A DNA stretch of 64,000 nucleotides from an uncultured Candidatus Saccharibacteria bacterium (lineage in GTDB: Bacteria > Patescibacteriota > Saccharimonadia > UBA4664 > CAZOQX01). Positions 1 to 64,000 of this stretch are shown in pieces. The translations under genes and the position numbers were made by a program. The stretch is taken from the NCBI GenBank assembly GCA_964582465.1, contig CAZOQX010000003.1, forward strand, positions 1,115 to 65,114. The letters run 5' to 3'. The notes beneath the pieces were generated by a model, which was given only the letters and a program-made list of their open reading frames with translations, had not been told where the DNA came from and searched no databases. Each line of letters begins with the position of its first letter. The stretch's first letter is position 1.

Positions 1-1684
1 CTTGGATTTGCACCTCGTTAGTTGTAGCTCGATCGGTCAGCAATCGTTCCATAGTGCCGGACATATGGAAGACTTCAAAGATACCGAGACGACCCTTGTA
101 ACCATTGTTGCACTCCTTGCAGCCCTTCCCCCTGTACAAAGTATAAGCTTTTTGGCCAGCAACTGGCAAATTTTCATATCCCAGGTCTTGACGCAAAGAT
201 TCGACTTCGCTCGCGGACTTGGGTAAGAGTGAGCTAAGAGCGTTCATAATAGAGAGAGTCTGGGCCGGTGTACTGTCGTAACTCTCGGCACAGTGCTCAC
301 AAACTTTACGCACTAAACGTTGACCAATCACTGTATTAACCGTTGAGGCAATTAGGAAGGGTTCTACGCCCATATCGAGTAGTCGCGGCAAAACTCCGGA
401 AGCAGAGTTCGTGTGAAGCGTAGAGAGCACAACGTGACCTGTGAGAGCTGCCTGTACCGCCAAGTCAGCCGTTTCACCGTCGCGAATCTCCCCTACCATC
501 ACCACATTCGGGTCTTGGCGGAGAATTGATCGTAAGCCCGAGGCGAAAGTGAGTCCAACCTCCGGGCTAACCTGCATCTGGTTAATGCCGTCCATTTTGT
601 ACTCCACTGGGTCTTCCAGCGTCACAATATTAATCGTTGGACTCTTGATTTGGGCGATAACGGCGTAAAGCGTAGTTGACTTACCCGAACCGGTTGGGCC
701 AGTCGAAAGCGTCATACCATGAGGGCGGTGAATGCCGTCGGTGATGAGGCGAAGTGATCGACCCTTGAACCCCAGCGCATCGAGGGTCAAAATCGAACCA
801 TCCTTGTCCAGCAGTCTGATAACCACCTGCTCTCCAAATACAATAGGTGCGATGGAAACACGTACGTCAATCTCCCGCCCGGCGGCTTTGAACTGAAATT
901 GACCGTCCTGCGGAATACGGTGTTCGTCGATTTTCAGATTGGATAAAATTTTGATACGAGAAATCAACGCCGCCTCCACCTCCTTCGGTAGCGTCATGGT
1001 TTCTTGCAAAATACCATCGACGCGCAGGCGCACCTTAACTTCTTTCGCCCGCGGTTCAATATGGATATCAGAAGCCCTGGAGTTGGCGGCATACTCCAAA
1101 ATAGTATTCAAGGCGCGAGTAATCGGGGCGTCCTGCACCAGATTAGAAACATTGTCTTTATTCTTCTTGTCCTCCGAAGAATTTTTCGGAGAGTTATCCG
1201 CCATTTCATTGACGGAATCAATCACAGCTGATACTTCCTGCGACACATCAGCTTTGTACTGCCCCAAAACATGCTCAACGCTGGATTCTGATACCATGAA
1301 CGGGATTAGATTGCGCCCGATCTTGCGGCTTATAAAGTCAATGGCCTGCACATTCGTCGGATCAACTGTGCCAATAGCCAAACGCCCACGCATTTCACCA
1401 AAGGGCACCGTCATGTAGCTTTTGGCCAGATCGCGAGGCATGGCAGCCAGAATATTGTCAGCCACCGTCACATTGTGCAAATCAGCATATGGGATGCCGT
1501 TAGCCTGCGCCATCACTCGGGTTAAATCCTCCTCACCCACAACTTTTTGCTGGGTCAGAAGTGCTACCAGAGTAGTTTTTTGTTTCTTGGCATCGCTTCT
1601 AAGCGTACTCAACTTTTCCTGCGTTACTAGCCCCTGCTGAGCTAAAAGCTGCTCAAGTAGTTGTTGTGTTTCGAGGGCAAGCAT
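1..1684 (-). CDS. pilB: Type IV pilus assembly ATPase PilB/GspE family (C-terminus runs off window start)
   Basis: Minus-strand ORF starting at complement ATG 1682-1684. Translation carries Walker A GPTGSGKST and the C-terminal Zn-ribbon-like CKECNNGYKGRLGIFEV motif typical of PilB/GspE. No stop before window edge. Confidence 0.85.
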   Translation of the reverse strand, partial: MLALETQQLLEQLLAQQGLVTQEKLSTLRSDAKKQKTTLVALLTQQKVVGEEDLTRVMAQANGIPYADLHNVTVADNILAAMPRDLAKSYMTVPFGEMRGRLAIGTVDPTNVQAIDFISRKIGRNLIPFMVSESSVEHVLGQYKADVSQEVSAVIDSVNEMADNSPKNSSEDKKNKDNVSNLVQDAPITRALNTILEYAANSRASDIHIEPRAKEVKVRLRVDGILQETMTLPKEVEAALISRIKILSNLKIDEHRIPQDGQFQFKAAGREIDVRVSIAPIVFGEQVVIRLLDKDGSILTLDALGFKGRSLRLITDGIHRPHGMTLSTGPTGSGKSTTLYAVIAQIKSPTINIVTLEDPVEYKMDGINQMQVSPEVGLTFASGLRSILRQDPNVVMVGEIRDGETADLAVQAALTGHVVLSTLHTNSASGVLPRLLDMGVEPFLIASTVNTVIGQRLVRKVCEHCAESYDSTPAQTLSIMNALSSLLPKSASEVESLRQDLGYENLPVAGQKAYTLYRGKGCKECNNGYKGRLGIFEVFHMSGTMERLLTDRATTNEVQIQ

Positions 1685-1690
1685 ACGGCA

Positions 1691-2764
1691 CTACACAAGA
1701 GACCTTTCGGCCAAACCAATTGCGACCGGATATTCCAAGGCCATTTGGTTCAGCTGTTCCTGCATCACTGCGGGGAAGCTGACATGAGCCCAAGGATTCG
1801 CAATCGTGACAGGCAGGCCAGTTGCATTTGCTAGGTAGGTCGGTAAATCTGGTAGGGCCGCCGCACCTCCGGTCAAAATAATCTTTTCAATTTTGACAGT
1901 TTCATCTTTGGAAGCAAAAAACTTTTCCGATTTGTCCAGCTCACTGACCAATAGGTCGAGTGACGGCTTAATGGCCTTGTAAACTTGTCCTTCTAGCTTG
2001 TCTTGCATTAGACCGAACTTTTTTGTGAATTGCTCGGCTTGTTCGGCCGCCAAACCCAACGATTGGCTCACCGCCTTGATAAATGTCGACCCACCAACGT
2101 TAATCGAGCGCACCAGCTTTGGAGCCTGTTTGTGTACTACCGCGATATCGGTGTAAAGGCTTCCGACGTCTACGATCATCACGGCCGTATCTTCACGAGG
2201 CATCAAGCTACGAATCAGCGCGACGGCGTTCATCTCCAGCGCTTCAAGTTGTAACCCAGCCCGGTCAATGATATTCATGTATTTATTTACGCCGGTGTTG
2301 GGCGCAGACACCAAAAGAACTTCCATCTGATTGGGATCTTTCGCTGGCCCCACCACTTGCCAGTCCATTTTTACTTGATCAGCCGCAGTCGGAATGTATT
2401 GATCGGCCTGCAATTTAATGGCCTTGGCTAGCTCCTGATCATTCAGTTTGGGCGTCGTGATCACAGTAGCAAAAGCCAAAGCGGAAGGAATCCCTGCCAC
2501 CACGTTTTTAGTCGTGATTTTGGCGTCCTTCACTAGCTGTTTAATAACGTCCGCCACCTTCGATTGGTCCATCGGTGAGTCGCTAGTTGATAGTCCCGGT
2601 GGCAAATCAGCCGAGCCATAGGTCACAAGCGCCGGATTACCGCCACCAGCCCGAAGCTGCACCACCCTGACGCCAGTGGTTCCGATGTCTAGACCGAAAT
2701 AGCTATCTGAGCCTTGGAATAAGTTCATTAGCCAAATCATACCATAAGCAATATGGCTTGCCAA
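1691..2764 (-). CDS. pilM: Type IV pilus assembly protein PilM (actin-like ATPase)
   Basis: 357 aa ORF with N-terminal YFGLDIGTTGVRVVQL motif characteristic of PilM. Immediately upstream of pilB. Confidence 0.75.
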   Translation of the reverse strand: MASHIAYGMIWLMNLFQGSDSYFGLDIGTTGVRVVQLRAGGGNPALVTYGSADLPPGLSTSDSPMDQSKVADVIKQLVKDAKITTKNVVAGIPSALAFATVITTPKLNDQELAKAIKLQADQYIPTAADQVKMDWQVVGPAKDPNQMEVLLVSAPNTGVNKYMNIIDRAGLQLEALEMNAVALIRSLMPREDTAVMIVDVGSLYTDIAVVHKQAPKLVRSINVGGSTFIKAVSQSLGLAAEQAEQFTKKFGLMQDKLEGQVYKAIKPSLDLLVSELDKSEKFFASKDETVKIEKIILTGGAAALPDLPTYLANATGLPVTIANPWAHVSFPAVMQEQLNQMALEYPVAIGLAERSLV

Positions 2765-2771
2765 CTAGAAA

Positions 2772-3761
2772 CTAGCGTAGTTGCGGCAATAGTTTCAGGA
2801 TATGCGCTGTTTGGCTTTGTGCGGCGAGCCAGCGCGCAAGCGTGGGCGGCTTAAGTAAGATTATTCTGGCTAAAACAACGCCGTCGACTGTTTTTTCTCG
2901 CTTCAATATGTAGGTATTACCCTTAGCCGTGACCGCACCCGTAACTAACTGACCATCAGCCACGGCTGTGACTGCGTCGGCCACCGAAATCGGCAAGTTG
3001 CCGGCGCTAACCAACATGGCGTCTCCTGTTTTAGTCGCCGATACATCCTGCGAGTAGAGCTGCTGCAAATTAGTAAAATCCGCACCTTGTTTCAGCTTCT
3101 GGAGCAAACTCGCCGCCTGATCTTGGCTTTGCTTCACTAAAGTCGGATCTTGCTGCAGAGCCAGCGTCACCTTCTGATCTAAAAGCTGCTGCTTAGCACG
3201 GTAGCTAAACTCGAAACTATCTAGTCCGTATTGCTTCTTAATGTCACTAAGCGCCTTCTTTTTACCACCACCGTCCTTGTACAAACCATCCAGCGCTTTT
3301 GTACTCTCCTGATCAGTTAGCTCGATATGATGACTGCGCGCCCAGGCCGAGATTAAGGCCTGATTAGCGGACTCGGCCATAGCCTGTTCGTTTTGCTGTT
3401 TAGCGGTGAGCTTTTGGTTTACTTTATGTATTTCGAAATATTTTGCCTGGCTGCGCAGATTCAACAAGTAATCGTAGACGCTAACGGGGGTACGATTAAC
3501 ATACGCTGCCGGGATTGGTAATATGCGGGACATCCGATAAGCGAAGTCATTCTGCCAACCCAGTAAATATATGCCGACGGTTGCAGTCAGAATGGCAAAA
3601 CCTGCCGCCACCATTAGCGCTACAGCTGTTACAGCAGTCACTTTGCGCTGAGACTTGTTCGTATGAGCCAACACAAAGCGACTCACTACCTTCGCACTAT
3701 CCCCAATGAGCGACTTAAGCTGCTCACCTGCCTCTCGAAAAGTATCGCGAATCTCGCTCAT
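2772..3761 (-). CDS. Membrane-anchored parvulin-like peptidyl-prolyl isomerase (PrsA/SurA-like), possibly degenerate
   Basis: 329 aa with one N-terminal TM segment. C-terminal region GADFTNLQQLYSQDVSATKTGDAM...GNTYILK resembles the parvulin PPIase signature. Embedded in the pilus operon. Confidence 0.45.
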   Translation of the reverse strand: MSEIRDTFREAGEQLKSLIGDSAKVVSRFVLAHTNKSQRKVTAVTAVALMVAAGFAILTATVGIYLLGWQNDFAYRMSRILPIPAAYVNRTPVSVYDYLLNLRSQAKYFEIHKVNQKLTAKQQNEQAMAESANQALISAWARSHHIELTDQESTKALDGLYKDGGGKKKALSDIKKQYGLDSFEFSYRAKQQLLDQKVTLALQQDPTLVKQSQDQAASLLQKLKQGADFTNLQQLYSQDVSATKTGDAMLVSAGNLPISVADAVTAVADGQLVTGAVTAKGNTYILKREKTVDGVVLARIILLKPPTLARWLAAQSQTAHILKLLPQLR

Positions 3762-4963
3762 TGGTTCACCACCGAATTATTTAAAGCACAGCTATTATAG
3801 ATGCCAGCGCCGTTTTGATCCGTAGACTGCGGTCCCACCTTGCAAACCGGAGAGGTACTGCTCCCCGAGAACAGGGCGTAATCAAATATACCAATCAGCT
3901 GCCCCGTCAGGGTTTTGGTCGCCACCACGCGTCGGCGGATGTCGCCCGACTGCCCTACTACGTCGATCACCAACTGCGACCCCGGAATTTGTAAATCTGG
4001 ACCGTTCGCGTAAATGCCATCCGATAGCAGCTTCACTTGGTAATCAACTGAATAGGCTTTGCCATTTACGTCCTGATCAGCCGTACTCACTAACCGAACG
4101 CGGAAAATATATCCACGGCTACGATTATTGGGCGTACCGCTGCTCGCGATTTGATACAAAACACAGCTATAATTCGCCACCGTCGTAGTGTCGAGCACGA
4201 CGGTATTTCCAGTCTGCGGCAACGTCGAAGGGCTCGGCGTCGTAGAGGTAAACTGGGTTTTTTCCACCTTCACATCCTGAGAAGTACTGCCGTTGAAAGA
4301 CACCGCTGTTAACTCGAAGGCGGCACTGGGGTCAACTGCCAATATTTTATCAACACCATTGACGCCGCTCGAGGAAGTGCGCGCCCAGCAGAAACGGAAA
4401 GCTGAATAATCCTGAAAGAGTTTGTACGCGCTGTTACAATCTGGCGGGTTCTGGCCGATTGTACCTGTAGCCGCCACAGTGGCGCTGCACTTACGTGTCA
4501 AATAACTGGTATCAAATTGTAGGCTTTGATCCTTCAACACCGAGCCAGCAAAATTAGCATTGGTGCTCGGATAAACCTTACGTTGGCGCCACGATACCAG
4601 CCCGGGCGGATCAGTCGCCGGTGGCTCCTTGGTAATGGTGTAGTTCGGCCAGTTTGAGCTGGTAGTATCGGGCAGCACGGCGTAGTCCCCTACCAGCGTG
4701 CCATTATCGTATTGATTCGGGAAAAGCGTCTGGAGCTGACTCGTCGGGTTCGCCACACCGTCCAAAGTTTTAAGAGCATCCTCAATGCCCGCCTCGGCCG
4801 CATAAAAGGCATCCTCCGAGCGATCAACTTGACTCGATTGATTCAGCTCATTAATCGTCAGCTTCGCCGCATAGCTAGTCGTTACCACCAATAAGATGGC
4901 AATAATTGACACCAGGTAAATGGCGATGGCGCCGCGCTCGTTAGTTTTAACTACTTGCTTCAT
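3758..4963 (-). CDS. PilX-like pilus assembly protein / large minor pilin
   Basis: 401 aa with N-terminal hydrophobic segment followed by AFYAAEAGIE motif typical of the PilX N-terminal domain. Ser/Thr-rich remainder. Confidence 0.55.
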   Translation of the reverse strand: MKQVVKTNERGAIAIYLVSIIAILLVVTTSYAAKLTINELNQSSQVDRSEDAFYAAEAGIEDALKTLDGVANPTSQLQTLFPNQYDNGTLVGDYAVLPDTTSSNWPNYTITKEPPATDPPGLVSWRQRKVYPSTNANFAGSVLKDQSLQFDTSYLTRKCSATVAATGTIGQNPPDCNSAYKLFQDYSAFRFCWARTSSSGVNGVDKILAVDPSAAFELTAVSFNGSTSQDVKVEKTQFTSTTPSPSTLPQTGNTVVLDTTTVANYSCVLYQIASSGTPNNRSRGYIFRVRLVSTADQDVNGKAYSVDYQVKLLSDGIYANGPDLQIPGSQLVIDVVGQSGDIRRRVVATKTLTGQLIGIFDYALFSGSSTSPVCKVGPQSTDQNGAGIYNSCALNNSVVNQ

Positions 4964-5472
4964 TATTTGCCCCTCAAGGTTGCAACTGTCGACAAGCTAT
5001 AGGCGTAGGCGTAGGGATCACTTGAGCTAACGCTCCCAGGTTGCTTCAGCCAAACTGCCATATCAACCTGAAGCGCCTCTTTGTCACCCGCTGGGGCTAG
5101 GTTTTGATAGCGCACCGCCTGAATAAATACTCCGTCGGTCACTGACACACCGTTTCTGAGGATGGCATTATTTGCAAAAGTATAATTCACGTCCGTCGCG
5201 GCTTGACCATTCAAGTTTTGGTTGTATTGCAAGGTTAGCGCAGTGGGACTGTTCACGGCGGCAGCCTTGGCGTTTCTAATGTCTCGCGCAATGCCCTCTA
5301 GTACATAGCGGCCGTTTTGCTGTACCGCTCGCTGCGTGGCACCCTTTTGCTGCAGCTTAGAGATCGAGGTGAAGGTCAGGCTGGCCGTAATCATAGCGGA
5401 TGATAAAAGTGCCATGCCAATCACCACTTCAACCAGAGTAATGCCATCTTCGCGCCTCACGACTGCGTCCAA
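4963..5472 (-). CDS. Minor pilin with prepilin-type N-terminal cleavage/methylation domain
   Basis: 169 aa. N-terminus ...DGITLVEVVIGMALLS matches the class III signal peptide (G/FTLxE) consensus. Confidence 0.6.
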   Translation of the reverse strand: MDAVVRREDGITLVEVVIGMALLSSAMITASLTFTSISKLQQKGATQRAVQQNGRYVLEGIARDIRNAKAAAVNSPTALTLQYNQNLNGQAATDVNYTFANNAILRNGVSVTDGVFIQAVRYQNLAPAGDKEALQVDMAVWLKQPGSVSSSDPYAYAYSLSTVATLRGK

Positions 5473-6011
5473 TCGGTTAAAACGGTCCGCTCAATTACCT
5501 GCCTGGTACCGTTACTCTCCGTCCAGTTCACCTGCACCTGCACGTTTTTAGTATGAGAATCACCGTTGGCATCGCAGATTGTGAGCATACGGGAATAACT
5601 TGAATAAATCTGGCCAAAGTTGACACTATTACCATTAATGTCCAAGCTAGTGCCATCGAGTGCACCGGAACTGTAGGCGGTCGGACTAGCCACGGTCGCC
5701 TTACTCCAGCCACCTGGTCCGGCCACGCTCGGACGCATTATCCACTGGTGAGCTTGATCATTGGCGCAGCCGGTGATGCCATCCAAAAATGTGGCTGTAT
5801 CGCGTAGCTCACTATCACGGTAGGCTCGAAGCGCTTCCATCTCTCGATCAGCCAGTGCCACGGCCTGACTGCGCCGCCCCGCTTCTCCACTGGTTTTGGA
5901 TGATACACTCGCAAGCGCCGCGGCTGATGTGATCGACATCGCCATTAACGCCAGCGCTACCACTAGCTCGACCAAGGTTTGTCCAGATTGATTAGTCTTC
6001 AATGCCGCCAC
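5457..6011 (-). CDS. Minor pilin with prepilin-type N-terminal domain
   Basis: 184 aa. N-terminus ...SGQTLVELVVALALMA is a class III signal peptide. Confidence 0.6.
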   Translation of the reverse strand: MAALKTNQSGQTLVELVVALALMAMSITSAAALASVSSKTSGEAGRRSQAVALADREMEALRAYRDSELRDTATFLDGITGCANDQAHQWIMRPSVAGPGGWSKATVASPTAYSSGALDGTSLDINGNSVNFGQIYSSYSRMLTICDANGDSHTKNVQVQVNWTESNGTRQVIERTVLTDWTQS

Positions 6012-6017
6012 GAATTA

Positions 6018-6671
6018 TTACTTTACTGATACGTCAATCTTACCATTAGCGGGATAAAAAATCACTGTGCCGGTAAGTGCGACGTAATCAGCCGTTAGTG
6101 TAAATGTGACGTTTTGAGCGCCCGTATAGGGTTTGCCGGTAGAGGTTGTGACGGCCGCACACGGCGTACCGGAATCATCACAGCTAGTAAAACTCTTGCC
6201 GTCCGGGGCCAGAAATGCCAGCGATATGCTACTTGGCGCCGAGTTGCCGGCATTGTTTACGGCGATAGCCGAGATCTTGAGCCCCTCGGCGGTCAAGCTG
6301 GTCGAAGCGGCGAAAACTGGATCACTAATACCCGTCTGCTGAGTGTTATCGGTAGCAACCGACGTGTTTGTAAAATCACTGCCGTTTAATAGCATCGAAT
6401 CATACTTGTTCCCGGCCGAATTGTTATAAAAATTTAGGGCCGTCCCCCGCCAATAGCAGGGCGAGGTGGCACAGGTGCCAACTTGGCCAGTGTACGAATG
6501 CACCTGGGCCTGGCGAATGTCGTTCGCGAAGGCCTTGACCTCATCACTAAAACGCTCAGTTTTGATACTTGTCCCAGCTCCCCGGATTAAAACTAACGTC
6601 AACAATCCTATGATAGCCAGAGCCACCGTAGTTTCGATCAAAGTGTAGCCTTGTTTCCTAGGTAGTATCAT
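6018..6671 (-). CDS. Pseudopilin/minor pilin (prepilin-type N-terminal domain)
   Basis: 217 aa. N-terminus ...QGYTLIETTVALAIIGLL is a class III signal peptide. Confidence 0.6.
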   Translation of the reverse strand: MILPRKQGYTLIETTVALAIIGLLTLVLIRGAGTSIKTERFSDEVKAFANDIRQAQVHSYTGQVGTCATSPCYWRGTALNFYNNSAGNKYDSMLLNGSDFTNTSVATDNTQQTGISDPVFAASTSLTAEGLKISAIAVNNAGNSAPSSISLAFLAPDGKSFTSCDDSGTPCAAVTTSTGKPYTGAQNVTFTLTADYVALTGTVIFYPANGKIDVSVK

Positions 6672-6748
6672 TCTTAAAGTCCTTGAGCTTATACTACCAA
6701 ATAAATCCAGGAATACTAAATCCGGTTTTACCTAGGAGTAGAGGAACG

Positions 6749-7180
6749 CTATCTCACCGGGAATAAACCGGCGCCTTCGGTACAAACCGAAAGTTCGAAG
6801 TCACGATTATTGGCAGATTGAGCATAGAGTACTTCATATCTACTGGCATCAGTCGTAGCCGCACAGGCACCCGTCAAGTTTCCTGACGCAACATAAGTAC
6901 CAGCGGTAAAAGTATACTTGCCACCCAGCTTTGCGTCTAAGGTCGTCACGGCCGTTTTAGCAGCCGCATTGCTCGCAGGATAACTCGCGCCGTTATTAGC
7001 CGCATACTGATCAAGCAAGCCACCCATGCGGCCAGCCTCAGTCTTACGCGTAGTGTCACGTTGGGACTTCTGGGCACTGGCAATGGCGTTAAAGACCACC
7101 AGTATGATCAGGGCAGCGATGGCTAGCACGATCACTACTTCGATTAATGTAAACCCTTTAGATTTTTTCAATTCTCTCAC
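6749..7180 (-). CDS. pilA: Type IV major pilin (PilA-like), paralog 1
   Basis: 143 aa. Short leader MRELKKSKG followed by FTLIEVVIVLAIAALI, the canonical type IVa prepilin N-terminus. Small size is typical of a major pilin. Confidence 0.75.
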   Translation of the reverse strand: MRELKKSKGFTLIEVVIVLAIAALIILVVFNAIASAQKSQRDTTRKTEAGRMGGLLDQYAANNGASYPASNAAAKTAVTTLDAKLGGKYTFTAGTYVASGNLTGACAATTDASRYEVLYAQSANNRDFELSVCTEGAGLFPVR

Positions 7181-7271
7181 CCACTTGATGCTTATGTTTA
7201 CCTATTTATACCACTTCTCCCGTCAAAAACAAAACCGGGAGCACGGCCCGGCTTAGTTTTTGACTTTCGGA

Positions 7272-7712
7272 TTATTTAACTTGGACTAGTCCGCCACCTT
7301 CTGTACAAACACTCAACTCGTAGTCGCGGTTCGTTGCTCCATTTGTGACATATAACACCTCATATATCGCAGCCGTTGTTGGGCTAGTAGCACAGGCACC
7401 GGTTAAGGCCCCATTGGCGACGTAGGTGCCTGCTGTAAAGGTGTACTTAGCACCTAGTTTAGAGTCAAGACCGGTTACAGCCGTCTTGGCTAAGGCAGTG
7501 GTAGATGGATATACACCAGAAGCATTAGACGCGGATTGTTCTAGTAGACTCACAATGCGGCCAGCCTCAGTCTTACGCGTAGTGTCACGTTGGGACTTCT
7601 GGGCACTGGCAATGGCGTTAAAGACCACTAGCAGGATCAGGGCAGCGATGGCTAACACGATCACTACTTCGATTAATGTAAACCCTTTAGCCTTATTTAG
7701 TTTCCGTAACAT
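7272..7712 (-). CDS. pilA: Type IV major pilin (PilA-like), paralog 2
   Basis: The track ORF extends to 7784. The internal start MLRKLNKAKG-FTLIEV at 7712 gives a canonical short prepilin leader. Mature N-terminal ~45 aa are nearly identical to paralog 1 at both protein and DNA level. Confidence 0.7.
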   Translation of the reverse strand: MLRKLNKAKGFTLIEVVIVLAIAALILLVVFNAIASAQKSQRDTTRKTEAGRIVSLLEQSASNASGVYPSTTALAKTAVTGLDSKLGAKYTFTAGTYVANGALTGACATSPTTAAIYEVLYVTNGATNRDYELSVCTEGGGLVQVK

Positions 7713-7790
7713 AATATTTGTGCTCACCTTTCTATTACTTATAGTGCTTACGTTTAATTTAAAGTCTTTCAGCTCAGTTGTCAACCTCCC

Positions 7791-9017
7791 CTACCTAGTT
7801 GGCCCACTGCTGACGCCCGACACTAAGCCGTAAATCGGCAGAAGCACGGCGCCGATCAGGAAGGCCACCATCACGCCCAAAACTACCATGGTAGCAGGCT
7901 CAATCAGGGTGGAGATATTTTTGACGGCCTGATCGACCTCATCTTCATAATAAGAAGCTACCTTCTCCAGACTATCGCCGAGCGTACCTGTTTGTTCACC
8001 GACCGCGAGCATTTGGCCAACCAGCGGCAAAAACATCGGGTGGTCCGTAATTAATTCCGATAGCGATGTGCCGCTTTTGACACGATTAGTGATATCTAAA
8101 ATAGCCCGCTCGAAATTAACATTATTGATGGATTGGGCCACAATAGTGAGCGCCTGCAAAATAGGCACGCCAGTTGAGATCAGTGAACCCAGCGTCCGCG
8201 CGAACCGCGCCATGTAAACTTTTTCCATCAATTGACCAAATAACGGCACCTTCGTCTTCAAGCTATCCAGCTGGCTGCGGCCAGGCGCAGATTTAATATA
8301 CATCCGTAGGCCATAGCCTGCCCCGATCAGCACTAACACGGTAATGTACCAATAGTGGGTGGTGAAATTGGAGAGAGCGAGCATTATTCGCGTAAAAACT
8401 GGCAAGGGCTTTTTGAGATCTTCATACATCTTGCCCACCTGCGGTAAGACCAAAGTTAGCATCAAGGTTGACACACCCAAAAGCACAGCCAGCACCACAG
8501 CAGGATAGGTTAAAGCGCCTCTGATTTTTGACCTAATCGCCTGGTTTTTCTCCTCCTGGTCGGCCAGCTTGAGCAAAACTTCGTCCAGATTACCGCTCAC
8601 CTCCCCCGCCTCGACCATGCTGATATAAATCGTGCTAAATATGTCGGCATGCTGAGCAAGCGACTGCGATAAACTCACGCCCCCCTCTAGACTGCTCGAC
8701 AGGCTTCGAATTATCTCCTTAAGCTTCGGGTTGGTCATCTGTTGCTCTAGCATACGCAGAGCTTTGGCAATTGGCAGGCCGGCCTTTACCATGGTGGCCA
8801 GCTGGCGGGTAAAGATGACCTTCTCTTTCGTGCTAACACGGTGCAAGATTTTATCGAGGAAAGAAGAATCTAGGCCCGGTTTTTTGGTGCCAATTTCCAG
8901 AGGAAACAACTGTTTTGCAACCAAGAGTTTGGTGGCTTCTTTTTCGCTCGCCGCCTCAACTTCGGCTTTGACCAGTTGCCCGGTCGCGTCTTTAGCTACG
9001 TAGTAATACTGCTGCAT
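7791..9017 (-). CDS. pilC: Type IV pilus inner-membrane platform protein PilC (GspF family)
   Basis: 408 aa polytopic membrane protein with two GspF-like repeats. Sits between the pilins and pilO/N. Confidence 0.85.
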   Translation of the reverse strand: MQQYYYVAKDATGQLVKAEVEAASEKEATKLLVAKQLFPLEIGTKKPGLDSSFLDKILHRVSTKEKVIFTRQLATMVKAGLPIAKALRMLEQQMTNPKLKEIIRSLSSSLEGGVSLSQSLAQHADIFSTIYISMVEAGEVSGNLDEVLLKLADQEEKNQAIRSKIRGALTYPAVVLAVLLGVSTLMLTLVLPQVGKMYEDLKKPLPVFTRIMLALSNFTTHYWYITVLVLIGAGYGLRMYIKSAPGRSQLDSLKTKVPLFGQLMEKVYMARFARTLGSLISTGVPILQALTIVAQSINNVNFERAILDITNRVKSGTSLSELITDHPMFLPLVGQMLAVGEQTGTLGDSLEKVASYYEDEVDQAVKNISTLIEPATMVVLGVMVAFLIGAVLLPIYGLVSGVSSGPTR

Positions 9018-9026
9018 CGAAGTCTC

Positions 9027-9305
9027 CTACTGAAAGGGATCACTCTTACCTAGATCGCCTGATTTCGGCGAAACATCGGGGTAATCCGTGTCCTTTGACT
9101 GGAGTTGCTGAAGAGCATTTTGATCAAAAGAGGTGTTGATCCTAGCGGGGCCGGCAGCCGGCAAGTTGCCAGATTTTTGGGACTTTTTGTGGTGCGGGAA
9201 AAGCATCCAGCCTAGCACACCGACGATTAAGACTAAAATAACGATTTCTTTTACGAGCTTGCTTTGAGCCCGATTCTGAGGCATGGCAACTTTGGGCATT
9301 TTCAT
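9027..9305 (-). CDS. Small membrane-anchored protein in the PilP position (hypothetical)
   Basis: 92 aa with a single TM helix and a Pro/Gly/Ser-rich tail. Transcribed after pilN-pilO, where pilP sits in canonical pilMNOP operons. No sequence motif recognised. Confidence 0.4.
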   Translation of the reverse strand: MKMPKVAMPQNRAQSKLVKEIVILVLIVGVLGWMLFPHHKKSQKSGNLPAAGPARINTSFDQNALQQLQSKDTDYPDVSPKSGDLGKSDPFQ

Positions 9306-9877
9306 TGCGTCCCTCCTGTAGTGCTAGCGGGCGGCGCCGCCTGATAGTAGGCTGTAATGTTTACGGCTGCCTGCACATTAGTACTCCCGGCACCATTAGG
9401 TGCCAAGTTGACGGATTGAACGTCAATATAGCGAGCAGCGTTTTCGAGTTTTTGCAATAAGCTTTGGACGCCGGCGTAAGATGCACTGATGGCTAGATTT
9501 ACGGGATAAGTAGCGACCCCTGTTGCTGCGCTGGCGGCGACACCACCCGGCGAAAACGTAGTCATTACCGCACTGCTTTTGGACGTCAAATCACTTACCA
9601 TCGCCACCAGCCTCTCCTCTTCGTTAGCTGTAGGTAGTAGGTGCAGAATTTGATCATGCTGATCTTTGACGGCGGCGTAATTTTGGCGCAGGGTCTGAGT
9701 ATCTTGATCCAGCTGCTTTAAGGCAGTGATTTTATTGTTGTAATCTGCGATCTGCTGCCCATCCTTCCCGGCTGTGTTTAAAATTGGCTTAATGATAAAG
9801 AAGCCAACTACGGCCGCAGTTGCAAGCCCAATCAATAAATACAGCCCGACTAGGTTCAGTAATTTGTGATCTTTCAT
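9302..9877 (-). CDS. pilO: PilO-like pilus assembly protein
   Basis: 191 aa. N-terminal TM segment, then a coiled-coil segment and a C-terminal domain. Follows pilN with a 4-nt overlap. Confidence 0.55.
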   Translation of the reverse strand: MKDHKLLNLVGLYLLIGLATAAVVGFFIIKPILNTAGKDGQQIADYNNKITALKQLDQDTQTLRQNYAAVKDQHDQILHLLPTANEEERLVAMVSDLTSKSSAVMTTFSPGGVAASAATGVATYPVNLAISASYAGVQSLLQKLENAARYIDVQSVNLAPNGAGSTNVQAAVNITAYYQAAPPASTTGGTQ

Positions 9878-10476
9878 TTCGCCAAACCTCCGGTGGGATA
9901 AACATAGGTTGCGGAGAGCGAAAATGCCACGCGGGTTCCTTGGACGCTGGCTCCACTAAATGCTACGGAGTTAAAGTAGATTTGTCCTCCCGCATTCGCC
10001 ACACTGGTCGTACTTGGGTCGGGTGTTGGACTAGACTGCTTAAGCGCCGCGATGGCTGTGCCCACTTCATTGTAGGAACCAGCCGTGCCGGCAATGACAA
10101 CTTTCTCGCCATCGACATTAAGCGATTGCAGTGTGACCCCCTTCGGCAAAAGATCAGTCACCCGCTTAAAGATGGCCGAAAACTTATGTTGATTGCTAAA
10201 CAGCCCGTTCAATTCTTGTAGGCTAGCCTGGACAGCCAGGGCTTCTTTACGAAATGCGACGTTATCCGGTGAATTCACCTGAGCGTTGAGGGTGGTATAG
10301 CTATTTTTGGCCGAAGTCAGCCGCACTTTCTGGACGCCCAAGTACACGCCAGCAAGAACTGCCAAGCCCGCCACTAAAATTAGCCAGCCAACAATACTTG
10401 CCGTGGCTATCTTCTTAAACTTCTCCTCACGCTGACGGTTAAGGACTAAATCTGGTAGTAGGTTTACCTTGATCAT
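9874..10476 (-). CDS. pilN: PilN-like pilus assembly protein
   Basis: 200 aa. MIKVNLLP N-terminus followed by a TM helix is the hallmark PilN start. Confidence 0.65.
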   Translation of the reverse strand: MIKVNLLPDLVLNRQREEKFKKIATASIVGWLILVAGLAVLAGVYLGVQKVRLTSAKNSYTTLNAQVNSPDNVAFRKEALAVQASLQELNGLFSNQHKFSAIFKRVTDLLPKGVTLQSLNVDGEKVVIAGTAGSYNEVGTAIAALKQSSPTPDPSTTSVANAGGQIYFNSVAFSGASVQGTRVAFSLSATYVYPTGGLAK

Positions 10477-10520
10477 GGTTTATGCCTAAAGCTTACACTA
10501 TCCCGCTTATGCTAACAAGT

Positions 10521-13500
10521 TTAATTACTTGGTACCGCCTCATTCCACACCGCCGGAGCACTATTAAGAGTACTGAACCATGGCGGCGGGTTGCTCACCA
10601 CCGTGCCATCGTAGACGAAGTTCTCGGATGGGTTGATGTCAGGATCTAGTTGTGTGCCAGGCTGGCGCTGTAAGTTGAATGATGAGGCAATTATCAAACC
10701 GTTGAGTGTCAGCGGTTGGTCGACATTGACGCGATCATTGTTCCCCACTAAGCTGGTGCCCGAGCTAAATGCACCATTCGCAAAGTAGTTGCCGGCTAGA
10801 TTACTCACGCAATCGTCGGAATTGAAACACTTAACGATGATATTGCCGGTCACAATGAATCCAACTGACGTCTGCTGGCTGCGATCAGTACCGCTATAGC
10901 CGTTATAAGAGACATCACCGTTTACAATTAGATCGCCATTTACAACTATTGTGCCCGCTCCGCCTGCAAAACTGAGCGCGGTATGGGTAGCAGGATCGCC
11001 TAAGTTCAAATTACCATTAGCATAATAGGTTCTCCCGTTGGCGAGCGTAAAGGTGTCGTCCATCGTATAGTAATTTTGCCCGCTGACCTTAGTGAGGTTC
11101 GTGGCCTTCCCCACAATATTATTATTGTAATTGGTCTGCCCCCAGATGGCGTAAATCGGATTATTAGCATTGTCATACGTTCCCGAATTGCCGGTGTTGA
11201 GAGCGTAGGGGCTGAAGGCTTTTCCTTGACTAGGATGACCCGATACGCCTGGGCTGGTGAAGTCAAAGTGATTAATTAGTCCTTTGGTGTACAAGAACGC
11301 CGATTGCGCCAGGGAGTGCGCGAAGTAGCTATCGATCTTCCCGCCAGCGTAAACGTCGGAATTTTGGAAAGATATGGTCGGATTATAAATGGTAGCAACC
11401 CCGCGGTCGGGCTTGGCAGCACTATCCGATTCTATACCGTAAAGCACATTATCGGGCTTGGAGGCGCTCACGTCGCGCGATCCGAGGTCTCGGGTGTGTC
11501 CCTTAAAGGTACTCTCGTAGCGAGCGCGCTGGACGTTACTTGACCAACCCCAGTCGACATTGACTAAACCGTCCTTGGTGCCATCGTATGTTACGTCGCA
11601 TTCCCCATCGAAGTTAGCGGGACAATTGGCCGTATCTTCCTGAAGTAATTGGCCAGCGCCGGTGTAGTACTTGGTGTTGGCGGCACTCGCGGTCAGGTTA
11701 AAGAAACCGCCGGGCCAATAGGTTGCCGTCACATTTTGAGTGCCAGACTTGGTGTCATCAAAGCCCGTGATTACCGGCTCCACCACCTGCGTGTCATAAA
11801 TCATGCGATTCGTATAAAGCGGATCGGCGCGATCAAATGCCCAGCTTACTCCAGCGCCGTGAGCAAGCGGTGTCGAATCCCCCGAGTTATCCATCGTAGT
11901 AACGGTGGTCGAGTCCTGCCAATAAGTGGGGAGGTCGGCCGTTGCTGGGTCATTATCACCATCGGCCCAAGTCGGGTTGGTCTTGTTAAATCCCCCACCA
12001 AAGTAACTATCTTGGCCTAACACTTGACCTTGAATCGTGGCATTGGGATTCAGCCACCCCCACTTGGTCTCTCTTCTGCCCAAGTAGTAGGTAAAGTTGC
12101 TGACGATAAATTTATTGCTAATCTTTAGCGTCACGGTGGTACCAGCAGTCCCGTCGGCAGTTCCAGGGCTATAGGTGAAGCCGGCCGCGCCGCTGGCATT
12201 GGTTGCACCCCCCAACTTCACGCCGATCGGCGTGTCGTGAGCAGCAGCGTTTTTGGTTGGATACCAGTGGCCCTTGTCGTCTAGTTGCGACCAATTCACG
12301 TACTCATCCCACTTAAGCTGCGCATTATCGACGTGTGTAATGCCCGTAGTGTAGGTCAACGGTTCTTGGTTATTGGCCTTATATTTGAGTGTGCCGTTGT
12401 CCTGACTGTCCTGCAAAAGCGACGTCACAGTCGTAGTGCCCCACGATTTCAGTGGCAAATCACTTACACCCAAGCCGCCCTTCAAAATATTGTCTGGATC
12501 AAGCGTAAAGTTAGTCGGTACATCAGTATTGTCCGAATCAGCCTGATTGGTGAAGTTAGCATCGTTAATTGAGGCACTATACGTACTCGGGAAAAGTTGT
12601 GGATTTCGAACGTTATCCCAAGTGTTGGGCTTTGGCGAGTTATCGGCCTTAACTGGTCCAGCACTATTATCGGGCAATGACTGCCGCGGATCCGCTCCCT
12701 TATTGGTATCGCGCTGCAATAGATTTTTGTCGATGCCGCCCTGCCACTGAACGCCGTGGTCGCCCACCACTGAGACATCATCTGAGTTGTTAGCCGGCGA
12801 TTTAATTCCTTGGGCGTTAATATGGAGGTTAGAGATCTCGACAGCGTTGATGTGATTACTGCCGCCGCAGTCCCATACTTGTTTGCCGTCAGTATAAAAG
12901 TAGCTGCCGTCTTGGCAGGCGATGCCGCCGTGGCGGGGGTCAAAAGCATTGCTATCGCTGGTCGAGAAGTTCACGTCGCGAATGGGTTGCCACTTATTGC
13001 CACCAGGAGTGGACGAGCCGGACGTCACGGTGCCGTCGTTCTTCGGTACGTAAGCGAGCGGGATGCGCTGCAAGCAACCGGTGGCCGCAAACGAAGCCGG
13101 GCAACCAATCTCCGCCTTGTTATTAAAGACACTCATGCTGTTTAGGTCCGTATCGAGATTTTCGCTGGTGGTATTGGTATCCCCAAAAGCCGATCCCCAA
13201 GTACCAGCCAGCCAGAAGTTAGTCGAATGATCGTTGCCTTGGTATGTTCCTTGATCGGTTTTGCCGCGATTGCCCGCATCCGGCCACATGTAGGCCTGCA
13301 GGTTAAAGAGCGGATATTTAAAGTTATCGCGCACGAACTGTAAAACGGGGTGAATGAAGTTGGCTAAGTAGACTTTCGCTGGCGTGTTTAGAGATTTAAT
13401 GGTGATAGCGCAGGTGTCGCCGAATAGGTCATATACACCGGCCACGAGACTAGGCGTACCCATCTGGAAGGTTAGGCGATAGACGCCGGGGGTCGCTGGT

Positions 13501-14993
13501 GTTACATAGCTCGCATTCGAGAAAGTAGTAGTCTGATTGGGGCCGATAGGTGGACTATTAATCGACTGAGTCGTAGGTCCAGTTACAGGAGTGTCATCAG
13601 TACGAACTAGCTTATACGAGCTGGTCCAAGCCACATCGCCGGTATTCTTTAATGACTGGGTAATTTTTACAGTCGACCCCGGCGCGACAGGGTTCGGAAT
13701 AGAGCTTTGGATGCTTTGGCAGTTTGAGTTCTGGGAGCAAGTATCGTTGTAGGTTTCACTATCGTACGGGATCCAAATTTGCGGATCGTTATTGTAGCTA
13801 ATGTTGTGCCATACCCACATAAACTGCATACTATACGCCGCGGCAAAGTCTAGAGTTTTAGTTTCACCGTTGCCGCCAATAAATTCAGGGTATTTATCCG
13901 GATTCTGATCGGCAACTGCCGTCTTTACATCATAGCCCCGCCGATGAGCACTTCCCCCATTGAAAATATCTGGAGTTATCTTCCACGGCCCGGGACTAGT
14001 CCCGCCAACGTCGCGATAATATAAATCAAAGTAGATTTGTGGGTTAACCGGAGAAGAGTCGCTAGCCCCGTCCGCATCCTGCCACCTCAGCTCGTTATAA
14101 AGAATAGGATAAACCTCTTTTTGCGACAAGCAGGGGGTTGCAAACGGAATATAGAGGTCGTAGGTTCCACTCGTGTTGGTCGTATCAAGCGTGATAGGCT
14201 GATCACCTTTATCAAACCTCGCCCACAAGCCCACACGGTTCCCACCACAAGGGAAATTTTGATTTGCCCCCTGATTATTTACATCTTGTTGCATGCAACC
14301 ATCAGCTTGTGTCCCGGAGCTATAAGCTTGGATCCTGAAGTTCGCCCACCGGTCGTGACCAGGCTCAACGACCACACTGTCATCTGTGTTCATCGCCGAA
14401 ATATACCCAACTGCAAGTCGGTATACATAGTATCCGTTGCTCTTATTACTAGGCGATGATAAACATCCGCCATCGCCGTAGTTGTCAGAGTCGGTATCAA
14501 ACTTAATAGGGTCGCTCCACTGACCCGGGCTTGTAAAGAATACGGACCCTTGCTTGCCCTGAGAGATACATTTTTTGGCGTTATTATTATCGTCGAAGAT
14601 TTTGTAGGATTCGTCAGCGTTGGCGGGGGTAAAGAAAAATTTCATGCTTTTGAAATCTTGGTCAGAAGAACTTCCAGTACCTGTCCGAATTCTTATGTAG
14701 GTATTGTGGGGATCTTTGAAGTATAGCTTGATGTAAGATACGGGCGTATCGATAGCTCGACCTGTAGTGCCAGCATTGCATTGGTGGTTTGGATTGGTAA
14801 AGTAGCCTGAACATGCTTGGCTAACATCGACTTGAATATCGCCGTTCCCTCCATCGACTGTTTGATTCGGTAGAACATCATTTACTCTTACAAAGCTAAA
14901 GTCCGGGGCAGCCTGGGCTGGCTTAACCAAACTGAACAGGTTAACCGGCAGAAGCACCGCCAAAATAGTTAGCCACCTAATAAGCTTAGCCAT
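10521..14993 (-). CDS. Giant secreted surface protein (1490 aa), function unknown; candidate adhesin with beta-helix-like C-terminal region
   Basis: Uninterrupted 4.47 kb ORF with N-terminal signal peptide (LLPVNLFSLVKPAQA). Very Gly/Thr/Asn/Ser/Asp-rich. C-terminal NGDLIVNGDVSYNG...VGFIVTGNIIV repeats suggest a beta-helix. Heads the T4P locus. Confidence 0.7.
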   Translation of the reverse strand: MAKLIRWLTILAVLLPVNLFSLVKPAQAAPDFSFVRVNDVLPNQTVDGGNGDIQVDVSQACSGYFTNPNHQCNAGTTGRAIDTPVSYIKLYFKDPHNTYIRIRTGTGSSSDQDFKSMKFFFTPANADESYKIFDDNNNAKKCISQGKQGSVFFTSPGQWSDPIKFDTDSDNYGDGGCLSSPSNKSNGYYVYRLAVGYISAMNTDDSVVVEPGHDRWANFRIQAYSSGTQADGCMQQDVNNQGANQNFPCGGNRVGLWARFDKGDQPITLDTTNTSGTYDLYIPFATPCLSQKEVYPILYNELRWQDADGASDSSPVNPQIYFDLYYRDVGGTSPGPWKITPDIFNGGSAHRRGYDVKTAVADQNPDKYPEFIGGNGETKTLDFAAAYSMQFMWVWHNISYNNDPQIWIPYDSETYNDTCSQNSNCQSIQSSIPNPVAPGSTVKITQSLKNTGDVAWTSSYKLVRTDDTPVTGPTTQSINSPPIGPNQTTTFSNASYVTPATPGVYRLTFQMGTPSLVAGVYDLFGDTCAITIKSLNTPAKVYLANFIHPVLQFVRDNFKYPLFNLQAYMWPDAGNRGKTDQGTYQGNDHSTNFWLAGTWGSAFGDTNTTSENLDTDLNSMSVFNNKAEIGCPASFAATGCLQRIPLAYVPKNDGTVTSGSSTPGGNKWQPIRDVNFSTSDSNAFDPRHGGIACQDGSYFYTDGKQVWDCGGSNHINAVEISNLHINAQGIKSPANNSDDVSVVGDHGVQWQGGIDKNLLQRDTNKGADPRQSLPDNSAGPVKADNSPKPNTWDNVRNPQLFPSTYSASINDANFTNQADSDNTDVPTNFTLDPDNILKGGLGVSDLPLKSWGTTTVTSLLQDSQDNGTLKYKANNQEPLTYTTGITHVDNAQLKWDEYVNWSQLDDKGHWYPTKNAAAHDTPIGVKLGGATNASGAAGFTYSPGTADGTAGTTVTLKISNKFIVSNFTYYLGRRETKWGWLNPNATIQGQVLGQDSYFGGGFNKTNPTWADGDNDPATADLPTYWQDSTTVTTMDNSGDSTPLAHGAGVSWAFDRADPLYTNRMIYDTQVVEPVITGFDDTKSGTQNVTATYWPGGFFNLTASAANTKYYTGAGQLLQEDTANCPANFDGECDVTYDGTKDGLVNVDWGWSSNVQRARYESTFKGHTRDLGSRDVSASKPDNVLYGIESDSAAKPDRGVATIYNPTISFQNSDVYAGGKIDSYFAHSLAQSAFLYTKGLINHFDFTSPGVSGHPSQGKAFSPYALNTGNSGTYDNANNPIYAIWGQTNYNNNIVGKATNLTKVSGQNYYTMDDTFTLANGRTYYANGNLNLGDPATHTALSFAGGAGTIVVNGDLIVNGDVSYNGYSGTDRSQQTSVGFIVTGNIIVKCFNSDDCVSNLAGNYFANGAFSSGTSLVGNNDRVNVDQPLTLNGLIIASSFNLQRQPGTQLDPDINPSENFVYDGTVVSNPPPWFSTLNSAPAVWNEAVPSN

Positions 14994-15074
14994 TAGAGTT
15001 ATTGTATGAGCTTATCCACTACCAGTCAAACCCCTTAAGCTTATTGACATCATGACTGCTCCGGTAGACTATTA

Positions 15075-15707
15075 ATGTTAATGGCTAAGCGCAAAAGGAA
15101 AATGACCAGACTACTCCCATCGCTCGGCAAGCTCTCTAACCTTTCTTTCGTAGCGATCGTATGTGGCGTGGTGACTTTTGGAATACTTGCCTACTACGTG
15201 GTACACGCGCTCTCTTATCACAGAATCGGCATACTACAAGAACACGGCCAAACTTTTTACTACACCAACCCCACAACCGGCCACGTAACTGCTGAAAAAG
15301 TTATTCATCCTGATCAAGGTGATGGCGGTAAACTGTCATGTAGCAATACTTGCTGGCTCTCGGCTAAAGCAAGTTCAACCTTCCAAGACGCCTGGACTGG
15401 TCCAGGGTTTCACGTAGCGTCCAGCGGCGTAAACTCAACTAACAAGAATCAACGCGCGTGCTTTGTTATTCGGGTTGCTCCAGGTGCATCCTCAGCAATA
15501 GCAGGAATATCCGTCGATGGGACACCAGTAGGACAATCTACATCTGTTACAAAAGATTTCAAGTGTTATTGGCTGAACTACACAGTCAAAGCAGGCCAGA
15601 CCGGCCTCAGCTGGACCATCCATGTTCAGTCTGGGCAAGTTCAGATTGACCGTGTAGAACTGTGGCAGGGCGGTGCTAGTGGCAAGAGTGTTTTTGTAGA
15701 ACTGTAG
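15075..15707 (+). CDS. Secreted/membrane-anchored Cys-containing protein, tandem paralog A
   Basis: 210 aa with N-terminal hydrophobic anchor. C-terminal ~125 aa are identical to paralog B. Conserved CSNTCW, CF and C motifs. Confidence 0.6.
   Translation: MLMAKRKRKMTRLLPSLGKLSNLSFVAIVCGVVTFGILAYYVVHALSYHRIGILQEHGQTFYYTNPTTGHVTAEKVIHPDQGDGGKLSCSNTCWLSAKASSTFQDAWTGPGFHVASSGVNSTNKNQRACFVIRVAPGASSAIAGISVDGTPVGQSTSVTKDFKCYWLNYTVKAGQTGLSWTIHVQSGQVQIDRVELWQGGASGKSVFVEL
15334..15705 (+). repeat. Direct repeat copy 1 (372 bp, 100% identical to 15958-16329)
   Basis: Read directly: tgtcatgtagcaatacttgctgg...gtgtttttgtagaa occurs twice with a 624-bp period. Confidence 0.9.
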
Positions 15708-15755
15708 CTTGCTTTTGCCGTAAACATGTGATACAGTTGCATTCAACTAAACACT

Positions 15756-16334
15756 ATGTTGAAGTTTCGTTTTTCTATACTAACAGTCTACCTGGCCAGC
15801 ATAATTGCTGGCTTCTTAGCTTGGAGCTTCCCTGCCCAGGCTATTACGTATCACAAAGTCTCCACTCTCCAGGAACACTCAACTTTCTCTTATACAAATG
15901 ATGGGAAAACGATTAAAGAGAAGGTTCAGCATCCTGACTGGAGGGACGGCGGGCACATGTCATGTAGCAATACTTGCTGGCTCTCGGCTAAAGCAAGTTC
16001 AACCTTCCAAGACGCCTGGACTGGTCCAGGGTTTCACGTAGCGTCCAGCGGCGTAAACTCAACTAACAAGAATCAACGCGCGTGCTTTGTTATTCGGGTT
16101 GCTCCAGGTGCATCCTCAGCAATAGCAGGAATATCCGTCGATGGGACACCAGTAGGACAATCTACATCTGTTACAAAAGATTTCAAGTGTTATTGGCTGA
16201 ACTACACAGTCAAAGCAGGCCAGACCGGCCTCAGCTGGACCATCCATGTTCAGTCTGGGCAAGTTCAGATTGACCGTGTAGAACTGTGGCAGGGCGGTGC
16301 TAGTGGCAAGAGTGTTTTTGTAGAATTACAGTAA
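15756..16334 (+). CDS. Secreted Cys-containing protein, tandem paralog B
   Basis: 192 aa with signal peptide ending AQA. C-terminal half is identical to paralog A. Confidence 0.65.
   Translation: MLKFRFSILTVYLASIIAGFLAWSFPAQAITYHKVSTLQEHSTFSYTNDGKTIKEKVQHPDWRDGGHMSCSNTCWLSAKASSTFQDAWTGPGFHVASSGVNSTNKNQRACFVIRVAPGASSAIAGISVDGTPVGQSTSVTKDFKCYWLNYTVKAGQTGLSWTIHVQSGQVQIDRVELWQGGASGKSVFVELQ
15958..16329 (+). repeat. Direct repeat copy 2 (372 bp)
   Basis: Identical to 15334-15705. Encodes the shared C-terminal half of the two paralogs. Confidence 0.9.
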
Positions 16335-16335
16335 A

Positions 16336-17490
16336 CTAAACCACTACCTCTTTAGGCCTGTCGCGCAAATTATAATCCGAACTCATCACATAGCCGTAGG
16401 CGCCGGCGTTCAGTATTGCTAAAATCTCTCCTTCTTTCGGCATGGTAAGCTCCCGCTCCTGGGCCAATAAATCGCCAGACTCACACACATTCCCAGCTAC
16501 ATACACCACCGCCTGCTCGCCCTCTACTCTACTTGCATTCATAATTTGGTGATATGAGCCGTACATGGCCGGTCGAATTAAATGATTAAAGCCCGTGTTT
16601 ACGCCTACAAATGTGCGATCCGGGTTCTTTTTTATATCCGTCACTTTGGTGAGCAAAAAGCCGGTCTCGGCCACCAAATAACGCCCGGGCTCGAGCCGCA
16701 TTGCAACCGGCGAGCCATACTCCCGCGTAAATTTCGCCATCAGCTCGCTCGCCTGCTTACCGAATTCGGCTACGTCCAGGGGTTGCTCGCTAGGTCGATA
16801 CGGCACGCCCAAACCGCCGCCAAAATCTAAATACTTCAACCCCTCAAACCCCCGTGCCGTTTCGAGTAATACACTCATGGCGTGAATTAGAATAGCGACA
16901 TCTAACACGTTCGATCCAATGTGCTGATGCAAGCCCACGATCTTTAGGCCGTGTTTTTTCGCGATTGCTTTGGCCTCGTCGAGCTGCGAAATATCAATCC
17001 CAAATTTACTAGCCGGGCCGCCGGTAATCACATGAGCGTGGTGACCGGCCCCAATTCCTTGGTTAACCCGAATCCCCACTTCCTTTCCCAGCCCTAAGCT
17101 TCCCCACTTTTCCAGCTGGCCAAGCGAATCGAGGTTTACGGCCATTCCCTGCTCGGCCAACCATGCGAGCTCGCTCGCATCAATATTGCTACAGGTAAAT
17201 ACCAGGCGGTCAGTCGTAAAACCGGCCGCCTTTGCCCGCTCGACTTCGCCGGGACTGACGCATTCGGCACTAGCCCCTAGTTCACGAAGTTGCTTTAAAA
17301 CTTCCAAATTAGAATTAGCCTTAACCGCAAAATGGATCTGTGCCGGTTGATAAGAAATCGCCTGCTCGAGCGTCTGGTAGCGCTCCTTGATTGTCTCTAA
17401 CTCATAAACATAGAGCGGCGTGCCGTATTTTGTCGCGAGCTTGGTCGCCAGGTCCCCGCTGATATCGAGTTTATTGTCGCGTACCTGCAT
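16336..17490 (-). CDS. lysA: PLP-dependent decarboxylase, diaminopimelate decarboxylase-like
   Basis: 384 aa. The N-terminal region FAVKANSNLEVLKQLRELGASAECVSPGEVE matches the group IV (alanine racemase fold) decarboxylase family. It cannot be distinguished from ornithine/arginine decarboxylases by eye. Confidence 0.65.
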   Translation of the reverse strand: MQVRDNKLDISGDLATKLATKYGTPLYVYELETIKERYQTLEQAISYQPAQIHFAVKANSNLEVLKQLRELGASAECVSPGEVERAKAAGFTTDRLVFTCSNIDASELAWLAEQGMAVNLDSLGQLEKWGSLGLGKEVGIRVNQGIGAGHHAHVITGGPASKFGIDISQLDEAKAIAKKHGLKIVGLHQHIGSNVLDVAILIHAMSVLLETARGFEGLKYLDFGGGLGVPYRPSEQPLDVAEFGKQASELMAKFTREYGSPVAMRLEPGRYLVAETGFLLTKVTDIKKNPDRTFVGVNTGFNHLIRPAMYGSYHQIMNASRVEGEQAVVYVAGNVCESGDLLAQERELTMPKEGEILAILNAGAYGYVMSSDYNLRDRPKEVVV

Positions 17491-17522
17491 TCCCCGATTA
17501 TAAAGGAAGAGCGCTAGGCCGG

Positions 17523-18383
17523 CTAATAAACGTCGACGGCAATATGAATGTGGTCGCGGTGATCAGCTTCCGTGGCCGGGTCATAGTGATGAGGCACACC
17601 TTGGTCGAGATTAAGGGGCGAGTTCCAGTAGATTAGCTCATCCACATGATACTCGGCGCGATGATTAAAGACGTAAGGCATGATCGAGACATGCTGCTCC
17701 TGGTTGGCAATATCAACCGCTAGACCGCGGTAATGGAAGCTATTTGTCACATGATGACCATTAGTGAGGTACGCTATCACAATCGGAATGCCACGATTTG
17801 CCATGTCGTTCACGAGTTTGAGCAAGTCCGCGCTCACACGCACGCATTGGCCAGTGGCTTCCACGGGTGCACACTCCCCCCGTGCCACTCGCTGCATAAT
17901 ACCTACCGTCTGCGGCTGAATCGAAATGTGCGGATTCTGCAAAATTAGCTGGGCGTAATAGGCGGCATTATTTACAGGTTGCGTTAAGCTCGCACAACTC
18001 TTGCCCTGGGTGCGGTAAATGGCACACCAAGTGTTGAGGTTAGCAACGCCAATGTTTGCCGCACTTTGCCCCAGTGGCTTGTTACCTAGCCCGCGGTGAT
18101 TGGGATCAAGCTGGTAATAAATCAGAGCTGATTTGGTTGGCCAATCGAAGTAGCCATTAATTTTGAGCGCCTGCCTGGCAGCAAAGGATACGCTTCCGGA
18201 ATTCTTGAGGTGCCACTGTAAATTCTTCACGCAGACGCCTGTGCTGTTCATGCTAAGCACTGGCTTAACGGGACAGGCAAAGGGATCTTGGCCAGTCGCA
18301 TGCGCTGGGGCAACTGCAATAAGCGGCATCACTACCGCAACCAGCGCTACTATAATTTTTGCAAACTTCAACTTCATAGCCAA
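17523..18383 (-). CDS. Secreted peptidoglycan-binding-domain protein with M15 (VanY-like) D,D-/L,D-peptidase domain
   Basis: 286 aa with signal peptide. Mid-region resembles PG-binding domain 1. C-terminus has SFHYRGLAVDI and DHIHIAVD, matching the SxHxxGxAxD ... DxxHxH zinc motifs of peptidase M15. Confidence 0.6.
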   Translation of the reverse strand: MAMKLKFAKIIVALVAVVMPLIAVAPAHATGQDPFACPVKPVLSMNSTGVCVKNLQWHLKNSGSVSFAARQALKINGYFDWPTKSALIYYQLDPNHRGLGNKPLGQSAANIGVANLNTWCAIYRTQGKSCASLTQPVNNAAYYAQLILQNPHISIQPQTVGIMQRVARGECAPVEATGQCVRVSADLLKLVNDMANRGIPIVIAYLTNGHHVTNSFHYRGLAVDIANQEQHVSIMPYVFNHRAEYHVDELIYWNSPLNLDQGVPHHYDPATEADHRDHIHIAVDVY

Positions 18384-18564
18384 AACTGGCTGCCCGAGGG
18401 CAGCTCACTTAATTTACGTGAACTTTAACATTTTTTGGGCTTAGTGTCAACATAACTACTCTCTTAGGCTAGCAATCACCGCTTCAGTTGATAAATGCCG
18501 GACACTTGGGGCACAAACAAAAAGTTAAGCCCCGAAGGGCCTAACTTGGTGAGGTGGTTTTGGT

Positions 18565-18966
18565 CTACTGGCTAATCGGACCGAGGCCTTGCAGCAAATG
18601 CTGGCGTACCTGTAGATGCTGATCAAATTGGCTCAGCCGCTCCTTGATCTGGCTATCGCTTAGGCCCTTGCCCCTAAGCTTAGATGTCAGATCATCTCGA
18701 AGCTTCTGGTGGAATTGATCAAGCGTCATTCCATGCTCCTGCACAATTTGCTGAAGAGTTTTGGTCTTCAGCTCACTCCGCAGGTCAGCTGGCTTCACGC
18801 CTAGCACACTGGCTACTCCATCAAGCGGATGCCGATGCATTTGCCGCATCGAAGTCATCCCAGGATGTGCAGGCCGGTTTGAGCTCGCGAAAGAGCTCGC
18901 TCCCACCATAGCCGCAGCTCCAACTAAGATCCCGCCGGCCATTAAAGCAATTTTTTGTTTAACCAC
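18565..18966 (-). CDS. Small secreted hypothetical protein
   Basis: 133 aa with N-terminal signal/anchor (IALMAGGILVGAAAMVGASSFA). A hairpin plus T-run immediately downstream on the minus strand (~18510-18545) is consistent with a terminator. Confidence 0.45.
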   Translation of the reverse strand: MVKQKIALMAGGILVGAAAMVGASSFASSNRPAHPGMTSMRQMHRHPLDGVASVLGVKPADLRSELKTKTLQQIVQEHGMTLDQFHQKLRDDLTSKLRGKGLSDSQIKERLSQFDQHLQVRQHLLQGLGPISQ

Positions 18967-19075
18967 GGTTCCCCTTTAATTAACTTCCCTATTAAAACAC
19001 TGTCGGCTGAGAAATCGCTTAACACAGAGGTAGCCTGGAGCGTTTGCTCCAGGCTACCAGTCGATCGACGCCGCC

Positions 19076-19471
19076 CTACTTGGAAACCGCACAGGCCTGA
19101 GCGAAGGAGGCGTGGTAGCCTTTCTTCGCCGCGAGGTGGGACGCCCAAGGGTACATGTCGCCAGACCGGCGAGTCAGCAGGACGTTGTAGTCCTCCTGGG
19201 CGCCTGCCGGGTCGGTGACGAAGTACACATAGGCCCGAACCGGCCGGTAGCTGCTAGACACGGGCCAGGTCAAGCGTTGCCGCCCATCCCTCCACCCGAT
19301 CTGGATTTTGACCGGACCAGTGAACTTGTAGCGATACGGCCGGTGCTGCCGTGTGGGCTTCGCGATACCATGAATCTGGTTACCACGACAGACCTTGCCG
19401 CTCGCCTGAGCAGGCAAAGCGCCCATCGCCACGACGGACACAATCACTGCCAACCAAATGAAACGCCGCAT
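19076..19471 (-). CDS. Small secreted hypothetical protein encoded in a GC-rich block
   Basis: 131 aa with a clear signal peptide MRRFIWLAVIVSVVAMGALPAQA. Local GC is visibly higher than the flanks. The antisense 131-aa ORF lacks a signal peptide and was not preferred. Confidence 0.5.
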   Translation of the reverse strand: MRRFIWLAVIVSVVAMGALPAQASGKVCRGNQIHGIAKPTRQHRPYRYKFTGPVKIQIGWRDGRQRLTWPVSSSYRPVRAYVYFVTDPAGAQEDYNVLLTRRSGDMYPWASHLAAKKGYHASFAQACAVSK

Positions 19472-19564
19472 TCGACGGCTCCTCTCGGTGGGATTGTCAA
19501 TACTTAACCATGATGTGTGCGTGCTGTCAATGACAGTAGCTCCGGCTCTGTTAAAATTACTGCT

Positions 19565-20635
19565 ATGAGTTTAAAAATCGGCATCGTGGGTTTACCAAAC
19601 GTTGGCAAGTCTACCCTCTTCAATGCCCTAACTAAAAACAACGTCCTTGCGGCCAATTACCCATTTGCGACCATTGAACCGAACGTTGGCATTGTGGCGT
19701 TGCCCGACAAACGTCTGGATGAACTCGCAATGCTTTTTCATCCAGAAAAGATCACCCCGGCCACAGTTACCTTCGTAGACATCGCCGGGCTCGTCGCCGG
19801 TGCCCACAAGGGGGAAGGGTTGGGGAATCAATTCTTGGCACACATCCGCGAAACTGATGCGATTTGCCAAGTTGTGCGGGCGTTCAAGGACCCCAACGTC
19901 ACTCATGTCGACGGCCAGGTTGAACCAAAACGCGATATCGAAACCATTCGTACCGAACTTGCCCTAGCCGACCTCGAGCAGCTTGAGCGTCGAGAAGGAA
20001 AATTGACCTCGGAGGCAAAATCGAGCCACGAAGCCGCCGCAGCACTAGAAGCGGTGCAAAAAGCCAAGCAAGCGCTAGATCAAAAACAATTCTTGGAGTC
20101 GAAGCTTGTCGAGAAATTACCTCCGGACCTTAACCTGCTCACGGCTAAACCGTTCATTTACGCCTTTAATCTAGACGAGGCCGACCTAGGCAACCAATCG
20201 TATCAAAAGGAATTGGCGGCTCTTGTTGATCCATCAAAATCGATTTTTTTATCGGCCAAAATCGAGGCCGAGCTAGCAGACTTGCCGCTCACAGAAGCGA
20301 GCAGTCTCTTGCAAGATCTCGGCCAGAGTCAGTCCGGCCTGGATCAGCTCGCACAAGCTGGTTTTGAAATCTTGGGCTTACAAACTTTCCTCACCGCCGG
20401 ACCAAAAGAAGTACGCGCCTGGACGATTCATCAAGGTGATACGGCACCACAAGCCGCCGGCGTCATTCACACTGACTTTCAAAAGGGCTTCATTCGGGCT
20501 GAGGTGGTAAGTTTTTTCGATTTAATCGCCACCGGCTCCGAATCTGCCGCCAAAGCCGCCGGTAAAGTCAGGTCCGAGGGCAAAGATTACGTCATGCAAG
20601 ATGGAGACGTCGTTGAGTTTAGGTTTAACGTTTAA
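19565..20635 (+). CDS. ychF: Ribosome-binding ATPase YchF (Obg-family GTPase)
   Basis: MSLKIGIVGLPNVGKSTLFNALT G1 motif. C-terminal TGS-domain-like region. Start moved to the internal ATG at 19565, which begins the conserved N-terminus. Confidence 0.85.
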   Translation: MSLKIGIVGLPNVGKSTLFNALTKNNVLAANYPFATIEPNVGIVALPDKRLDELAMLFHPEKITPATVTFVDIAGLVAGAHKGEGLGNQFLAHIRETDAICQVVRAFKDPNVTHVDGQVEPKRDIETIRTELALADLEQLERREGKLTSEAKSSHEAAAALEAVQKAKQALDQKQFLESKLVEKLPPDLNLLTAKPFIYAFNLDEADLGNQSYQKELAALVDPSKSIFLSAKIEAELADLPLTEASSLLQDLGQSQSGLDQLAQAGFEILGLQTFLTAGPKEVRAWTIHQGDTAPQAAGVIHTDFQKGFIRAEVVSFFDLIATGSESAAKAAGKVRSEGKDYVMQDGDVVEFRFNV

Positions 20636-21347
20636 TCAACACAAAGAAGCGCTCTACGTTGCCCTTGGTACCGGCAATCTTAGAATCAGCCTCTGCTTTG
20701 ATCTCATATTGATCACTTAATTGTTCACGAAATCGCTGCAATATCTGGATGCGCAAATTATCGTCTTTGATGACACCCCGCGCCCGATTAGCCTCACGCC
20801 TGGTCGCCTCAAATTGCGGTTTGGCAAGCACAACGATTGGCCCGCCCGGTTTAATCAAGGCGGCCATGCTACTGAGTATTTGTCCCAGCGCTATAAAAGA
20901 AACATCTGCCAGTGCCACATCGGGTATCACGGGCAAGCTGGTGACCTGCCTGATATCAGTTCGCTCCATCACTGTGACGCGGGGGTCATTGCGCAATGCA
21001 TAAGCCAGTTGACCATGTCCGACATCAACCGCAATAACCTCAGTCGCGCCGTGCTTAAGAGCAAAGTCAGTAAAACCACCTGTGGAAGCACCGACATCCA
21101 GAACCACCTTGTCCTCTACATTTAGACCAAGTTCGCCAAAGACAGAGGCCAGCTTATCCCCTCCCCGTGAGACATACTTCGGCATCGGCTTTAGGTCGAT
21201 ATCTGCATTTGAATCAACTGCAAGACCAGGTTTCGCGAGCCTACGCCCGCGTGAAAAAACCTCTCCCGCCATGATCATGGCTTGAGCCGCACGCAAATCC
21301 TGAGCCAGGCCTCGTCTGACAAGAAGTGAGTCCAGGCGCTCCTTCAT
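20625..21347 (-). CDS. tlyA: TlyA-family rRNA 2'-O-methyltransferase (S4 domain + FtsJ-like MTase)
   Basis: 240 aa. N-terminal S4-like RLDSLLVRRGL. Methyltransferase motif VLDVGASTGGFTD. Confidence 0.8.
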   Translation of the reverse strand: MKERLDSLLVRRGLAQDLRAAQAMIMAGEVFSRGRRLAKPGLAVDSNADIDLKPMPKYVSRGGDKLASVFGELGLNVEDKVVLDVGASTGGFTDFALKHGATEVIAVDVGHGQLAYALRNDPRVTVMERTDIRQVTSLPVIPDVALADVSFIALGQILSSMAALIKPGGPIVVLAKPQFEATRREANRARGVIKDDNLRIQILQRFREQLSDQYEIKAEADSKIAGTKGNVERFFVLIKR

Positions 21348-21910
21348 TTGGCTCGTTCGAGGTATTGACCAGTGCGAGTATCAACTTTAATACTGTCACC
21401 AACTTGGATAAAGAGGGGCACCTGGGTTTTTAGCCCGGTTTCAAGGGTGCACGCCTTAAGCGCGGCCGTAACTGTATCGCCGCGGGCACCGGGCTCACAC
21501 TCTGTGACTTTCATGTAGACGGTGTTGGGCAAGTCGATCCCTACCACCCGATCCTGAAATTTGAGAAGCGTTACGGTTGCACCGTCAGCCAAATAATTTA
21601 CCTGCTCTCCCAGCTTGGATGCATCAATTGCCTCTTGTTCAAAGCTGGTTTGGTCCATGAAGTAATACTGATTCCCCTCGCGGTAGAGGTATTGTAGGGC
21701 GGCCCGCTCGAGTTCGGCCGATTGGATTTTATCGGCCGCGCGGAAGGTCTTCTCCACCAGTGCCCCGGTCAGTAAGTTTTTAACCTTAACCCGCGCTACG
21801 GCACCGCCGCGGCCCATAGCCGCATGGGAATAATCCACCACGCGGTAAAGCTCACCGTCGAGCTCGATGAGAGTATCTTTGCGTAAATCCGTGTGACCAA
21901 GCATTGCCAT
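21344..21910 (-). CDS. efp: Elongation factor P
   Basis: 188 aa. Matches the EF-P family throughout (e.g. YLYREGNQYYFMDQTSFEQ). Confidence 0.9.
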   Translation of the reverse strand: MAMLGHTDLRKDTLIELDGELYRVVDYSHAAMGRGGAVARVKVKNLLTGALVEKTFRAADKIQSAELERAALQYLYREGNQYYFMDQTSFEQEAIDASKLGEQVNYLADGATVTLLKFQDRVVGIDLPNTVYMKVTECEPGARGDTVTAALKACTLETGLKTQVPLFIQVGDSIKVDTRTGQYLERAK

Positions 21911-21919
21911 AATTTTCTC

Positions 21920-22138
21920 CTAGCGCACTACAAAGGGCAAAAGCGACAGATGACGAGCTCGCTTCAGAGCCAAGCTTAGGCGGCGCTGGTGCTTGGCGCA
22001 AGTACCGGTGCGTTTGCGCGATTCGATTTTGCCATAGCTCGACAGGTAACGTTGCAACATTTTCACGTCCTTGTAGTCGATGTCATCAATCTGATCGACG
22101 CAAAACCGGCAAACTTTTTTGGAATAGAATTGGTTCAT
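21920..22138 (-). CDS. rpsR: 30S ribosomal protein S18
   Basis: 72 aa, CRFC...[14 protein letters not shown]...RKRTG S18 signature. Part of the rpsF-ssb-rpsR operon. Confidence 0.85.
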
Positions 22139-22147
22139 TTGGGTCTC

Positions 22148-22594
22148 CTAAAACGGAATATCGTCTAAGTTAACTGCTTCATCAGGAACGTCTTCAATCA
22201 CTACGTCATCGCTTTGAGCGGCAGCAGGTGCGGGACGACTCGGCGCCTCACCAGAAGCATCTCCAGCGCGATCCAAGAAGCTGATATCGTTTGCAACTAT
22301 CTCGGTCCGGCGCTGTTTGACGCCGTCTTTTTCCCAAGTCCTGGTTTGCAAACGACCCACCACCATTACCTTACGGCCTTTTGATAAGTACTGGCTGGCC
22401 AGTTCAGCAAGCTTGCCCCAGGCCACAATCTCATGAAATTCCACGGCTTCCTGGCGCTCACCATTTTGATCCTGCCACATTCGGTTGGTCGCAACTGCAA
22501 ATGATGCCACGTTCTGGCCGTTCGGTGTAGTCCTAAGCTCGGGGTCGCGCGTTAAATTACCCAGCACGATCGCTTGATTAAAACTTCTAGCCAC
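22148..22594 (-). CDS. ssb: Single-stranded DNA-binding protein
   Basis: 148 aa. OB-fold N-terminus (NQAIVLGNLTRDPELR) and acidic C-terminal DDIPF tail. Confidence 0.9.
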   Translation of the reverse strand: MARSFNQAIVLGNLTRDPELRTTPNGQNVASFAVATNRMWQDQNGERQEAVEFHEIVAWGKLAELASQYLSKGRKVMVVGRLQTRTWEKDGVKQRRTEIVANDISFLDRAGDASGEAPSRPAPAAAQSDDVVIEDVPDEAVNLDDIPF

Positions 22595-22958
22595 TTACTT
22601 CCTCACTTTCTGCGAGAGGGGCGGCTTCTTTGGCCGCGGCCTTCGCCTTTATCTTAGCTTCCTTTTGGGGACGCGGTTCCGGGCGGCGGACCAGCAGATG
22701 TCGCATAACCTCGTCTGTAATCAGTAGATTGGATTCCAGGCCCCTGACTTTCGCTCCATCCATTAATACTTCAAAAAGTACATAAACACCGAATTCTTGA
22801 TGTTTAACTTTATAAGCCAGGCGGCGCTTGCCCCAATTATCGCGCTTCACCACCTTTCCCCCGGTCGATTCAATCAATTTCTCGATCTTCGCAATCGGGG
22901 TATCAATATCTATTTCTAGATCTGGGTGGAAAACCACTACCAGTTCATATGGTCGCAT
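22587..22958 (-). CDS. rpsF: 30S ribosomal protein S6
   Basis: 123 aa. MRPYELVVVFHPDLE N-terminus is the S6 signature. Confidence 0.9.
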   Translation of the reverse strand: MRPYELVVVFHPDLEIDIDTPIAKIEKLIESTGGKVVKRDNWGKRRLAYKVKHQEFGVYVLFEVLMDGAKVRGLESNLLITDEVMRHLLVRRPEPRPQKEAKIKAKAAAKEAAPLAESEEVSG

Positions 22959-23098
22959 GTTGCTCCTTTCTGCGGAAATCCTTTGCGGATTGCGGTCTGC
23001 TGACTAGCAGAGCGCCAAAAGGCATGTTAGTTGCTTTCGACGTCTAATCATAGCCGCTTCAGATCGCCAGGTCAAGCTTACCTGTTACAATTGGGCTA

Positions 23099-23617
23099 AT
23101 GTATATCTTGGCCAGTCAGTTTAAAGGTCTTGCCGTAATTAGTCTGCAACATGGTCCGCTCGGCCATGTCACCAGACCCCTGATTGACCTAGGCCGGCTG
23201 TCGCTCATGGCCTTTTTGTGTGAGGTGCCGGAAGAAGGTGAACGCGTTTTGCTTGTTAGAGACGTCCGCCAGGTTAAAGCGAAGGAAATTGTAATCGAGT
23301 CGGCTGACGATCTAAGCCCGCCCGCTGACATCGTGCGCCTCCAGGGCTTACTTTCCAGACGTACTGATCTAGTCAAGCTGCCCGTGGTCAACGAATCCGG
23401 GCTAAAACTCGGAAGGGTCGAAGACTTTACGGTTAGCCCGCCCGATTTCATTGTGCAAAAATTGCACATTAGGCAAACCCCACTCAAGAACCTCCTCATG
23501 AATCGCCTGGTTGTAGATCGCAGCCAAATCATCGAGGTAACACCGAAGAAAATCGTCATCCAAGATGCTACCGTTAAAGGTGCCCTCTTTGCGCCGGGAT
23601 CAGTCGCCCCAGAGTAA
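23099..23617 (+). CDS. PRC-barrel domain protein (hypothetical)
   Basis: 172 aa with two PRC-barrel-like segments (YILASQFKGLAVISLQHG...). Function unknown. Confidence 0.4.
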   Translation: MYILASQFKGLAVISLQHGPLGHVTRPLIDLGRLSLMAFLCEVPEEGERVLLVRDVRQVKAKEIVIESADDLSPPADIVRLQGLLSRRTDLVKLPVVNESGLKLGRVEDFTVSPPDFIVQKLHIRQTPLKNLLMNRLVVDRSQIIEVTPKKIVIQDATVKGALFAPGSVAPE

Positions 23618-23765
23618 ACCGCCCTTGCTTCCGCATGCCGCTTACGCTAAGATGGGAAAAGCAAAAGGAGTTTAACTGTGGCAATTGTGGTTGTACTGTG
23701 GGGACTGGCCTTCGCTCTAGCTTACCGGCTAATCGTAGCTAACCGCGCCTAAAATCTAGTCCGCT

Positions 23766-24371
23766 TTAGTTGTCCTTCGTAAACCGATCGACAACTTTTT
23801 TGATACTTTCGTAAGTAAACCCTTTGCGCCCCAAGTGCGCCATTAGCTTTTGACGATCGGGGTACTTGACCATCAGTTTTTGGCGCTCAACTAGATCTGC
23901 CAAGACTTCTTCCTCATCATGTCCCCCCAGCGCCTCTTCAATCTCGTCAGTTCCCAGGCCTTTTTGGCGCAATTCCTGCACAAGCTGTAAACGCGAGCGT
24001 GGGCGCAGCAGACGGCGGCTTTCTACCCAGCTTGCAGCAAAATCGCTATCGTTCAGGAGGCTCCGTGCCACCAGCTCACGGACAATGTCGGCTGTTTGCT
24101 CCTTTGAATAGCCCTTTCTCTCGAGGTATTGCAGCACCTCATCTTGACTGCGTGGCCGAATGGCAAGATACGATAGCGCCTTTTCCAAAGCCTTGTTCTT
24201 TTCGGCCGCTGACTTAAAGCGTTCAAGTTCCTCAGCGCCAACTTCACTCCCCTCACGCAGACCACTGTCCGCCAGAAACAAAGCGGAGCAAGCAAACGAG
24301 TATTTACCGTCCACGAAGATTGAATAGCGTTCGCGGGCCGCTTGCTTCTTGATCTTGGTAATTTGCGGCAT
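23766..24371 (-). CDS. recX: Recombination regulator RecX
   Basis: 201 aa helical-repeat protein immediately downstream of recA. RecX-like repeats (ALSYLAIRPRSQDEVLQYLERKGY). Confidence 0.8.
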   Translation of the reverse strand: MPQITKIKKQAARERYSIFVDGKYSFACSALFLADSGLREGSEVGAEELERFKSAAEKNKALEKALSYLAIRPRSQDEVLQYLERKGYSKEQTADIVRELVARSLLNDSDFAASWVESRRLLRPRSRLQLVQELRQKGLGTDEIEEALGGHDEEEVLADLVERQKLMVKYPDRQKLMAHLGRKGFTYESIKKVVDRFTKDN

Positions 24372-24373
24372 TA

Positions 24374-25402
24374 CTAAGTAGTTTGGGCTTTTTTGCGTAC
24401 GGCGCCTGCAAGTTCTTCCAGGATCTTGGGATTATCCTTCAGATATTGCTTGGCCGCCTCGCGTCCTTGGGCGATCTTCTCTTCTTTGTACTCGTACCAA
24501 GCGCCTGTTTTTTGCACTAACTCGTGCTTAACCGCCAGATCGAGCACATCACCAGCGCGCGAGATGCCCTCGTTAAACATAATGTCGAACTCGGCCACCT
24601 TGAAAGGCGGTGCGACCTTATTTTTAACTACCTTGACCTTTACGTGATTCCCTACTGGCGTATCAGCGTCCTTAATTTGCTCGGTACGGCGGATGTCCAA
24701 ACGCACCGAAGCATAGAATTTCAAAGCGTTACCGCCGGGCGTAGTTTCCGGATTGCCGAACATAACGCCGATCTTCATGCGCAGCTGGTTGATGAAAATG
24801 ACAGTAGTTTTGGACTTGCTGATGACTCCAGTGAGTTTGCGTAAAGCTTGAGACATTAGCCGCGCCTGCAGACCCACGTGCGCATCGCCCATGTCGCCCT
24901 CAATTTCAGCCCGGGGCACCAAGGCTGCGACAGAATCAATAATCACGACATCAACAGCGTTTGAGCGCACCAAAGTTTCGGCGATTTCTAAAGCCTGCTC
25001 GCCTGTATCGGGCTGCGAGATTAGCAGATCGTCGAGATTAACCCCAATTCTTTTAGCGTACTCGGGATCCAGAGCGTGCTCTGCATCCACAAAAGCCGCC
25101 ATGCCGCCCGATTTCTGGGTGCTTGCTACCACATGCAGCGCCAGCGTGGTTTTTCCGCTCGATTCCGGCCCATAAATTTCGATAATTCGGCCCTTCGGTA
25201 TACCTCCACCGAGAGCGAGATCCAGCGACAAACTACCCGTAGGAATAGTTTCGACATCAATTTTGTGCGACTCGCCCAGGCGCATAATAGCGCCCTTACC
25301 AAATTGCTTTTCGATTTGCTCGACCGCAAGACCAATCGCTTGCATGCGCGAGGATCTATCGCCCTTTTGTTCCACGATTTTCTCCGCTACTGCTGTTGCC
25401 AT
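24374..25402 (-). CDS. recA: Recombinase RecA
   Basis: 342 aa. [13 protein letters not shown] Walker A and a canonical RecA core. Confidence 0.95.
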
Positions 25403-25468
25403 TTTACCTACCTTTACCTTTATTTTCTAGATAAAATGACTATACCCGAACAAAACCCGAATTGTCAA

Positions 25469-26155
25469 CTACGGCTTTGGTCTGACAGGAGTGGAGGGTA
25501 AGTGCACCAGCAGGCTGCGACTCACCACAGTGCTCTTACCGAGCTTACTTTTGGCCGTAAACTTAATAGTGTTTAGGCCATCTTGCAGCGTCAGTTGGTC
25601 ACTAAAATGGCCGCCAGCATCGGAGATTACTGCTACCCCATTAATGAATAGGTCCGCCCCAGGCTCGACTTTGCCGGAGGTTTGAATAGTGGAAGCTGTA
25701 ACCACTTGGTTATCCTTGGGACTATCCACCCGAAGCTTCGGGGCGCCGGCGAGTGTACTCACCTGCCACAAGAGGTAGGCTAGGACAGCAACAATGGCCA
25801 GACCAATTCCCAAGATCACCAGGATTTTGGGTGTAAAAATGAAGCGACGCTTTAACGGCCGGCGGCGGGCGCTCGATTTGGCCGCCAGCTGGCCGCGCTG
25901 GGCATCATATAAAGCCATGACTTCTCCTCCATTCAGCCCGAGAAACTCGCCGTAGCGGCGCACAAAACCACGCACGTAGACGTCATTGGGTAAATCGCTA
26001 TAATCATCAGCCTCGAAGCGAGTTAAATAACGGCCGCGAATTTTAGTCACAACTTCCACCTCGCTTAGCTTGATACCAGAGCGCTGCCGCTGCTGTTTTA
26101 GCAGAGCCCCTAGTTTGGTTTCAGGTGTAGAATTATTCCTCGTAGCCGGCGCCAT
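25469..26155 (-). CDS. rodZ: RodZ-like HTH membrane protein (cytoskeleton-associated)
   Basis: 228 aa. N-terminal HTH (LGALLKQQRQRSGIKLSEVEVVTKIR), a central TM helix and an extracellular beta-rich C-terminal domain. Confidence 0.6.
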   Translation of the reverse strand: MAPATRNNSTPETKLGALLKQQRQRSGIKLSEVEVVTKIRGRYLTRFEADDYSDLPNDVYVRGFVRRYGEFLGLNGGEVMALYDAQRGQLAAKSSARRRPLKRRFIFTPKILVILGIGLAIVAVLAYLLWQVSTLAGAPKLRVDSPKDNQVVTASTIQTSGKVEPGADLFINGVAVISDAGGHFSDQLTLQDGLNTIKFTAKSKLGKSTVVSRSLLVHLPSTPVRPKP

Positions 26156-28229
26156 CGCTTGGCTCAGAAATGCTACTTACCAGAATCTCACGCGGCCTGG
26201 CGCCATCGGCCGGGCCAACGATGCCGCGTTCTTCCATTAAATCGATCAACCGAGCCGCCCGCGCATAGCCAATTCTAAGTCGCCGTTGGAGGAGCGAGGC
26301 TGAGGCCTTACCGGAGCGAATCACCATATCGGCTGCCTCCTTAAACAAATCATCATCCACGCCGTCCATACCACCCTCGTAGCCACCACGACCACCGCCG
26401 AGGCGCACCGGCTGAGCCAAAACTTCATCGTTATACTGCGGGGCTCGGGCTTGGCGGAGATAGTCCGTCACTCCCTTAACTTCCTTCTCACTCACGAATG
26501 AGCCCTGCATACGCCTGGGTTTAATGAGCTCGGGACTCAAGAACAGCATGTCACCTTTTCCAACCAGTTTTTCGGCCCCACCCTGGTCAATGATCGTGCG
26601 CGAATCAACTTGGGAGGCGACGGTAAAGGCGATGCGCGCCGGCACATTAGCCTTGATCAAACCCGTAATGACGTTAACACTCGGCCGCTGCGTAGCAAGT
26701 ACCAGGTGAATTCCCGTGGCGCGCGCCAGTTGAGCCAGCCGCACAACCAGCGCTTCCACATCGGATGCTGCTAAACTCATCAGGTCGGCCAACTCATCGA
26801 TCACGATCACGATATAGGGCATCCCCTCTTCTTTGCTCGAAGCGTTATACTCAGCAATGTTACGCTTGCCGCGCTCAGCAAAGAGTTTGAGGCGTCGCTC
26901 CATTTCCGCAACCGCCCACTTGAGCGCCGAAATACACTTCTCCGGCTCCACAATTACCGGGGTCAGCAGGTGCGGCACATCATTATATAAACTGAGCTCC
27001 ACCCGCTTGGGGTCGACCAGGATTAGTTTGAGATCAGCTGGCGAATTGCGATAAAGCAGGCTTAAAAGCAAAGTATTAATCATGACACTTTTACCAGATC
27101 CGGTAGCACCGGCGATCAAAAGATGGGGCATTTTGGCGAGATCAGCCACCTCGGGCGTGCCCGCGACATCGCGCCCGAGGACAAAGCTCAGAGGCGACTT
27201 AGCATCTTTGACCTCCGGCGAGGTCAGAATGTCCTTGAGCCGGACGGTCGCACCAATCTTATGCGGCACCTCAATACCTACCAGGCTCTTACCCGGGATG
27301 GGTGCTTCGACGCGCAAAGGGTGAGCCGCCAGGGCCAAACTCAAGTTATGCTGTAATTCGGTGATTTTGTTGAGCTTCACACCGCTTTCCGGCTTTAAGG
27401 TGTACTGCGTTACGGTCGGGCCCACGTTTACCTCCCCCATCGCAACTTCTATACCGAAGCTCGCGAGGGTTTGCTGAATTGTGCTAGCATTTTCCTTAAT
27501 ATTCCCGGCATCGGCCTGACCCTTAGTTTCTTCCAGCAGATCCAGGCTGGGTGGCTGCCAGTCAGGATCAACCCCGGCGGTCAGAGCTTCGAAGTCCTTC
27601 TCGCTCTTTTCCCCTCGAGCGTTCAGGGTGCCGCGAATCGGCAACTTATTATTTACGACCAGCCCCGCCGGCTCATTAATTTGCAAGTCGGCCTGGCGTC
27701 GGTTCTTGAATAATTCAACAATTTTCTTGATCAAATCGCTCAACTTGGCATTAAAGGCAACTACCAGCGCAATTAGCATGAATGCAACCAGCAACGCCGA
27801 GGAAGCTGCCACATTAAACATCTTTAATAAGAGGAAGCTCAGCCCATAACCAATCAGGCCTCCGCCCCCGCCTTGACTTGCTACATGAGCCGCTTGAGCG
27901 GGATCGGCGCCGATATGGAGCAGGCCGGCCACGGTAATGACGAAGAGGAGAAAGCCGACGTATATATTTACGCGTGATTCGAACTTTTCCGGCAAAAATA
28001 ACATCCAGGCCACTAGTCCCAAGATAATCGGAAGTAAAAAGGCCTCGAGACCGATTAACAGCCTAAACCCGTGAAAAACTCCGCCGGGCAAAAAACCGCC
28101 GACATTAAAGATAGCAAGCAGTAGAATGATCGCGAGCACTGCAAGCAAAATCGCGACAATTTCTTGAACAATGTTGGCATCCAAGCTGGGCTTAAGCTTG
28201 GAAACTTTGGCTTTGCGGCGTCTGGCCAT
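26133..28229 (-). CDS. ftsK: DNA translocase FtsK/SpoIIIE
   Basis: 698 aa. N-terminal TM helices, AGATGSGKS Walker A and a C-terminal gamma domain. Confidence 0.9.
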   Translation of the reverse strand: MARRRKAKVSKLKPSLDANIVQEIVAILLAVLAIILLLAIFNVGGFLPGGVFHGFRLLIGLEAFLLPIILGLVAWMLFLPEKFESRVNIYVGFLLFVITVAGLLHIGADPAQAAHVASQGGGGGLIGYGLSFLLLKMFNVAASSALLVAFMLIALVVAFNAKLSDLIKKIVELFKNRRQADLQINEPAGLVVNNKLPIRGTLNARGEKSEKDFEALTAGVDPDWQPPSLDLLEETKGQADAGNIKENASTIQQTLASFGIEVAMGEVNVGPTVTQYTLKPESGVKLNKITELQHNLSLALAAHPLRVEAPIPGKSLVGIEVPHKIGATVRLKDILTSPEVKDAKSPLSFVLGRDVAGTPEVADLAKMPHLLIAGATGSGKSVMINTLLLSLLYRNSPADLKLILVDPKRVELSLYNDVPHLLTPVIVEPEKCISALKWAVAEMERRLKLFAERGKRNIAEYNASSKEEGMPYIVIVIDELADLMSLAASDVEALVVRLAQLARATGIHLVLATQRPSVNVITGLIKANVPARIAFTVASQVDSRTIIDQGGAEKLVGKGDMLFLSPELIKPRRMQGSFVSEKEVKGVTDYLRQARAPQYNDEVLAQPVRLGGGRGGYEGGMDGVDDDLFKEAADMVIRSGKASASLLQRRLRIGYARAARLIDLMEERGIVGPADGARPREILVSSISEPSDGAGYEE

Positions 28230-28637
28230 ATGCCTAAATTATACCGCTAATGGATAAGGTTGACCAGATATGATGAAGCTGCGGCCGCTTCTTGAACGCT
28301 AGTTGTCTTTTTCTTCATCTTCGTCTGCGAAGTTCTGCAAAAAACGATTGAAATTCGAAATATAACCCTTGTCTGATCCTAGTAGAGTCAAAAGGTCATC
28401 GTTATTCTGGTCGGTAGGCTCCCTGATCTCTGGTTCGTTTTGATCAGGCTCTTCGTCAACTGATGCCACTGGCGCAAAACTCCCTACTATTAAATACTCA
28501 CAAGACAAGACTGCATTATACCGCTAGCCTTATTAGATGGAGTCAGTCAAAGACATGAAAACTGCTCGCGAAATCATCAGGCTTTTTTGCAACTTATACA
28601 ATTGCTTACTTGGCTGGGATCTGCTTGTTCGACTAAA

Positions 28638-30440
28638 CTAGATTTCGTTAATTACAGGGATGACCATGGGACTGCGACCGGTGCGGTCGTACAGAAACTG
28701 GCCAATATCATCGCGTAGAGATAGTTTAAAGCGATTCCAGTCCACGGGTTGATTGGGATTGCGGCGTGCAAAAATTTTACGCACCTCATTGCGCGCTTCA
28801 GCAATTAACTGCTCGTTTTCCTTCATGTACACAAAGCCGCGGGAAATGATATCGGGGCTGGTCACCAGCTTGCCCGTTTTTTGGTCTACCATCGCAATCA
28901 CCATGAAGATGCCTTCCGAGGCCATGGTCAGCCGGTCGCGTAGCACAATGCCTTCGACATCCCCTACCCCGTTGCCGTCGATCATGATGAGACCGGCCTG
29001 GACGCGCTGGCCCTTGCGCACGCCGCTGGGAGCTATTTCCAGGCTATCACCATTATTCAGCACAAAGATATTCTCGCGCGGGATTTTAGTTTTGGCGGCG
29101 GCAAACTCGGCGTGGTGTACCTGCATGTGAAACTCGCCGTGAATCGGGATGAAATACTTCGGCCGAATCAGCTCGAGCATTTCGGCGAGCTCCTCGCGAT
29201 GAGCGTGGCCGGACACGTGCAGGATGCCACAATCGTCAATGCGCCGGAAGTAATTATGGTAAACTTTGGAGCCTTCGCGCATCAGATTATCCCAAGTCAT
29301 CACCACGGATTTTTCATTACCGGGAATGATGCTTGAGCTCATAATGACGGCGTCGCCTGGCTTAATCTTTACGAATGGGTGGTCACCGGTAGACATGCGC
29401 GTCAGTGCCGAATTAATTTCACCTTGTGAGCCAGTGCAAATAATACACACCTGATTATCCGGCATGTTCACGATATCTTGCATCCGCGTCACAATCCCCC
29501 GCGGAACTTTAAGGTAACCAAGTTTTACAGCCAGCTCCACGTTTGCAAGCATGCTCCGCCCGTTGAACGATACCTTGCGGCCGGTCCTTTCGGCAGCATT
29601 GATGATGAGCTGCACACGGTTAATCTGGCTGGAGAACGAGGAGATAATGATGCGGCCATTCTGACGCTTAAAGAGCTCCTCGAATGTGGGCTGAATCTCC
29701 ATTTCGCTAGGGGTTCGGCCCTCGATCTCGCAAGCCGTCGAGTCGGACATTAGCACCGTTACACCCTCGTCGCCAATTTCTTTAAGGCGAGTTAGGTCGG
29801 TGGGCTTGTTATCGGCTGGTGAAGGGTCAAAACGGAAGTCGCCGGTGTGCACCACGCGCGCAGCCGGAGTATCAATCACCACGGCGCAAGCGTCCGGAAT
29901 GGCATGCGTCACCCGCACCAGCTCAACTTTGAACTGGCCGAGTTGCACCTTCTCGTGCTTATCGGGGTCAACCACGATCAAGCGTGGTTGAGTTTGCAGG
30001 TGGAATTCCACCAACTTCTTTTCAATCATACCGATGGTAAAGCGAGCTCCATAGAGTGGCGCCTGCAATTTGGGCAGAATGTAGGGAATACCACCCATGT
30101 GGTCTTCGTGAGCGTGCGTAATGACGTGCCCACGGATTTTGGCCTTATTTTTCTCTAAATATGTGACATCGGGAATGACGTAATCAATGCCGGGCTGCTC
30201 GTTCGTGGGAAACATAAATCCCATATCGACTACGATAATGTCGTCGCCAAATTCAAAGGCGGTCATGTTCTTGCCGACTTCTCCCAGGCCACCTAGGGGC
30301 ACAATTTTTAGTTTGGGCTCGTGAGTCGGCTGGTTGGCAATCTGGCCACGATGAGCCTTGTTCTCGCCATTAAACTCCGATCGGTTAACCGGGTCAGCTG
30401 GCGGTAAAGGGTTTTTTACGAGCGGCGGTTTACGCTTCAT
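28638..30440 (-). CDS. rnj: Ribonuclease J (metallo-beta-lactamase/beta-CASP)
   Basis: 600 aa. HAHEDHMGG motif, beta-CASP region and C-terminal domain. Confidence 0.9.
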   Translation of the reverse strand: MKRKPPLVKNPLPPADPVNRSEFNGENKAHRGQIANQPTHEPKLKIVPLGGLGEVGKNMTAFEFGDDIIVVDMGFMFPTNEQPGIDYVIPDVTYLEKNKAKIRGHVITHAHEDHMGGIPYILPKLQAPLYGARFTIGMIEKKLVEFHLQTQPRLIVVDPDKHEKVQLGQFKVELVRVTHAIPDACAVVIDTPAARVVHTGDFRFDPSPADNKPTDLTRLKEIGDEGVTVLMSDSTACEIEGRTPSEMEIQPTFEELFKRQNGRIIISSFSSQINRVQLIINAAERTGRKVSFNGRSMLANVELAVKLGYLKVPRGIVTRMQDIVNMPDNQVCIICTGSQGEINSALTRMSTGDHPFVKIKPGDAVIMSSSIIPGNEKSVVMTWDNLMREGSKVYHNYFRRIDDCGILHVSGHAHREELAEMLELIRPKYFIPIHGEFHMQVHHAEFAAAKTKIPRENIFVLNNGDSLEIAPSGVRKGQRVQAGLIMIDGNGVGDVEGIVLRDRLTMASEGIFMVIAMVDQKTGKLVTSPDIISRGFVYMKENEQLIAEARNEVRKIFARRNPNQPVDWNRFKLSLRDDIGQFLYDRTGRSPMVIPVINEI

Positions 30441-31059
30441 GCGATCTTTTGTCCTTGGTTAGGTTAATTTTTGGTTGTTCAACTTTAGTAGAAGCAGCCG
30501 GAATTTGGGCCAGAATTTTGGGAATCTTGGCGAAATCCTCTAGTAGAGTCTGCTTCATCGTGTTGTTATAAAGGGCGACGGCCGGGTGATACAGGGGCAA
30601 ATAAACTTGAGCACCCTTGCGCTTGGGCTGGCCGTGAACCTGGCTAATTTTCAGGTCCGGCAAAAATAAATTCATGGCATGCCGACCGAGCAAAATGATT
30701 AACTTGGGCTGGATAATAGCGACCTGCTGTTCGAGAAAGGGCCAGCAATCACGGATTTCCTCCGGCAAGGGATCGCGATTCCCGGGCGGCCGGTACTTCA
30801 CCACATTGGTAATGTAAACGTCGTCGCGGCCCAGCCCTATAGTTTCAAGCATCTCTGTAAGCAAGCGGCCGGCAGCTCCCACAAACGGTCGTCCCTGCTT
30901 ATCCTCTTCTGCGCCCGGCGCCTCACCGACGAACACCAGCTCCGCGTCGGGATTTCCCTCTCCGGGTACAGCATTGGTGGCCGACTGGCAAAGGGCAGTA
31001 CACACTCTACAGCTTGCAATATCTTGGGCTACTTCGGCCAAAGCCTCAGTTTTACTCAT
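30430..31059 (-). CDS. Uracil-DNA glycosylase, family 4 (4Fe-4S)
   Basis: 209 aa. CRVC...C cluster ligands and the GEAPG...GRPFVGAAG family-4 motifs. Confidence 0.8.
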   Translation of the reverse strand: MSKTEALAEVAQDIASCRVCTALCQSATNAVPGEGNPDAELVFVGEAPGAEEDKQGRPFVGAAGRLLTEMLETIGLGRDDVYITNVVKYRPPGNRDPLPEEIRDCWPFLEQQVAIIQPKLIILLGRHAMNLFLPDLKISQVHGQPKRKGAQVYLPLYHPAVALYNNTMKQTLLEDFAKIPKILAQIPAASTKVEQPKINLTKDKRSHEA

Positions 31060-33172
31060 TAGGTTCGCGCGGGAGAATCGCTTTGCGGCTGAAATTCAGC
31101 CGACCCTGCGGATCAACTTCAGTCAATTTAACGTCAATCACGTCGCCCAGTTTTACTACGTCTGTGACTTTTTCGACTCGATTTTGAGCCAGCTGTGAGA
31201 TGTGCACCAGACCCGATAAACCGGTCGGAGTTTCAACAAAGGCACCAAAGTCCATAATGCGGGCGACCTTGGCGCGGTAAACCTTCCCTACCTCAGGATC
31301 TTCCGTAATGTCCTTGATCCAATCGATGGCCTTGCGCGAGGCTTCGGCGTCTGTCGAGGCAATCATCACCAGACCAGTATCTTCGATATCGATCTGCACG
31401 CCAGTTTCAGCAATGATCTTATTAATCATTTCGCCGCCCTTACCGATCACATCTTTAATCTTTTCTGGGCGAATCATTAGCTTCGAAATACGCGGGGCAT
31501 GAGCTGCCACTTCGGCCCGCGGTTTATCAAGGACGGCAAGCATTTTATCGAGAATGTACTTTCGCCCCTCCTTGGCCTGAGCCAAGGCCTGACGCATAAT
31601 GTCGGGCGTGATACCCTTTACTTTAATGTCCATTTGCAGCGCCGTGATACCGAGCTCGGTACCTGCGACTTTAAAGTCCATGTCGCCGGCAAAGTCCTCA
31701 GCACCCTGAATGTCAGATAGAATGACATGCTTCTTACCGTCCGTCACAAGTCCCATAGCAATACCAGAAACCGGCCGCGTTATCGGCACACCGGCGTCCA
31801 TTAGGCTAAGCGTCGAGCCGCAGACACTAGCCATTGAGGTTGAACCATTCGAGCTCAAAATTTCCGTGACAACTCGAATCGTATAAGGAAATTCCTCGAC
31901 TGGCGGGATGACAGTCACAAGCGCACGCTCGGCCAAAGCACCGTGACCAATTTCGCGGCGGCCAGGGCTACGCATAGGGCGCACTTCCCCTACCGAATAG
32001 GGTGGGAAATTGTAATGGTGCATGTAGCGCTTAGAGGTATCTTCTTCCATGGTATCAATCAACTGAGCGTAGCTAGTTGAGGCGAGCGTCGTGATCGTAA
32101 GCGCTTGGGTGCTGCCGCGAGTGAACAGGGCTGACCCATGGGCACGCGGCAAAAGGCCAACGTCAGCACTAATCGGCCGGATCTCACTTGGCTTGCGGCC
32201 GTCGGGCCTGGCATCGTCTTCCAGGATTGCGCGACGAATATCAGCGTCAATCACCTTGGTGAAGGCCTCACGCACTGGCACCTCATCGTCGTCCTGCTGG
32301 ACGAACTTCGCCACCACGTCACTCTCAAGATTTCTAATGGCGTCGTGACGCAAATATTGATTCTCGTGCCGAATTGCCGCACCAAGACGGCCTTTCAGGA
32401 AGGCTTCGATTTTTTCAACTAGCGGCTTTTCGGGTACGTGCAGGTCAAATTCTTTAGGAGTAACACCAATTTCCTTGGCAATGCGCAGCTGTAGTTCGAT
32501 TACCGGTTGAATCGATTTATGCGCCAGTTCAATCGCTGCAATCATCGTAGCCTCATCAACTTCGTTCGCGCCAGCTTCCACCATCATGATGGCATCTTTG
32601 GTGCCAGCCACGGTCAAATCCAGTTTGCTTGCGAGCATCTCAGCCGTAGTCGGATAAGCCACCAGCTCACCATTAGCCTCGCCGATCTGTACACCAGCTA
32701 CTGGACCCTCAAACGGCGCGCCAGAGAGCATCAGGGCCGAGGAGACGGCAATCATGCCAATGATGTCGGCGCTATAAACCAGGTCGGCCGACAGTACTGT
32801 CGCAATACCTTGCACGTCATTCCGAAATCCCTTGGGGAAGAGTGGTCGGATTGGTCGATCAATTAAGCGGGCGGCTAGCGTAGCGTTTTCGCTGGCACGA
32901 CCCTCCCTTTTAATAAATCGGCTACCAGAAATTTTACCGCTTGCATACATCCGCTCCTCGTAATCGATTAAGAGTGGAAAAAAATCAATATCGGGACGCG
33001 GCGACCGGCTAACCACTGCCGTTCCCAGTACGATCGTGTCGCCATAACGCACCAGCACCGCTCCGTCGGCCAAAAAAGCCGCGCGGCCGGTCTCGATGGT
33101 GAGTTTGCGGCCACAAAATTCGGTCTCAAACTGCACTGTTTTACCACCAAAAGGGTGGATGATGTCTGACAT
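31052..33172 (-). CDS. pnp: Polynucleotide phosphorylase
   Basis: 706 aa. Two RNase PH domains plus KH and S1 domains. Confidence 0.95.
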   Translation of the reverse strand: MSDIIHPFGGKTVQFETEFCGRKLTIETGRAAFLADGAVLVRYGDTIVLGTAVVSRSPRPDIDFFPLLIDYEERMYASGKISGSRFIKREGRASENATLAARLIDRPIRPLFPKGFRNDVQGIATVLSADLVYSADIIGMIAVSSALMLSGAPFEGPVAGVQIGEANGELVAYPTTAEMLASKLDLTVAGTKDAIMMVEAGANEVDEATMIAAIELAHKSIQPVIELQLRIAKEIGVTPKEFDLHVPEKPLVEKIEAFLKGRLGAAIRHENQYLRHDAIRNLESDVVAKFVQQDDDEVPVREAFTKVIDADIRRAILEDDARPDGRKPSEIRPISADVGLLPRAHGSALFTRGSTQALTITTLASTSYAQLIDTMEEDTSKRYMHHYNFPPYSVGEVRPMRSPGRREIGHGALAERALVTVIPPVEEFPYTIRVVTEILSSNGSTSMASVCGSTLSLMDAGVPITRPVSGIAMGLVTDGKKHVILSDIQGAEDFAGDMDFKVAGTELGITALQMDIKVKGITPDIMRQALAQAKEGRKYILDKMLAVLDKPRAEVAAHAPRISKLMIRPEKIKDVIGKGGEMINKIIAETGVQIDIEDTGLVMIASTDAEASRKAIDWIKDITEDPEVGKVYRAKVARIMDFGAFVETPTGLSGLVHISQLAQNRVEKVTDVVKLGDVIDVKLTEVDPQGRLNFSRKAILPREPNE

Positions 33173-33284
33173 ATGTCTCCTACTTCCAGGTAAGTGTCGG
33201 GGCTATTCGATTAAAACTTAATCGGGCAGCTCCACCACTTACCCCGTTATTTAGTTGTTTAACCTACATTATCGGTTTCTAGCA

Positions 33285-33551
33285 CTATCGCCTCAAATCG
33301 AGCTTCTTAATAATGGCATTATAGCGCTCGGGCTCGGTCTTACTCAAGTAATCGAGCAGGCGGCGGCGTTTGCTCACCATCATGAGGAGTCCGCGGCGGG
33401 AGTGATTATCTTTTTTGTGAGTCTGCAAATGACCCGTCAGCTGACGAATTTTCTCGGTAAAAATACCGACCTGGACCTCTGGAGAACCAGTGTCCTTCTT
33501 GTGAGTCGCAAGCGTCCCAATAATTTTAGATTTTGTCTCAGTGTCTAACAT
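33285..33551 (-). CDS. rpsO: 30S ribosomal protein S15
   Basis: 88 aa. GSPEVQV...LTGHL...[12 protein letters not shown] signature. Upstream of pnp as usual. Confidence 0.9.
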
Positions 33552-33593
33552 CAGCTTGGGGTATGTTATCAGATCAAAATCGATTTTACAAGA

Positions 33594-34250
33594 TTAGACA
33601 AGCAAAAAGTCCGGATGAGCCTGAATGGCACTTAAGGCGGCAGCAGATTCGAGTTTAATATCCCCAATCGAAGTCCGGACAAGCCCACTCAAATAGGCTC
33701 CGGCGCTGAGTTTTTCGCCCAGATCACGGGCCAAACTCCGGATGTAAGTGCCACTGGACACCCGCACTACGAACCTCACCTTCGGATAGATGTAGCCAAG
33801 TAATTTGGCCGAGTGAATAGTGACTTCTCTCGGTTCAATTGTCACATCCTGACCGGCTCGGGCAGACTTGTAAGCGCGCCGGCCTCCCACTTTGATAGCC
33901 GAAAACTGCGGTGGGGTTTGCGTAATCCGGCCAACGAACGAATACAAGGCTTGCTCAATTTCCTTCTTAGTTGGTTGGGCCGTTGAAACTGCAGTCTTTT
34001 CGCCCTCGTTATCGTCCGTTGTGCTCGTTTCGCCCAACGTAATTTCCGCCACATAGGTTTTATCGAGTTTGGAAAATTCGGCGGCCCGTTTGGTAGCGGC
34101 ACCAAAGAGCATGATCATCAGTCCCGACGCCAGGGGATCAAGTGTGCCGGCGTGACCAATTTTGCGCTCTCCGGTTACCCTTCTAAGCTCACGAACGCAA
34201 TCAAACGAGCTGATGCCCACCGGTTTATCAATTAAAAGAACGCCGTTCAT
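33594..34250 (-). CDS. truB: tRNA pseudouridine(55) synthase TruB
   Basis: 218 aa. GHAGTLDPLASG catalytic motif. Confidence 0.9.
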   Translation of the reverse strand: MNGVLLIDKPVGISSFDCVRELRRVTGERKIGHAGTLDPLASGLMIMLFGAATKRAAEFSKLDKTYVAEITLGETSTTDDNEGEKTAVSTAQPTKKEIEQALYSFVGRITQTPPQFSAIKVGGRRAYKSARAGQDVTIEPREVTIHSAKLLGYIYPKVRFVVRVSSGTYIRSLARDLGEKLSAGAYLSGLVRTSIGDIKLESAAALSAIQAHPDFLLV

Positions 34251-35257
34251 TTGTTGGTGTCACTGGATCCGCCTGTCTCTTTGTCAGACTCTTGTTCTGG
34301 CCTAGCCTTGGTCTCGGGTTTAGGCTGCTCGCTCCTTGTGTCGCGGCGCTTATCCCGTGAGTCACGCTTCCCTCTGTCGTGGCGGCGTTCGCGGTCGTGA
34401 TCTCCGCCGCTACGATACAGGTTTTGAATTACTGTTTGTTGCTTGGCGCCGGCAGCGATCATTTGCGCTGCCACGGTGAGGGCTTTCGCCGATGTGTGCG
34501 TGGCGGTAAAACGATCCGTGCTGGCGACAATTCCAGTTAAGAGCACGGTTGCGATCGGCTCATCAATCACGCCCTGCTGCAAAGATTCGGCAATTGAAAC
34601 CAAAATCTCGCATAGGCTGGCAGCGTACGGATCAATCATGTTAACGCCGCCGTAATTATCGTTTGTGCGGTGAAAATCCAGGTTAATAATTGGTACTTCG
34701 GCGAGCTGGGGGTGGCTCGATACAACTTTGTCTACCCTAGCCTTCGTCGGCACGCCAAGCACGATGACCACATCAAAATTAGGCAAATCGGAACTGGCTA
34801 CTTCCGGTGCACTGACCGTCTCGACTTCCGCCGGCGCCTCGGCCGACACGTGGCGAAAGTGCACATCGCTTGCAGTTAATTTATCCGTGGGCGTGAGGAA
34901 AATACTCAGTTTGCCGTCGGTGACACTGTAACGTAGCTTGTCTACCTTGGCTTTTTCAATTTCAACCACTAAGTCGCCGCCTTCCGTTTTGGGGGCCGGC
35001 GCTGAAGCAGGTTTAGCTACCTTAGTCTCGCCAAAACCGCTTGTAAGCTGATCAACGGGCAGAAAGCTAACCGACTTTGGCAGCTGGTCCGAGATCACGC
35101 CATACACCTTCTTGCCCAATTTCTTCAAAATTAAAGTGAGCCCTAGGACTGCCGCGACCTGATCGACGCTAGGAAATTGCCCGCTCGTAATAAGTATGGT
35201 TTCAGCTTCGCCAATAGCCTGCGAGGCTTGTTGTTTAGGTGTTAAATCTGAATTCAT
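34247..35257 (-). CDS. DHH-family phosphoesterase-like protein (NrnA-like), with charged disordered C-terminal tail
   Basis: 336 aa. The N-terminal ILITSGQFPSVDQVAAVLGL... region resembles NrnA/DHH. The C-terminal ~60 aa are R/D/K/E-rich. Its position after truB matches the common truB-nrnA arrangement. Catalytic motifs are not clearly intact. Confidence 0.4.
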   Translation of the reverse strand: MNSDLTPKQQASQAIGEAETILITSGQFPSVDQVAAVLGLTLILKKLGKKVYGVISDQLPKSVSFLPVDQLTSGFGETKVAKPASAPAPKTEGGDLVVEIEKAKVDKLRYSVTDGKLSIFLTPTDKLTASDVHFRHVSAEAPAEVETVSAPEVASSDLPNFDVVIVLGVPTKARVDKVVSSHPQLAEVPIINLDFHRTNDNYGGVNMIDPYAASLCEILVSIAESLQQGVIDEPIATVLLTGIVASTDRFTATHTSAKALTVAAQMIAAGAKQQTVIQNLYRSGGDHDRERRHDRGKRDSRDKRRDTRSEQPKPETKARPEQESDKETGGSSDTNK

Positions 35258-35400
35258 AACTTCATTATACCTTCGGATAAGAGTAGTTGGCGTAAAAGTT
35301 GTCTCCTATCATACCATAAGAATAATATTCAGTCAAGAGCAGTAGAAAGAACCTCCGAGGGGCCGCGGCTAGCAGCCCCCCGGAACATGCGATTCGATCG

Positions 35401-35679
35401 CTAGGTGAGTGGGTTGGGTTTCTCGAAGTTAACTCCCTTCGCGGCCCCCACCGAAAAGATGGCCACCCAGAGAAGGCCAAGCGCCAGGGCTGCGATGCCG
35501 ACCCACTTGGGGCCCCAGCCGAAGGTGGCGGCCACAACCCCAGCGACCATCAGAATCGTCAACCACGTGAACCAGCGGCGCCAGCGGCGATCGCGCTCCT
35601 CGTTTCGCCCCATCTCGTCATAGATCTTCCCGTTCAGCATGGCCTCCCCCTTCGAAAGCGTCGATACGAGTAGCATCAT
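35401..35679 (-). CDS. Small two-TM membrane protein in a GC-rich block (hypothetical)
   Basis: 92 aa (probably shorter, from MLNGKIYDE...). Two hydrophobic helices. Local GC is high by eye. Confidence 0.4.
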   Translation of the reverse strand: MMLLVSTLSKGEAMLNGKIYDEMGRNEERDRRWRRWFTWLTILMVAGVVAATFGWGPKWVGIAALALGLLWVAIFSVGAAKGVNFEKPNPLT

Positions 35680-35742
35680 TCTACACCTTTACAGCCAAGT
35701 TGAAATCCGTTATAGTCAATCTTCGATAATCCGAGGTTCGAA

Positions 35743-36153
35743 GTGCCCATTATAAAATCCGCTATCAAGCGCGCTCGCCAGCAAGTTAAACGCCGCGAGC
35801 ATAATGTTGAGATCAAGAAGGCCATCAAGCTAGATGTGAAGGCCTTGGCGGCGGCTGTGGAGAGCAAAAATAGCGCCAAAGTGACCGAAACCTTGCGGGC
35901 AACGATCTCAGAAATTGATCGCGCTGCCAAAAAAGGACTAATCCACAAGAATACGGCCAGCCGACGCAAGTCCCGCCTGACCTTACTCGCAAATCAAGTC
36001 GCAAAACCGACCCGTTCAGCCAAGAGCAAGCCGACTAAGCCCGCTGCAAAAGCTGTCGCCAAAACCACTCCTAAAACCACCCCTCAAAAGACCACTGCAA
36101 AGCCTAAGGCCACAGCCAAGGCCAAGCCCAAAGCCAGTGGCCAGGCCAAGTAA
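35743..36153 (+). CDS. rpsT: 30S ribosomal protein S20 with long Lys/Ala/Thr-rich C-terminal extension
   Basis: MPIIKSAIKRARQ S20 N-terminus. ~50 aa basic low-complexity tail (AKPTRSAKSKPTKPAAKAVAKTTPK...). Confidence 0.85.
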   Translation: MPIIKSAIKRARQQVKRREHNVEIKKAIKLDVKALAAAVESKNSAKVTETLRATISEIDRAAKKGLIHKNTASRRKSRLTLLANQVAKPTRSAKSKPTKPAAKAVAKTTPKTTPQKTTAKPKATAKAKPKASGQAK

Positions 36154-36339
36154 GCCCGAAGATACCCCCAGCGGGCGTTATTTGCAGCTCTGCCAAGAGC
36201 TAATCGACCGTGTCGGTGCAATGCGTAATTTTGGCATGCGGAAGCACGATGTGTGGCTGGCCAAGGGCGAACTAAATCGAATCGTCGAGCTGACGGGCGA
36301 GCTACAAGCCCTCCTCGAAGAAATCAAAACGACCGACAC

Positions 36340-37275
36340 CTAGGCCGTTATGCCAGTCGCAATCTTATTAATCAGCTGCTCTACCAGTAAACTCGGCTCA
36401 CCCTGCCCGGTTTTGATAGCGTAATTCGTTTGTAGCGCCGCCAAAAAGGCCTGTCTAAGCACGGCCTCATTAATACTTTCCTGTCTGGACAGCGCCTTCG
36501 CCGCCACGTACGGTGACATGCCGGCTGATTTCGCGAGTTCACCAGGAGATATGCGGCCAGCGGCCTTAGCGAGAATCAAGTTCCTAAGCTGCCACGTCAC
36601 CATGCTTAAAACATAAATTTCTTCCGTGCGCTCGGCGAGCAGGCGCCGGTAAAGTTGCAGTGCCTCCCCCACCTTGCCGTTCGTCATCGCGTCCACCAGG
36701 TCAAAAATAGTTTGTTGAAAACCCGGCTCCACCATTTGCCGCACCGCGTCTACAGTAATCACGTTTTGGAAGTTAACCAATTTTAAAATCTCTTGGTGCA
36801 GGCGCCACTGATCATCCCCCGCCCGCTCAATTAGTTGGTCTACGGCCGCGGGCTCGATCTCACCACCTAAGCGCCTAGCCTCATCAGTCACCCATTTCTT
36901 CAAATGCGAGCCCGCCAAAAGTTCAAATTTGAAGGTTTGAGCCCGTTTTTTTAAATCCTTGAAGTAAATCGTCCGCTCGTCCACGGCTCGCTCAAAGAAT
37001 AAGGCCACGGTCGAATCGGGAATCTTATCGAGCAAGTTCAAAGCTTCCTTGGCTACATTCTTATTTACCCCCAGGTTCTCGATGATCACAAGGCGGCTAC
37101 CGGCCAGGAATGGCACGGCTTGCAGGGCCGACTCCAAACTTTTAAGATCAATTGTTTCGCCATTTATCCGTTCGATGCCAAAGTCGTTGCCGTTTTTCTT
37201 AATATATTGATCGACCAATTCACCGACTTTGCGGCGACCAGCAAAAATATTCGGCCCATAGAAAAATAGGATCAT
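36340..37275 (-). CDS. holA: DNA polymerase III subunit delta
   Basis: 311 aa. MILFFYGPN...N-terminus and helical C-terminal domains typical of HolA. Confidence 0.8.
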   Translation of the reverse strand: MILFFYGPNIFAGRRKVGELVDQYIKKNGNDFGIERINGETIDLKSLESALQAVPFLAGSRLVIIENLGVNKNVAKEALNLLDKIPDSTVALFFERAVDERTIYFKDLKKRAQTFKFELLAGSHLKKWVTDEARRLGGEIEPAAVDQLIERAGDDQWRLHQEILKLVNFQNVITVDAVRQMVEPGFQQTIFDLVDAMTNGKVGEALQLYRRLLAERTEEIYVLSMVTWQLRNLILAKAAGRISPGELAKSAGMSPYVAAKALSRQESINEAVLRQAFLAALQTNYAIKTGQGEPSLLVEQLINKIATGITA

Positions 37276-37820
37276 TGCGAATTATCCAAAAGTTTAATTA
37301 CCTCGGCATTGGGAATAACGTCTAGCCTAACGATGTCAGAAGCAGGCAATCCTCTGCTCGTAATCTGCATCATGCGGCCAATTCCATTACTCGACACCAC
37401 CAGTACACTTCTTTTTTTGTGCTTAAGCTTTTCGACCATCCTGATAGCTCTTTCATAAAGCTGAGATCGAGTTTCAATTCCAGGGACATTGTCGGGGGCG
37501 CCAGCAAGGCTCTTGGCTTGCTGCAATAAATCCAACGATCTACCCGTTAGCTCACCCATGTTGCGCTCTTTCAACTCATCGTCTAGTTCAATTTTATCCA
37601 TGGGGTAACCAATCACTTCAGCTACTACCTCAGCTGTTTGCCGAACGCGCTTGGAGGGCGCCGAAATAATCTTGTCTATCTTCAATCCGCGAGCCTTTTC
37701 ACCAGCCTGACGGGCCTGTTCGAATCCAAGCTCAGTCAATTCATCGTTGAGCTCACCTTGGCCCACGATTACTCGTTTTAAATTCCCTAAGCTTTGGCCA
37801 TGTCGCAAAAAGTAGATCAT
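37272..37820 (-). CDS. Histidine phosphatase family protein (phosphoglycerate mutase-like)
   Basis: 182 aa. MIYFLRHGQSLGN RHG catalytic motif. Confidence 0.75.
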   Translation of the reverse strand: MIYFLRHGQSLGNLKRVIVGQGELNDELTELGFEQARQAGEKARGLKIDKIISAPSKRVRQTAEVVAEVIGYPMDKIELDDELKERNMGELTGRSLDLLQQAKSLAGAPDNVPGIETRSQLYERAIRMVEKLKHKKRSVLVVSSNGIGRMMQITSRGLPASDIVRLDVIPNAEVIKLLDNSQ

Positions 37821-37903
37821 TGCTTTAGTTTAGCAGCCCGAGACTTCAAAATTTGAGGGCTCAGGCCGGAGCGCTCTCGCGTCCGGGTCGAACACGTGAA
37901 CGC

Positions 37904-38287
37904 TCATGCAGGGAATGGTTCGGGCTCCGGGGCTGGATCCAGGAACACGAACTTCGCGATGTCGGAAAGGGCGAAGTAGTAGGTGTCACCGGAGCACTTG
38001 ATGCACCACACGGCCTCGGCCTTCCTGCGATCGGGCAGAACACGCTCCTCGAATCTTCCACCCAGCTGGCCCACACGTGAGCGCGGTCCAGTGGAATCGG
38101 GCTCCATGAATTGATCACGGCTCTCCTGGAACCACGGCCGGTCCATGAAGAGCTCAACCCTAATTCGTAGGGAGCTTGAGAAGACCTCCCGGTGGAACTC
38201 GGCCAGGATCTTGGTCGTCGCCTCTTGGCCGGCTAGAGCAGCGTAGTAAGCCCGCACGGTCTGGAGGTACGTCTCGCCACTATCCAT
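37904..38287 (-). CDS. Hypothetical protein in a GC-rich insert (possibly NTF2/SnoaL-like)
   Basis: The track ORF runs to 38467 but overlaps the mutM 3' end. Internal ATG 38285-38287 is preceded by GGGAGGAAGAA. The protein MDSGETYLQTVRAYYAALAG... is weakly SnoaL-like. GC is clearly above the neighbouring genes. Confidence 0.4.
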   Translation of the reverse strand: MDSGETYLQTVRAYYAALAGQEATTKILAEFHREVFSSSLRIRVELFMDRPWFQESRDQFMEPDSTGPRSRVGQLGGRFEERVLPDRRKAEAVWCIKCSGDTYYFALSDIAKFVFLDPAPEPEPFPA

Positions 38288-38351
38288 TTCTTCCTCCCGC
38301 TCCAGGATAAGGTCATTCTCCGGCCTATTCAGGTTCGGCGCAAGCTTAAGG

Positions 38352-39224
38352 TTAATGCTTTTGGCAATGCGGGCAAAAATGAGTGCCGCGGCCGGCCACC
38401 CGGATTTTCTCGATTGGAGTGCCACAGACGGGGCAAGCCTGACCTTCACGGCGAAACACCCGCGCATTCTGCAAATAATTACCCCTCACGCCCAAGATAT
38501 TCACAAAGTTGGTAAAGCTTGTGCCACCATAATCGATGGCTTGGCGCAGTACTTCCCGAATGGAGCCGTGCAAGGCCTCTATTTCCTTTTTGGTGAGGGA
38601 GCCTGCAAGCCGTGCTGGATGAACCTTAGCCAGGTGCAGCGACTCATCGGCATAAATATTACCAATCCCCGAGACAGTCGATTGATCCAAAATCACGGCC
38701 TTTATAGGCGCCTTGGGGTGGCGTTTGATCTGCTGCAAAAAGCCTTCAAGGGTAAAATCGGCCGTTAGCGGCTCGGGACCTAGCCGGCTAATGAGCGCAT
38801 CGGCCGGCACTTCCTCGGCGTGTACCAGCTTCACCCAGCCAAACTTGCGCTGGTCGTTAAAAAAAAGTCGGTCGCCGGAAGCAAATTCAAAAATAACCCG
38901 TGTGCTCCTGTCGGGCAGCTCCCGCATCATGCTGTCGGTCGGATGGCCACCGGCAAACCGCTCACCCCGTCGGGGCTGAAAAACTAATTGGCCCGTCATT
39001 TTGAGGTGAACCATGAGGTTGTAGCCGTTTTCTAGTTCCAAAAATAACACTTTGGCCCGGCGGGCAATACCTTTAATCTTTTGCCCCAGCACAAATTGTT
39101 GCAGTTGTGCTGACGTAATTTGCAGGCTCTTCGCCCACGTTGTTTCCACCGATTTAATCATCTGCCCACGAATCAGCTGGTCCAACCCTAATCTGATCGT
39201 CTCAACCTCGGGCAGCTCAGGCAT
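38352..39224 (-). CDS. mutM: Formamidopyrimidine-DNA glycosylase
   Basis: 290 aa. MPELPEVET N-terminus with catalytic Pro2/Glu3. C-terminal zinc finger CPVC...CPHC. Confidence 0.9.
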   Translation of the reverse strand: MPELPEVETIRLGLDQLIRGQMIKSVETTWAKSLQITSAQLQQFVLGQKIKGIARRAKVLFLELENGYNLMVHLKMTGQLVFQPRRGERFAGGHPTDSMMRELPDRSTRVIFEFASGDRLFFNDQRKFGWVKLVHAEEVPADALISRLGPEPLTADFTLEGFLQQIKRHPKAPIKAVILDQSTVSGIGNIYADESLHLAKVHPARLAGSLTKKEIEALHGSIREVLRQAIDYGGTSFTNFVNILGVRGNYLQNARVFRREGQACPVCGTPIEKIRVAGRGTHFCPHCQKH

Positions 39225-39595
39225 TAAAGCTCCTCGACTTTTACAATGTGCTCTGCGGAGATAGGAGTTAAGGAGGCAACCTGAAATGTCCTAGGTAGGT
39301 CCGTTGAACGGAATAGAGGTTGGTCCAACTCTAAATGCAGCCGCACAACCTTTTCGTGCTTGGCTTTTACATGCGCCAGGACGTCAGCCAAAGTTTTTTC
39401 ATAAAGTGAGTCGGTCGGATCTGCCATAAACACCGCTACCATACCGGCCCAATGTTTGGGCGCTGGATCACGCGGCTTAATAAAACCCTGTTCTACTATT
39501 TTGGCATAATTTTCTGCCGTCGTCAGGTGATACAAAACCCCGGCTGGCTTATAAGGCACCCAAAAATTCCCATACTCTTCGGGGATGCTAGGCAC
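39224..39595 (-). CDS. DUF952-like small protein (ADP-ribosylation-fold superfamily), tentative
   Basis: 123 aa. LYHLTTAENYAKIVEQGFIKP... and ...VVRLHLELDQPLF resemble the DUF952 pattern (iYHi...W....GfiH ... lvlL.iD..L). Assignment by pattern memory only. Confidence 0.35.
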   Translation of the reverse strand: MPSIPEEYGNFWVPYKPAGVLYHLTTAENYAKIVEQGFIKPRDPAPKHWAGMVAVFMADPTDSLYEKTLADVLAHVKAKHEKVVRLHLELDQPLFRSTDLPRTFQVASLTPISAEHIVKVEEL

Positions 39596-39893
39596 TGGGC
39601 ATTACCTCATCAAACGGTTCGTCGAATTCTCCGCGAAAAATCAGCTCGCTTCCGGGATAGCTGCTCTCGCGTTCGGGATGTTCGGTATCGACTCGCCGTC
39701 TAGCTTCATCCCGCGCTCCTTTGCTCTCCCATCTCGCGATAGCCATAAAAGTTCCCGGCTCGGTCAAGGATCGATGTAATTTTGTGCCTTGGGCTCCAGG
39801 ATAGGATTGCAAAAATCGGCTGTTGCGTTTCCAATGCTCGACGAACTTCTCTTTTTCGCCTTCTGGCACACGCCAAACAAAAATACCTTTCAT
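39588..39893 (-). CDS. ABM (antibiotic biosynthesis monooxygenase)-like small protein, tentative
   Basis: 101 aa. FVWRVPEGEKEKFVEHWKRN...GTFMAIARWESKGARDEA resembles the ferredoxin-like ABM fold. Confidence 0.35.
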   Translation of the reverse strand: MKGIFVWRVPEGEKEKFVEHWKRNSRFLQSYPGAQGTKLHRSLTEPGTFMAIARWESKGARDEARRRVDTEHPERESSYPGSELIFRGEFDEPFDEVMPSA

Positions 39894-42607
39894 TACATTT
39901 CGCCCCAGTTCTTGCCGATCTTCGTGTCAACGTCGAGCTTAACTTTAAATTTGTGAACTTTCTCCATTTTGTCCTTAAGGTAGGCGGCGACAGACTCGGC
40001 CTTCTTTTCAGACACTTCCACTATTAACGAATCATGCACCTGCAAAAGCATCTTGGCGTCGGAATCCATCTCCTGGCCGATTTGGATCATCACCAGCTTC
40101 ATCAAATCCGCCTCAGTGCCTTGGATGGGCATGTTAATAGCCGCCCGCTCCGCCGCCTGGCGCACCACAAAATTAGCGCTTTTTACATCCGGCGTCGGAC
40201 GGCGACGACCAAACAGCGTCTCCACATAACCATCTTTGTGCGCCTTCTCGCGCAAGCTCTCCAGATAAACGAGCAGCTGTTTGCGCATACCGAAATAGCG
40301 ATCAATGAAAGCCTTCGCCGTATCGTGATCCATGCCGGTCGCCACGCTCAAACCGTGCGGACTCATGCCGTAGAGCACGCCAAAGTTCACTGTTTTGGCG
40401 GCCGCGCGCATATCTTTCGTGACTTTATCCTCGGGCACGTTAAATAATTCCGCTGCCGTCTCCACATGAATATCGACGCCGCGATTGAACGTTTCAATCA
40501 TGTCTTGGTCGTCCGCCAGTACCGCCGCCAAGCGCAGTTCAAATTGTGAGTAGTCAGCCGAGATTAATAGTTTGCCGGCACCGGCCACAAAGGCCTTGCG
40601 GATTTCGCGACCCAGCTCGGTTCGCACCGGAATGTTTTGCAAATTGGGGTTATTCGAGCTCAGGCGACCGGTCGCGGCAATGGTTTGGTTATAGCTCGTA
40701 TGCAAGCGACCGTTTTTATCGACCAGGAGCGGCAAAGCATCGATGTACGTGCTTTTGAGCTTGGTCAGCTCACGGTATTCCATAATTAAATCGATAATCG
40801 GGTGAGTACCCTGGAGCTTTTCTAGCTCGCTTGCAGCCGTAGACACGCCACTCTTCACCCGTTTTAAACCTACCGATCCAAGATTCAACCTATCAAATAA
40901 AACCGCTTTGAGCTGCTGGGTAGAACTAATATTGAATGAACCGCCGGCCATTTCCCAAATGTCTTTTTCGAGCTTGGTGATGCGCTTGCCCACCACATCA
41001 GCAAGTTCTTTTAGGTAAACCGAGTCGAGTTTAATGCCCTCGATCTCCATGGCAGCAAGCACTGGGATGAGGGGCCATTCCTGTGTCTCGGCCACCTTCT
41101 GCAGACGGTCGGTTTTTTTTAGCTCCGGTCGCAACTTTTCGTACAGGCGCCAGGTGATATCAGCATCCTCGCAGGCGTAGCAATGGGCGTCTTCGATAGT
41201 CGTAACGTCAAACGTCGTTTGCCCACGACCCGTGCCGATTAAACGTTCAATTGGAATCATCTCCAAACCAAGTTCGTTAAAAGCCAGATCACTTAATCCT
41301 GGCGATCGGCGCAAAGGGTTGAGCAAAAATGCCGCCACCATAGTGTCGAACACTACCGGGCCAAGCTCCACCCCACAGGTACGAAACACCTCATAATCGA
41401 ATTTGATGTTGTGGCCAACTTTGCCGATTTTAGGATTTTCGAGCACCGGCTGGAGCAGTCGGAAGATCTCATCTTTTTTAAGTTGGTTGCCACTTTGATG
41501 GCCCACCGGGATATACCACGATTGCTTGGCCTTAAAGCTGATGGAAATCCCCACCAGTGTCGCGGTAATAGAATCTACACTGTTTGTTTCCGTATCAATC
41601 GCGATCACAGGCTGCTGCTCGAGCAACTTCACCAGTTTTGTGAGTTTTTCGGCTGTATCTACAATCTCGTAATCCACGTCCACCGGTTTTTCGATGGTTG
41701 CCTCGGCCTGATCGAACAAGCTCGGCACCTTGGCCTTTGCCGGTTGGGGTAATTTATCGAGCAAACTCTTAAATTCGAAGCGTTGGAAGAGCTCAAAAGC
41801 CCGATCCCGGTCGATCTCACCCCACCGGGATTTGTCCAGGTCGAGCTTGATTGGCATATCGGTCACAATGGTTGCAAGCTTGCGGCTGAGCATGGCCTGG
41901 TCCTTATTCTCCCGCAATTTGTCGGCTACCGCTGGCTTCAGCTCATCCAGGTGTTCATAAATCCCCTCGAGCGAACCATGCGTTTGAACTAAACTCATCG
42001 CCGTCTTCTCACCAATCCCCGGCACGCCGGCAATATTATCGCTGGCATCACCCTTGAGCGCCTTAAAATCCACGAACTGCGCTGGCGTCATGCCGTAAGT
42101 TTCCTGCATGGCCGCAGTATCAAAGATCACCGTGTCCGTCATGCCGCGCCGCATCGTGTAAACTCGCGTATTGTGGTCAATCAGCTGCAGCTCATCCTTG
42201 TCGCCCGTTACAATCACCGTATCTAAATTTTGGACCGAGGATTGTTTTGCGAGCGTGCCAATAATGTCGTCAGCCTCGTAGTCTTCCACTTCTACAAGCG
42301 GAATGGCGAGAGCGTCAATTACTTCTTTGACCAGGGGAATTTGCTGGCGCAGATCATCCGGCATTTCCGCTCGGTTAGCCTTATATGTGGGTGAGAGGTC
42401 ATTGCGAAATGTCTTCTTCGATTTATCCCAAGCCACTACCACATAGTCTGGCTTCAAGTCGCGAATGCTGTTTAGGAGCATCAGCGTAAAGCCGTACACA
42501 GCGTTAGTGGGCGTACCGTCTTTAGTGGAAAGTCCCGGGATAGCATGATAACCGCGGTGAAATACCGCGTTGCCATCAAATAGTACTATCCTCTTCTTTG
42601 CTGCCAT
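39893..42607 (-). CDS. polA: DNA polymerase I
   Basis: 904 aa. 5'-3' exonuclease N-terminus, 3'-5' exo-like middle, and polymerase motifs (DYSQFELR, KTVNFGVLYG, QVHDSLIVE). Confidence 0.95.
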   Translation of the reverse strand: MAAKKRIVLFDGNAVFHRGYHAIPGLSTKDGTPTNAVYGFTLMLLNSIRDLKPDYVVVAWDKSKKTFRNDLSPTYKANRAEMPDDLRQQIPLVKEVIDALAIPLVEVEDYEADDIIGTLAKQSSVQNLDTVIVTGDKDELQLIDHNTRVYTMRRGMTDTVIFDTAAMQETYGMTPAQFVDFKALKGDASDNIAGVPGIGEKTAMSLVQTHGSLEGIYEHLDELKPAVADKLRENKDQAMLSRKLATIVTDMPIKLDLDKSRWGEIDRDRAFELFQRFEFKSLLDKLPQPAKAKVPSLFDQAEATIEKPVDVDYEIVDTAEKLTKLVKLLEQQPVIAIDTETNSVDSITATLVGISISFKAKQSWYIPVGHQSGNQLKKDEIFRLLQPVLENPKIGKVGHNIKFDYEVFRTCGVELGPVVFDTMVAAFLLNPLRRSPGLSDLAFNELGLEMIPIERLIGTGRGQTTFDVTTIEDAHCYACEDADITWRLYEKLRPELKKTDRLQKVAETQEWPLIPVLAAMEIEGIKLDSVYLKELADVVGKRITKLEKDIWEMAGGSFNISSTQQLKAVLFDRLNLGSVGLKRVKSGVSTAASELEKLQGTHPIIDLIMEYRELTKLKSTYIDALPLLVDKNGRLHTSYNQTIAATGRLSSNNPNLQNIPVRTELGREIRKAFVAGAGKLLISADYSQFELRLAAVLADDQDMIETFNRGVDIHVETAAELFNVPEDKVTKDMRAAAKTVNFGVLYGMSPHGLSVATGMDHDTAKAFIDRYFGMRKQLLVYLESLREKAHKDGYVETLFGRRRPTPDVKSANFVVRQAAERAAINMPIQGTEADLMKLVMIQIGQEMDSDAKMLLQVHDSLIVEVSEKKAESVAAYLKDKMEKVHKFKVKLDVDTKIGKNWGEM

Positions 42608-42722
42608 TACATTAATTATAGCGAAATTGCTTACTTTCGTGCCGCTTAAGGTTGCTAATCAGGTTGTCAGATTGCAAAATTGCTTTATTGGCATTGCCCG
42701 CTCTTCGACAAAAGGAGCAAAG

Positions 42723-43286
42723 TTGAGCACTCCGACCCTGACACGCCCGGCCCGAACCTACTGGAAGGTCGAGCGCCTGAAGCTGAGCTACAGTGGCATC
42801 GAGGAACGTCGCGAACAGGTACGGCTGCAATCCGAGGCCAACCTCATCGCCTCGCTGTGCGCAAATGGTCTCCACGCCCCGGCACTGGATCTCGACTTTG
42901 AGGTCGATACAGTGAACGTCGGAGACCGAACCCTGCTGACCTTCCACAAGCGAGTGCCTATGCGAGGCTTCAAGTCTCTGCTCAGGGCCTGGCAGGCCTC
43001 GGGCATGTGGCCTGGAGGTGAATGGTGGTGGCAGCCAGGAAGCGTGACACTCATGACTCTGTATCCGACGCGCCTAGTCGCCTCCAGCACGCCCGGCCAC
43101 CACCACCTCTACTACGATCGAGAGATCACCTGGGAGGAATACGCCGAGCTGCTACGTGGACTTCGCGACGCCGGGCTCATCCAGCGCGGGTTCTGTCGCA
43201 TGAGCCTCCGGCGCAAAATGACCATGTTGCGCCTCCCCGGGCACACCAAGAAGACCACACCTCTTCAACCCAGGTTCTCCGACTAG
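42723..43286 (+). CDS. PrimPol-like (bifunctional primase/polymerase N-terminal domain-like) protein, tentative; first gene of GC-rich island
   Basis: TTG start at 42723, 7 nt after AAGGAG. The track ORF from 42570 overlaps the polA 5' end. LDLDFEVD (DxD-like) and STPGHHHLYYD (sGxHhyF-like) motifs are spaced ~50 aa, as in PF09250-type prim-pol domains. GC is high by eye. Confidence 0.35.
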   Translation: MSTPTLTRPARTYWKVERLKLSYSGIEERREQVRLQSEANLIASLCANGLHAPALDLDFEVDTVNVGDRTLLTFHKRVPMRGFKSLLRAWQASGMWPGGEWWWQPGSVTLMTLYPTRLVASSTPGHHHLYYDREITWEEYAELLRGLRDAGLIQRGFCRMSLRRKMTMLRLPGHTKKTTPLQPRFSD

Positions 43287-43320
43287 TGTCGGCACGCGGA
43301 CAGTTTGATTGGAGGTTCCA

Positions 43321-43527
43321 GTGGCAAAGTTGAAGCCACGACAGAGGCAAATCCTCGCAGCCCTGGTTTCCCTCGGCGGCGAGGGCAGTACCCGCGAGAT
43401 CGCCGAGAAAGCTGGACTCTCTCCGAACGGTGTAGCCCAGACGCTGGGCTCCCCCGCCTTCGACGACATTGTCGAAGGCTTGGACGGCAAGGCCGGCGAC
43501 TACCGGTGGAAACTGCGCGTTCGCTGA
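43321..43527 (+). CDS. Small winged-helix DNA-binding protein (MarR/ArsR-like)
   Basis: GTG start 5 nt after GGAGG. RQRQILAALVSLGGEGSTREIAEKAGLSPNGVAQTL has the typical wHTH recognition-helix pattern. Confidence 0.45.
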   Translation: MAKLKPRQRQILAALVSLGGEGSTREIAEKAGLSPNGVAQTLGSPAFDDIVEGLDGKAGDYRWKLRVR

Positions 43528-43731
43528 TGCCGAATTTCGGAATCAGCCAATTCGCCGCTGGTTTCACCTACTTCGTCGGTGCGAAACTTCAGCCGATCGC
43601 CGATCTTTTGACCGAACGCCGGTTACATGTGCTCGGCTGTGAGGACCGATTCAACAAGGACCGGCGGCGTCGGAAATTCGGCTGCATGCATTACCCCAAG
43701 GCAGCCATCAGACAATGGAGGAGGCACTGAC

Positions 43732-44154
43732 ATGGGTGAGATGTTGGTCGACGGCAGGGATGCCAAGGTCTACATTCTCTGCCGCCAGCCCGGTGACGTC
43801 CCGTTCGCGTGGTACGAATATTGGGTGGTGTTTCGCGATGGCGAAGTGATCGAGGGCGCTAGCACCAGCGTGCACGATCTCTCCATCGTCGGGGACACGC
43901 TCATGCACAGTCGCCGCATCAACAACGCCCAGTTCCAAACCCCGCCCACGCCGGGGCGAGGCAAGTCGTCGGAACGTTGGCCGGTTCGAGTCATTGAACT
44001 CGGCCACTACTACGGCGAGACCGATGAGGTGGACGATGATCCCCTCTTCTGTCGCTACGACTGCGGCGCCTTCATCACCTGGTATGAGGGTGATGCGCCA
44101 TCAGGCGTCGACCCGTTCGGCGAGTGCCCCAACCATCCGGAGGCCAAGCGATGA
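43732..44154 (+). CDS. Hypothetical protein (island gene 3)
   Basis: ATG preceded by GGAGGAGG. 140 aa. C-terminal Cys/His cluster (CRYDCGAF...GECPNHPE). No recognised family. Confidence 0.45.
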   Translation: MGEMLVDGRDAKVYILCRQPGDVPFAWYEYWVVFRDGEVIEGASTSVHDLSIVGDTLMHSRRINNAQFQTPPTPGRGKSSERWPVRVIELGHYYGETDEVDDDPLFCRYDCGAFITWYEGDAPSGVDPFGECPNHPEAKR

Positions 44155-44417
44155 GAGCTAGGCACTCCCCCACACCCAGTGGCACCCCGATCCGTGATTC
44201 AGAGTCAATCGGGCTCAGAAGCACGTTACTGCGGCAGGCCGCTCCCTTGCGGCGGGCCGCTCTGGACCTTGATCCGGATGCGTGGCGACGAGCGGTTAAA
44301 GTGATCGGCTCTCCCACGGATGTCCGTTATGTGCTCGCCATGTTCGACGACGAACTGCCGGCACAGGCGCTGGAGTTCGCCCGACGCATGCTGGCAAAGA
44401 CGGAGGCATCAAAATGA
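44151..44417 (+). CDS. Hypothetical protein (island gene 4)
   Basis: ATGA start/stop overlap with the upstream gene. 88 aa with an Arg-rich N-terminus. Exact frame choice is uncertain (alternative track ORF 44124..44417). Confidence 0.3.
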   Translation: MRARHSPTPSGTPIRDSESIGLRSTLLRQAAPLRRAALDLDPDAWRRAVKVIGSPTDVRYVLAMFDDELPAQALEFARRMLAKTEASK

Positions 44418-44530
44418 GCAAGCAAAAGACAGCTGTGATCGGTGCGGTCGGCCTGCTCGGGCTAGCGATGTTCTACCTCGGGCGGTTCATGGCCAGGCAC
44501 TCGCACGACCTCGGACCCTGCGGCGATTAG
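44414..44530 (+). CDS. Tiny single-TM peptide (38 aa)
   Basis: ATGA overlap with the upstream stop. MSKQKTAVIGAVGLLGLAMFYLGRFMARHSHDLGPCGD. Confidence 0.35.
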   Translation: MSKQKTAVIGAVGLLGLAMFYLGRFMARHSHDLGPCGD

Positions 44531-44539
44531 GAGGTCAAG

Positions 44540-44638
44540 ATGCGCAAGCTTGTAGGCTACACGCTTCTGGGCATCGCGGCCTACCTCGTTGCCAAGATCA
44601 TCTGGGATTTCCTCGGCCATCTCAGTGAACGGCCATGA
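44540..44638 (+). CDS. Tiny single-TM peptide (32 aa)
   Basis: Strong SD AGGAGG 6 nt upstream. MRKLVGYTLLGIAAYLVAKIIWDFLGHLSERP. Confidence 0.35.
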   Translation: MRKLVGYTLLGIAAYLVAKIIWDFLGHLSERP

Positions 44639-44645
44639 GCGCCTC

Positions 44646-45038
44646 ATGAGATCTAGCCCACTCCTCAGCCTGCGTGAGCGTGAAGTCGCCGAACTCGCAA
44701 GCTCCGGTCTGACCAACAAGGAGATTGCCGCTCAGCTCGGCCTCTCGCCCGAAACCATCAAGAATCACTTGTCTCATGCCTTCACGAAACTCGGCGTACA
44801 CAACCGAATTGAGCTGGCTCGCGAGATGGTGCACCGCGAGATGATCCGCGCGAGCAGCACGAGGGTGACAATTCTCGCCACGTCCTTTGACGACGGATCT
44901 TGGTTCGTTGCCATCAAGGAGGACGAAACAGTCAGCGTCGTTCCGTTCAGCAAACGTGAGGAATGGGAGGCTTTTCGCCAAGCACTGGAAGTCCTCCAGC
45001 CCTACCTCTGCGCCCAACTGCGGATAATCGAGCGGTGA
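44646..45038 (+). CDS. LuxR/GerE-family HTH transcriptional regulator with uncharacterised C-terminal domain
   Basis: LSLREREVAELASSGLTNKEIAAQLGLSPETIKNHLSHAFTKLGV is a canonical LuxR-type HTH placed at the N-terminus. Last gene of the island. Followed by a hairpin. Confidence 0.65.
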   Translation: MRSSPLLSLREREVAELASSGLTNKEIAAQLGLSPETIKNHLSHAFTKLGVHNRIELAREMVHREMIRASSTRVTILATSFDDGSWFVAIKEDETVSVVPFSKREEWEAFRQALEVLQPYLCAQLRIIER

Positions 45039-45058
45039 GCTCTAGCAGCCCGACACCG

Positions 45059-45088
45059 GGGCCCGGGATTCTAACGAATTCCGGGCCC
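45059..45088 (+). terminator. GC-rich hairpin (8-bp stem GGGCCCGG/CCGGGCCC) downstream of the LuxR gene
   Basis: Inverted repeat read directly from the sequence. Followed by TTGGCCGTTTTA. Confidence 0.45.
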
Positions 45089-45112
45089 TTGGCCGTTTTA
45101 ATTACAAAGAAA

Positions 45113-45154
45113 GCGCCCCTGGCTCGTGCAAAGCCTCGGGGCGCAGTCGTTTTT
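45113..45154. terminator. Bidirectional rho-independent terminator (rpoD on minus; island operon on plus)
   Basis: GCGCCCC...GGGGCGC stem. T-runs on both strands (AGTCGTTTTT on plus, TTTCTTTGTAATTAAAA on minus). Immediately 3' of the rpoD stop. Confidence 0.6.
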
Positions 45155-46301
45155 AATGCAGGTAATCGCGTAGTTTTTTACTTTCGCGGTGCTTGCGCAG
45201 TTTGGCGAGCGCCTTGGCCTCGATCTGACGAATTCGCTCGCGGGTCACGCCGAATTCCTGTCCCACCTCTTCCAGTGTGTGACTGCGGCCATCGTCTAGC
45301 CCGAAGCGCATGCGTAAAATTTTCTGTTCGCGTGGGGTAAGTAAGTCAAGCATCTCACCTACCTGCTCTTTCAGCAGCTGATCGGTGGCAGCCTCAAGCG
45401 GCGTGCGCGACTCTTCGTCCGGAATGAAATCGCCCAGCGTAGAGTCGGCTTCCTCGCCCACCGGCGCTTCGAGCGACACAATGTCTTGTTTGATCTTCAT
45501 AATGTGATTAACCTTCTCGACTTCCATGTCCATCTCGGCGGCGAGTTCTTCTACCATCGGTTCGCGTCCCAGTTCTTGCTGCAAGCGCCGCTGGGTGCGA
45601 ATCAACTTATTAATCGTCTCCACCATGTGGACGGGGATACGGATGGTACGGGCTTGGTCGGCAATAGCCCGGGTAATAGCCTGGCGAATCCACCAGGTCG
45701 CATAAGTCGAAAACTTGTAGCCCTTGGTGTAATCGAATTTCTCCACAGCGCGGAGTAGGCCAGTGTTACCCTCCTGAATTAGGTCGAGTAAGTCGAGCCC
45801 ACGCCCAATGTATTTTTTCGCGATCGATACCACCAGACGCATGTTGGCCTCAGCCATCTTGTCCTTAGCCCGCTTGCCATCGGCCGCAGCCAGCGTGTTT
45901 TTAGACGCGTTCACGCCCTTCTGGATCCGCTTCGCGAGCGCTACTTCTTCCTCGGCTTTCAGCAAAGGGATTTTACCAATTTCGCGCAGGTACAGCCTAA
46001 CCGAATCGTCGGCCACTGTGTCATCGATATACGTTTCGGGCTTCTCGGGCTGGGTTTCCTCTTCCTCTTCGCCCTGGCCCCACATCAGCTCATCGCGCTG
46101 ATCAATTACTTCAACGCCGGCATCAAACAGTTGCTGGTAAAACTCATCGAGCTCCTCGACATTATCCTCGGCCTCGCCATAGATCGCGCTAACTTCTTGC
46201 TGTGTGACATAGCCACGCTCCTTGCCCTTGGCAATCAGCTGTTCAACTTCGGAATTGGTCGACGCATCTTCTTCTTGTGGTTTCTGAACCTTTTTCGGCA
46301 T
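45153..46301 (-). CDS. rpoD: RNA polymerase sigma factor RpoD (sigma-70)
   Basis: 382 aa. Regions 1.2 to 4 (e.g. [28 protein letters not shown], region 4.2 [25 protein letters not shown]). Confidence 0.95.
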
Positions 46302-48033
46302 TATAACTCCTTTACCTTGGCCGACAGCGCTTGGTGTTCGGCCATCAACTTTTGGGCCAAATCGCGCCTACCGGCTCGCTCGGCCTCTTTAATTTGATGC
46401 GTAATTTCTTCGTGGCGTCTCCGGGTGGCCAACACGACTAGTTCTTTTGCCAAGTGGAAGGCTTCGAAACTGCGGTCTTGCGGTCCGATCTCGGAATATT
46501 CTTCTTCGCCCTTTAATGAAAGGATTTTAACATAATCTGACAGTTCTGTCAGATCTCTCGCTATCTGGTCAGAAGTAGCGGCCGGCCTGGCTTTGAGAAA
46601 TTTGCAAATAGCTTGGTGCTCACTCCGGCTGAACAATTCTTCGTCCATATCGGCCAGGCTAGCGCGCAGATCGGGAAAGACTAAGTTCAGAGCCAGCAAG
46701 TTCTCCTCCACCACCTCTTCGCGGCTCAACTGCAGTGGGTCAGCCTTCTCCTTCGCCTCCATCTGGCGGACAGGCTTCGGCTCGGCTTGACTCAGTTTTT
46801 CTTTAATTACGGCGGGCTCACCATCGACCCGTTCAGCCAAAAGTTTAATGTAATGCTCTTGCTCCACCGGATCACGCAGATATTTGAGTACGGGTATGAT
46901 TTGATCGGTAAAACTGCGCTTGCCCAGGGCACTCGCCAGATCGCTGCCTGCCGCGTGGCGCTCAAACAACCAGTCCATGACGTATTTAGCCTCGGAAACG
47001 GCGGTTTGCCACAGCTCTGGCTTTTGCTTAATAAGCTCGTCGGGATCCTTGGCGCCAGCCATATCCACGACCGAAAGTGTTAAATTCAGCTGCTGGCTCA
47101 GGTCAATAGCCCGCTCCGTGGCACGCAGTCCGGCGGCGTCTTGATCAAAGGCCAGTTTGACGTTCTTTGTCAGCCGGCCAACCATCTTCAATTGGTCGAG
47201 CGTAAGCGCTGTGCCGCTCGAGGCTACCACCTGTTTCACGCCGGCCTGGTGGCTTGCCACGACGTCCATGTTCCCCTCTACTATTACAAGTTCGTCATGT
47301 TGTTTGACCGCCTCTTTGGCCAAGTGGAAGCCGTAGAGCACCCGACCCTTGTCATAAATCAGTGTCTGCGGGGTATTAAAATACTTTGGCCCGGTGGCCG
47401 TCGGATCAAGAATCCTCGCGGCGATGCCCACCGGCTCCCCGCGCTCATTAGAAATCGGAAAAGTTATGCGCCCACGAAACATATCAAACGTGCGATTGTC
47501 GCGCTGGCCCGTCAGCCCAGCCTGGTTGAGCTCAGCTATTGTAAAGCCCTGCTTGGTCATAAAGGTGGTCAGCCCTGACTGCGTCACCGGTGCATAGCCG
47601 AGCCGAAAATCTAGAATTGACTGCTTGGTCAGTCCGCGCTGCTTCATATAATCGAGGGCTCGCGGGTTCTTGGTCAGGCTAAGCTGATAGTACTTGACGG
47701 CAAGCGTCATGGCAGCCTTAAGCCGGTCTTTCAGCTTGGTGTTGCTCGGCCCCCGGCTCTTTAATTCCACCCCGGCCCGTTTAGCTAGCACCTCCAAGGC
47801 CTGCCGGAAATCCAAGCCTTCCATTTTCATCACGAATTTAAAGATGTCGCCGCCCTCGCCGCAGCCAAAGCAGTGCCAAATACCCTTTTCGGCGCTCACC
47901 ATCATACTAGGCGTCTTCTCGTTGTGGAACGGACAAACGCCTTTCATATTGCGCCCGGCTGGCTTGAGCTGAACGTAGCTAGCCACCACCTCGGCCACAC
48001 CCAGGCGTTCTTTAATTTCCGCCACTTCATCCA
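46301..48033 (-). CDS. dnaG: DNA primase DnaG
   Basis: Zinc-binding [10 protein letters not shown]...CFGCG, TOPRIM (VIVVEGNMDV) and a C-terminal domain. Start placed at [11 protein letters not shown] (48033) rather than the track's upstream-extended start at 48217. Confidence 0.85.
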
Positions 48034-48113
48034 TTAGAAGTAATTGTAGCACTTGAAAGCAAGAGCCCCGCCGGATGACCGGCAGGGCCCGCTTGAACCG
48101 CTGTGCTGTGTCG

Positions 48114-48302
48114 TCACTGTGAGTTATAGATGCTGGCATCCTCGCGGATACTGGCGACACAGTGAGTGCACAGGAGGCAAGACCCCAGCCAGCAGTGCGA
48201 GCAATCCTCGCAGTCATGCGGCGGCCCCACCTTGAAGAAGTCCCGACGCCGCGTCGCGCTGTTCTGGCTCGGAGTCGCTTGCTCGGTACCCGGTGCTGCC
48301 AC
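48114..48302 (-). CDS. Possible small Cys-rich ORF (CxxCxxCx4CxxCxxC) in a GC-rich block upstream of dnaG; coding status uncertain
   Basis: Translation verified codon by codon: ...HDCEDCSHCWLGSCLLCTHCVASIRED... GTG start. Overlapping plus-strand ORFs also exist, so this may be non-coding. Confidence 0.2.
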   Translation of the reverse strand: MAAPGTEQATPSQNSATRRRDFFKVGPPHDCEDCSHCWLGSCLLCTHCVASIREDASIYNSQ

Positions 48303-48571
48303 AGGGAATCCTCTCTGGAAGACGAAAACGGAGACTGGGAGGGACTTGTCCTAGCATCTCAGACTCACCCACATACGCAGCTGCCATGGTCACTGTGCGT
48401 CCTAGTCATACGTGCCGCCACCTGGCCTCGGGCCCGAGTCGCAAGTGGGCGTCGCAGAGAACTTCTTGAACGACCAGCCGTCCGCTAGATCTAGAATATG
48501 ACGACATCCTTTCACGTTACAAGCATAAGGGCAGTTCGAACTTAAGCGTTTTATGTGATTAAATTAAGCTG

Positions 48572-49111
48572 ATGGAACCAACCACCGCCGGCCCTAATTA
48601 CAAGAAAGTCGCCCTCTTCGGCGGCCTAGGCCTAGCCGTCCTCATCGCGATCATCCTCATTTTTGCTAATCACTCCGCCGGGCCGGACAAACAATTCATG
48701 GAGCGAGAGACGGCGAACTTCCAGCAAGCTGTGGCTGTAGCCGCTACCGCCACAACCCAAAACTCCCAAACACCCGACGTCTTAAACGCCGCCGCGAGCA
48801 TGCGCGTAGTAATGCCGAGCGAGATCAACCAAATGAAGGACTGGGACAAAAAGTGGTACGGCGCCAATCTACCCCGTAATGCCGGCTCAATCAAAGTCGT
48901 AAAAGCCAATGCTGAGGCTTTGAATGGCTCGAGCAGTTTTGATAACGACTTTGTTGCGGCGATTTTACCCTACCTGAAAGATAGCCTCAGCATTGCCAAG
49001 CAGTTCCAGCCCACCCTGCAACACTCCGAAACTAAGGATTTAGCTGCGAGCATCATCCGCGATGTCAGCGCCCAAATCTCAACACTCCAGAAGATTAAAA
49101 CTTCACAATAG
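48572..49111 (+). CDS. Membrane-anchored hypothetical protein
   Basis: 179 aa. N-terminal TM helix (VALFGGLGLAVLIAIILIF), then an Ala/Thr-rich linker and a soluble domain. Confidence 0.5.
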   Translation: MEPTTAGPNYKKVALFGGLGLAVLIAIILIFANHSAGPDKQFMERETANFQQAVAVAATATTQNSQTPDVLNAAASMRVVMPSEINQMKDWDKKWYGANLPRNAGSIKVVKANAEALNGSSSFDNDFVAAILPYLKDSLSIAKQFQPTLQHSETKDLAASIIRDVSAQISTLQKIKTSQ

Positions 49112-49143
49112 CTCGGTAACTAGTAAAATTAGATCCTGGGCAA

Positions 49144-49233
49144 GGAGAGGTCGCATAGTGGCCTAGTGCGCTCGCTTGGAAAGCGGGTGAAGTCGCAAGG
49201 CTTCCGAGGGTTCGAATCCCTCCCTCTCCGCCA
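49144..49233 (+). tRNA. tRNA-Ser (anticodon GGA), CCA encoded
   Basis: Hand-folded. Acceptor GGAGAGG/CCTCTCC, 3-bp D-stem (type II), anticodon stem CTCGC/GCGGG with loop TTGGAAA (anticodon GGA), long variable arm TGAAGTCGCAAGGCTTCC, T-arm GAGGG-TTCGAAT-CCCTC, discriminator G, CCA. Confidence 0.85.
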
Positions 49234-49259
49234 ATTTCAAAAAGGTTTGACTTTAAAAA

Positions 49260-49293
49260 GTGATGCCCCGCCTCACGACGGGGCATCACTTTT
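49260..49293. terminator. Bidirectional rho-independent terminator (10-bp perfect stem GTGATGCCCC/GGGGCATCAC)
   Basis: Read directly. A-run on the 5' side and TTTT on the 3' side. Sits between tRNA-Ser (plus) and the 3' end of the minus-strand gene 49316..49651. Confidence 0.75.
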
Positions 49294-49315
49294 GATGCAT
49301 TGTCGATCAGCGGGA

Positions 49316-49651
49316 CTAAATGAGCTGGGAGAGAGCCGCTCGGTCCTCGGCCATCCACAGGTACCCCTTGCGGGTGGTGGTATTGACGAATCCCCCCACT
49401 GCCCACCTCTTGTGGGTCTCGATTACTTCGCCGTCCAACGTCTCAGACATGACCATGCCCTCGATGTTGTGCGTGTGACCAGAACCGTCCTCGTGCTCGA
49501 GACGGCGGATGCGTGCGTAGACGGTGTGGCCATTCGCGAGATCGAGCTTGGCGAACAGTTTCACCGGACTGAAGGCGAATTTATAGCAATCCGCCAGTCG
49601 ATCGTCAGAAGGACAATCGACTATCTCGAGCTTTTCCAACCAATTCGTCAT
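49316..49651 (-). CDS. Hypothetical protein in a GC-rich block adjacent to tRNA-Ser
   Basis: 111 aa, no recognised motifs. The block ~49300-49760 is visibly GC-rich. An AT-rich promoter region follows before the ABC transporter. Confidence 0.4.
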   Translation of the reverse strand: MTNWLEKLEIVDCPSDDRLADCYKFAFSPVKLFAKLDLANGHTVYARIRRLEHEDGSGHTHNIEGMVMSETLDGEVIETHKRWAVGGFVNTTTRKGYLWMAEDRAALSQLI

Positions 49652-49816
49652 GCCACCCCCTTTGGGGTACGGTGTCTGTCAGGCCGACACTCTCGCCGTT
49701 ACTCCTTTGGGGAGTCACCAGCCCATACGAGCTGGGATTTAATTAGGATAATACCACTTAAGCTTTAGTTTGTCAATTGATTAGCCAAACCACTGACGCG
49801 GATTTACAATTAGGCT

Positions 49817-50497
49817 ATGCTCGTAATCGCCCTCAAGCAAGTTAACAAAGTTTTTCACGACCAGGCCACCCCGACGCCCGTATTATTCGATATTAATATT
49901 GAAGTGAGTAAGGGCGATTTTGTAGCCATTAGCGGGCCGTCCGGGTCGGGCAAATCAACTCTAATGAACATCTTGGGCCTGCTAGATACTCCCACCAGCG
50001 GCCACTATCTGCTAGACGGCAAGGAAGTTGGTAATCTGCCCGACCGCAAGTTGGCCAAATTCCGGCGCCAGAAAATCGGCTTCGTTTTCCAGAACTTTAA
50101 TCTCATCCCCCGCCTAACGCTATTACAAAATATCGAGCTACCGATGATCTACGCCGGTCTTAGCGCCAAGGAGCGCCACGCCCGCGCCGCTCGGCTCTTA
50201 AAACAAGTCGGGCTAGACGCCTTCGCCGACTATAAACCCACCCAGGTCTCCGGCGGCCAAGCCCAGCGCGTCGCTATCGCCCGAGCCCTCGCCAATAAGC
50301 CAAGTCTGCTGCTAGCCGACGAACCCACCGGCAACTTGGACAGCAAAAATAGCCGGGCCATCATGGAGCAGCTCAAAGTCCTGAATAAAGCCGGCGTCAC
50401 CATTATCGTGGTTACCCATAATCCAGAGGTAGCCGCCTTTACCCACCGCACCATTACCGTTCGCGACGGCCGCATCCAACCCAGGAGAACCGTATGA
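49817..50497 (+). CDS. ABC transporter ATP-binding protein (MacB/LolD/FtsE family)
   Basis: Walker A GPSGSGKST, signature LSGGQAQRVAIARAL, Walker B LLLADEPTGNLD. Confidence 0.9.
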   Translation: MLVIALKQVNKVFHDQATPTPVLFDINIEVSKGDFVAISGPSGSGKSTLMNILGLLDTPTSGHYLLDGKEVGNLPDRKLAKFRRQKIGFVFQNFNLIPRLTLLQNIELPMIYAGLSAKERHARAARLLKQVGLDAFADYKPTQVSGGQAQRVAIARALANKPSLLLADEPTGNLDSKNSRAIMEQLKVLNKAGVTIIVVTHNPEVAAFTHRTITVRDGRIQPRRTV

Positions 50498-51717
50498 TCT
50501 GGGAAAACTTTAAAATGGCCCTACGTTCGCTACGTGGCGCCAAGCTGCGCTCATTCCTAACCATGCTCGGCATTATCATTGGTGTAGCATCGGTTACAAC
50601 AATCATCGCGATTGGCCAAGGCGTCAAAGTTGAGGTCGCCAAGCAAATTAATAGTTTTGGTGCCAATAGCGTTTTTATTACGCCGGGACAATTAATTACC
50701 ACCGACAAAAACGGCAAAACTTCCCTAAACCCCTCCGCCGGCGCTGGGACCACTACTCTAACCTCCCAGGACGTCGATTCGGTAAAAAAACTAGCCCACA
50801 TTACAAGTGTAGCCCCGATCAGTCTGTTCTCGGGTTTGATCTCTCAGGGAGCCAGCCAGGACCCGTCGGCCCTCCTACTTGCTACCACCCCGAGTTTTAA
50901 TGAAATTCAAAAACAAACCCTTGCGGCTGGCCGCTTCCTAAAGACTACCGATACGACTCAGGATGTGGTGGTACTCGGCAGCAAGGCTGCTGCCAGCTTA
51001 TTTGGCGATCACGCCGCCGTGGGCCAAACCGTTACAATTCGAACTACGCCGTTCAAAGTCGTTGGCGTTTTTGCTGCCTCACCAAACACCGGTTTTAATT
51101 TCGGCCCCAGTCTGGACGATGCCGTCTACATCCCCGAAAATAGCGCCGTTAAGCTCACCAAAAGCCCACTTCAGATCCTGAGAATCGTGGTCGAAGTTGA
51201 CTCAGCTAGCTCGGTAAACCCTGCCGTTTCCAGCTTAAAGCAGCAACTGCTTAAAAATCATGGCGGCCAAGAGGACTTCAGCGTGCTAAAGCAATCAGAT
51301 ATTATCAGCGCCACCGGCCAAATATTAAATCTGCTAACCACCTTCATAGTCGCCATCGCTTCGATCGCCCTCTTGGTTGGCGGCATCGGCATTATGAATA
51401 TCATGCTGGTGTCGGTCACCGAGCGCACTCGCGAGATCGGCATCCGCAAGGCCATCGGCGCCTCCGCTTCCATCATTATGCTGCAGTTTTTAATCGAAGC
51501 GGTGGTGATCAGCTTCATCGGTGGGCTCCTGGGCCTCGGCCTATCGCTTGTGCAGGGACAACTGGCGGAGAAATTCGCGAAAATTCATCCGGTCTATACG
51601 CTCGGTGCTATTTTGCTCGCCTTCGGTGTTTCAACGCTAATAGGCGTGGTCTTTGGCATCGCGCCAGCTATCAAGGCAGCCCGCAAGCGCCCAATCCAAG
51701 CGTTAAGATACGAGTAA
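50494..51717 (+). CDS. ABC transporter permease, MacB/FtsX family with large extracytoplasmic domain
   Basis: 407 aa. TM1, a ~230 aa extracytoplasmic domain, then three C-terminal TM helices (FtsX-like). ATGA overlap with the ATPase gene. Confidence 0.85.
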   Translation: MIWENFKMALRSLRGAKLRSFLTMLGIIIGVASVTTIIAIGQGVKVEVAKQINSFGANSVFITPGQLITTDKNGKTSLNPSAGAGTTTLTSQDVDSVKKLAHITSVAPISLFSGLISQGASQDPSALLLATTPSFNEIQKQTLAAGRFLKTTDTTQDVVVLGSKAAASLFGDHAAVGQTVTIRTTPFKVVGVFAASPNTGFNFGPSLDDAVYIPENSAVKLTKSPLQILRIVVEVDSASSVNPAVSSLKQQLLKNHGGQEDFSVLKQSDIISATGQILNLLTTFIVAIASIALLVGGIGIMNIMLVSVTERTREIGIRKAIGASASIIMLQFLIEAVVISFIGGLLGLGLSLVQGQLAEKFAKIHPVYTLGAILLAFGVSTLIGVVFGIAPAIKAARKRPIQALRYE

Positions 51718-51720
51718 CAA

Positions 51721-52734
51721 CTAGCCTAATTCTTTTTTAAGCTCTTCAACCAAATCGACAGGCAGTGGATCAACCCGGTTTAGAAATGCGAGATACACGC
51801 TCACGAAATCGCCGAGCAGCGTCGTCCATAAAATCTGCTGGATCTTGGTTTCGCCCTTGGCCTCCACTACCAGGGGCTTAGGCATATGCCCAGCGAGCAG
51901 ACGGCTCACGATGTCGTAGCTTTTAACAACGCGTGGATGATCAAAGCTGGATTTAATCTGCACCACTTTCAGCTTTGGTTGCTCCGGGTGGAGCCATCCT
52001 TGGAATTCGTTGTGTTTAAATTCAGGCCAGAGGTAATAAAAAGCTAGATTCTTGGCGTTTTCATTCAGATCAATCTTCCACTTTAAAACTGCCGGCGCCA
52101 TTTGGGTGCTACCGTAAACCACCACGACGTGCCCCTGCAGATCCTGGGCCAGTTGCTTTGCGGGGTTATTCGCCACCGACTTGTCTTTACTCCAGCTAGC
52201 GATTTCTTTAATTAACCACTCCCCCGCTTCTTCCAGCTCAGCCGTTGCACCACTAACTAGACCGACCGACTCAAGTAGCGTCGCCAGTGCTTTGAGCGCA
52301 AAGAAAACGGCCAGGCGGGGCTGCAGGGCCGCTGGGACTTTGAGCATAGGGATTTGCTCGCGTTCGGCCACCTTTTCCAGATCTCCGCCAGAGGCTAAGA
52401 TGACAACTTTAGCATTCCTCCCCTTGGCGTCCTCGAGCGCAGATAGTGCCTCCTCGGTATCACCTGAGTAACTAGAAGCTATCACTAAAGTATTTTCACC
52501 CACCCAAGCCGGCAAATTATAATCACGCACGATTTCGAAGGGCACTTGCAGATCGTCACGCAACCAACACTTAATAAATTCACCTGGCAATGCCGACCCA
52601 CCCATTCCGACAAGAACCACGTTGCTGGGCAGAGGCAGATTAATAGCAAGCGGAAATTGCTGTTTCAGTTGGGTTAGTTGGCCGGCGATTACTGCCAGTG
52701 CATTACCTTGATCAACCTCACGAACATCAGACAT
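51721..52734 (-). CDS. Bifunctional phosphoglucose/phosphomannose isomerase (SIS domain)
   Basis: 337 aa with two SIS-like halves (VVLVGMGGSALPGEF; VVVVYGSTQMAPAV). Resembles archaeal-type PGI/PMI. Confidence 0.7.
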   Translation of the reverse strand: MSDVREVDQGNALAVIAGQLTQLKQQFPLAINLPLPSNVVLVGMGGSALPGEFIKCWLRDDLQVPFEIVRDYNLPAWVGENTLVIASSYSGDTEEALSALEDAKGRNAKVVILASGGDLEKVAEREQIPMLKVPAALQPRLAVFFALKALATLLESVGLVSGATAELEEAGEWLIKEIASWSKDKSVANNPAKQLAQDLQGHVVVVYGSTQMAPAVLKWKIDLNENAKNLAFYYLWPEFKHNEFQGWLHPEQPKLKVVQIKSSFDHPRVVKSYDIVSRLLAGHMPKPLVVEAKGETKIQQILWTTLLGDFVSVYLAFLNRVDPLPVDLVEELKKELG

Positions 52735-52815
52735 GTCTCTATTATGCCATAAACGTATGATGCAAGAAGCCCGCCATCCAGGCGAAACTCCTCGCGTCAG
52801 ATGACGGGCATGTGG

Positions 52816-53205
52816 CTAGTCGGGGTAGATGGGCTCATCCCCGGTCATAATGAAGTGAAGGAAGACGTCTGCTACCCCTGGCAAGGCTTCATCCTCTGCC
52901 GGCTTATCCTTTACCGGGTCGCGGCCCTTCCAGCTCAAGAACTCGACAGCTGCCCTCATCGACAGCGAGCGGCGCACCTCTTGAGCTGAGAGTCGTGTGT
53001 GCTCTCTTGGGACCTCTTCAACCGTGGTATCGGCGCCGCTTGCGTCGATGTAAGCAGAGATGACCAGGGTCGTGGCCAAGACATTGCGAATCCTCACTAT
53101 CCCAACGGGCGAATGTACCGCACCCGCCGCCCGGGGATGCCATAAAGACAGGGCCTGGAACAAAGCTGTGGCCCGAATGTCTTCTTCTCTTGAGAGCAGA
53201 CTCAC
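52816..53205 (-). CDS. Hypothetical protein in a GC-rich block between PGI/PMI and groEL
   Basis: 129 aa ORF. High GC by eye. No recognised motif. Overlapping plus-strand ORFs make coding status uncertain. Confidence 0.3.
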   Translation of the reverse strand: MSLLSREEDIRATALFQALSLWHPRAAGAVHSPVGIVRIRNVLATTLVISAYIDASGADTTVEEVPREHTRLSAQEVRRSLSMRAAVEFLSWKGRDPVKDKPAEDEALPGVADVFLHFIMTGDEPIYPD

Positions 53206-53315
53206 TTTCCCTCCTCGGGGCTGGGTCCAACCAATTTTTCATCACCTCGAAGTAATTTACAAGCATAACAAAAAAGGAGCACGCGGGCTCCTTTTTGAAA
53301 ATCGTGGGTTAGGCC

Positions 53316-54989
53316 TTAGTAGTCCATGCCGCCCATGGGCATGCCGCCGCCCGGCGCGCCGCCGGCCGCAGGCGGTTCGGGAATATCCACTACCAGAGCA
53401 CCCATGGTCATGGCCGTCCCGGCCACACTCACAGCGTTTTGGATAGCTTCTTTCGTGACCTTGGCCGGATCCACAATCCCTTTAGTTTTCATATCAACCA
53501 GTTTATCCGGCTCGTTCACATCAAATCCATGACCGAACGCGCCGTCCCAAACTTGGGCTAGTTTTTGCTCGGCATTCAAACCGGCATTAGCCATTAACTG
53601 CTTAAACGGCTCCTGCAAAGCACTGGCGAGAATCTTGGCCCCAGCTAATTGGGTTTCCGAGAGCTTGGGGTTGTTCTGGCTGAGCACCTTCGCGAAGTTC
53701 ACTAGCGTCACTTCCCCGCCCGGCACAATCCCCTCGGCCACCGCCGCCTTGGTCGCAGCCACGGCATCATCAACTCGGAATTTCTTTTCTTCAATCTCAG
53801 TTTCGGTCGCGCCACCAACCTTGATGACAGCAACTTTGCCTTTTAGAGCAGCTAGTCGCTTCTCGAAGTTTTCCTTTTCGAATTCGCTAGTAGCCTTTTC
53901 GACCTGCAGCTTCAATTGAGAAATGCGATCTTTAATGGCCGCCGGGTCACCGTATCCCTCAACAATCGTGGTGTTATCCTTGTCGGCTACAATCTTGCGC
54001 GCGCTGCCGAGCATACTCACATCGGCATTCTCAAAGGTATGGCCCTGGTCCTCAGAGATCATGGTGGCACCAGTGAGAACGGCAATGTCTTCAAGAATGG
54101 CCTTGCGGCGATCACCAAAGGCCGGCGCCTTGATGGCGAGCGTATTAAAGACGCCTTTCAAACGGTTCAAGACAAGCGTGGCTAGAGCCTCGCCCTCAAC
54201 GTCTTCGGCAATAATGACGAGCTCTTTCTTCCCGCCCTGGGCAATTTTCTCGAGTAGCGGCAAAATTTCTTGAATTGAGCCGACCTTTTTGTCGGTCACC
54301 AAAATTAAAGGTTTTTCGTAAACGGCTTCCATGCGCCCCGGATCGGTCACCATATAGGCGCTGACGTAACCGCGATCAATTTGGAAACCTTCAACCACTT
54401 CGCTTTCAATCCCCAAGCTCTGGGACTGCTCGACGGTGACGGAGCCATCTTCGCCGACCGCCTCGATGACATTTGCGATCATCTGACCGATCTCGGGGTT
54501 GCCAGCCGAAACGGTGGCAACTTGAGCGATCTTTTCCTTCTTGCCTTTAATCTGCTCCGTCACTCCCGCTTTGCCGAGGTAGCCTAGGACAAAATCTTGG
54601 GCGTATTCCAAGCCTTTGCGCAGTTCCATTGGGTTATGACCAGCCGTAATAAGCTTGTTGGCCTCACTTAAGATGTGGTAGGCCAGAATTGTGGCAGTAG
54701 TGGTGCCGTCGCCAACTTGGTCGTTGGTCTTGGATGCGGCCTCTTTGATCAATTCGGCCCCGACTTTGTGGCCCAGCGTGTCAGTATCTTTATCTTGTTT
54801 TTCAGCCACTTCGATGGCCTTAGCCACTGTCACGCCATCATGCGTCACAGTCTGGTTACCATAACTTTTACCAATCACAACATTGCGGCCCTTCGGCCCC
54901 ATCGTCACGCGCACGGCGTCGTAGAGTTCTTTGGCGCCGGCGAGCACCCGATTGCGCGCTTCGTCATCATAGTAAACTTTCTTTGCCAT
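53316..54989 (-). CDS. groEL: Chaperonin GroEL
   Basis: 557 aa. Canonical GroEL sequence with C-terminal GGM repeats (GGAPGGGMPMGGMDY). Confidence 0.95.
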   Translation of the reverse strand: MAKKVYYDDEARNRVLAGAKELYDAVRVTMGPKGRNVVIGKSYGNQTVTHDGVTVAKAIEVAEKQDKDTDTLGHKVGAELIKEAASKTNDQVGDGTTTATILAYHILSEANKLITAGHNPMELRKGLEYAQDFVLGYLGKAGVTEQIKGKKEKIAQVATVSAGNPEIGQMIANVIEAVGEDGSVTVEQSQSLGIESEVVEGFQIDRGYVSAYMVTDPGRMEAVYEKPLILVTDKKVGSIQEILPLLEKIAQGGKKELVIIAEDVEGEALATLVLNRLKGVFNTLAIKAPAFGDRRKAILEDIAVLTGATMISEDQGHTFENADVSMLGSARKIVADKDNTTIVEGYGDPAAIKDRISQLKLQVEKATSEFEKENFEKRLAALKGKVAVIKVGGATETEIEEKKFRVDDAVAATKAAVAEGIVPGGEVTLVNFAKVLSQNNPKLSETQLAGAKILASALQEPFKQLMANAGLNAEQKLAQVWDGAFGHGFDVNEPDKLVDMKTKGIVDPAKVTKEAIQNAVSVAGTAMTMGALVVDIPEPPAAGGAPGGGMPMGGMDY

Positions 54990-54998
54990 TCTTCTCTC

Positions 54999-55265
54999 CT
55001 ACTTCTTTACGACTGCGAGGACATCTTCCTCTTTTAATAACAAAAGCTCTTCGCCACTCACCTTCACTTCGGTGGGCCCGTATTTGGTGTACATGATCTT
55101 GTCGCCCACCTTTACTTCTTTCACATCTTTGCCGACTGCCACTACCTCGCCCATTTGGGGTTTTTCTTTGGCAGTATCGGGCAAAATAATGCCTCCTGGT
55201 GAGCGGTCTTCGGCTTCCAGCGATTTTGCGACCAGACGGTCAGCCAAAGGCTGTAATTTCATCAT
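54999..55265 (-). CDS. groES: Co-chaperonin GroES
   Basis: 88 aa. MKLQPLADRLVAK...GGIILPDTAKEKPQ mobile-loop region. Confidence 0.95.
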   Translation of the reverse strand: MMKLQPLADRLVAKSLEAEDRSPGGIILPDTAKEKPQMGEVVAVGKDVKEVKVGDKIMYTKYGPTEVKVSGEELLLLKEEDVLAVVKK

Positions 55266-55338
55266 TGCCTCCTTAAAGCGCTTAAGTATTTAGCACTCGC
55301 AGTATATGAGTGCTAACGCTAGAAATATGGTAGCTAGA

Positions 55339-56109
55339 TCAATTCTTAGTGTCAAGCGTGGCCGCTTCGATCAGACCCTCTATCTGACGTGCCGTGTCCT
55401 CTGGGCCTTTCACCTTAATCACGTCATACCCAGCCAGCTTCACCACCTCGTCATTACCCCCTGGGGCGAGAGCATCACCAACGTAAACCACCTGGTCCCT
55501 CTCTAGGCCCAACACATCTTTAAGCTTAGTGATGGCGGTGGCCTTGTCCACTCCTTGCAGAGTTACATCAATCGAGGTTAGTCCGGCAGTATGTACGGCG
55601 TAATCAGGCAACTTGGGGATGAGCGCCGCGCGCAACCTGGCCCTCTTGATGCCATCAGGGTCCCAGGACTGCTTCTCTCCAAGCTTGGCCTGCTGCCCTA
55701 GGGCCGAAAATGTCATTTGGCTAACGCGGTCTTCAATAATTTCCCCAGCCGGCTGCGGTTCCCAGTAGCCGAGCTGCTTCGCCGTTTGTTCAATAATTGC
55801 GGCAATGCTTGCCTTCGCCGCCGCCGGAATCTCGTCCGCATAAATCTCGGTCCAAGCCGATCTATCCAAATCGTAACGAAAATAATTCGTGCCGTTCGTC
55901 GGCAAAATGTGCAGATTCTTTAGCTCCTCGACACTAGCCCGTAGCGGGTCAATCAGCTGGGTTTGGAAGCGCTCAAAGGCCGCCCCGCTAGTTACCGCCA
56001 CCTCGTATCGCGCGAGCAGTTTACGCATCAGCTCCGCCATCTCGGCACTAAGTTCCACTTTGCTTTCGGTGAGTGTGCCATCCAAATCAAAAACGATCAG
56101 CTTCTTCAT
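55339..56109 (-). CDS. HAD-IIB family hydrolase (PMM/Cof-like)
   Basis: Start placed at MKKLIVFDLDGTLT (DxDGT motif I); the track ORF extends 8 codons upstream. C-terminal YVGDALAPGGNDEV motif IV. Confidence 0.7.
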   Translation of the reverse strand: MKKLIVFDLDGTLTESKVELSAEMAELMRKLLARYEVAVTSGAAFERFQTQLIDPLRASVEELKNLHILPTNGTNYFRYDLDRSAWTEIYADEIPAAAKASIAAIIEQTAKQLGYWEPQPAGEIIEDRVSQMTFSALGQQAKLGEKQSWDPDGIKRARLRAALIPKLPDYAVHTAGLTSIDVTLQGVDKATAITKLKDVLGLERDQVVYVGDALAPGGNDEVVKLAGYDVIKVKGPEDTARQIEGLIEAATLDTKN

Positions 56110-56113
56110 AATT

Positions 56114-56509
56114 TCACCTAATCCCCGAATCAAATCGAATTACCACCCGGACGTCTTCGCCATCAGCCACTACCACTGGCTGTTGCCCGCCACCTATAGC
56201 CAGATTCACGGGGATGGCTGTACCGATCAAAGTATAGCGACCCGGCTTAACTTTAACTCTGAACTTACCATCCATATCAGATTTAGTTTTTGCCACTTTT
56301 TTTCCGGCAGAATCATTTACTTCAACCGAGTAGCTAAGGAGAGGCTTGCTGCACGGCCCGCCAAACTGGCATACGGGGCTGGTGGGACTAACCATGGCCG
56401 TACCGGAAATTGTCGCCGTTTGACCAGTGTGCGAGTGGTAATACAACCACAACCCAAAAGCACCTAGCACAACTACAATTACTACCAGCCAAGGCCATTT
56501 CTTCCTCAT
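56114..56509 (-). CDS. Membrane-anchored hypothetical protein (beta-sandwich-like)
   Basis: 131 aa. N-terminal TM helix then a Gly/Thr-rich beta-rich domain. 4-nt overlap with the upstream gene. Confidence 0.45.
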   Translation of the reverse strand: MRKKWPWLVVIVVVLGAFGLWLYYHSHTGQTATISGTAMVSPTSPVCQFGGPCSKPLLSYSVEVNDSAGKKVAKTKSDMDGKFRVKVKPGRYTLIGTAIPVNLAIGGGQQPVVVADGEDVRVVIRFDSGIR

Positions 56510-56790
56510 TTGCGGCCAACTTCTTCATACGCGGAAACCACGATCGAGCTCAAATTAGCCCATAAAAGCGGCATCCAGATCGGTACGCCGGCCAGTTGAG
56601 GCCGGGCGTAAACCCAAGCATGGGAAATGTTAACTAAAAAAGCTTCAGCCAAAAACCCCATTATGAGAGTGAGCAAGAACCAACGCGATTCGTGCTTAAG
56701 CGGCAGGTGGCGGTGTTTGACTATGGCCGCCACAATTAGCGCAAACACTAGTAGAAATGGCCAGCGCCACAAGGCGGCTACAGCAAACAT
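56506..56790 (-). CDS. Small polytopic membrane protein (hypothetical)
   Basis: The track ORF extends to 56919, overlapping the murE 3' end. The internal start MFAVAALWRW... gives a ~94-aa protein with three hydrophobic helices. Confidence 0.35.
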   Translation of the reverse strand: MFAVAALWRWPFLLVFALIVAAIVKHRHLPLKHESRWFLLTLIMGFLAEAFLVNISHAWVYARPQLAGVPIWMPLLWANLSSIVVSAYEEVGRK

Positions 56791-56827
56791 CAGGAAAGCA
56801 AAGTAAAAACTGAGCCAAGAAAGTTTC

Positions 56828-58138
56828 TTATTCACCTGGGCCTCGCTTGATTGCCCTGGCAGCCTCAGCCATCTCGTCCCACGGCCGTTTTTCCTTTCCG
56901 TGCAGAATATTTGATTCATGCCCCTTACCGAGCAGCAGAATCGTATCGTCTTTTTTAGCTAAATCGACCGCCTTTTTGATCGCTTTAGAGCGGTCATGCA
57001 CCAGGAAAAGATCCTGGTCAAGCTTTTTGCCAGCCTTCTTCGCGCCCGCCGCGATTTCGTCCATAATCACCAAGCCATCCTCGGTCCGATCATCCTCTTC
57101 CGTGATCACCACGATATCACACCACTTCCCCGCTACCTCGCCCTGCATCGGCCGCTTAGCGTGGTCGCGCTCACCGGCGCTACCGAATACCACAATCAGG
57201 CGCCCTTTGGTCACCGGTTTAATTTCGGCAAAGACCTTTTCAAACGACTCGGGCGTGTGGGCATAATCCACAATCAAGGTAAAATCCTGGCCCAAATCAA
57301 CCGTGTTCATTCGTCCCTCGACGCTTTTTACGCCAACAATCCCGTCTTCAATTTGCTTGTCGCTTAGTTTAAGCGCGATGCCGACTCCAATCGCCGCCAA
57401 AGCATTTAGCACGTTAAAGCTGCCGGGCAAATTCAGCCACAAATTCAATGTCCGGTCCCTATAACTGGCCGTAAAACCACTGCCGCCCGCCTCGGCAGTA
57501 ATATTAGACCCTCGCAATTCCCCTTTGGAAATCCCATACGTCAACGGTTTAGGTACCACCCCAGCGAACAAATCCGCACTAGGGTCTTCGGCATTCACCA
57601 CTCCCACACCTGAACTGTGAGGATTTTGGGCCACCCGTTTAAACAGTCGCAGCTTCGCATCACGGTAACGTTCAAAAGAGCCGTGATAATCCAGATGCTC
57701 ATGCGTCACATTTGTCATCACAGCCAGCGAATAACGAATCCCCCACAGCCGACCCTGAGCCAGAGCATGGCTGGTCGTTTCAATAATGATCCAATCAAGC
57801 TGGTGGGCCCGGGCTTGCTTCAAAATCTTCACTAGCGGAAAAGCCTGGATCGCCGTCATCCGAGTCGGATTTGGCCGCAGCCCATCTCCCACATCCACGG
57901 AAACGGTCGTCACCAACCCAACCTTAAACCCCGCCGCTTTCAGCATGCTATGAATTAAGGTGCTGGTCGTGGTTTTGCCGTCTGTACCAGTTACACCGAT
58001 AATTTTCAATTTTCGCGCCGGAAAGCCACCGAGCAGCTGCGCGAGCATCATTTCGCCGGTGTGCCCCCACGGCTCAATTAATTTGAACAGCCGCTTCGGA
58101 ATAAAGAACTTTACTAATCTGCGAAATTTTTCTTCCAT
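56828..58138 (-). CDS. murE: UDP-N-acetylmuramoyl-L-alanyl-D-glutamate--2,6-diaminopimelate (or L-lysine) ligase MurE
   Basis: 436 aa. GVTGTDGKTTT P-loop and DYAHTPES motif typical of MurE. Confidence 0.8.
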   Translation of the reverse strand: MEEKFRRLVKFFIPKRLFKLIEPWGHTGEMMLAQLLGGFPARKLKIIGVTGTDGKTTTSTLIHSMLKAAGFKVGLVTTVSVDVGDGLRPNPTRMTAIQAFPLVKILKQARAHQLDWIIIETTSHALAQGRLWGIRYSLAVMTNVTHEHLDYHGSFERYRDAKLRLFKRVAQNPHSSGVGVVNAEDPSADLFAGVVPKPLTYGISKGELRGSNITAEAGGSGFTASYRDRTLNLWLNLPGSFNVLNALAAIGVGIALKLSDKQIEDGIVGVKSVEGRMNTVDLGQDFTLIVDYAHTPESFEKVFAEIKPVTKGRLIVVFGSAGERDHAKRPMQGEVAGKWCDIVVITEEDDRTEDGLVIMDEIAAGAKKAGKKLDQDLFLVHDRSKAIKKAVDLAKKDDTILLLGKGHESNILHGKEKRPWDEMAEAARAIKRGPGE

Positions 58139-59178
58139 CAGTAGAACAGCTCGTGCTTAACTTTCACATTATAGGCCTGGACGAGACGTTCACCGAGCTT
58201 AGTCCAGACTCGGTAGCGGGCACTCGCCAGCGGCAAATCCCACAGCCCGACGTATTCAGTGATATATGGATTAAAGCCAGTTTTGAAGCGGGCCAAACCG
58301 GCAAAACGGTGGTCTGGGTTATCGATTTCGGCGGCCGGAGGTGTGCCGTGCAAATCATATTCCGTAACACCGCGGGCTTTCAGCCAGCGCATCACTTCCC
58401 ACTGCAGTAAATAGGCCGCTTGCAGATCTGAGTGCTCTCGGGTCGAGCCACCATCCTTATACAGGCCCTTTTTACCCAGAAAAGTAGCGAAAACTCCGGC
58501 GAGCACCTGACCCTCGTAACGCGCAAAGAACATCTGGCCAGTTCCGCCGGCAGCGTGCAAGTGCCAAAAGTCTGCAAAGTAATCAATTGAGCGCAGATAA
58601 AATCCGGCGCGCTCCTTGGTGGCTTGCATGAGCTTATACATTTGTTGAATTGAATCGCGATCCGTGGGCACCGGCTCAATGAGGACTCCTTTGCGCTCGG
58701 CCAGCCGAATATTATAGCGAGTTTTTTGTTTGAAACTCGCGATAATTTCTTCCTCCTCCGGCGCTAAGTCCACCACTACAGTATCAACATTTAACTGCAA
58801 ATCGTGGGCCTTGATCAGCCCCAGTCGGGAGAGTTGATCGGCTTTAACATCTTCGCGCAACAATTCTGGTTCAACTTTGACCAATAGGGCGCCTGTGGCT
58901 GCTGCCGCCAACTGGGGAAGGAGTTTTTGGAATTGATCGAAATCTGCTACGCCGGGGCCCTTGGGCACATACCACAATTCGCCCAGCGCTGTCCGCCGGC
59001 TGAGGGCCAGCACCGCCACCTCTCCTGCCGCTAATTCTCCGATTAAATAATGGGGGTTCCAGCCGTGGCGCTGCTTGGTCTCGGCAAATGCCGCTACCTG
59101 GAGTACGTTGCCGCCATCAGGGTTCGCCGCCACCAGCTCGTCCCACTTTGCTGTTTCAGCCGGGGTCGCAGACCTCAT
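58138..59178 (-). CDS. FemAB-family peptidoglycan interpeptide-bridge aminoacyltransferase, paralog 1
   Basis: ~346 aa GNAT-tandem fold. Start trimmed to MRSATPAETAKWDEL to avoid overlap with the upstream paralog. FemX/FemAB family features (W..L......G..LQ...). Confidence 0.7.
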   Translation of the reverse strand: MRSATPAETAKWDELVAANPDGGNVLQVAAFAETKQRHGWNPHYLIGELAAGEVAVLALSRRTALGELWYVPKGPGVADFDQFQKLLPQLAAAATGALLVKVEPELLREDVKADQLSRLGLIKAHDLQLNVDTVVVDLAPEEEEIIASFKQKTRYNIRLAERKGVLIEPVPTDRDSIQQMYKLMQATKERAGFYLRSIDYFADFWHLHAAGGTGQMFFARYEGQVLAGVFATFLGKKGLYKDGGSTREHSDLQAAYLLQWEVMRWLKARGVTEYDLHGTPPAAEIDNPDHRFAGLARFKTGFNPYITEYVGLWDLPLASARYRVWTKLGERLVQAYNVKVKHELFY

Positions 59179-60142
59179 CGGCGCACCAATTTGATCAGCC
59201 GTCGACCAACAGGTTTCAGCACCGGCCACAATCCGACCAATACGTTATACAGGGCAAAATTAAAGGGCAGGTCCAAGCTACCAATATAGTCGGTTTCGGC
59301 TGGTCCAAAGTTGGCTTTAAACTGGCTGACGCCCTCGTTCAGCCGACCGTTAAAGTCATAGGTGCTGAGCCCCGCCGCCTGCATCGCTTCAATGGCCCGC
59401 CACTTTAGTAAATAATTTGCCCGGGCTGCCGCCCCCGCGGCCGTCATGCCACCGTAAAGCTCAAAAGCTACTCCCCCACCTGTCATTAGCCAGACAAACG
59501 CCTCCGGGCGGCTGCCAACCTCGGCGTAGGCTACGAAATTCCGCTCGGGCGCAAGCTCGAACAAGTGTTTGTAATAATCAAAATCATGCAGCCCAAAACC
59601 GGCCCGCTTGGCCGTATCCGCGTAAATGCGCCAGAAGTCGGCCAACTCATCAGGGGAGGTGACCCGTCTAACTTTCACCCCCTCAGCTTCAGCCTTACGC
59701 ATGTATTGCCGTGCCTTTGGCCGCATGTCCGCCATTATCTCCGTTTGATCGCGCCGCAAGTTGATCGTGTAGGTTTCACTCATAAGTACCGGCTGCCTGG
59801 ATCGCCGCCAGCCGTGCGGCAGAGTGCCGGGTGGCCAGGCCGGTTCAACTTTTAAATACAACGCCTTGCGCGTACGCACCAGTTCCGCCAACTCCCTCAG
59901 CAACCCCGCGGCCCTAGTCGGGTCAGCTACTGGTCCTCGCGGCACATATGCAACCTTGAAACCCGTTCCAGGAATCGGCCAAAAAAGCACTTGAGCAGCA
60001 CCGTGTTCACCCTGCCACCGTCTCGGCTCCCAACCATTCAAACGCTTCAATTCGCCCCACTCCCATAGTTGCAAAGGATGGCCATAGGGGCTAGCCTCGA
60101 CCAGTTCGTTCCACTGCTTTTGGTCCGTCACTTCCGTGAGCA
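59175..60142 (-). CDS. FemAB-family aminoacyltransferase, paralog 2
   Basis: Start placed at MLTEVTDQKQWNELVEASPYGHPLQLWEWGELK, the FemAB-like N-terminus; the track ORF extends to 60305. Homologous in outline to paralog 1. Confidence 0.7.
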
Positions 60143-60197
60143 TAAGGTTATTGTAGCTGAACTTGGTGACCAAAGGCGAGCCCGTTAAAATAGAGGC

Positions 60198-61232
60198 ATG
60201 AATATTCTGGGCATCGAAACCTCCTGCGATGAAACTGCCGCCGCGGTCGTGGCAGATGGCAAACACATTTTGTCGAACATCGTGGCCTCTCAGATCGACT
60301 TGCACGCCCAGTACGGCGGCGTCATTCCCGAGCTTGCTGCCCGCTCACACATCGGGGAAATCGTGCCCGTGGTGGCGCTCGCCCTGAAGGAAGCAAAGCT
60401 CAACTGGGGTCAGATTGATGGCATCGCCGTGACGGCTGGCCCCGGGCTTCTAGGCTCTCTCATGATCGGCACGCTCACGGCTGCAACCCTGGCTGAGATC
60501 AAGCACATACCGCTTTACGGCGTCGATCATGTCGAAGCGCATGCCTACGCCAATTTTCTAGACACAAAACGCCCCCCGGCCTTCCCTCTACTGGCGTTAA
60601 TCGTCTCTGGTGGCCACACCCAGCTAGTACTGTTTAAGAAACATTTGGACTACACCGTTTTAGGCCAAACCCGAGATGACGCCGCTGGTGAGGCATTCGA
60701 TAAAGTGGCAAAGCTGCTTGATCTCGGATATCCCGGCGGCCCCGCCATTGCCAAGTCCGCTCTGGGCGCAAATGAAGCCGCTTACGCTCTGCCAAAACCC
60801 AAACTCGACTCAAACTACGACTTTAGTTTTTCGGGCCTTAAAACGGCTGTATTACGCCTCGTTCAAAACCTAGTCGGCAAGGACTTCACTGCTCCTTCCG
60901 CCGGGCTCGCCAAATCTTTATCCAAGAATCAGATTAATGACCTCGCCGCCTCGTTCCAAAAAACGGTCGTGGATATCCTGGTTAACGCTACCCTATCAGC
61001 CTATGAACAATTCCATCCCCAATCTGTTGTAATCGCAGGAGGAGTTGCCGCTAACCAAAGGTTGCGTGACGAGCTCAAAGCCCGTCTACCCATCGCCATC
61101 GAATACGCTCCGATGAACTTGTGTACCGATAACGCCGCCATGGTCGCCGCGCTGGGCTATCACCTTGCCCACGCCGGCCGCGCGACCGATCCTACCAAGC
61201 TGAAAGCCAATCCGATTCTGAGCATGAGCTAG
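60198..61232 (+). CDS. tsaD: tRNA N6-adenosine threonylcarbamoyltransferase TsaD
   Basis: MNILGIETSCDETAAAVV and HVEAHAYA metal-binding motifs of Kae1/TsaD. Confidence 0.9.
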   Translation: MNILGIETSCDETAAAVVADGKHILSNIVASQIDLHAQYGGVIPELAARSHIGEIVPVVALALKEAKLNWGQIDGIAVTAGPGLLGSLMIGTLTAATLAEIKHIPLYGVDHVEAHAYANFLDTKRPPAFPLLALIVSGGHTQLVLFKKHLDYTVLGQTRDDAAGEAFDKVAKLLDLGYPGGPAIAKSALGANEAAYALPKPKLDSNYDFSFSGLKTAVLRLVQNLVGKDFTAPSAGLAKSLSKNQINDLAASFQKTVVDILVNATLSAYEQFHPQSVVIAGGVAANQRLRDELKARLPIAIEYAPMNLCTDNAAMVAALGYHLAHAGRATDPTKLKANPILSMS

Positions 61233-61265
61233 CAGACACCTGGCAGAAATTGTAAGATTAGCCTT

Positions 61266-63596
61266 ATGGAAATGGAGAAAGCTTACAATCCGGCCAAATA
61301 CGAGGCCGCTATTTATAAGTTGTGGGAAGAATCCGGTGTCTTTGAACCCGATCTTAAGGCTAAAGGCCAGCCCTTTTCGATTATTTTGCCGCCCCCCAAC
61401 GCTAATGGCGATCTGCACCTGGGGCACGCTATGTATGTGGTGGAGGATATTCTGGTGCGTTACCACCGCATGAGTGGCCATCCAACTTTATGGTTACCGG
61501 GTACGGATCACGCCGGCATTGAGACGCAAGTAGTGTTCGAGCGGGAACTAGCCAAACAAGGTAAATCTCGATTTGATCTGGGGCGCGAAGAGTTTTACCA
61601 ACAAGCGTTGGCATTTACGCTGAACAACCAGCCCAAAATCATTAGCCAACTCCGGTCACTGGGTTTTTCTTTGGACTGGTCGCGTCTTAAATTCACGCTC
61701 GACCCCGATATTATCGAAATCGTCTACCAGACTTTCAAGCAAATGATGGCGGACGACCTGATTTATCGTGGCAATCGGATTGTGAACTGGTGCACCAATT
61801 GCCGCTCCAGCTTTGCCGACATCGAAGTGAAGCATGTGGATCAAACCGACGAGCTTTACACGCTTGATTACGACACCGTCCAGATAGCTACGACTCGGCC
61901 TGAAACCATCTTCGCCGACGTAGCCGTAGCTGTCAGCCCCGATGATCCCCGCTTCTCGAAGTTAGTGGGCAAGAATGCCACTGTTCCCCTGGTTGACCGG
62001 CCCGTGCCCATCATCGCCGATACCTATGTTGATCCCAAGTTTGGCACCGGTGCGCTGAAAATCACTCCTGGACACGATACGAACGATTATGAAATCGGGC
62101 GGCGCCATAATCTGCCTGAAATCAGCGTTATCGATCTGGAAGGCCGAATGATCAATGTACCGGATGAACTAGCCGGGCTAACCGTCACGGAGGCTCGCGC
62201 CAAAACTCTGGAACTCCTGAAGAAGGCCGGCAAACTGATTAAAACCACTCCCCTCACCCACGCCGTGGGCACCCACGAACGCTGCGGTACCATCATTGAG
62301 CCACTCATCACCGAGCAATGGTTCCTTCGGATCGAACGGTTAAACCAGCCCGTCATCAAAGCTATCGAATCTGATGAAGTGAAGATTGTACCTGGCCGCT
62401 TCAAAAAGGTCGCCTTGGATTGGCTTAGATCTGAGCATGATTGGAATATTAGCCGGCAAAACTGGTTTGGTATCCGCATACCGATCTACTACAAAACCAG
62501 TAATGACCCCACCAAGGACGCGCACATCTTCGCCACTTCCGATCAAGCAGCCGAAGCCTACTACGGCAAAGACGGCTACCGAGCCGAGACCGACACCTTT
62601 GATACCTGGTTTTCTTCCGGACAATGGCCCTATGCCACCCTTACGGCAACTGGCGACTTCGACCGCTTCTACCCGAGCTCGGTAATGGAGACCGGTCGTG
62701 ACATTTTGACCAAGTGGGTCACCAAAATGGTCCTCTTTGGTCTTTACCGATCTGGCAAAGTTCCCTTTCACACCGTTTACTTACATGGACTGGTGAACGA
62801 CGCCCAGGGCCAGAAAATGAGCAAATCAAAGGGCAATGTAATTAATCCTCTCGATATGACCACCAAGTACGGCACCGATGCGCTCAGGCTCGCCCTAATA
62901 ACGGGAGTCACTCCCGGCAATGACGGTAGTTTGAGCGAAGAAAAAATCGTCGGCTACCGCAACTTCTGTAATAAACTGTGGAACGTGGCCAGATTTACGC
63001 TTGGTAAAGCCGTAAACTACTCCCCCACCCTTCCCGAGTTAAAGTCCGAGGCCGATCATTGGATGGCTACTCGGCTCAATGAAGCCACCGATCGGGTGAC
63101 CAAATCGATTGAGACCTTGCGCTTCTCTGACGCCGCCCAGACGGTTTACCAGGTGCTCTGGAACGACCTAGCCGATGTCTATCTGGAAGCCTCGAAGCAA
63201 TCGGCCAATGTGCCGCTCCTGGTGTACTTCCTCGAGACCATTTTGAAGCTAACCCATCCATTCGCTCCGTTCGTGTCAGAGCAAATCTGGCAGCATATGG
63301 CTTGGCAGAGCCGTAATTTGATAAATTCACCCTGGCCGGATAGGGGAGAGCTAAAACCATCGCAGTCACACACCGACAGTTTCGCGGCTAAGCTGGCGGC
63401 CCGGGCCTTAGCTGATGGCCGATCCCGCCTTGAAAAGGAGCTGAAAGATAAGCGAGCCTACATCAAGTTGCTCGAGAGCCGGGTGGCTGATCCAGGTTTT
63501 GCCAAAGCTTCGGCCCAATTTCGGGATGACACAAAAACCAAGTTGGAGCAGGCCAGATCAGATGTGGCAAGTCTTGACAAACAGCTCAAAGCCTAG
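61266..63596 (+). CDS. valS: Valine--tRNA ligase (compact form)
   Basis: Class I HIGH (PNANGDLHLGHA), WLPGTDHAGIETQ (ValRS-type), KMSKSKGN, and a C-terminal coiled-coil typical of ValRS. 776 aa is short, but that is common in reduced genomes. Confidence 0.8.
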   Translation: MEMEKAYNPAKYEAAIYKLWEESGVFEPDLKAKGQPFSIILPPPNANGDLHLGHAMYVVEDILVRYHRMSGHPTLWLPGTDHAGIETQVVFERELAKQGKSRFDLGREEFYQQALAFTLNNQPKIISQLRSLGFSLDWSRLKFTLDPDIIEIVYQTFKQMMADDLIYRGNRIVNWCTNCRSSFADIEVKHVDQTDELYTLDYDTVQIATTRPETIFADVAVAVSPDDPRFSKLVGKNATVPLVDRPVPIIADTYVDPKFGTGALKITPGHDTNDYEIGRRHNLPEISVIDLEGRMINVPDELAGLTVTEARAKTLELLKKAGKLIKTTPLTHAVGTHERCGTIIEPLITEQWFLRIERLNQPVIKAIESDEVKIVPGRFKKVALDWLRSEHDWNISRQNWFGIRIPIYYKTSNDPTKDAHIFATSDQAAEAYYGKDGYRAETDTFDTWFSSGQWPYATLTATGDFDRFYPSSVMETGRDILTKWVTKMVLFGLYRSGKVPFHTVYLHGLVNDAQGQKMSKSKGNVINPLDMTTKYGTDALRLALITGVTPGNDGSLSEEKIVGYRNFCNKLWNVARFTLGKAVNYSPTLPELKSEADHWMATRLNEATDRVTKSIETLRFSDAAQTVYQVLWNDLADVYLEASKQSANVPLLVYFLETILKLTHPFAPFVSEQIWQHMAWQSRNLINSPWPDRGELKPSQSHTDSFAAKLAARALADGRSRLEKELKDKRAYIKLLESRVADPGFAKASAQFRDDTKTKLEQARSDVASLDKQLKA

Positions 63597-63633
63597 CGTT
63601 TCACACGAAACGGTTTTGCTTTAGAATAGAATC

Positions 63634-64000
63634 ATGCCGGACAAAAACCCCAAAACCCGTTTCTTTGCCTTGGCTGCCACAGTGGTCGCTGCCAGTCTGT
63701 TGTTTTTTATCTTGATCCGGCCGGCTGTTTCCTCCTGGGGAAAGAGTAGGGCAGTCAGTTTAGATCTTACAGCCAGCCACTCCAAAAACACCGGCAAACA
63801 AATCGCTTTATATGAGCTTGCGCTGATGCTATATCCTCACGATAAAGTGGCAGCTTTCGGCCTAGCCGACGTTTTGGCCAGAAGAGGGGATAGGGGAGCG
63901 GCCATTCGCGTACTGGGCCTCCTGCCGCTTACAGAAAGCGGCGAGCGCATCGCTACATTACGCTACGCAGCTGGCAACTATACCGGCGCTATTGCTACCG
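63634..64000 (+). CDS. Membrane-anchored hypothetical protein, possibly TPR-like (3' truncated by window end)
   Basis: ATG at 63634. TM helix FFALAATVVAASLLFFILI followed by helical-repeat-like sequence. No stop in window. Confidence 0.35.
   Translation, partial: MPDKNPKTRFFALAATVVAASLLFFILIRPAVSSWGKSRAVSLDLTASHSKNTGKQIALYELALMLYPHDKVAAFGLADVLARRGDRGAAIRVLGLLPLTESGERIATLRYAAGNYTGAIAT

Follow-up and report, generated by a model that had tools for sequence, protein, structure and literature searches.

Gene content of the polA-rpoD interval

The locus described here lies within a window of 64,000 nucleotides, i.e., the whole stretch of DNA that was analysed, on a contig of which the backbone is Saccharimonadia. 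Between the minus-strand genes polA and rpoD-dnaG, eight small and co-directional ORFs are found within about 2.5 kb, all on the plus strand and therefore divergent from polA and convergent with rpoD (Table 1). A preliminary description of this DNA had already placed a plus-strand block of seven coupled genes at this position; the ORF map agrees with it in orientation and coupling, and the number rises to eight with g2b, which had been overlooked. This ORF was called by an independent gene caller in the Logan assembly, and the GC3 in its frame is 0.68 versus 0.54 for an alternative N-terminal extension of g3.

Table 1. Features of the polA-rpoD interval and its flanks, in window positions.
Feature	Position	Strand	Description
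polA	39893-42607	-	
Left flanking repeat	42612-42626	-	TTTCGCTATAATTAA; doubles as the -10 region of polA; 4 nt before the polA ATG
AT-rich leader	42627-42722	+	Precedes g1; GC about 0.44-0.50; contains a 15-mer in two copies, ATAGCGAAATTGCTT / ATTGCAAAATTGCTT (repeat family D1)
g1	42723-43286	+	187 aa; TTG start after AAAGGAG; divergent protein of predicted AEP fold, actinophage family
g2	43321-43527	+	68 aa; GTG start with GGAGG upstream; probably a small DNA-binding protein of HTH or winged-HTH type
g2b	43527-43730	+	67 aa basic protein; start overlaps g2 stop (TGATG); fills the gap before g3
g3	43732-44154	+	140 aa orphan; Cys/His-containing C-terminus (CRYDC...CPNH)
g4	44151-44417	+	88 aa orphan; ATGA overlap with g3
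g5	44414-44530	+	38 aa single-TM micro-protein; ATGA overlap with g4; GC3 0.82 in frame
g6	44540-44638	+	32 aa single-TM micro-protein after GGAGG
g7	44646-45038	+	130 aa; N-terminal GerE/LuxR HTH (residues 7-59) and orphan C-terminal half
Island operon terminator hairpin	45058-45089	+	14 bp GC-rich stem, then TTGGCCGTTTT; -30.7 kcal/mol, z -4.1; inverted repeat I10
Right flanking repeat	45098-45112	-	TTTCTTTGTAATTAA; degenerate second copy of ancestral spacer and polA -10 segment; directly after rpoD terminator
Native rpoD terminator hairpin	45109-45148	-	-25.3 kcal/mol, z -4.2; marks the backbone edge
rpoD	45153-46301	-	
dnaG	46301-48217	-	

The ATGA overlaps and strong Shine-Dalgarno sequences noted earlier are present: start/stop overlaps join g2/g2b, g3/g4, and g4/g5, and Shine-Dalgarno-type sites precede g1, g2, g3 (GGAGGAGG), and g6. 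All eight ORFs are intact and backed by GC3 periodicity, and the layout shows a single eight-gene unit that is translationally coupled and has a strong terminator of its own. The putative promoter presumably lies in the leader; since a consensus search gave no sigma-70 match, we only infer it. The block had also been thought to be bracketed by terminator hairpins, which is true of the right end, where the island terminator is followed by that of rpoD (an equivalent hairpin occurs at the same place in two relatives, L005 and L007), but not of the left side, where no significant structure was detected (fold energy z +0.6).

For the proteins encoded downstream of g1, matches are few. The product of g2 is probably a small HTH or winged-HTH DNA-binding protein; the Pfam matches behind this prediction, as behind the earlier wHTH label, are all sub-threshold (Sigma70_r4_2, 7e-4; LexA_DNA_bind, 3e-3; HTH_24, 0.012), and a 'CAP repeat' was matched in the PDB at 2e-4, with no close relative in IMG/VR. 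No family match was obtained for g2b. g3 recovered itself alone among 5.8 billion proteins and matched nothing in phages, IMG/VR, PDB, or Pfam, and g4 matched nothing in Pfam, PHROGs, NCBIfam, phages, IMG/VR, or PDB. The two tiny membrane peptides were recovered as described, with a 19-residue hydrophobic stretch in each (residues 8-26 of g5 and 4-22 of g6; mean Kyte-Doolittle hydropathy 1.77). g5 has no family match, the sole match of g6, to SieB, is insignificant (E 0.19), and neither matches Spd or another family. Likewise, g7 is indeed a LuxR-family protein with an N-terminal HTH, matching GerE at 6e-20; its homologues span the HTH only (at most 53% of the query), those that are named are actinobacterial, and the orphan C-terminal half has no PDB match.

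Composition and insertion site

The GC content of 42723-45038 is 0.607 (60.7%), compared with 0.520 +/- 0.017 in all other 2.3 kb windows (z = 5.1), of which the highest reaches 0.566, and its tetranucleotide distance is the largest among 228 windows (z = 5.9). The GC3 of the island genes is 0.65-0.82, versus 0.48-0.66 in neighbouring genes. The gene order dnaG-rpoD-polA is kept in Saccharimonadia MAGs, of which the polA products are 48-56% identical to that of the window, and the island was found in none of the related Saccharimonadia loci compared. In L005 and L007, rpoD and polA lie directly side by side, without the block, and are separated by a spacer of just 38-39 bp that consists of the hairpin plus TTTCTGCTATAAT; in four other relatives the interval holds fillers of 2.1-3.7 kb that are unrelated to the island. 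The short spacer in two relatives and the unrelated fillers in four indicate a lineage-specific insertion of the block at a site that varies. Both composition and distribution thus support the view, already expressed in the preliminary description, that it is foreign, GC-rich DNA and a horizontally acquired island.

Both junctions carry a copy of the ancestral spacer TTTCTGCTATAATTA, together forming a direct repeat (12/15 match) that is short and was spotted post hoc, with 1.4 such matches expected by chance somewhere in the window. The left copy aligns to the spacer TTTCTGCTATAAT(TA) of L005 and L007, as does the right one, which was located at the other edge by a pattern search with the left 15-mer (3 mismatches). 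The comparison shows that the segment 42627-45097 (about 2.47 kb) was inserted in one event into the original spacer of 38-39 bp between the rpoD terminator and the polA promoter, and that about 15 bp of the target were copied at each end of the insert. Of the earlier statement that neither an integrase nor repeat-bounded ends are visible, the first half is correct for both strands, on which excisionase, FtsK-like Tra, and NUDIX Pif genes are missing as well, whereas the repeat at the ends contradicts the second.

An assembly chimera or binning contaminant, in which actinobacterial or phage DNA was misjoined into a Saccharimonadia contig, would account for the abrupt change in composition in a metagenome-derived contig. 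It is nevertheless extremely improbable: neighbouring genes of the same conserved syntenic block lie on either side of the insert, both junctions recur in the Logan assembly, made separately from run SRR9179560 with a different assembler, and a misjoin would not leave the native terminator of rpoD and the -10 box of polA in place or duplicate the target.

The gene 1 family

The structure model of g1 (pLDDT 88.8, pTM 0.83) shows a small protein that is predicted to belong to the archaeo-eukaryotic primase (AEP) fold class; the first three structures are the trio clustered together in PMC8065100. The motifs LDLD (D56, D58) and STPGHHHLYYD, pointed out in the preliminary description, are present and form the conserved core of the family. 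g1 has every near-invariant family residue, namely, S44, H51, D56, D58, S121, T123, G125, H126, H128, Y130, W137, Y140, R170, P172, and K176, of which D56, D58, H126, H128, and R170 are at least 90% conserved; position 154 is Gln in g1 versus Glu in 79% of the family. It is a long form, as are 15 of the 138 family representatives, and its motifs I and II are separated by a beta-beta-alpha-beta insert of 62 aa. The only PDB sequence match of the family profile, aligned on TPGHxHLY, is HP0184 (E 0.46, or 0.1 with a larger profile), and the commonest weak Pfam match, PF24387 (AEP-like), occurs in nine of the 138 members. The label 'PrimPol-like' is apt in a loose sense but does not extend to PF09250, which g1 did not match in the Pfam search, nor did it match any Pfam replicase.

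g1 matches PHROG 10893 and 18245, its BFVD matches are all actinophage proteins, and the family occurs in 123 phage records, all with actinobacterial hosts, and in none of 72,556 plasmids. Its homologues adjoin portal and protease genes or, in annotated phages, RecA, DnaE, MazG, and Cas4 genes, and the mean GC of their loci is 0.62. These data show a large, uncharacterised family whose typical location in actinophages is an early region or one of DNA metabolism. The closest homologues (P0002 at 46%, P0003, P0004, P0006, and L097) share the long insert but are single genes on cellular-looking contigs with a GC of 0.43-0.58, not phages, so that the immediate donor could be a cell rather than a phage.

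The first of two readings in the preliminary description was a decayed module for the replication and spread of an actinomycete-type integrative element, here taken as an integrative and conjugative element (AICE), with a prim-pol replicase, Spd-like membrane proteins, and regulators. Some AICEs use prim-pol-type replicases, and the high GC, the actinobacterial affinities of g1 and the g7 HTH, the AEP-type fold of g1, and the two small membrane proteins agree with such a module. The phage-borne, plasmid-free distribution of the g1 family, the missing PF09250, replicase, and Spd matches, the lack of integrase, excisionase, FtsK/SpoIIIE-like Tra, and NUDIX Pif genes on either strand, and the absence of the other island genes from all 123 g1-homologue loci make it very unlikely.

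Origin of the block

On balance, it is fairly likely that the block is a recently acquired, non-autonomous, phage-type accessory-gene cassette, with the gene pool of phages that infect high-GC Actinobacteria as its most plausible source. In such a cassette, g1 would bind nucleotide and a divalent metal via D56/D58/H128/R170 and might carry out a priming or nucleotidyl-transfer reaction on DNA, while the two HTH proteins, g2 and the GerE-type g7, would regulate the operon. Both membrane peptides (30-40 aa) and the three orphans may be phage-style accessory (moron-like) genes, possibly with a role in superinfection exclusion. The cassette may be what remains of a larger element, or a piece picked up through illegitimate or site-specific recombination, and would be unable to move by itself because genes for an integrase, an excisionase, transfer, and packaging are all missing. 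The phage tie comes from only one of the eight genes, g1; g3 and g4 are orphans, and the relatives of g7 are generic LuxR proteins.

Patescibacteria commonly carry genomic islands and prophages (PMC12455944), and the block could instead be what is left of a prophage or satellite infecting Saccharibacteria or another Patescibacterium. The GC of the contigs with the closest same-architecture g1 homologues, which is like that of the backbone (0.52), and the 15 bp target duplication, typical of integrase-mediated insertion, would fit such a resident, and prophages have been reported in this group (PMC12455944). This origin is decidedly unlikely, as the island GC of 0.61 is nine points over the backbone while a resident phage normally resembles its host, no structural, integrase, or lysis gene is left in the island, and the long-form homologues are solitary among housekeeping genes, not within prophages.

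A functional, self-regulated defence, exclusion, or toxin system, close to the second reading of the preliminary description, is compatible with a phage origin; in it, regulators of the LuxR and wHTH types would govern the two membrane micro-proteins and the AEP-like enzyme, protecting the Saccharibacterium from phages or affecting its host. Superinfection exclusion is often mediated by prophage-borne small membrane proteins and repressors. The intact, tightly coupled ORFs with strong ribosome-binding sites, the full set of near-invariant residues in g1, and the position at a locus that varies among relatives speak for it, but intactness is equally explained by recent arrival, because the composition has not been ameliorated. 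PADLOC matches in the island are limited to generic HTH, and g3, g4, and the C-terminal half of g7 give no guilt-by-association signal since they have no homologues. None of g2-g7 accompanies g1 homologues in the 123 loci (869 kb in total), the gene set occurs together nowhere else among them, and there is consequently no evidence of a conserved system. Such a function is unlikely, and none of the results identifies the block as a new biological system.

Comparison with known systems

Among the closest known groupings are the uncharacterised actinobacteriophage proteins of PHROG 10893 / 18245 (e.g., Gordonia phage ParvusTarda gp73 and Arthrobacter phage Peas gp48), to which the C-terminal core of g1 (115-177) is 43-50% identical and with which it has the motifs HAPALDxD, PSSTPGHxHLY, and LRxPG in common. 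It differs from them as the rarer long form, by Gln154 where most have Glu, and by its location in a Saccharimonadia chromosome instead of a phage. With the PrimPol-PV1 group of the AEP superfamily, i.e., the RSF1010 RepB' primase (3H25/3H20), H. pylori HP0184 (2ATZ), and the cyanophage S-2L PrimPol (6ZP9), g1 shares a DxD-type motif I and a His-containing motif II (TPGHxHLY, as in HP0184), and its conserved Arg before PG resembles motif IV of Kazlauskas et al. The sequence similarity to this group is insignificant (best E 0.1), PF09250 and RepB_primase are not matched, and a clear motif III Asp and a PriCT or helicase domain are lacking; most family members, at 120-150 aa, are also far smaller than characterised AEPs.

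Like stand-alone GerE/LuxR-type regulators, g7 contains a canonical GerE HTH, but this HTH is N-terminal and followed by a 70 aa domain without homologue, and there is no receiver or autoinducer-binding domain. AICEs of the pSAM2 / pMEA300 type are 9-24 kb long. The island resembles them in its high-GC, actinobacteria-linked genes and in the combination of a primase-fold protein, small membrane proteins, and regulators in one direction, but it totals 2.5 kb and is devoid of int, xis, tra, pif, and recognisable spd. Finally, it is like the genomic islands of Patescibacteria/CPR (PMC12455944) in that it is a lineage-specific block of deviant composition, belongs to a streamlined genome, and occupies a locus that is variable among relatives; it differs in being very small, made up almost entirely of orphans, and apparently from outside the phylum, whereas most transfers detected in that study were within Patescibacteria (PMC12455944).

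Composition and gene content of the island

The block between polA and rpoD, referred to here as the island, deviates strongly from its surroundings. Its GC content is 60.7%, compared to 52.0 ± 1.7% (maximum 56.6%) in other 2.3 kb windows (z = 5.1), of 228 windows it has the greatest tetranucleotide distance to the remaining sequence (z = 5.9), and GC3 ranges from 0.65 to 0.82 in island genes vs 0.48-0.66 in flanking genes. Taken together, these deviations indicate that the anomaly, already described as a GC-rich block, is real and far beyond chance, and that the composition of the island is foreign.

In the polA-rpoD interval, ORFs lie exclusively on the plus strand. The gene list, which is based on reading of the DNA and on an independent gene call on the Logan contig, comprises eight genes (Table) rather than the seven of the preliminary description, in which g2b was overlooked. 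The third-position GC excess falls in the proposed frame for 8/8 genes in a frame plot, and g2b (GC3 0.68) is preferred over an N-terminal extension of g3 (0.54). The genes are organized in an operon-like manner and have their own terminator. At the right end the hairpins of the island and of rpoD are convergent, whereas the left end shows no significant structure (z +0.6); the block is therefore only half "bracketed by hairpins". A sigma-70 consensus scan of the g1 leader gave no match. In the divergent polA/g1 leader, a 15-mer (ATAGCGAAATTGCTT / ATTGCAAAATTGCTT) occurs twice, 53 bp apart, with a third copy within polA; it could be a candidate operator for g2 or g7, be involved in polA regulation, or have arisen by chance.

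Features of the polA-rpoD region and of related loci (window positions unless preceded by a locus name; L002-L009 are polA-bearing relative loci, and L017, L021-L023 and L097 are loci with g1 homologues)
Feature	Position	Strand	Remarks
101 aa and 123 aa proteins	39224-39893	minus	between polA and fpg/mutM
polA	39893-42607	minus	ORF reading
15-mer, third copy	42401-42415		within polA
Left spacer copy	42612-42626		TTTCGCTATAATTAA; still acts as polA -10 region
15-mer, leader copies	42618-42632; 42671-42685		53 bp apart
Insert	42627-45097		bounded by spacer copies
g1	42723-43286	plus	187 aa; TTG start behind AAAGGAG
g2	43321-43527	plus	68 aa; GTG start behind GGAGG
g2b	43527-43730	plus	67 aa; TGATG overlap with g2
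g3	43732-44154	plus	140 aa; behind GGAGGAGG
g4	44151-44417	plus	88 aa; ATGA overlap
g5	44414-44530	plus	38 aa; ATGA overlap
g6	44540-44638	plus	32 aa; behind GGAGG
g7	44646-45038	plus	130 aa
Island terminator hairpin	45058-45089		-30.7 kcal/mol, z -4.1, then T-run
Right spacer copy	45098-45112		TTTCTTTGTAATTAA; degenerate; directly past rpoD terminator
rpoD terminator hairpin	45109-45148	minus	-25.3 kcal/mol, z -4.2
rpoD	45153-46301	minus	ORF reading
dnaG	46301-48217	minus	beyond rpoD
dnaG N-terminal extension	48035-48217	minus	61 residues
tRNA-Ser(GGA)	49144-49233		ARAGORN, Rfam
rpoD-polA gap fillers	L002:2926-5381; L003:6217-9955; L006:7682-9994; L009:4852-6935
Secreted proteins in gaps	L003:6378-7190; L003:9462-9863; L002:4041-4619
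Long-insert g1 homologues	L017:2995-3657; L021:3571-4194; L022:670-1293; L023:51-671; L097:3800-4375

Among the products other than g1, g7 is a LuxR-family protein with an N-terminal HTH, as had been proposed: residues 7-59 match GerE/LuxR HTH (PF00196) at E 6e-20 (71.1 bits vs a gathering cutoff of 23.5). Its homologues are limited to this HTH part, the named ones being actinobacterial response regulators (Aeromicrobium, Gordonia, Trebonia), and its C-terminal 70 residues are orphan, with no significant PDB sequence match. The product of g2 is a putative small wHTH protein, with HTH-type matches that are all sub-threshold in Pfam and a PDB CAP-repeat match at 2e-4. Presumably, g2 and g7 regulate the island operon. 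For g2b, g3, and g4, no family, phage, or PDB match was obtained, in line with the earlier listing of g3 and g4 as unknowns; g3 has no homologue among 5.8 billion proteins, g3 and g4 are absent from phage records, and IMG/VR contains no close relative of g2, g3, g4, or g7. The two tiny TM peptides, g5 and g6, each consist of a single hydrophobic helix and have no family match. These membrane peptides and the orphans would be phage-style accessory genes. Antisense ORFs of the island contain no domains.

Insertion site and ends

The best relatives of polA are found in Saccharimonadia / Saccharibacteria MAGs (48-56% identity), and the dnaG-rpoD-polA order is kept in six such MAGs. The island is absent from 15/15 related polA loci. 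As the preliminary description had proposed to check, polA and rpoD are directly adjacent in two of these (L005 and L007), which represent the empty site; their spacer of just 38-39 bp consists of a terminator hairpin, then TTTCTGCTATAAT (a -10-like box), followed by the polA ATG. In four other loci the gap is filled with 2.1-3.7 kb of mutually unrelated genes, none of them island-like. Hence, the content of the rpoD-polA gap varies among Saccharimonadia, making it a hotspot, and the island is unique to its source genome. The products of the five island genes that were looked up (g1, g2, g3, g4, and g7) each form a singleton cluster in a set of about 15 billion proteins. An assembly chimera would place the island at this site artificially; however, the same polA-island-rpoD arrangement was recovered from run SRR9179560 by a different assembler, which argues against this explanation. 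No publication on this run was retrieved. The block is identified as a horizontally acquired island by the combination of its anomalous composition, its lack of a counterpart in syntenic relatives, and its well-defined site of insertion.

Alignment to the L005 and L007 empty sites places copies of the ancestral spacer at both island junctions. The two copies are on the same strand and identical at 12/15 positions. The match lies exactly at the opposite edge, but 1.4 such matches are expected by chance anywhere in the window, and the direct repeat is therefore suggestive rather than proven; to this extent, the earlier statement that the ends are not repeat-bounded needs revision. The insert between the copies is about 2.47 kb, and the duplicated target would fit an integrase-type or other target-duplicating insertion. 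The island is thus a lineage-specific insertion into a reconstructable spacer, with the native terminator and promoter preserved.

A remnant of the rpoD 3' end was also considered as an att site and was dropped in favor of the 15 bp spacer duplication. A repeat search yielded a 30 nt direct repeat (73%), one copy at 42618-42647 and the other in the 3' coding end of rpoD (45165-45194), and the antisense frame reads ...NLKRHESKQFRYN followed by a stop, resembling the rpoD C-terminus. The DNA alignment is marginal (p about 0.02-0.035), a profile of the rpoD C-terminus did not recover this peptide among 2,308 six-frame peptides, and no convincing rpoD-end repeat is present beside polA in L002, L003, L006, or L009. 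The polA-side copy is accounted for by the conserved polA -10 region.

Several features of the surroundings were recorded as well. The gaps of L002 and L003 include genes for secreted proteins whose motif (CESSGNW...GGLQ) resembles that of resuscitation-promoting factors or transglycosylases, a type of domain typical of Actinobacteria, and the L003 gap also has a purF-like amidophosphoribosyltransferase; actinobacteria-type genes may thus be present at this locus in these MAGs, too. The longest dnaG ORF carries an N-terminal extension that is lacking in relatives, whose homology begins at residue 61-62, and the true start is probably an internal ATG. The polA-fpg/mutM interval encodes two small proteins, one of 101 aa that is ABM-monooxygenase-like and one of 123 aa without Pfam match; tblastn (E ≤ 1e-3) revealed no counterpart of either in related polA loci, in which the polA-mutM spacing differs. 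The tRNA-Ser(GGA) gene is the sole RNA gene in the 64 kb window, and no element is attached to it. Lastly, polA from MAGs labelled 'uncultured Gammaproteobacteria' (L008, L010, L011, and L012) is 45-46% identical to Saccharimonadia polA, equal to the level of Komeilibacteria (CPR) MAGs, and these labels may be wrong.

Integrative-element and defence readings

Two readings of the island had been put forward, namely, a replication and spread module of an actinomycete integrative and conjugative element (AICE), and a defence or toxin-like membrane-peptide system. The visual impression that no integrase is present was confirmed, as ORFs on both strands of 42600-45150 contain no integrase or Xis domain. 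Furthermore, the island has no FtsK/SpoIIIE-like Tra (its largest ORF is 187 aa) and no packaging gene on either strand. The 12/15 direct repeat of the target spacer that flanks the island is a possible att-like repeat, although short and outside any tRNA gene. With integrase, excisionase, and Tra all missing, the AICE reading fails on its defining features. As for defence, a PADLOC-DB v2 scan covering g1, g2, and g3 to g7 returned only generic HTH matches of g2 and g7 to CARF/CasR-associated models and no match for g1, g3, g4, g5, or g6. The defence or toxin reading has no positive evidence and is rated as a less likely possibility.

The g1 phage family

No Pfam match at E ≤ 1 and no NCBIfam or PADLOC model match was obtained for g1, and 10 longer members of its family do not match PF09250 at E ≤ 0.01; g1 is therefore not a PF09250 prim-pol. 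By profile match and shared conserved motifs, it belongs to the family of PHROG 10893 (2.8e-13) and PHROG 18245 (2.3e-10), both of unknown function. With tblastn, g1 matched 123 phage records, each annotated as hypothetical, from phages of Mycobacterium, Gordonia, Microbacterium, Arthrobacter, Rhodococcus, or Curtobacterium, while 0/72,556 plasmids contain a homologue. A 17-homologue profile searched against 1.84 billion proteins retrieved 3,065 cluster representatives, 2,870 of them below 1e-10, and g1 itself at 5.8e-42. The family, with >3,000 clusters at 50% identity, is large and missing from Pfam. Across 138 representatives, S44, H51, D56, D58, S121, T123, G125, H126, H128, Y130, W137, Y140, R170, P172, and K176 are each at least 84% conserved, most of them >90%, and g1 keeps 15/15; it belongs to this large family of actinophage proteins as an intact copy. 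Actinobacteria-associated phages would be the likely donor pool of the island. Fusion partners in the family carry no informative Pfam domains. Six homologues (P0022, P0023, P0024, P0123, P0055, and P0130) carry either two tandem domain copies (about 300 aa) or a fused stretch of 250-450 residues without Pfam domain, architectures that might hint at function.

Within this family, g1 is a long form, in which 62 aa are inserted between motifs I and II; an insert of this kind occurs in just 15/138 representatives. Short forms occur in phage contexts (mean locus GC 0.62), beside portal and protease genes, and also adjoin RecA, DnaE, MazG, or Cas4 genes in Gordonia and Arthrobacter phages. Among long forms, the nearest relatives of g1 (P0002, 46% identical, P0003, P0004, P0006, and L097) are solitary genes amid housekeeping genes (UDG, SOD, NUDIX, P-type ATPase, ABC-F, UbiA), on contigs whose GC of 0.43-0.58 they match; these contigs have no genes in common with the Saccharimonadia loci. 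The long-insert homologues resemble a branch of the phage family that is cellular and possibly domesticated.

Relation of g1 to archaeo-eukaryotic primases

RepB', S-2L PrimPol, and HP0184 group together inside the archaeo-eukaryotic primase (AEP) superfamily (PMC8065100), and an essential Arg (motif IV) has been described for this group (PMC5862659). In the g1 family, D56 (133/138), D58 (135/138), H126 and H128 (137/138), and R170 (125/138) are conserved; D132 (104/138) and E154 (109/138, i.e., Glu in 79% of the family and Gln in g1) are motif III candidates, neither of them unambiguous. The sole match of the family profile to PDB sequences is HP0184 (E 0.46, or 0.1 with a larger profile), with TPGHxHLY aligned, and PF24387 "AEP-like" is the commonest weak Pfam match (9/138). 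The alignment-based AlphaFold2 model of g1 is confident (pLDDT 88.8, pTM 0.83); Foldseek found no PDB match to it below E 0.03. Each of these lines is weak, and since they agree in direction, g1 is read as a putative remote AEP-fold protein, which may carry out a metal-dependent nucleotidyl-transfer or priming reaction. The initial prim-pol-like assignment, drawn from motifs, therefore pointed in the right direction, although the PF09250 profile is not matched. No publication dealing with AEP in actinobacteriophages was retrieved.

Discussion

Cultured Saccharibacteria are obligate epibionts whose hosts are Actinobacteria. The island represents a clean, datable entry of high-GC DNA with an actinophage signature into a Saccharimonadia chromosome, at a site that can be reconstructed precisely, and it bears on the exchange of genes between such epibionts, their hosts, and their hosts' viruses. 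Viewed as a genomic island, it is unremarkable, since small insertions that are lineage-specific and consist mostly of orphan genes are common, also in Patescibacteria, in which genomic islands and prophages are frequent (PMC12455944).

The g1 family, in turn, is a very large, uncharacterised phage family with strictly conserved Asp/His/Arg motifs and a putative primase-like fold, and the interest in its biochemical activity belongs to the family, not to the island locus. A bolder reading, considered improbable, combines both, i.e., g1 would be an unrecognised AEP branch and the eight-gene operon a working module from the virome of an actinobacterial host, which the saccharibacterium may use, e.g., for phage exclusion, DNA priming, or modification. 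No relatives of g2-g7 were found in the 123 loci (869 kb) with g1 homologues, nor close ones of g2, g3, g4, and g7 in IMG/VR, and the eight genes thus do not recur as a module. If the bolder reading were true, the island would directly document gene flow into an epibiont from the phages that infect its host, and the minimal members of the g1 family, with about 120 aa, would be smaller than any other known AEP-type enzyme.

Follow-up and report, generated by a model that had tools for sequence, protein, structure and literature searches.

Two probable small membrane peptides encoded in a putative actinobacteriophage-type operon between rpoD and polA of a Saccharimonadia genome

Introduction

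Tiny phage membrane proteins that have been tested experimentally are often growth-inhibitory, and their targets are mostly unknown. The Spd proteins are small and hydrophobic. Phr and AimP peptides are 30-45 aa long, begin with a basic N-terminus that is followed by a hydrophobic core and a polar C-terminal tail, and adjoin a transcription regulator. Cultured Saccharibacteria are epibionts of Actinobacteria. Among described small membrane proteins, gp43 of mycobacteriophage Amelie is 58 aa long with a single TMD and is highly toxic on overexpression; its authors place it in a gene cluster 3' of cro (PMC11797047). DinQ, a type I toxin, is a single-TM peptide as well (PMC3567139).

Here we describe two short open reading frames, mini-ORF 1 (38 aa) and mini-ORF 2 (32 aa), in a 64-kb window (the whole stretch of DNA that was analysed) from a host assigned to Saccharimonadia (TM7/Patescibacteria). 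The two resemble the small membrane proteins of no known function (NKF) from non-structural (early or right-arm) regions of actinophages in being tiny, in having one hydrophobic helix and in lacking a sequence family; they also lie, as those proteins do, in an array of short genes led by Shine-Dalgarno (SD) sequences, with 1-4-nt overlaps and HTH regulators nearby. These NKF proteins form a functional category, not a homology family, and the mini-ORFs lie in a phage-type array of short, overlapping genes of the same sort. The differences are that the mini-ORF peptides share no sequence similarity with any small actinophage membrane protein, that their lengths of 38 and 32 aa fall below the 58 aa of Amelie gp43, the only example cited here with an experimental test, and that, unlike actinophage genes, they reside in a Saccharimonadia chromosome and not in a phage genome.

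Results

A foreign island between polA and rpoD

The mini-ORFs lie in a foreign island of ~2.4 kb (about 42.65-45.15 kb) between polA and rpoD, flanked by these housekeeping genes. The GC content of the island is 60-63%, against ~52% for the Saccharimonadia host genome, and its eight genes form a tightly packed operon on the + strand in which the mini-ORFs are cistrons 6 and 7. The island has the following features.

42723 to 43286, + strand: island gene 1, 187 aa, TTG start, AAGGAG SD, stop TAG
43321 to 43527, + strand: island gene 2, 68 aa, GGAGG SD, called in L001
43527 to 43730, + strand: island gene 3, 67 aa, without family, its start overlapping the preceding stop (TGATG)
43732 to 44154, + strand: island gene 4, a 140-aa ORFan, SD GGAGGAGG
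44151 to 44417, + strand: island gene 5, an 88-aa ORFan with an ATGA overlap at both ends
44402 to 44406, + strand: SD of mini-ORF 1, GGAGG with a 7-nt spacer, read from the sequence
44414 to 44530, + strand: mini-ORF 1, 38 aa, one predicted TM helix (about residues 7-27)
44529 to 44534, + strand: SD of mini-ORF 2, AGGAGG with a 5-nt spacer
44540 to 44638, + strand: mini-ORF 2, 32 aa, one predicted TM helix (about residues 4-24)
44646 to 45038, + strand: island gene 8, 130 aa, GerE/LuxR HTH at residues 7-59
45059 to 45088, + strand: GC-rich hairpin with 13-nt arms and a 4-nt loop, then a short T-run (inverted repeat I10)
45113 to 45144, no strand assigned: second hairpin, GCGCCCC...GGGGCGC, with T-runs on both strands

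Island gene 1 belongs to a family with a conserved C-terminal SSTPGHxHLYxD...TW motif and matches the PHROGs phrog_10893 (E = 4.9e-13) and phrog_18245 (E = 3.8e-10). When its product was compared with a phage collection by tblastn, 123 records matched, all of them bearing actinophage names (phages of Mycobacterium, Gordonia, Microbacterium, Arthrobacter, Rhodococcus or Curtobacterium). A profile of this 187-aa family recovered 139 metagenomic and viral loci with a median GC of 63%, none of which carries any further gene of the island; against the PDB the profile (alignment A1) found no match. In actinophages, the neighbourhoods of the family include genes annotated as tiny or as "membrane protein" (Gordonia, Rhodococcus and Microbacterium phages), and in ~800 kb of these neighbourhoods there are 11 SD-led TM mini-ORFs of 25-60 aa.

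Island gene 2 has a weak winged-HTH or sigma region-4-like DNA-binding signature (sub-threshold Pfam HTH matches only), and island gene 3, called in the Logan contig only, is also backed by its coding-frame statistics. The C-terminal stretch of the island gene 4 product contains Cys and His residues; this protein matched only itself among 5.8 billion protein clusters, had no relative among viral contigs and matched nothing in Pfam or PHROGs. Island gene 5, which was also called as a gene, found no match among phages and JGI metagenome contigs.

A GGAGG-type SD precedes six of the eight island genes, both mini-ORFs included. The + strand of the island carries 10 copies of GGAGG where 3.7 are expected; six of these lie 4-11 nt before a called start and four are internal to genes. 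SD use in the Saccharimonadia host seems rare (none in 27 of 36 long ORFs, with starts called mechanically), and no promoter-like site for the island operon was found on either strand, so it is uncertain whether the operon is expressed in this host.

At the 3' end of the operon, the GC-rich hairpin is a probable terminator. The second hairpin, which was read by eye and which a simple scanner did not report, lies between the convergent rpoD and island operon; from its sequence it is a probable bidirectional terminator, and it marks the approximate right edge of the island. In relatives, rpoD and polA are 51 nt apart or have unrelated cargo between them. An imperfect 30-nt direct repeat (42618-42647 and 45165-45194, 73% identity) and, just 5' of polA, a frame resembling the rpoD C-terminus were considered as traces of an att duplication at an integration site; the polA-proximal part, however, falls on a conserved GCTATAAT promoter-like motif that relatives also have, and the idea is unproven.

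No homologous island was found in protein clusters, viral and metagenome contigs, phages or plasmids. Comparison of the island DNA with phages and plasmids gave nothing useful, blastn against PLSDB returning only a 78-nt match to the LuxR HTH. A defence-system explanation was rejected, the PADLOC matches being at the level of the HTH only. No lysin domain was found in the island proteins with Pfam or PHROG, and hence no adjacent endolysin of the kind that marks a holin or lysis cassette. The mini-ORFs are probably passengers of recent horizontal transfer in the present genome.

Two SD-led mini-ORFs directly upstream of a LuxR-family gene

Mini-ORF 1 runs from the ATG at 44414 to the TAG at 44530 and translates as MSKQKTAVIGAVGLLGLAMFYLGRFMARHSHDLGPCGD; mini-ORF 2 runs from the ATG at 44540 to the TGA at 44638 and translates as MRKLVGYTLLGIAAYLVAKIIWDFLGHLSERP. 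A first-pass annotation of this DNA had described here a pair of SD-led mini-ORFs of 38 and 32 aa, each with a hydrophobic core flanked by basic residues, directly 5' of a LuxR-family gene, and both sequence and hydropathy agree with that description. The ATGA overlap that it reported between the first mini-ORF and the preceding stop, the TGA of the 88-aa gene, is present at 44414-44417. The strong SD that it assigned to the second is likewise there, and overlaps the TAG of mini-ORF 1. The two mini-ORFs share one reading frame, with only TAG and GAG GTC AAG between them, a point that the first-pass annotation had missed.

Both peptides have a basic N-terminus (MSKQK in mini-ORF 1, MRK in mini-ORF 2), then 17-21 hydrophobic residues and, at the C-terminal end, a polar tail of 13-15 residues. 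Their net charge is +2, and charged residues lie inside or abut each predicted helix (R24 in one; K19 and D23 in the other). When compared with each other, the two peptides showed no similarity. The proposed check for a TM helix came out positive: the Kyte-Doolittle 19-residue maximum is 1.77 in both peptides, above the classical TM threshold of 1.6, and their TM status is read from this hydropathy scale only.

Coding signature of the mini-ORFs

Short open frames are common in the window: counting both strands, 1,148 start-stop pairs encode 28-60 aa. Thirteen of these small ORFs follow an SD core of 5 nt or more, and only mini-ORFs 1 and 2 combine such a core with a hydrophobic window (17 residues) that scores 1.6 or higher. 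GC1/GC2/GC3 is 0.62/0.44/0.82 in mini-ORF 1 and 0.61/0.39/0.70 in mini-ORF 2, values that resemble those of the flanking island genes, and both follow the order of their neighbours, GC3 > GC1 > GC2; in a shuffle test of the GC3-GC2 difference, p = 0.0005 and 0.003, respectively. With the six larger island genes as training set, the codon log-likelihood is +0.13 and +0.36 bit per codon for the two mini-ORFs, compared with -0.02 to +0.24 for the accepted island genes in a leave-one-out analysis. The score is positive only in the annotated + frame of the mini-ORFs and strongly negative in the other + frames. Without the mini-ORFs, an otherwise gap-free operon would carry an untranslated gap of 228 nt. 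Because their coding signature is the same as that of their neighbours, mini-ORFs 1 and 2 probably encode genuine small membrane peptides, as judged from sequence.

The expectation that automated annotation would miss peptides of this size proved wrong at this locus: both mini-ORFs appear among the gene calls of an independent Logan assembly and in an NCBI-derived gene set. The sequence is identical in two assemblies, and the TAG between the mini-ORFs is therefore not an assembly error.

Other uses of the same DNA were rejected. A 102-aa + strand ORF at 44320-44628, which overlaps the mini-ORFs, failed on composition and codon score, and an 85-aa - strand ORF at 44462-44719 failed on composition, codon score and absence of an SD. 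An RNA element was also discarded as an explanation: an Rfam search of 42400-45400 returned no family at E <= 1, and the fold of 44395-44665 compared with shuffles (z = -1.13) gave no unusual mRNA structure.

Orphan peptides in an orphan neighbourhood

An exhaustive phmmer search of both peptides against 1.84 billion representative proteins returned self matches only, and a word-indexed protein search with the concatenated 38 and 32 aa found the concatenation itself as the sole match. Searched by tblastn, the mini-ORF peptides gave nothing significant among phages, and the fused peptides gave only TM noise at E >= 1 among the 72,556 plasmids of PLSDB. The peptides had no significant match in Pfam, PHROGs, NCBIfam or PADLOC, the best PHROG matches being phrog_11038 (E = 0.045) and phrog_34183 (E = 0.31), neither of them significant; the fused sequence was likewise without family or homologue. 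The four neighbours of the mini-ORFs that were checked have no homologue either. The orphan status of the peptides does not discriminate between explanations, because, at the level of families, the rest of the island proteins that were checked are orphans too. As real-looking genes without detectable relatives, the mini-ORF peptides are ordinary phage "dark matter".

A GerE-type regulator without an SD

Island gene 8 has no SD, and 7 nt separate its ATG from the preceding stop, that of mini-ORF 2. Its product matches Pfam PF00196 at 71.1 bits (cut-off 23.5, E = 6e-20) and GerE and NarL entries in the PDB (GerE 1fse, E = 1.7e-11). All 81 of its 81 homologues align to the HTH only; named LuxR HTH matches come from Aeromicrobium, Gordonia and Trebonia. 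The HTH is itself N-terminal, no known sensor module (autoinducer-binding or receiver domain) was found in the protein, and its C-terminal ~65 aa have no detectable homologue. An AF2 model of the protein is of low confidence (pLDDT 63.6).

Discussion

We favour the reading, with a probability of roughly 0.55, that the mini-ORFs are genuine coding cistrons in a foreign operon, of actinobacteriophage "early region" type, that was inserted between rpoD and polA. Judged from gene geometry only, ribosomes would pass from the 140-aa gene through the 88-aa, 38-aa and 32-aa genes to the LuxR gene by coupling or re-initiation, and translation of the 32-aa ORF would set the output of the SD-less LuxR regulator. 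Each peptide would insert in the cytoplasmic membrane and cross it once, as a helix with its N-terminus inside according to the positive-inside rule, and would then act as small actinophage membrane proteins do, by inhibiting growth, excluding other phages or modulating a membrane protein. By this analogy we infer a function in perturbing or modulating host membrane functions. Of the three roles that had been suggested for the peptides at first pass, that of membrane-protein modulator is a possible one.

The mini-ORFs also share features with upstream coupling ORFs: mini-ORF 2 ends 7 nt before the SD-less LuxR ATG, and other genes of the island operon overlap by ATGA or TGATG. They are nevertheless unlikely to be mere leader ORFs, because they have protein-like features of their own, namely a TM helix and codon bias.

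There is a small but appreciable chance that the two mini-ORFs descend from one ancestral gene for a two-TM hairpin of ~74 aa, cut by the in-frame amber codon at 44528-44530. The cut could be a recent nonsense mutation or pseudogenisation after transfer, or the codon could be a leaky stop; in each case mini-ORF 2 would be the C-terminal half of the gene. Only the TAG and three sense codons separate the halves, which are in the same frame, the coding signature is unbroken across the junction (GC3 = 0.77 over the 225 nt), the charged segment between the helices would make a plausible cytoplasmic loop, and two-TM membrane proteins of 68-87 aa are annotated in comparable actinophage regions. A shared frame, however, has a prior of one in three by chance, and the second half opens precisely with an ATG behind AGGAGG (5-nt spacer), the island's best SD, whereas only four of the ten + strand GGAGG copies are internal to genes. 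Island gene 1, too, has TAG as its genuine stop, and both the orphan status of the fused sequence and its identity in two assemblies speak against a single gene.

Slimmer is the chance that the DNA between the 88-aa and LuxR genes is a non-coding leader or spacer in which the mini-ORFs are open fortuitously and yield no functional peptide. It would fit that neither 1.84 billion representative proteins nor 5.8 billion protein clusters contain a homologue, and that short ORFs abound in the window. Chance frames would not be expected to start, both of them, behind a strong SD, with an ATGA overlap at the first, or to show codon bias specific to their frame and a GC3 periodicity like that of the neighbours, and no RNA family or stable structure accounts for the spacer.

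Exported pre-pro-peptides like Phr or AimP in place of membrane anchors, the processed tails of which would be sensed by the orphan C-terminal domain of the SD-less GerE-type regulator, are an improbable alternative. The peptides resemble Phr and AimP in length, layout and position beside a regulator: 38 and 32 aa, beginning MSKQK or MRK, with 15-18 hydrophobic residues and a polar tail of 13-15 residues, they adjoin, and would be coupled to, a gene whose product has a 65-aa C-terminal region without homologue. Their n-region and h-region are compatible in layout with a Sec-exported, processed precursor. They differ in that this regulator is a 130-aa GerE-type protein and not a TPR receptor, in having no homology to Phr or AimP, and in that the donor would be an actinobacterial and not a Firmicute phage. 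Further, the island has no TPR or RRNPP-type receptor domain, the length of the hydrophobic stretches would suffice for stable TM anchoring, reading by eye showed no clear AXA-type site for cleavage, and the regulator's AF2 model lacks the quality needed to judge a binding domain. If this reading were true, it would describe a new, non-RRNPP peptide-communication module of actinophage origin in the genome of an epibiotic Saccharimonadia, one that could eavesdrop on the host actinobacterium or on phages of that host, or interfere with them.

Still less probable are membrane-depolarising type I toxins of the Hok, TisB or DinQ kind, repressed by antisense RNA, although a length below 60 aa, a single hydrophobic TM helix and a small positive charge (net +2) are typical of them. 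Such toxins are made from separately transcribed, structurally masked mRNAs, whereas the mini-ORFs are internal, coupled cistrons with accessible, unmasked SDs, for which no separate promoter or antisense RNA was found. The first-pass suggestion of a type I toxin found no support: there is no promoter-like site on either strand, no toxin or antitoxin RNA in Rfam, no masking structure (z = -1.1) and no toxin family in Pfam, NCBIfam, PHROGs or PADLOC, and the 85-aa ORF on the antisense strand lacks an SD and is off-frame in composition. Least probable is its other suggestion, that the peptides are Spd-type spread proteins or parts of an actinomycete conjugative or integrative element: they are small and hydrophobic, as the Spd proteins of Streptomyces plasmids are, and lie in high-GC, actinobacterial-looking DNA, but a search of the island for TraB/FtsK-like translocase (tra), replication (rep) and integrase (int) genes found none, the 72,556 PLSDB plasmids hold nothing similar beyond the 78-nt LuxR HTH match, and the sole family assignment besides generic HTHs, that of island gene 1, is to an actinophage family.

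On the favoured reading of two cistrons in a transferred phage-type operon, the peptides would be two more orphan entries for a large class of tiny phage-borne membrane proteins, and the locus would serve as a compact model of translational coupling in which a small ORF feeds an SD-less regulator. The more useful result than the peptides is the operon itself, an intact, SD-rich, eight-gene operon of actinophage type with 60-63% GC in the core rpoD-polA locus. Because cultured Saccharibacteria are epibionts of Actinobacteria, the island is a concrete candidate for gene flow from a host, or from a phage of the host, to its epibiont.

A high-GC operon with two short frames ahead of a LuxR-family gene

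An island of 60-63% GC (~42.65-45.15 kb), set in a genome of ~52% GC, lies between polA and rpoD, with dnaG following. Its eight genes are closely spaced and all run on the + strand, in antisense to the flanks; the sixth and seventh are a 38-aa and a 32-aa ORF (mini-ORFs 1 and 2), and the eighth encodes a LuxR-type regulator (the LuxR gene).

Features of the island and its borders
39893-42607, - strand: polA
42723-43286, + strand: island gene, 187 aa
43321-43527, + strand: island gene, 68 aa
43527-43730, + strand: island gene, 67 aa
43732-44154, + strand: island gene, 140 aa
44151-44417, + strand: island gene, 88 aa
44402-44406, + strand: SD of mini-ORF 1, GGAGG, 7-nt spacer (from sequence)
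ATG 44414 to TAG 44530, + strand: mini-ORF 1, 38 aa, MSKQKTAVIGAVGLLGLAMFYLGRFMARHSHDLGPCGD (from sequence)
44529-44534, + strand: SD of mini-ORF 2, AGGAGG, 5-nt spacer (from sequence)
ATG 44540 to TGA 44638, + strand: mini-ORF 2, 32 aa, MRKLVGYTLLGIAAYLVAKIIWDFLGHLSERP (from sequence)
44646-45038, + strand: LuxR gene, 130 aa
45059-45088: GC-rich hairpin after the operon
45113-45144: second hairpin, T-runs on both strands, between operon and rpoD
45153-46301, - strand: rpoD

The first-pass annotation had described two SD-led mini-ORFs upstream of a LuxR-family gene, and both the sequence and Pfam PF00196 bear this out. Mini-ORF 1 does begin in an ATGA overlap with the TGA of the preceding 88-aa ORF, and the near-perfect SD claimed for mini-ORF 2 is present, sharing bases with the TAG of mini-ORF 1. 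Absent from that annotation was the fact that both mini-ORFs occupy one reading frame: the junction at 44528-44542 reads ...GAT TAG GAG GTC AAG ATG..., with only TAG GAG GTC AAG between them. Both peptides have basic residues at the N-terminus, and the 19-residue Kyte-Doolittle maximum is 1.77 in each, above the classical TM threshold of 1.6; the proposal of small membrane peptides is probable, whereas the toxin and Spd readings attached to it are not supported.

Coding evidence for the mini-ORFs

Both strands of the 64-kb window hold 1,148 start-stop pairs of 28-60 aa. An SD core of 5 nt or more, placed 3-10 nt from the start, is present in just 13, and only two of these 13, exactly mini-ORFs 1 and 2, also reach a hydropathy of at least 1.6 over 17 residues. 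GC1/GC2/GC3 values are 0.62/0.44/0.82 in mini-ORF 1 and 0.61/0.39/0.70 in mini-ORF 2, the same GC3 > GC1 > GC2 pattern as in surrounding genes, and the GC3-GC2 gap stands out against nucleotide shuffles (p = 0.0005 and 0.003, respectively). With the six larger neighbours in the island as training set, a codon model gives mini-ORFs 1 and 2 scores of +0.13 and +0.36 bit per codon; the training genes, left out one at a time, score -0.02 to +0.24, and the remaining two + frames score strongly negative. An independent Logan assembly (run SRR9179560) is 100% identical to the window across 4,864 nt; its gene caller predicts both mini-ORFs and both peptides also occur in an NCBI-derived protein set, contrary to the expectation that annotation would miss them.

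Because SDs, coupling geometry, codon bias, operon compaction and TM-grade hydrophobicity coincide, the evidence favours real cistrons. The shared frame is very probably coding now, or was until recently, and we put the probability of two separately initiated peptides at about 0.65. The common frame and a coding signal continuous across the junction are also what a single 74-aa two-TM gene split by TAG would leave; the optimal AGGAGG-N5-ATG placed at that junction makes such a split unlikely. Given the codon and SD statistics, we consider it quite unlikely that the mini-ORFs are chance ORFs. A reading in which the peptides are exported as signalling pre-peptides and sensed by the LuxR protein fits their size and layout but is highly improbable. 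The first-pass suggestion of a type I toxin is very remote, since the mini-ORFs are internal to an operon and have no antisense RNA family, promoter-like site or masked SD; that of an actinomycete spread protein or conjugative element is scarcely credible, tra, rep and int genes and plasmid similarity all being absent.

Two other ORFs in the region were rejected: one of 102 aa on the + strand (44320-44628), whose codon score is negative and composition off-frame, and one of 85 aa on the - strand (44462-44719), also off-frame in composition and lacking an SD, its codon score being positive (+8.9 bits) only in the part opposite mini-ORF 2. An Rfam search of the mini-ORF region matched no family, and its RNA folding is no better than that of shuffles (z = -1.13).

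Family searches yielded no relatives: neither singly nor fused do the peptides significantly match Pfam, PHROG, NCBIfam or PADLOC. Joined into one 38+32 query, the peptides retrieved nothing but themselves, both from 5.8 billion clusters and in an exhaustive phmmer search of 1.84 billion representatives; neither phages nor plasmids yielded a significant tblastn match, and the two are not paralogues of each other. By analogy, their nearest functional counterparts would be small actinophage membrane proteins of no known function, a likeness that is not membership. One of these proteins, Amelie gp43 (58 aa, single TMD), is highly toxic when overexpressed (PMC11797047). Related loci contain 11 SD-led mini-TM ORFs of 25-60 aa in ~800 kb.

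Translation signals and neighbouring genes

A GGAGG-type SD precedes six of the eight island genes. The motif occurs 10 times on the + strand of the island (3.7 expected) and four times on the - strand, and six of the 10 sit 4-11 nt ahead of a called start. Translation signals differ between island and host, and because island SD usage is unlike the host's, expression of the island in its present host is uncertain. When ORF starts are set mechanically, 27 of the 36 long host ORFs in the whole window have no SD core reaching 4 nt. On the side of rpoD, which converges on it, the operon is closed by two hairpins.

No SD precedes the LuxR gene, whose ATG follows the stop of mini-ORF 2 by 7 nt (44636-44648), so that translation of this gene seems to depend on termination-reinitiation. 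In the mechanism we propose, the operon would be translated through SD-driven initiation and coupling, each mini-ORF peptide would enter the membrane as a single-pass helix, its N-terminus inside, and termination at the mini-ORF 2 TGA would feed re-initiation at the LuxR ATG. The LuxR gene product is a GerE/LuxR-type HTH protein (PF00196, E = 6e-20; PDB matches to GerE and NarL). Its HTH is N-terminal, an unusual order among LuxR-family proteins, and is followed by an orphan region of ~65 aa predicted with low confidence as beta-beta-beta-alpha-beta. The 140-aa protein has a Cys/His-containing C-terminal stretch, CRYDC...ECPNHPE, that could bind zinc.

A 15-nt motif occurs twice in the polA-island intergenic region (ATAGCGAAATTGCTT at 42618-42632 and ATTGCAAAATTGCTT at 42671-42685, 53 nt apart), each copy with GCAA..TTGC inverted arms; the pair may be operators for an island HTH protein, or chance.

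A variable rpoD-polA junction

The island is flanked by housekeeping genes (holA, histidine phosphatase, fpg, polA, rpoD, dnaG, DUF305, a MacB-type ABC system, pgi and groEL), and no integrase was found among them. The best PolA relatives (45-56% identity) are mostly from Saccharimonadia or Saccharibacteria MAGs. We compared window positions 42607-45153 with six related loci (L002, L003, L005, L006, L007 and L009). Two have an rpoD-polA gap of ~51 nt, with a terminator hairpin and a GCTATAAT motif inside it; the other four carry 2.1-3.8 kb of unrelated DNA of host-like GC. The junction is therefore variable across Saccharimonadia, and the island in the window is lineage-specific and compositionally foreign; the junction may be an insertion hot spot. 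Cargo in the relatives includes membrane proteins and, read by eye, a probable amidophosphoribosyltransferase.

A 30-nt direct repeat of 73% identity joins 42618-42647 to 45165-45194. A frame just upstream of polA (42612-42660, - strand), ending ...NLKRHESKQFRYN at its stop, resembles the RpoD C-terminus (45153-45210, - strand). The repeat shares part of its length with the conserved polA promoter-like GCTATAAT; it may represent a displaced 3' end of rpoD (an att-like duplication), or chance.

Origin of the island

All eight island proteins form singleton clusters at 90% identity, and no homologous island was present in the collections searched. A search of 5.8 billion protein clusters turned up no homologue of the 140-aa protein, the 88-aa protein has no match in phages or JGI metagenomes, and the LuxR gene product shares only its HTH with other proteins; none of 158 other loci examined (all but the window's own Logan copy) carries more than one island gene.

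Beyond generic HTH domains, the sole family-level link is that of the 187-aa protein to an actinobacteriophage family. It matches two PHROGs, both of unknown function, and by tblastn 123 phage records, every one of which bears the name of a phage of Mycobacterium, Gordonia, Microbacterium, Arthrobacter, Rhodococcus or Curtobacterium; a profile search recovered 139 metagenomic and viral loci (median GC 63%). In phages the family sits in a non-structural region, amid many short overlapping genes, some annotated as membrane proteins and some 26-49 aa long. Named relatives of the LuxR HTH are from Aeromicrobium, Gordonia and Trebonia. From the family, the HTH relatives and the phage neighbourhoods, the island resembles a piece of an actinophage-type early region.

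The family, which ranges over actinophages and high-GC viral contigs, has a motif SSTPGHxHLYxDxExTW, with S121, T123, G125, H126, H128, D132, E134 and W137 invariant in our alignment. Neither Pfam nor PDB contains a relative, so the family may be an uncharacterised enzyme or metal-binding domain.

Since known hosts of episymbiotic Saccharibacteria include Actinobacteria, it is a reasonable inference that the island was acquired from an actinobacterial host or the host's phages. As a candidate gene transfer from host, or host's phages, to epibiont, an actinophage-like island in a core locus of Saccharimonadia is more notable than the mini-ORFs it contains.
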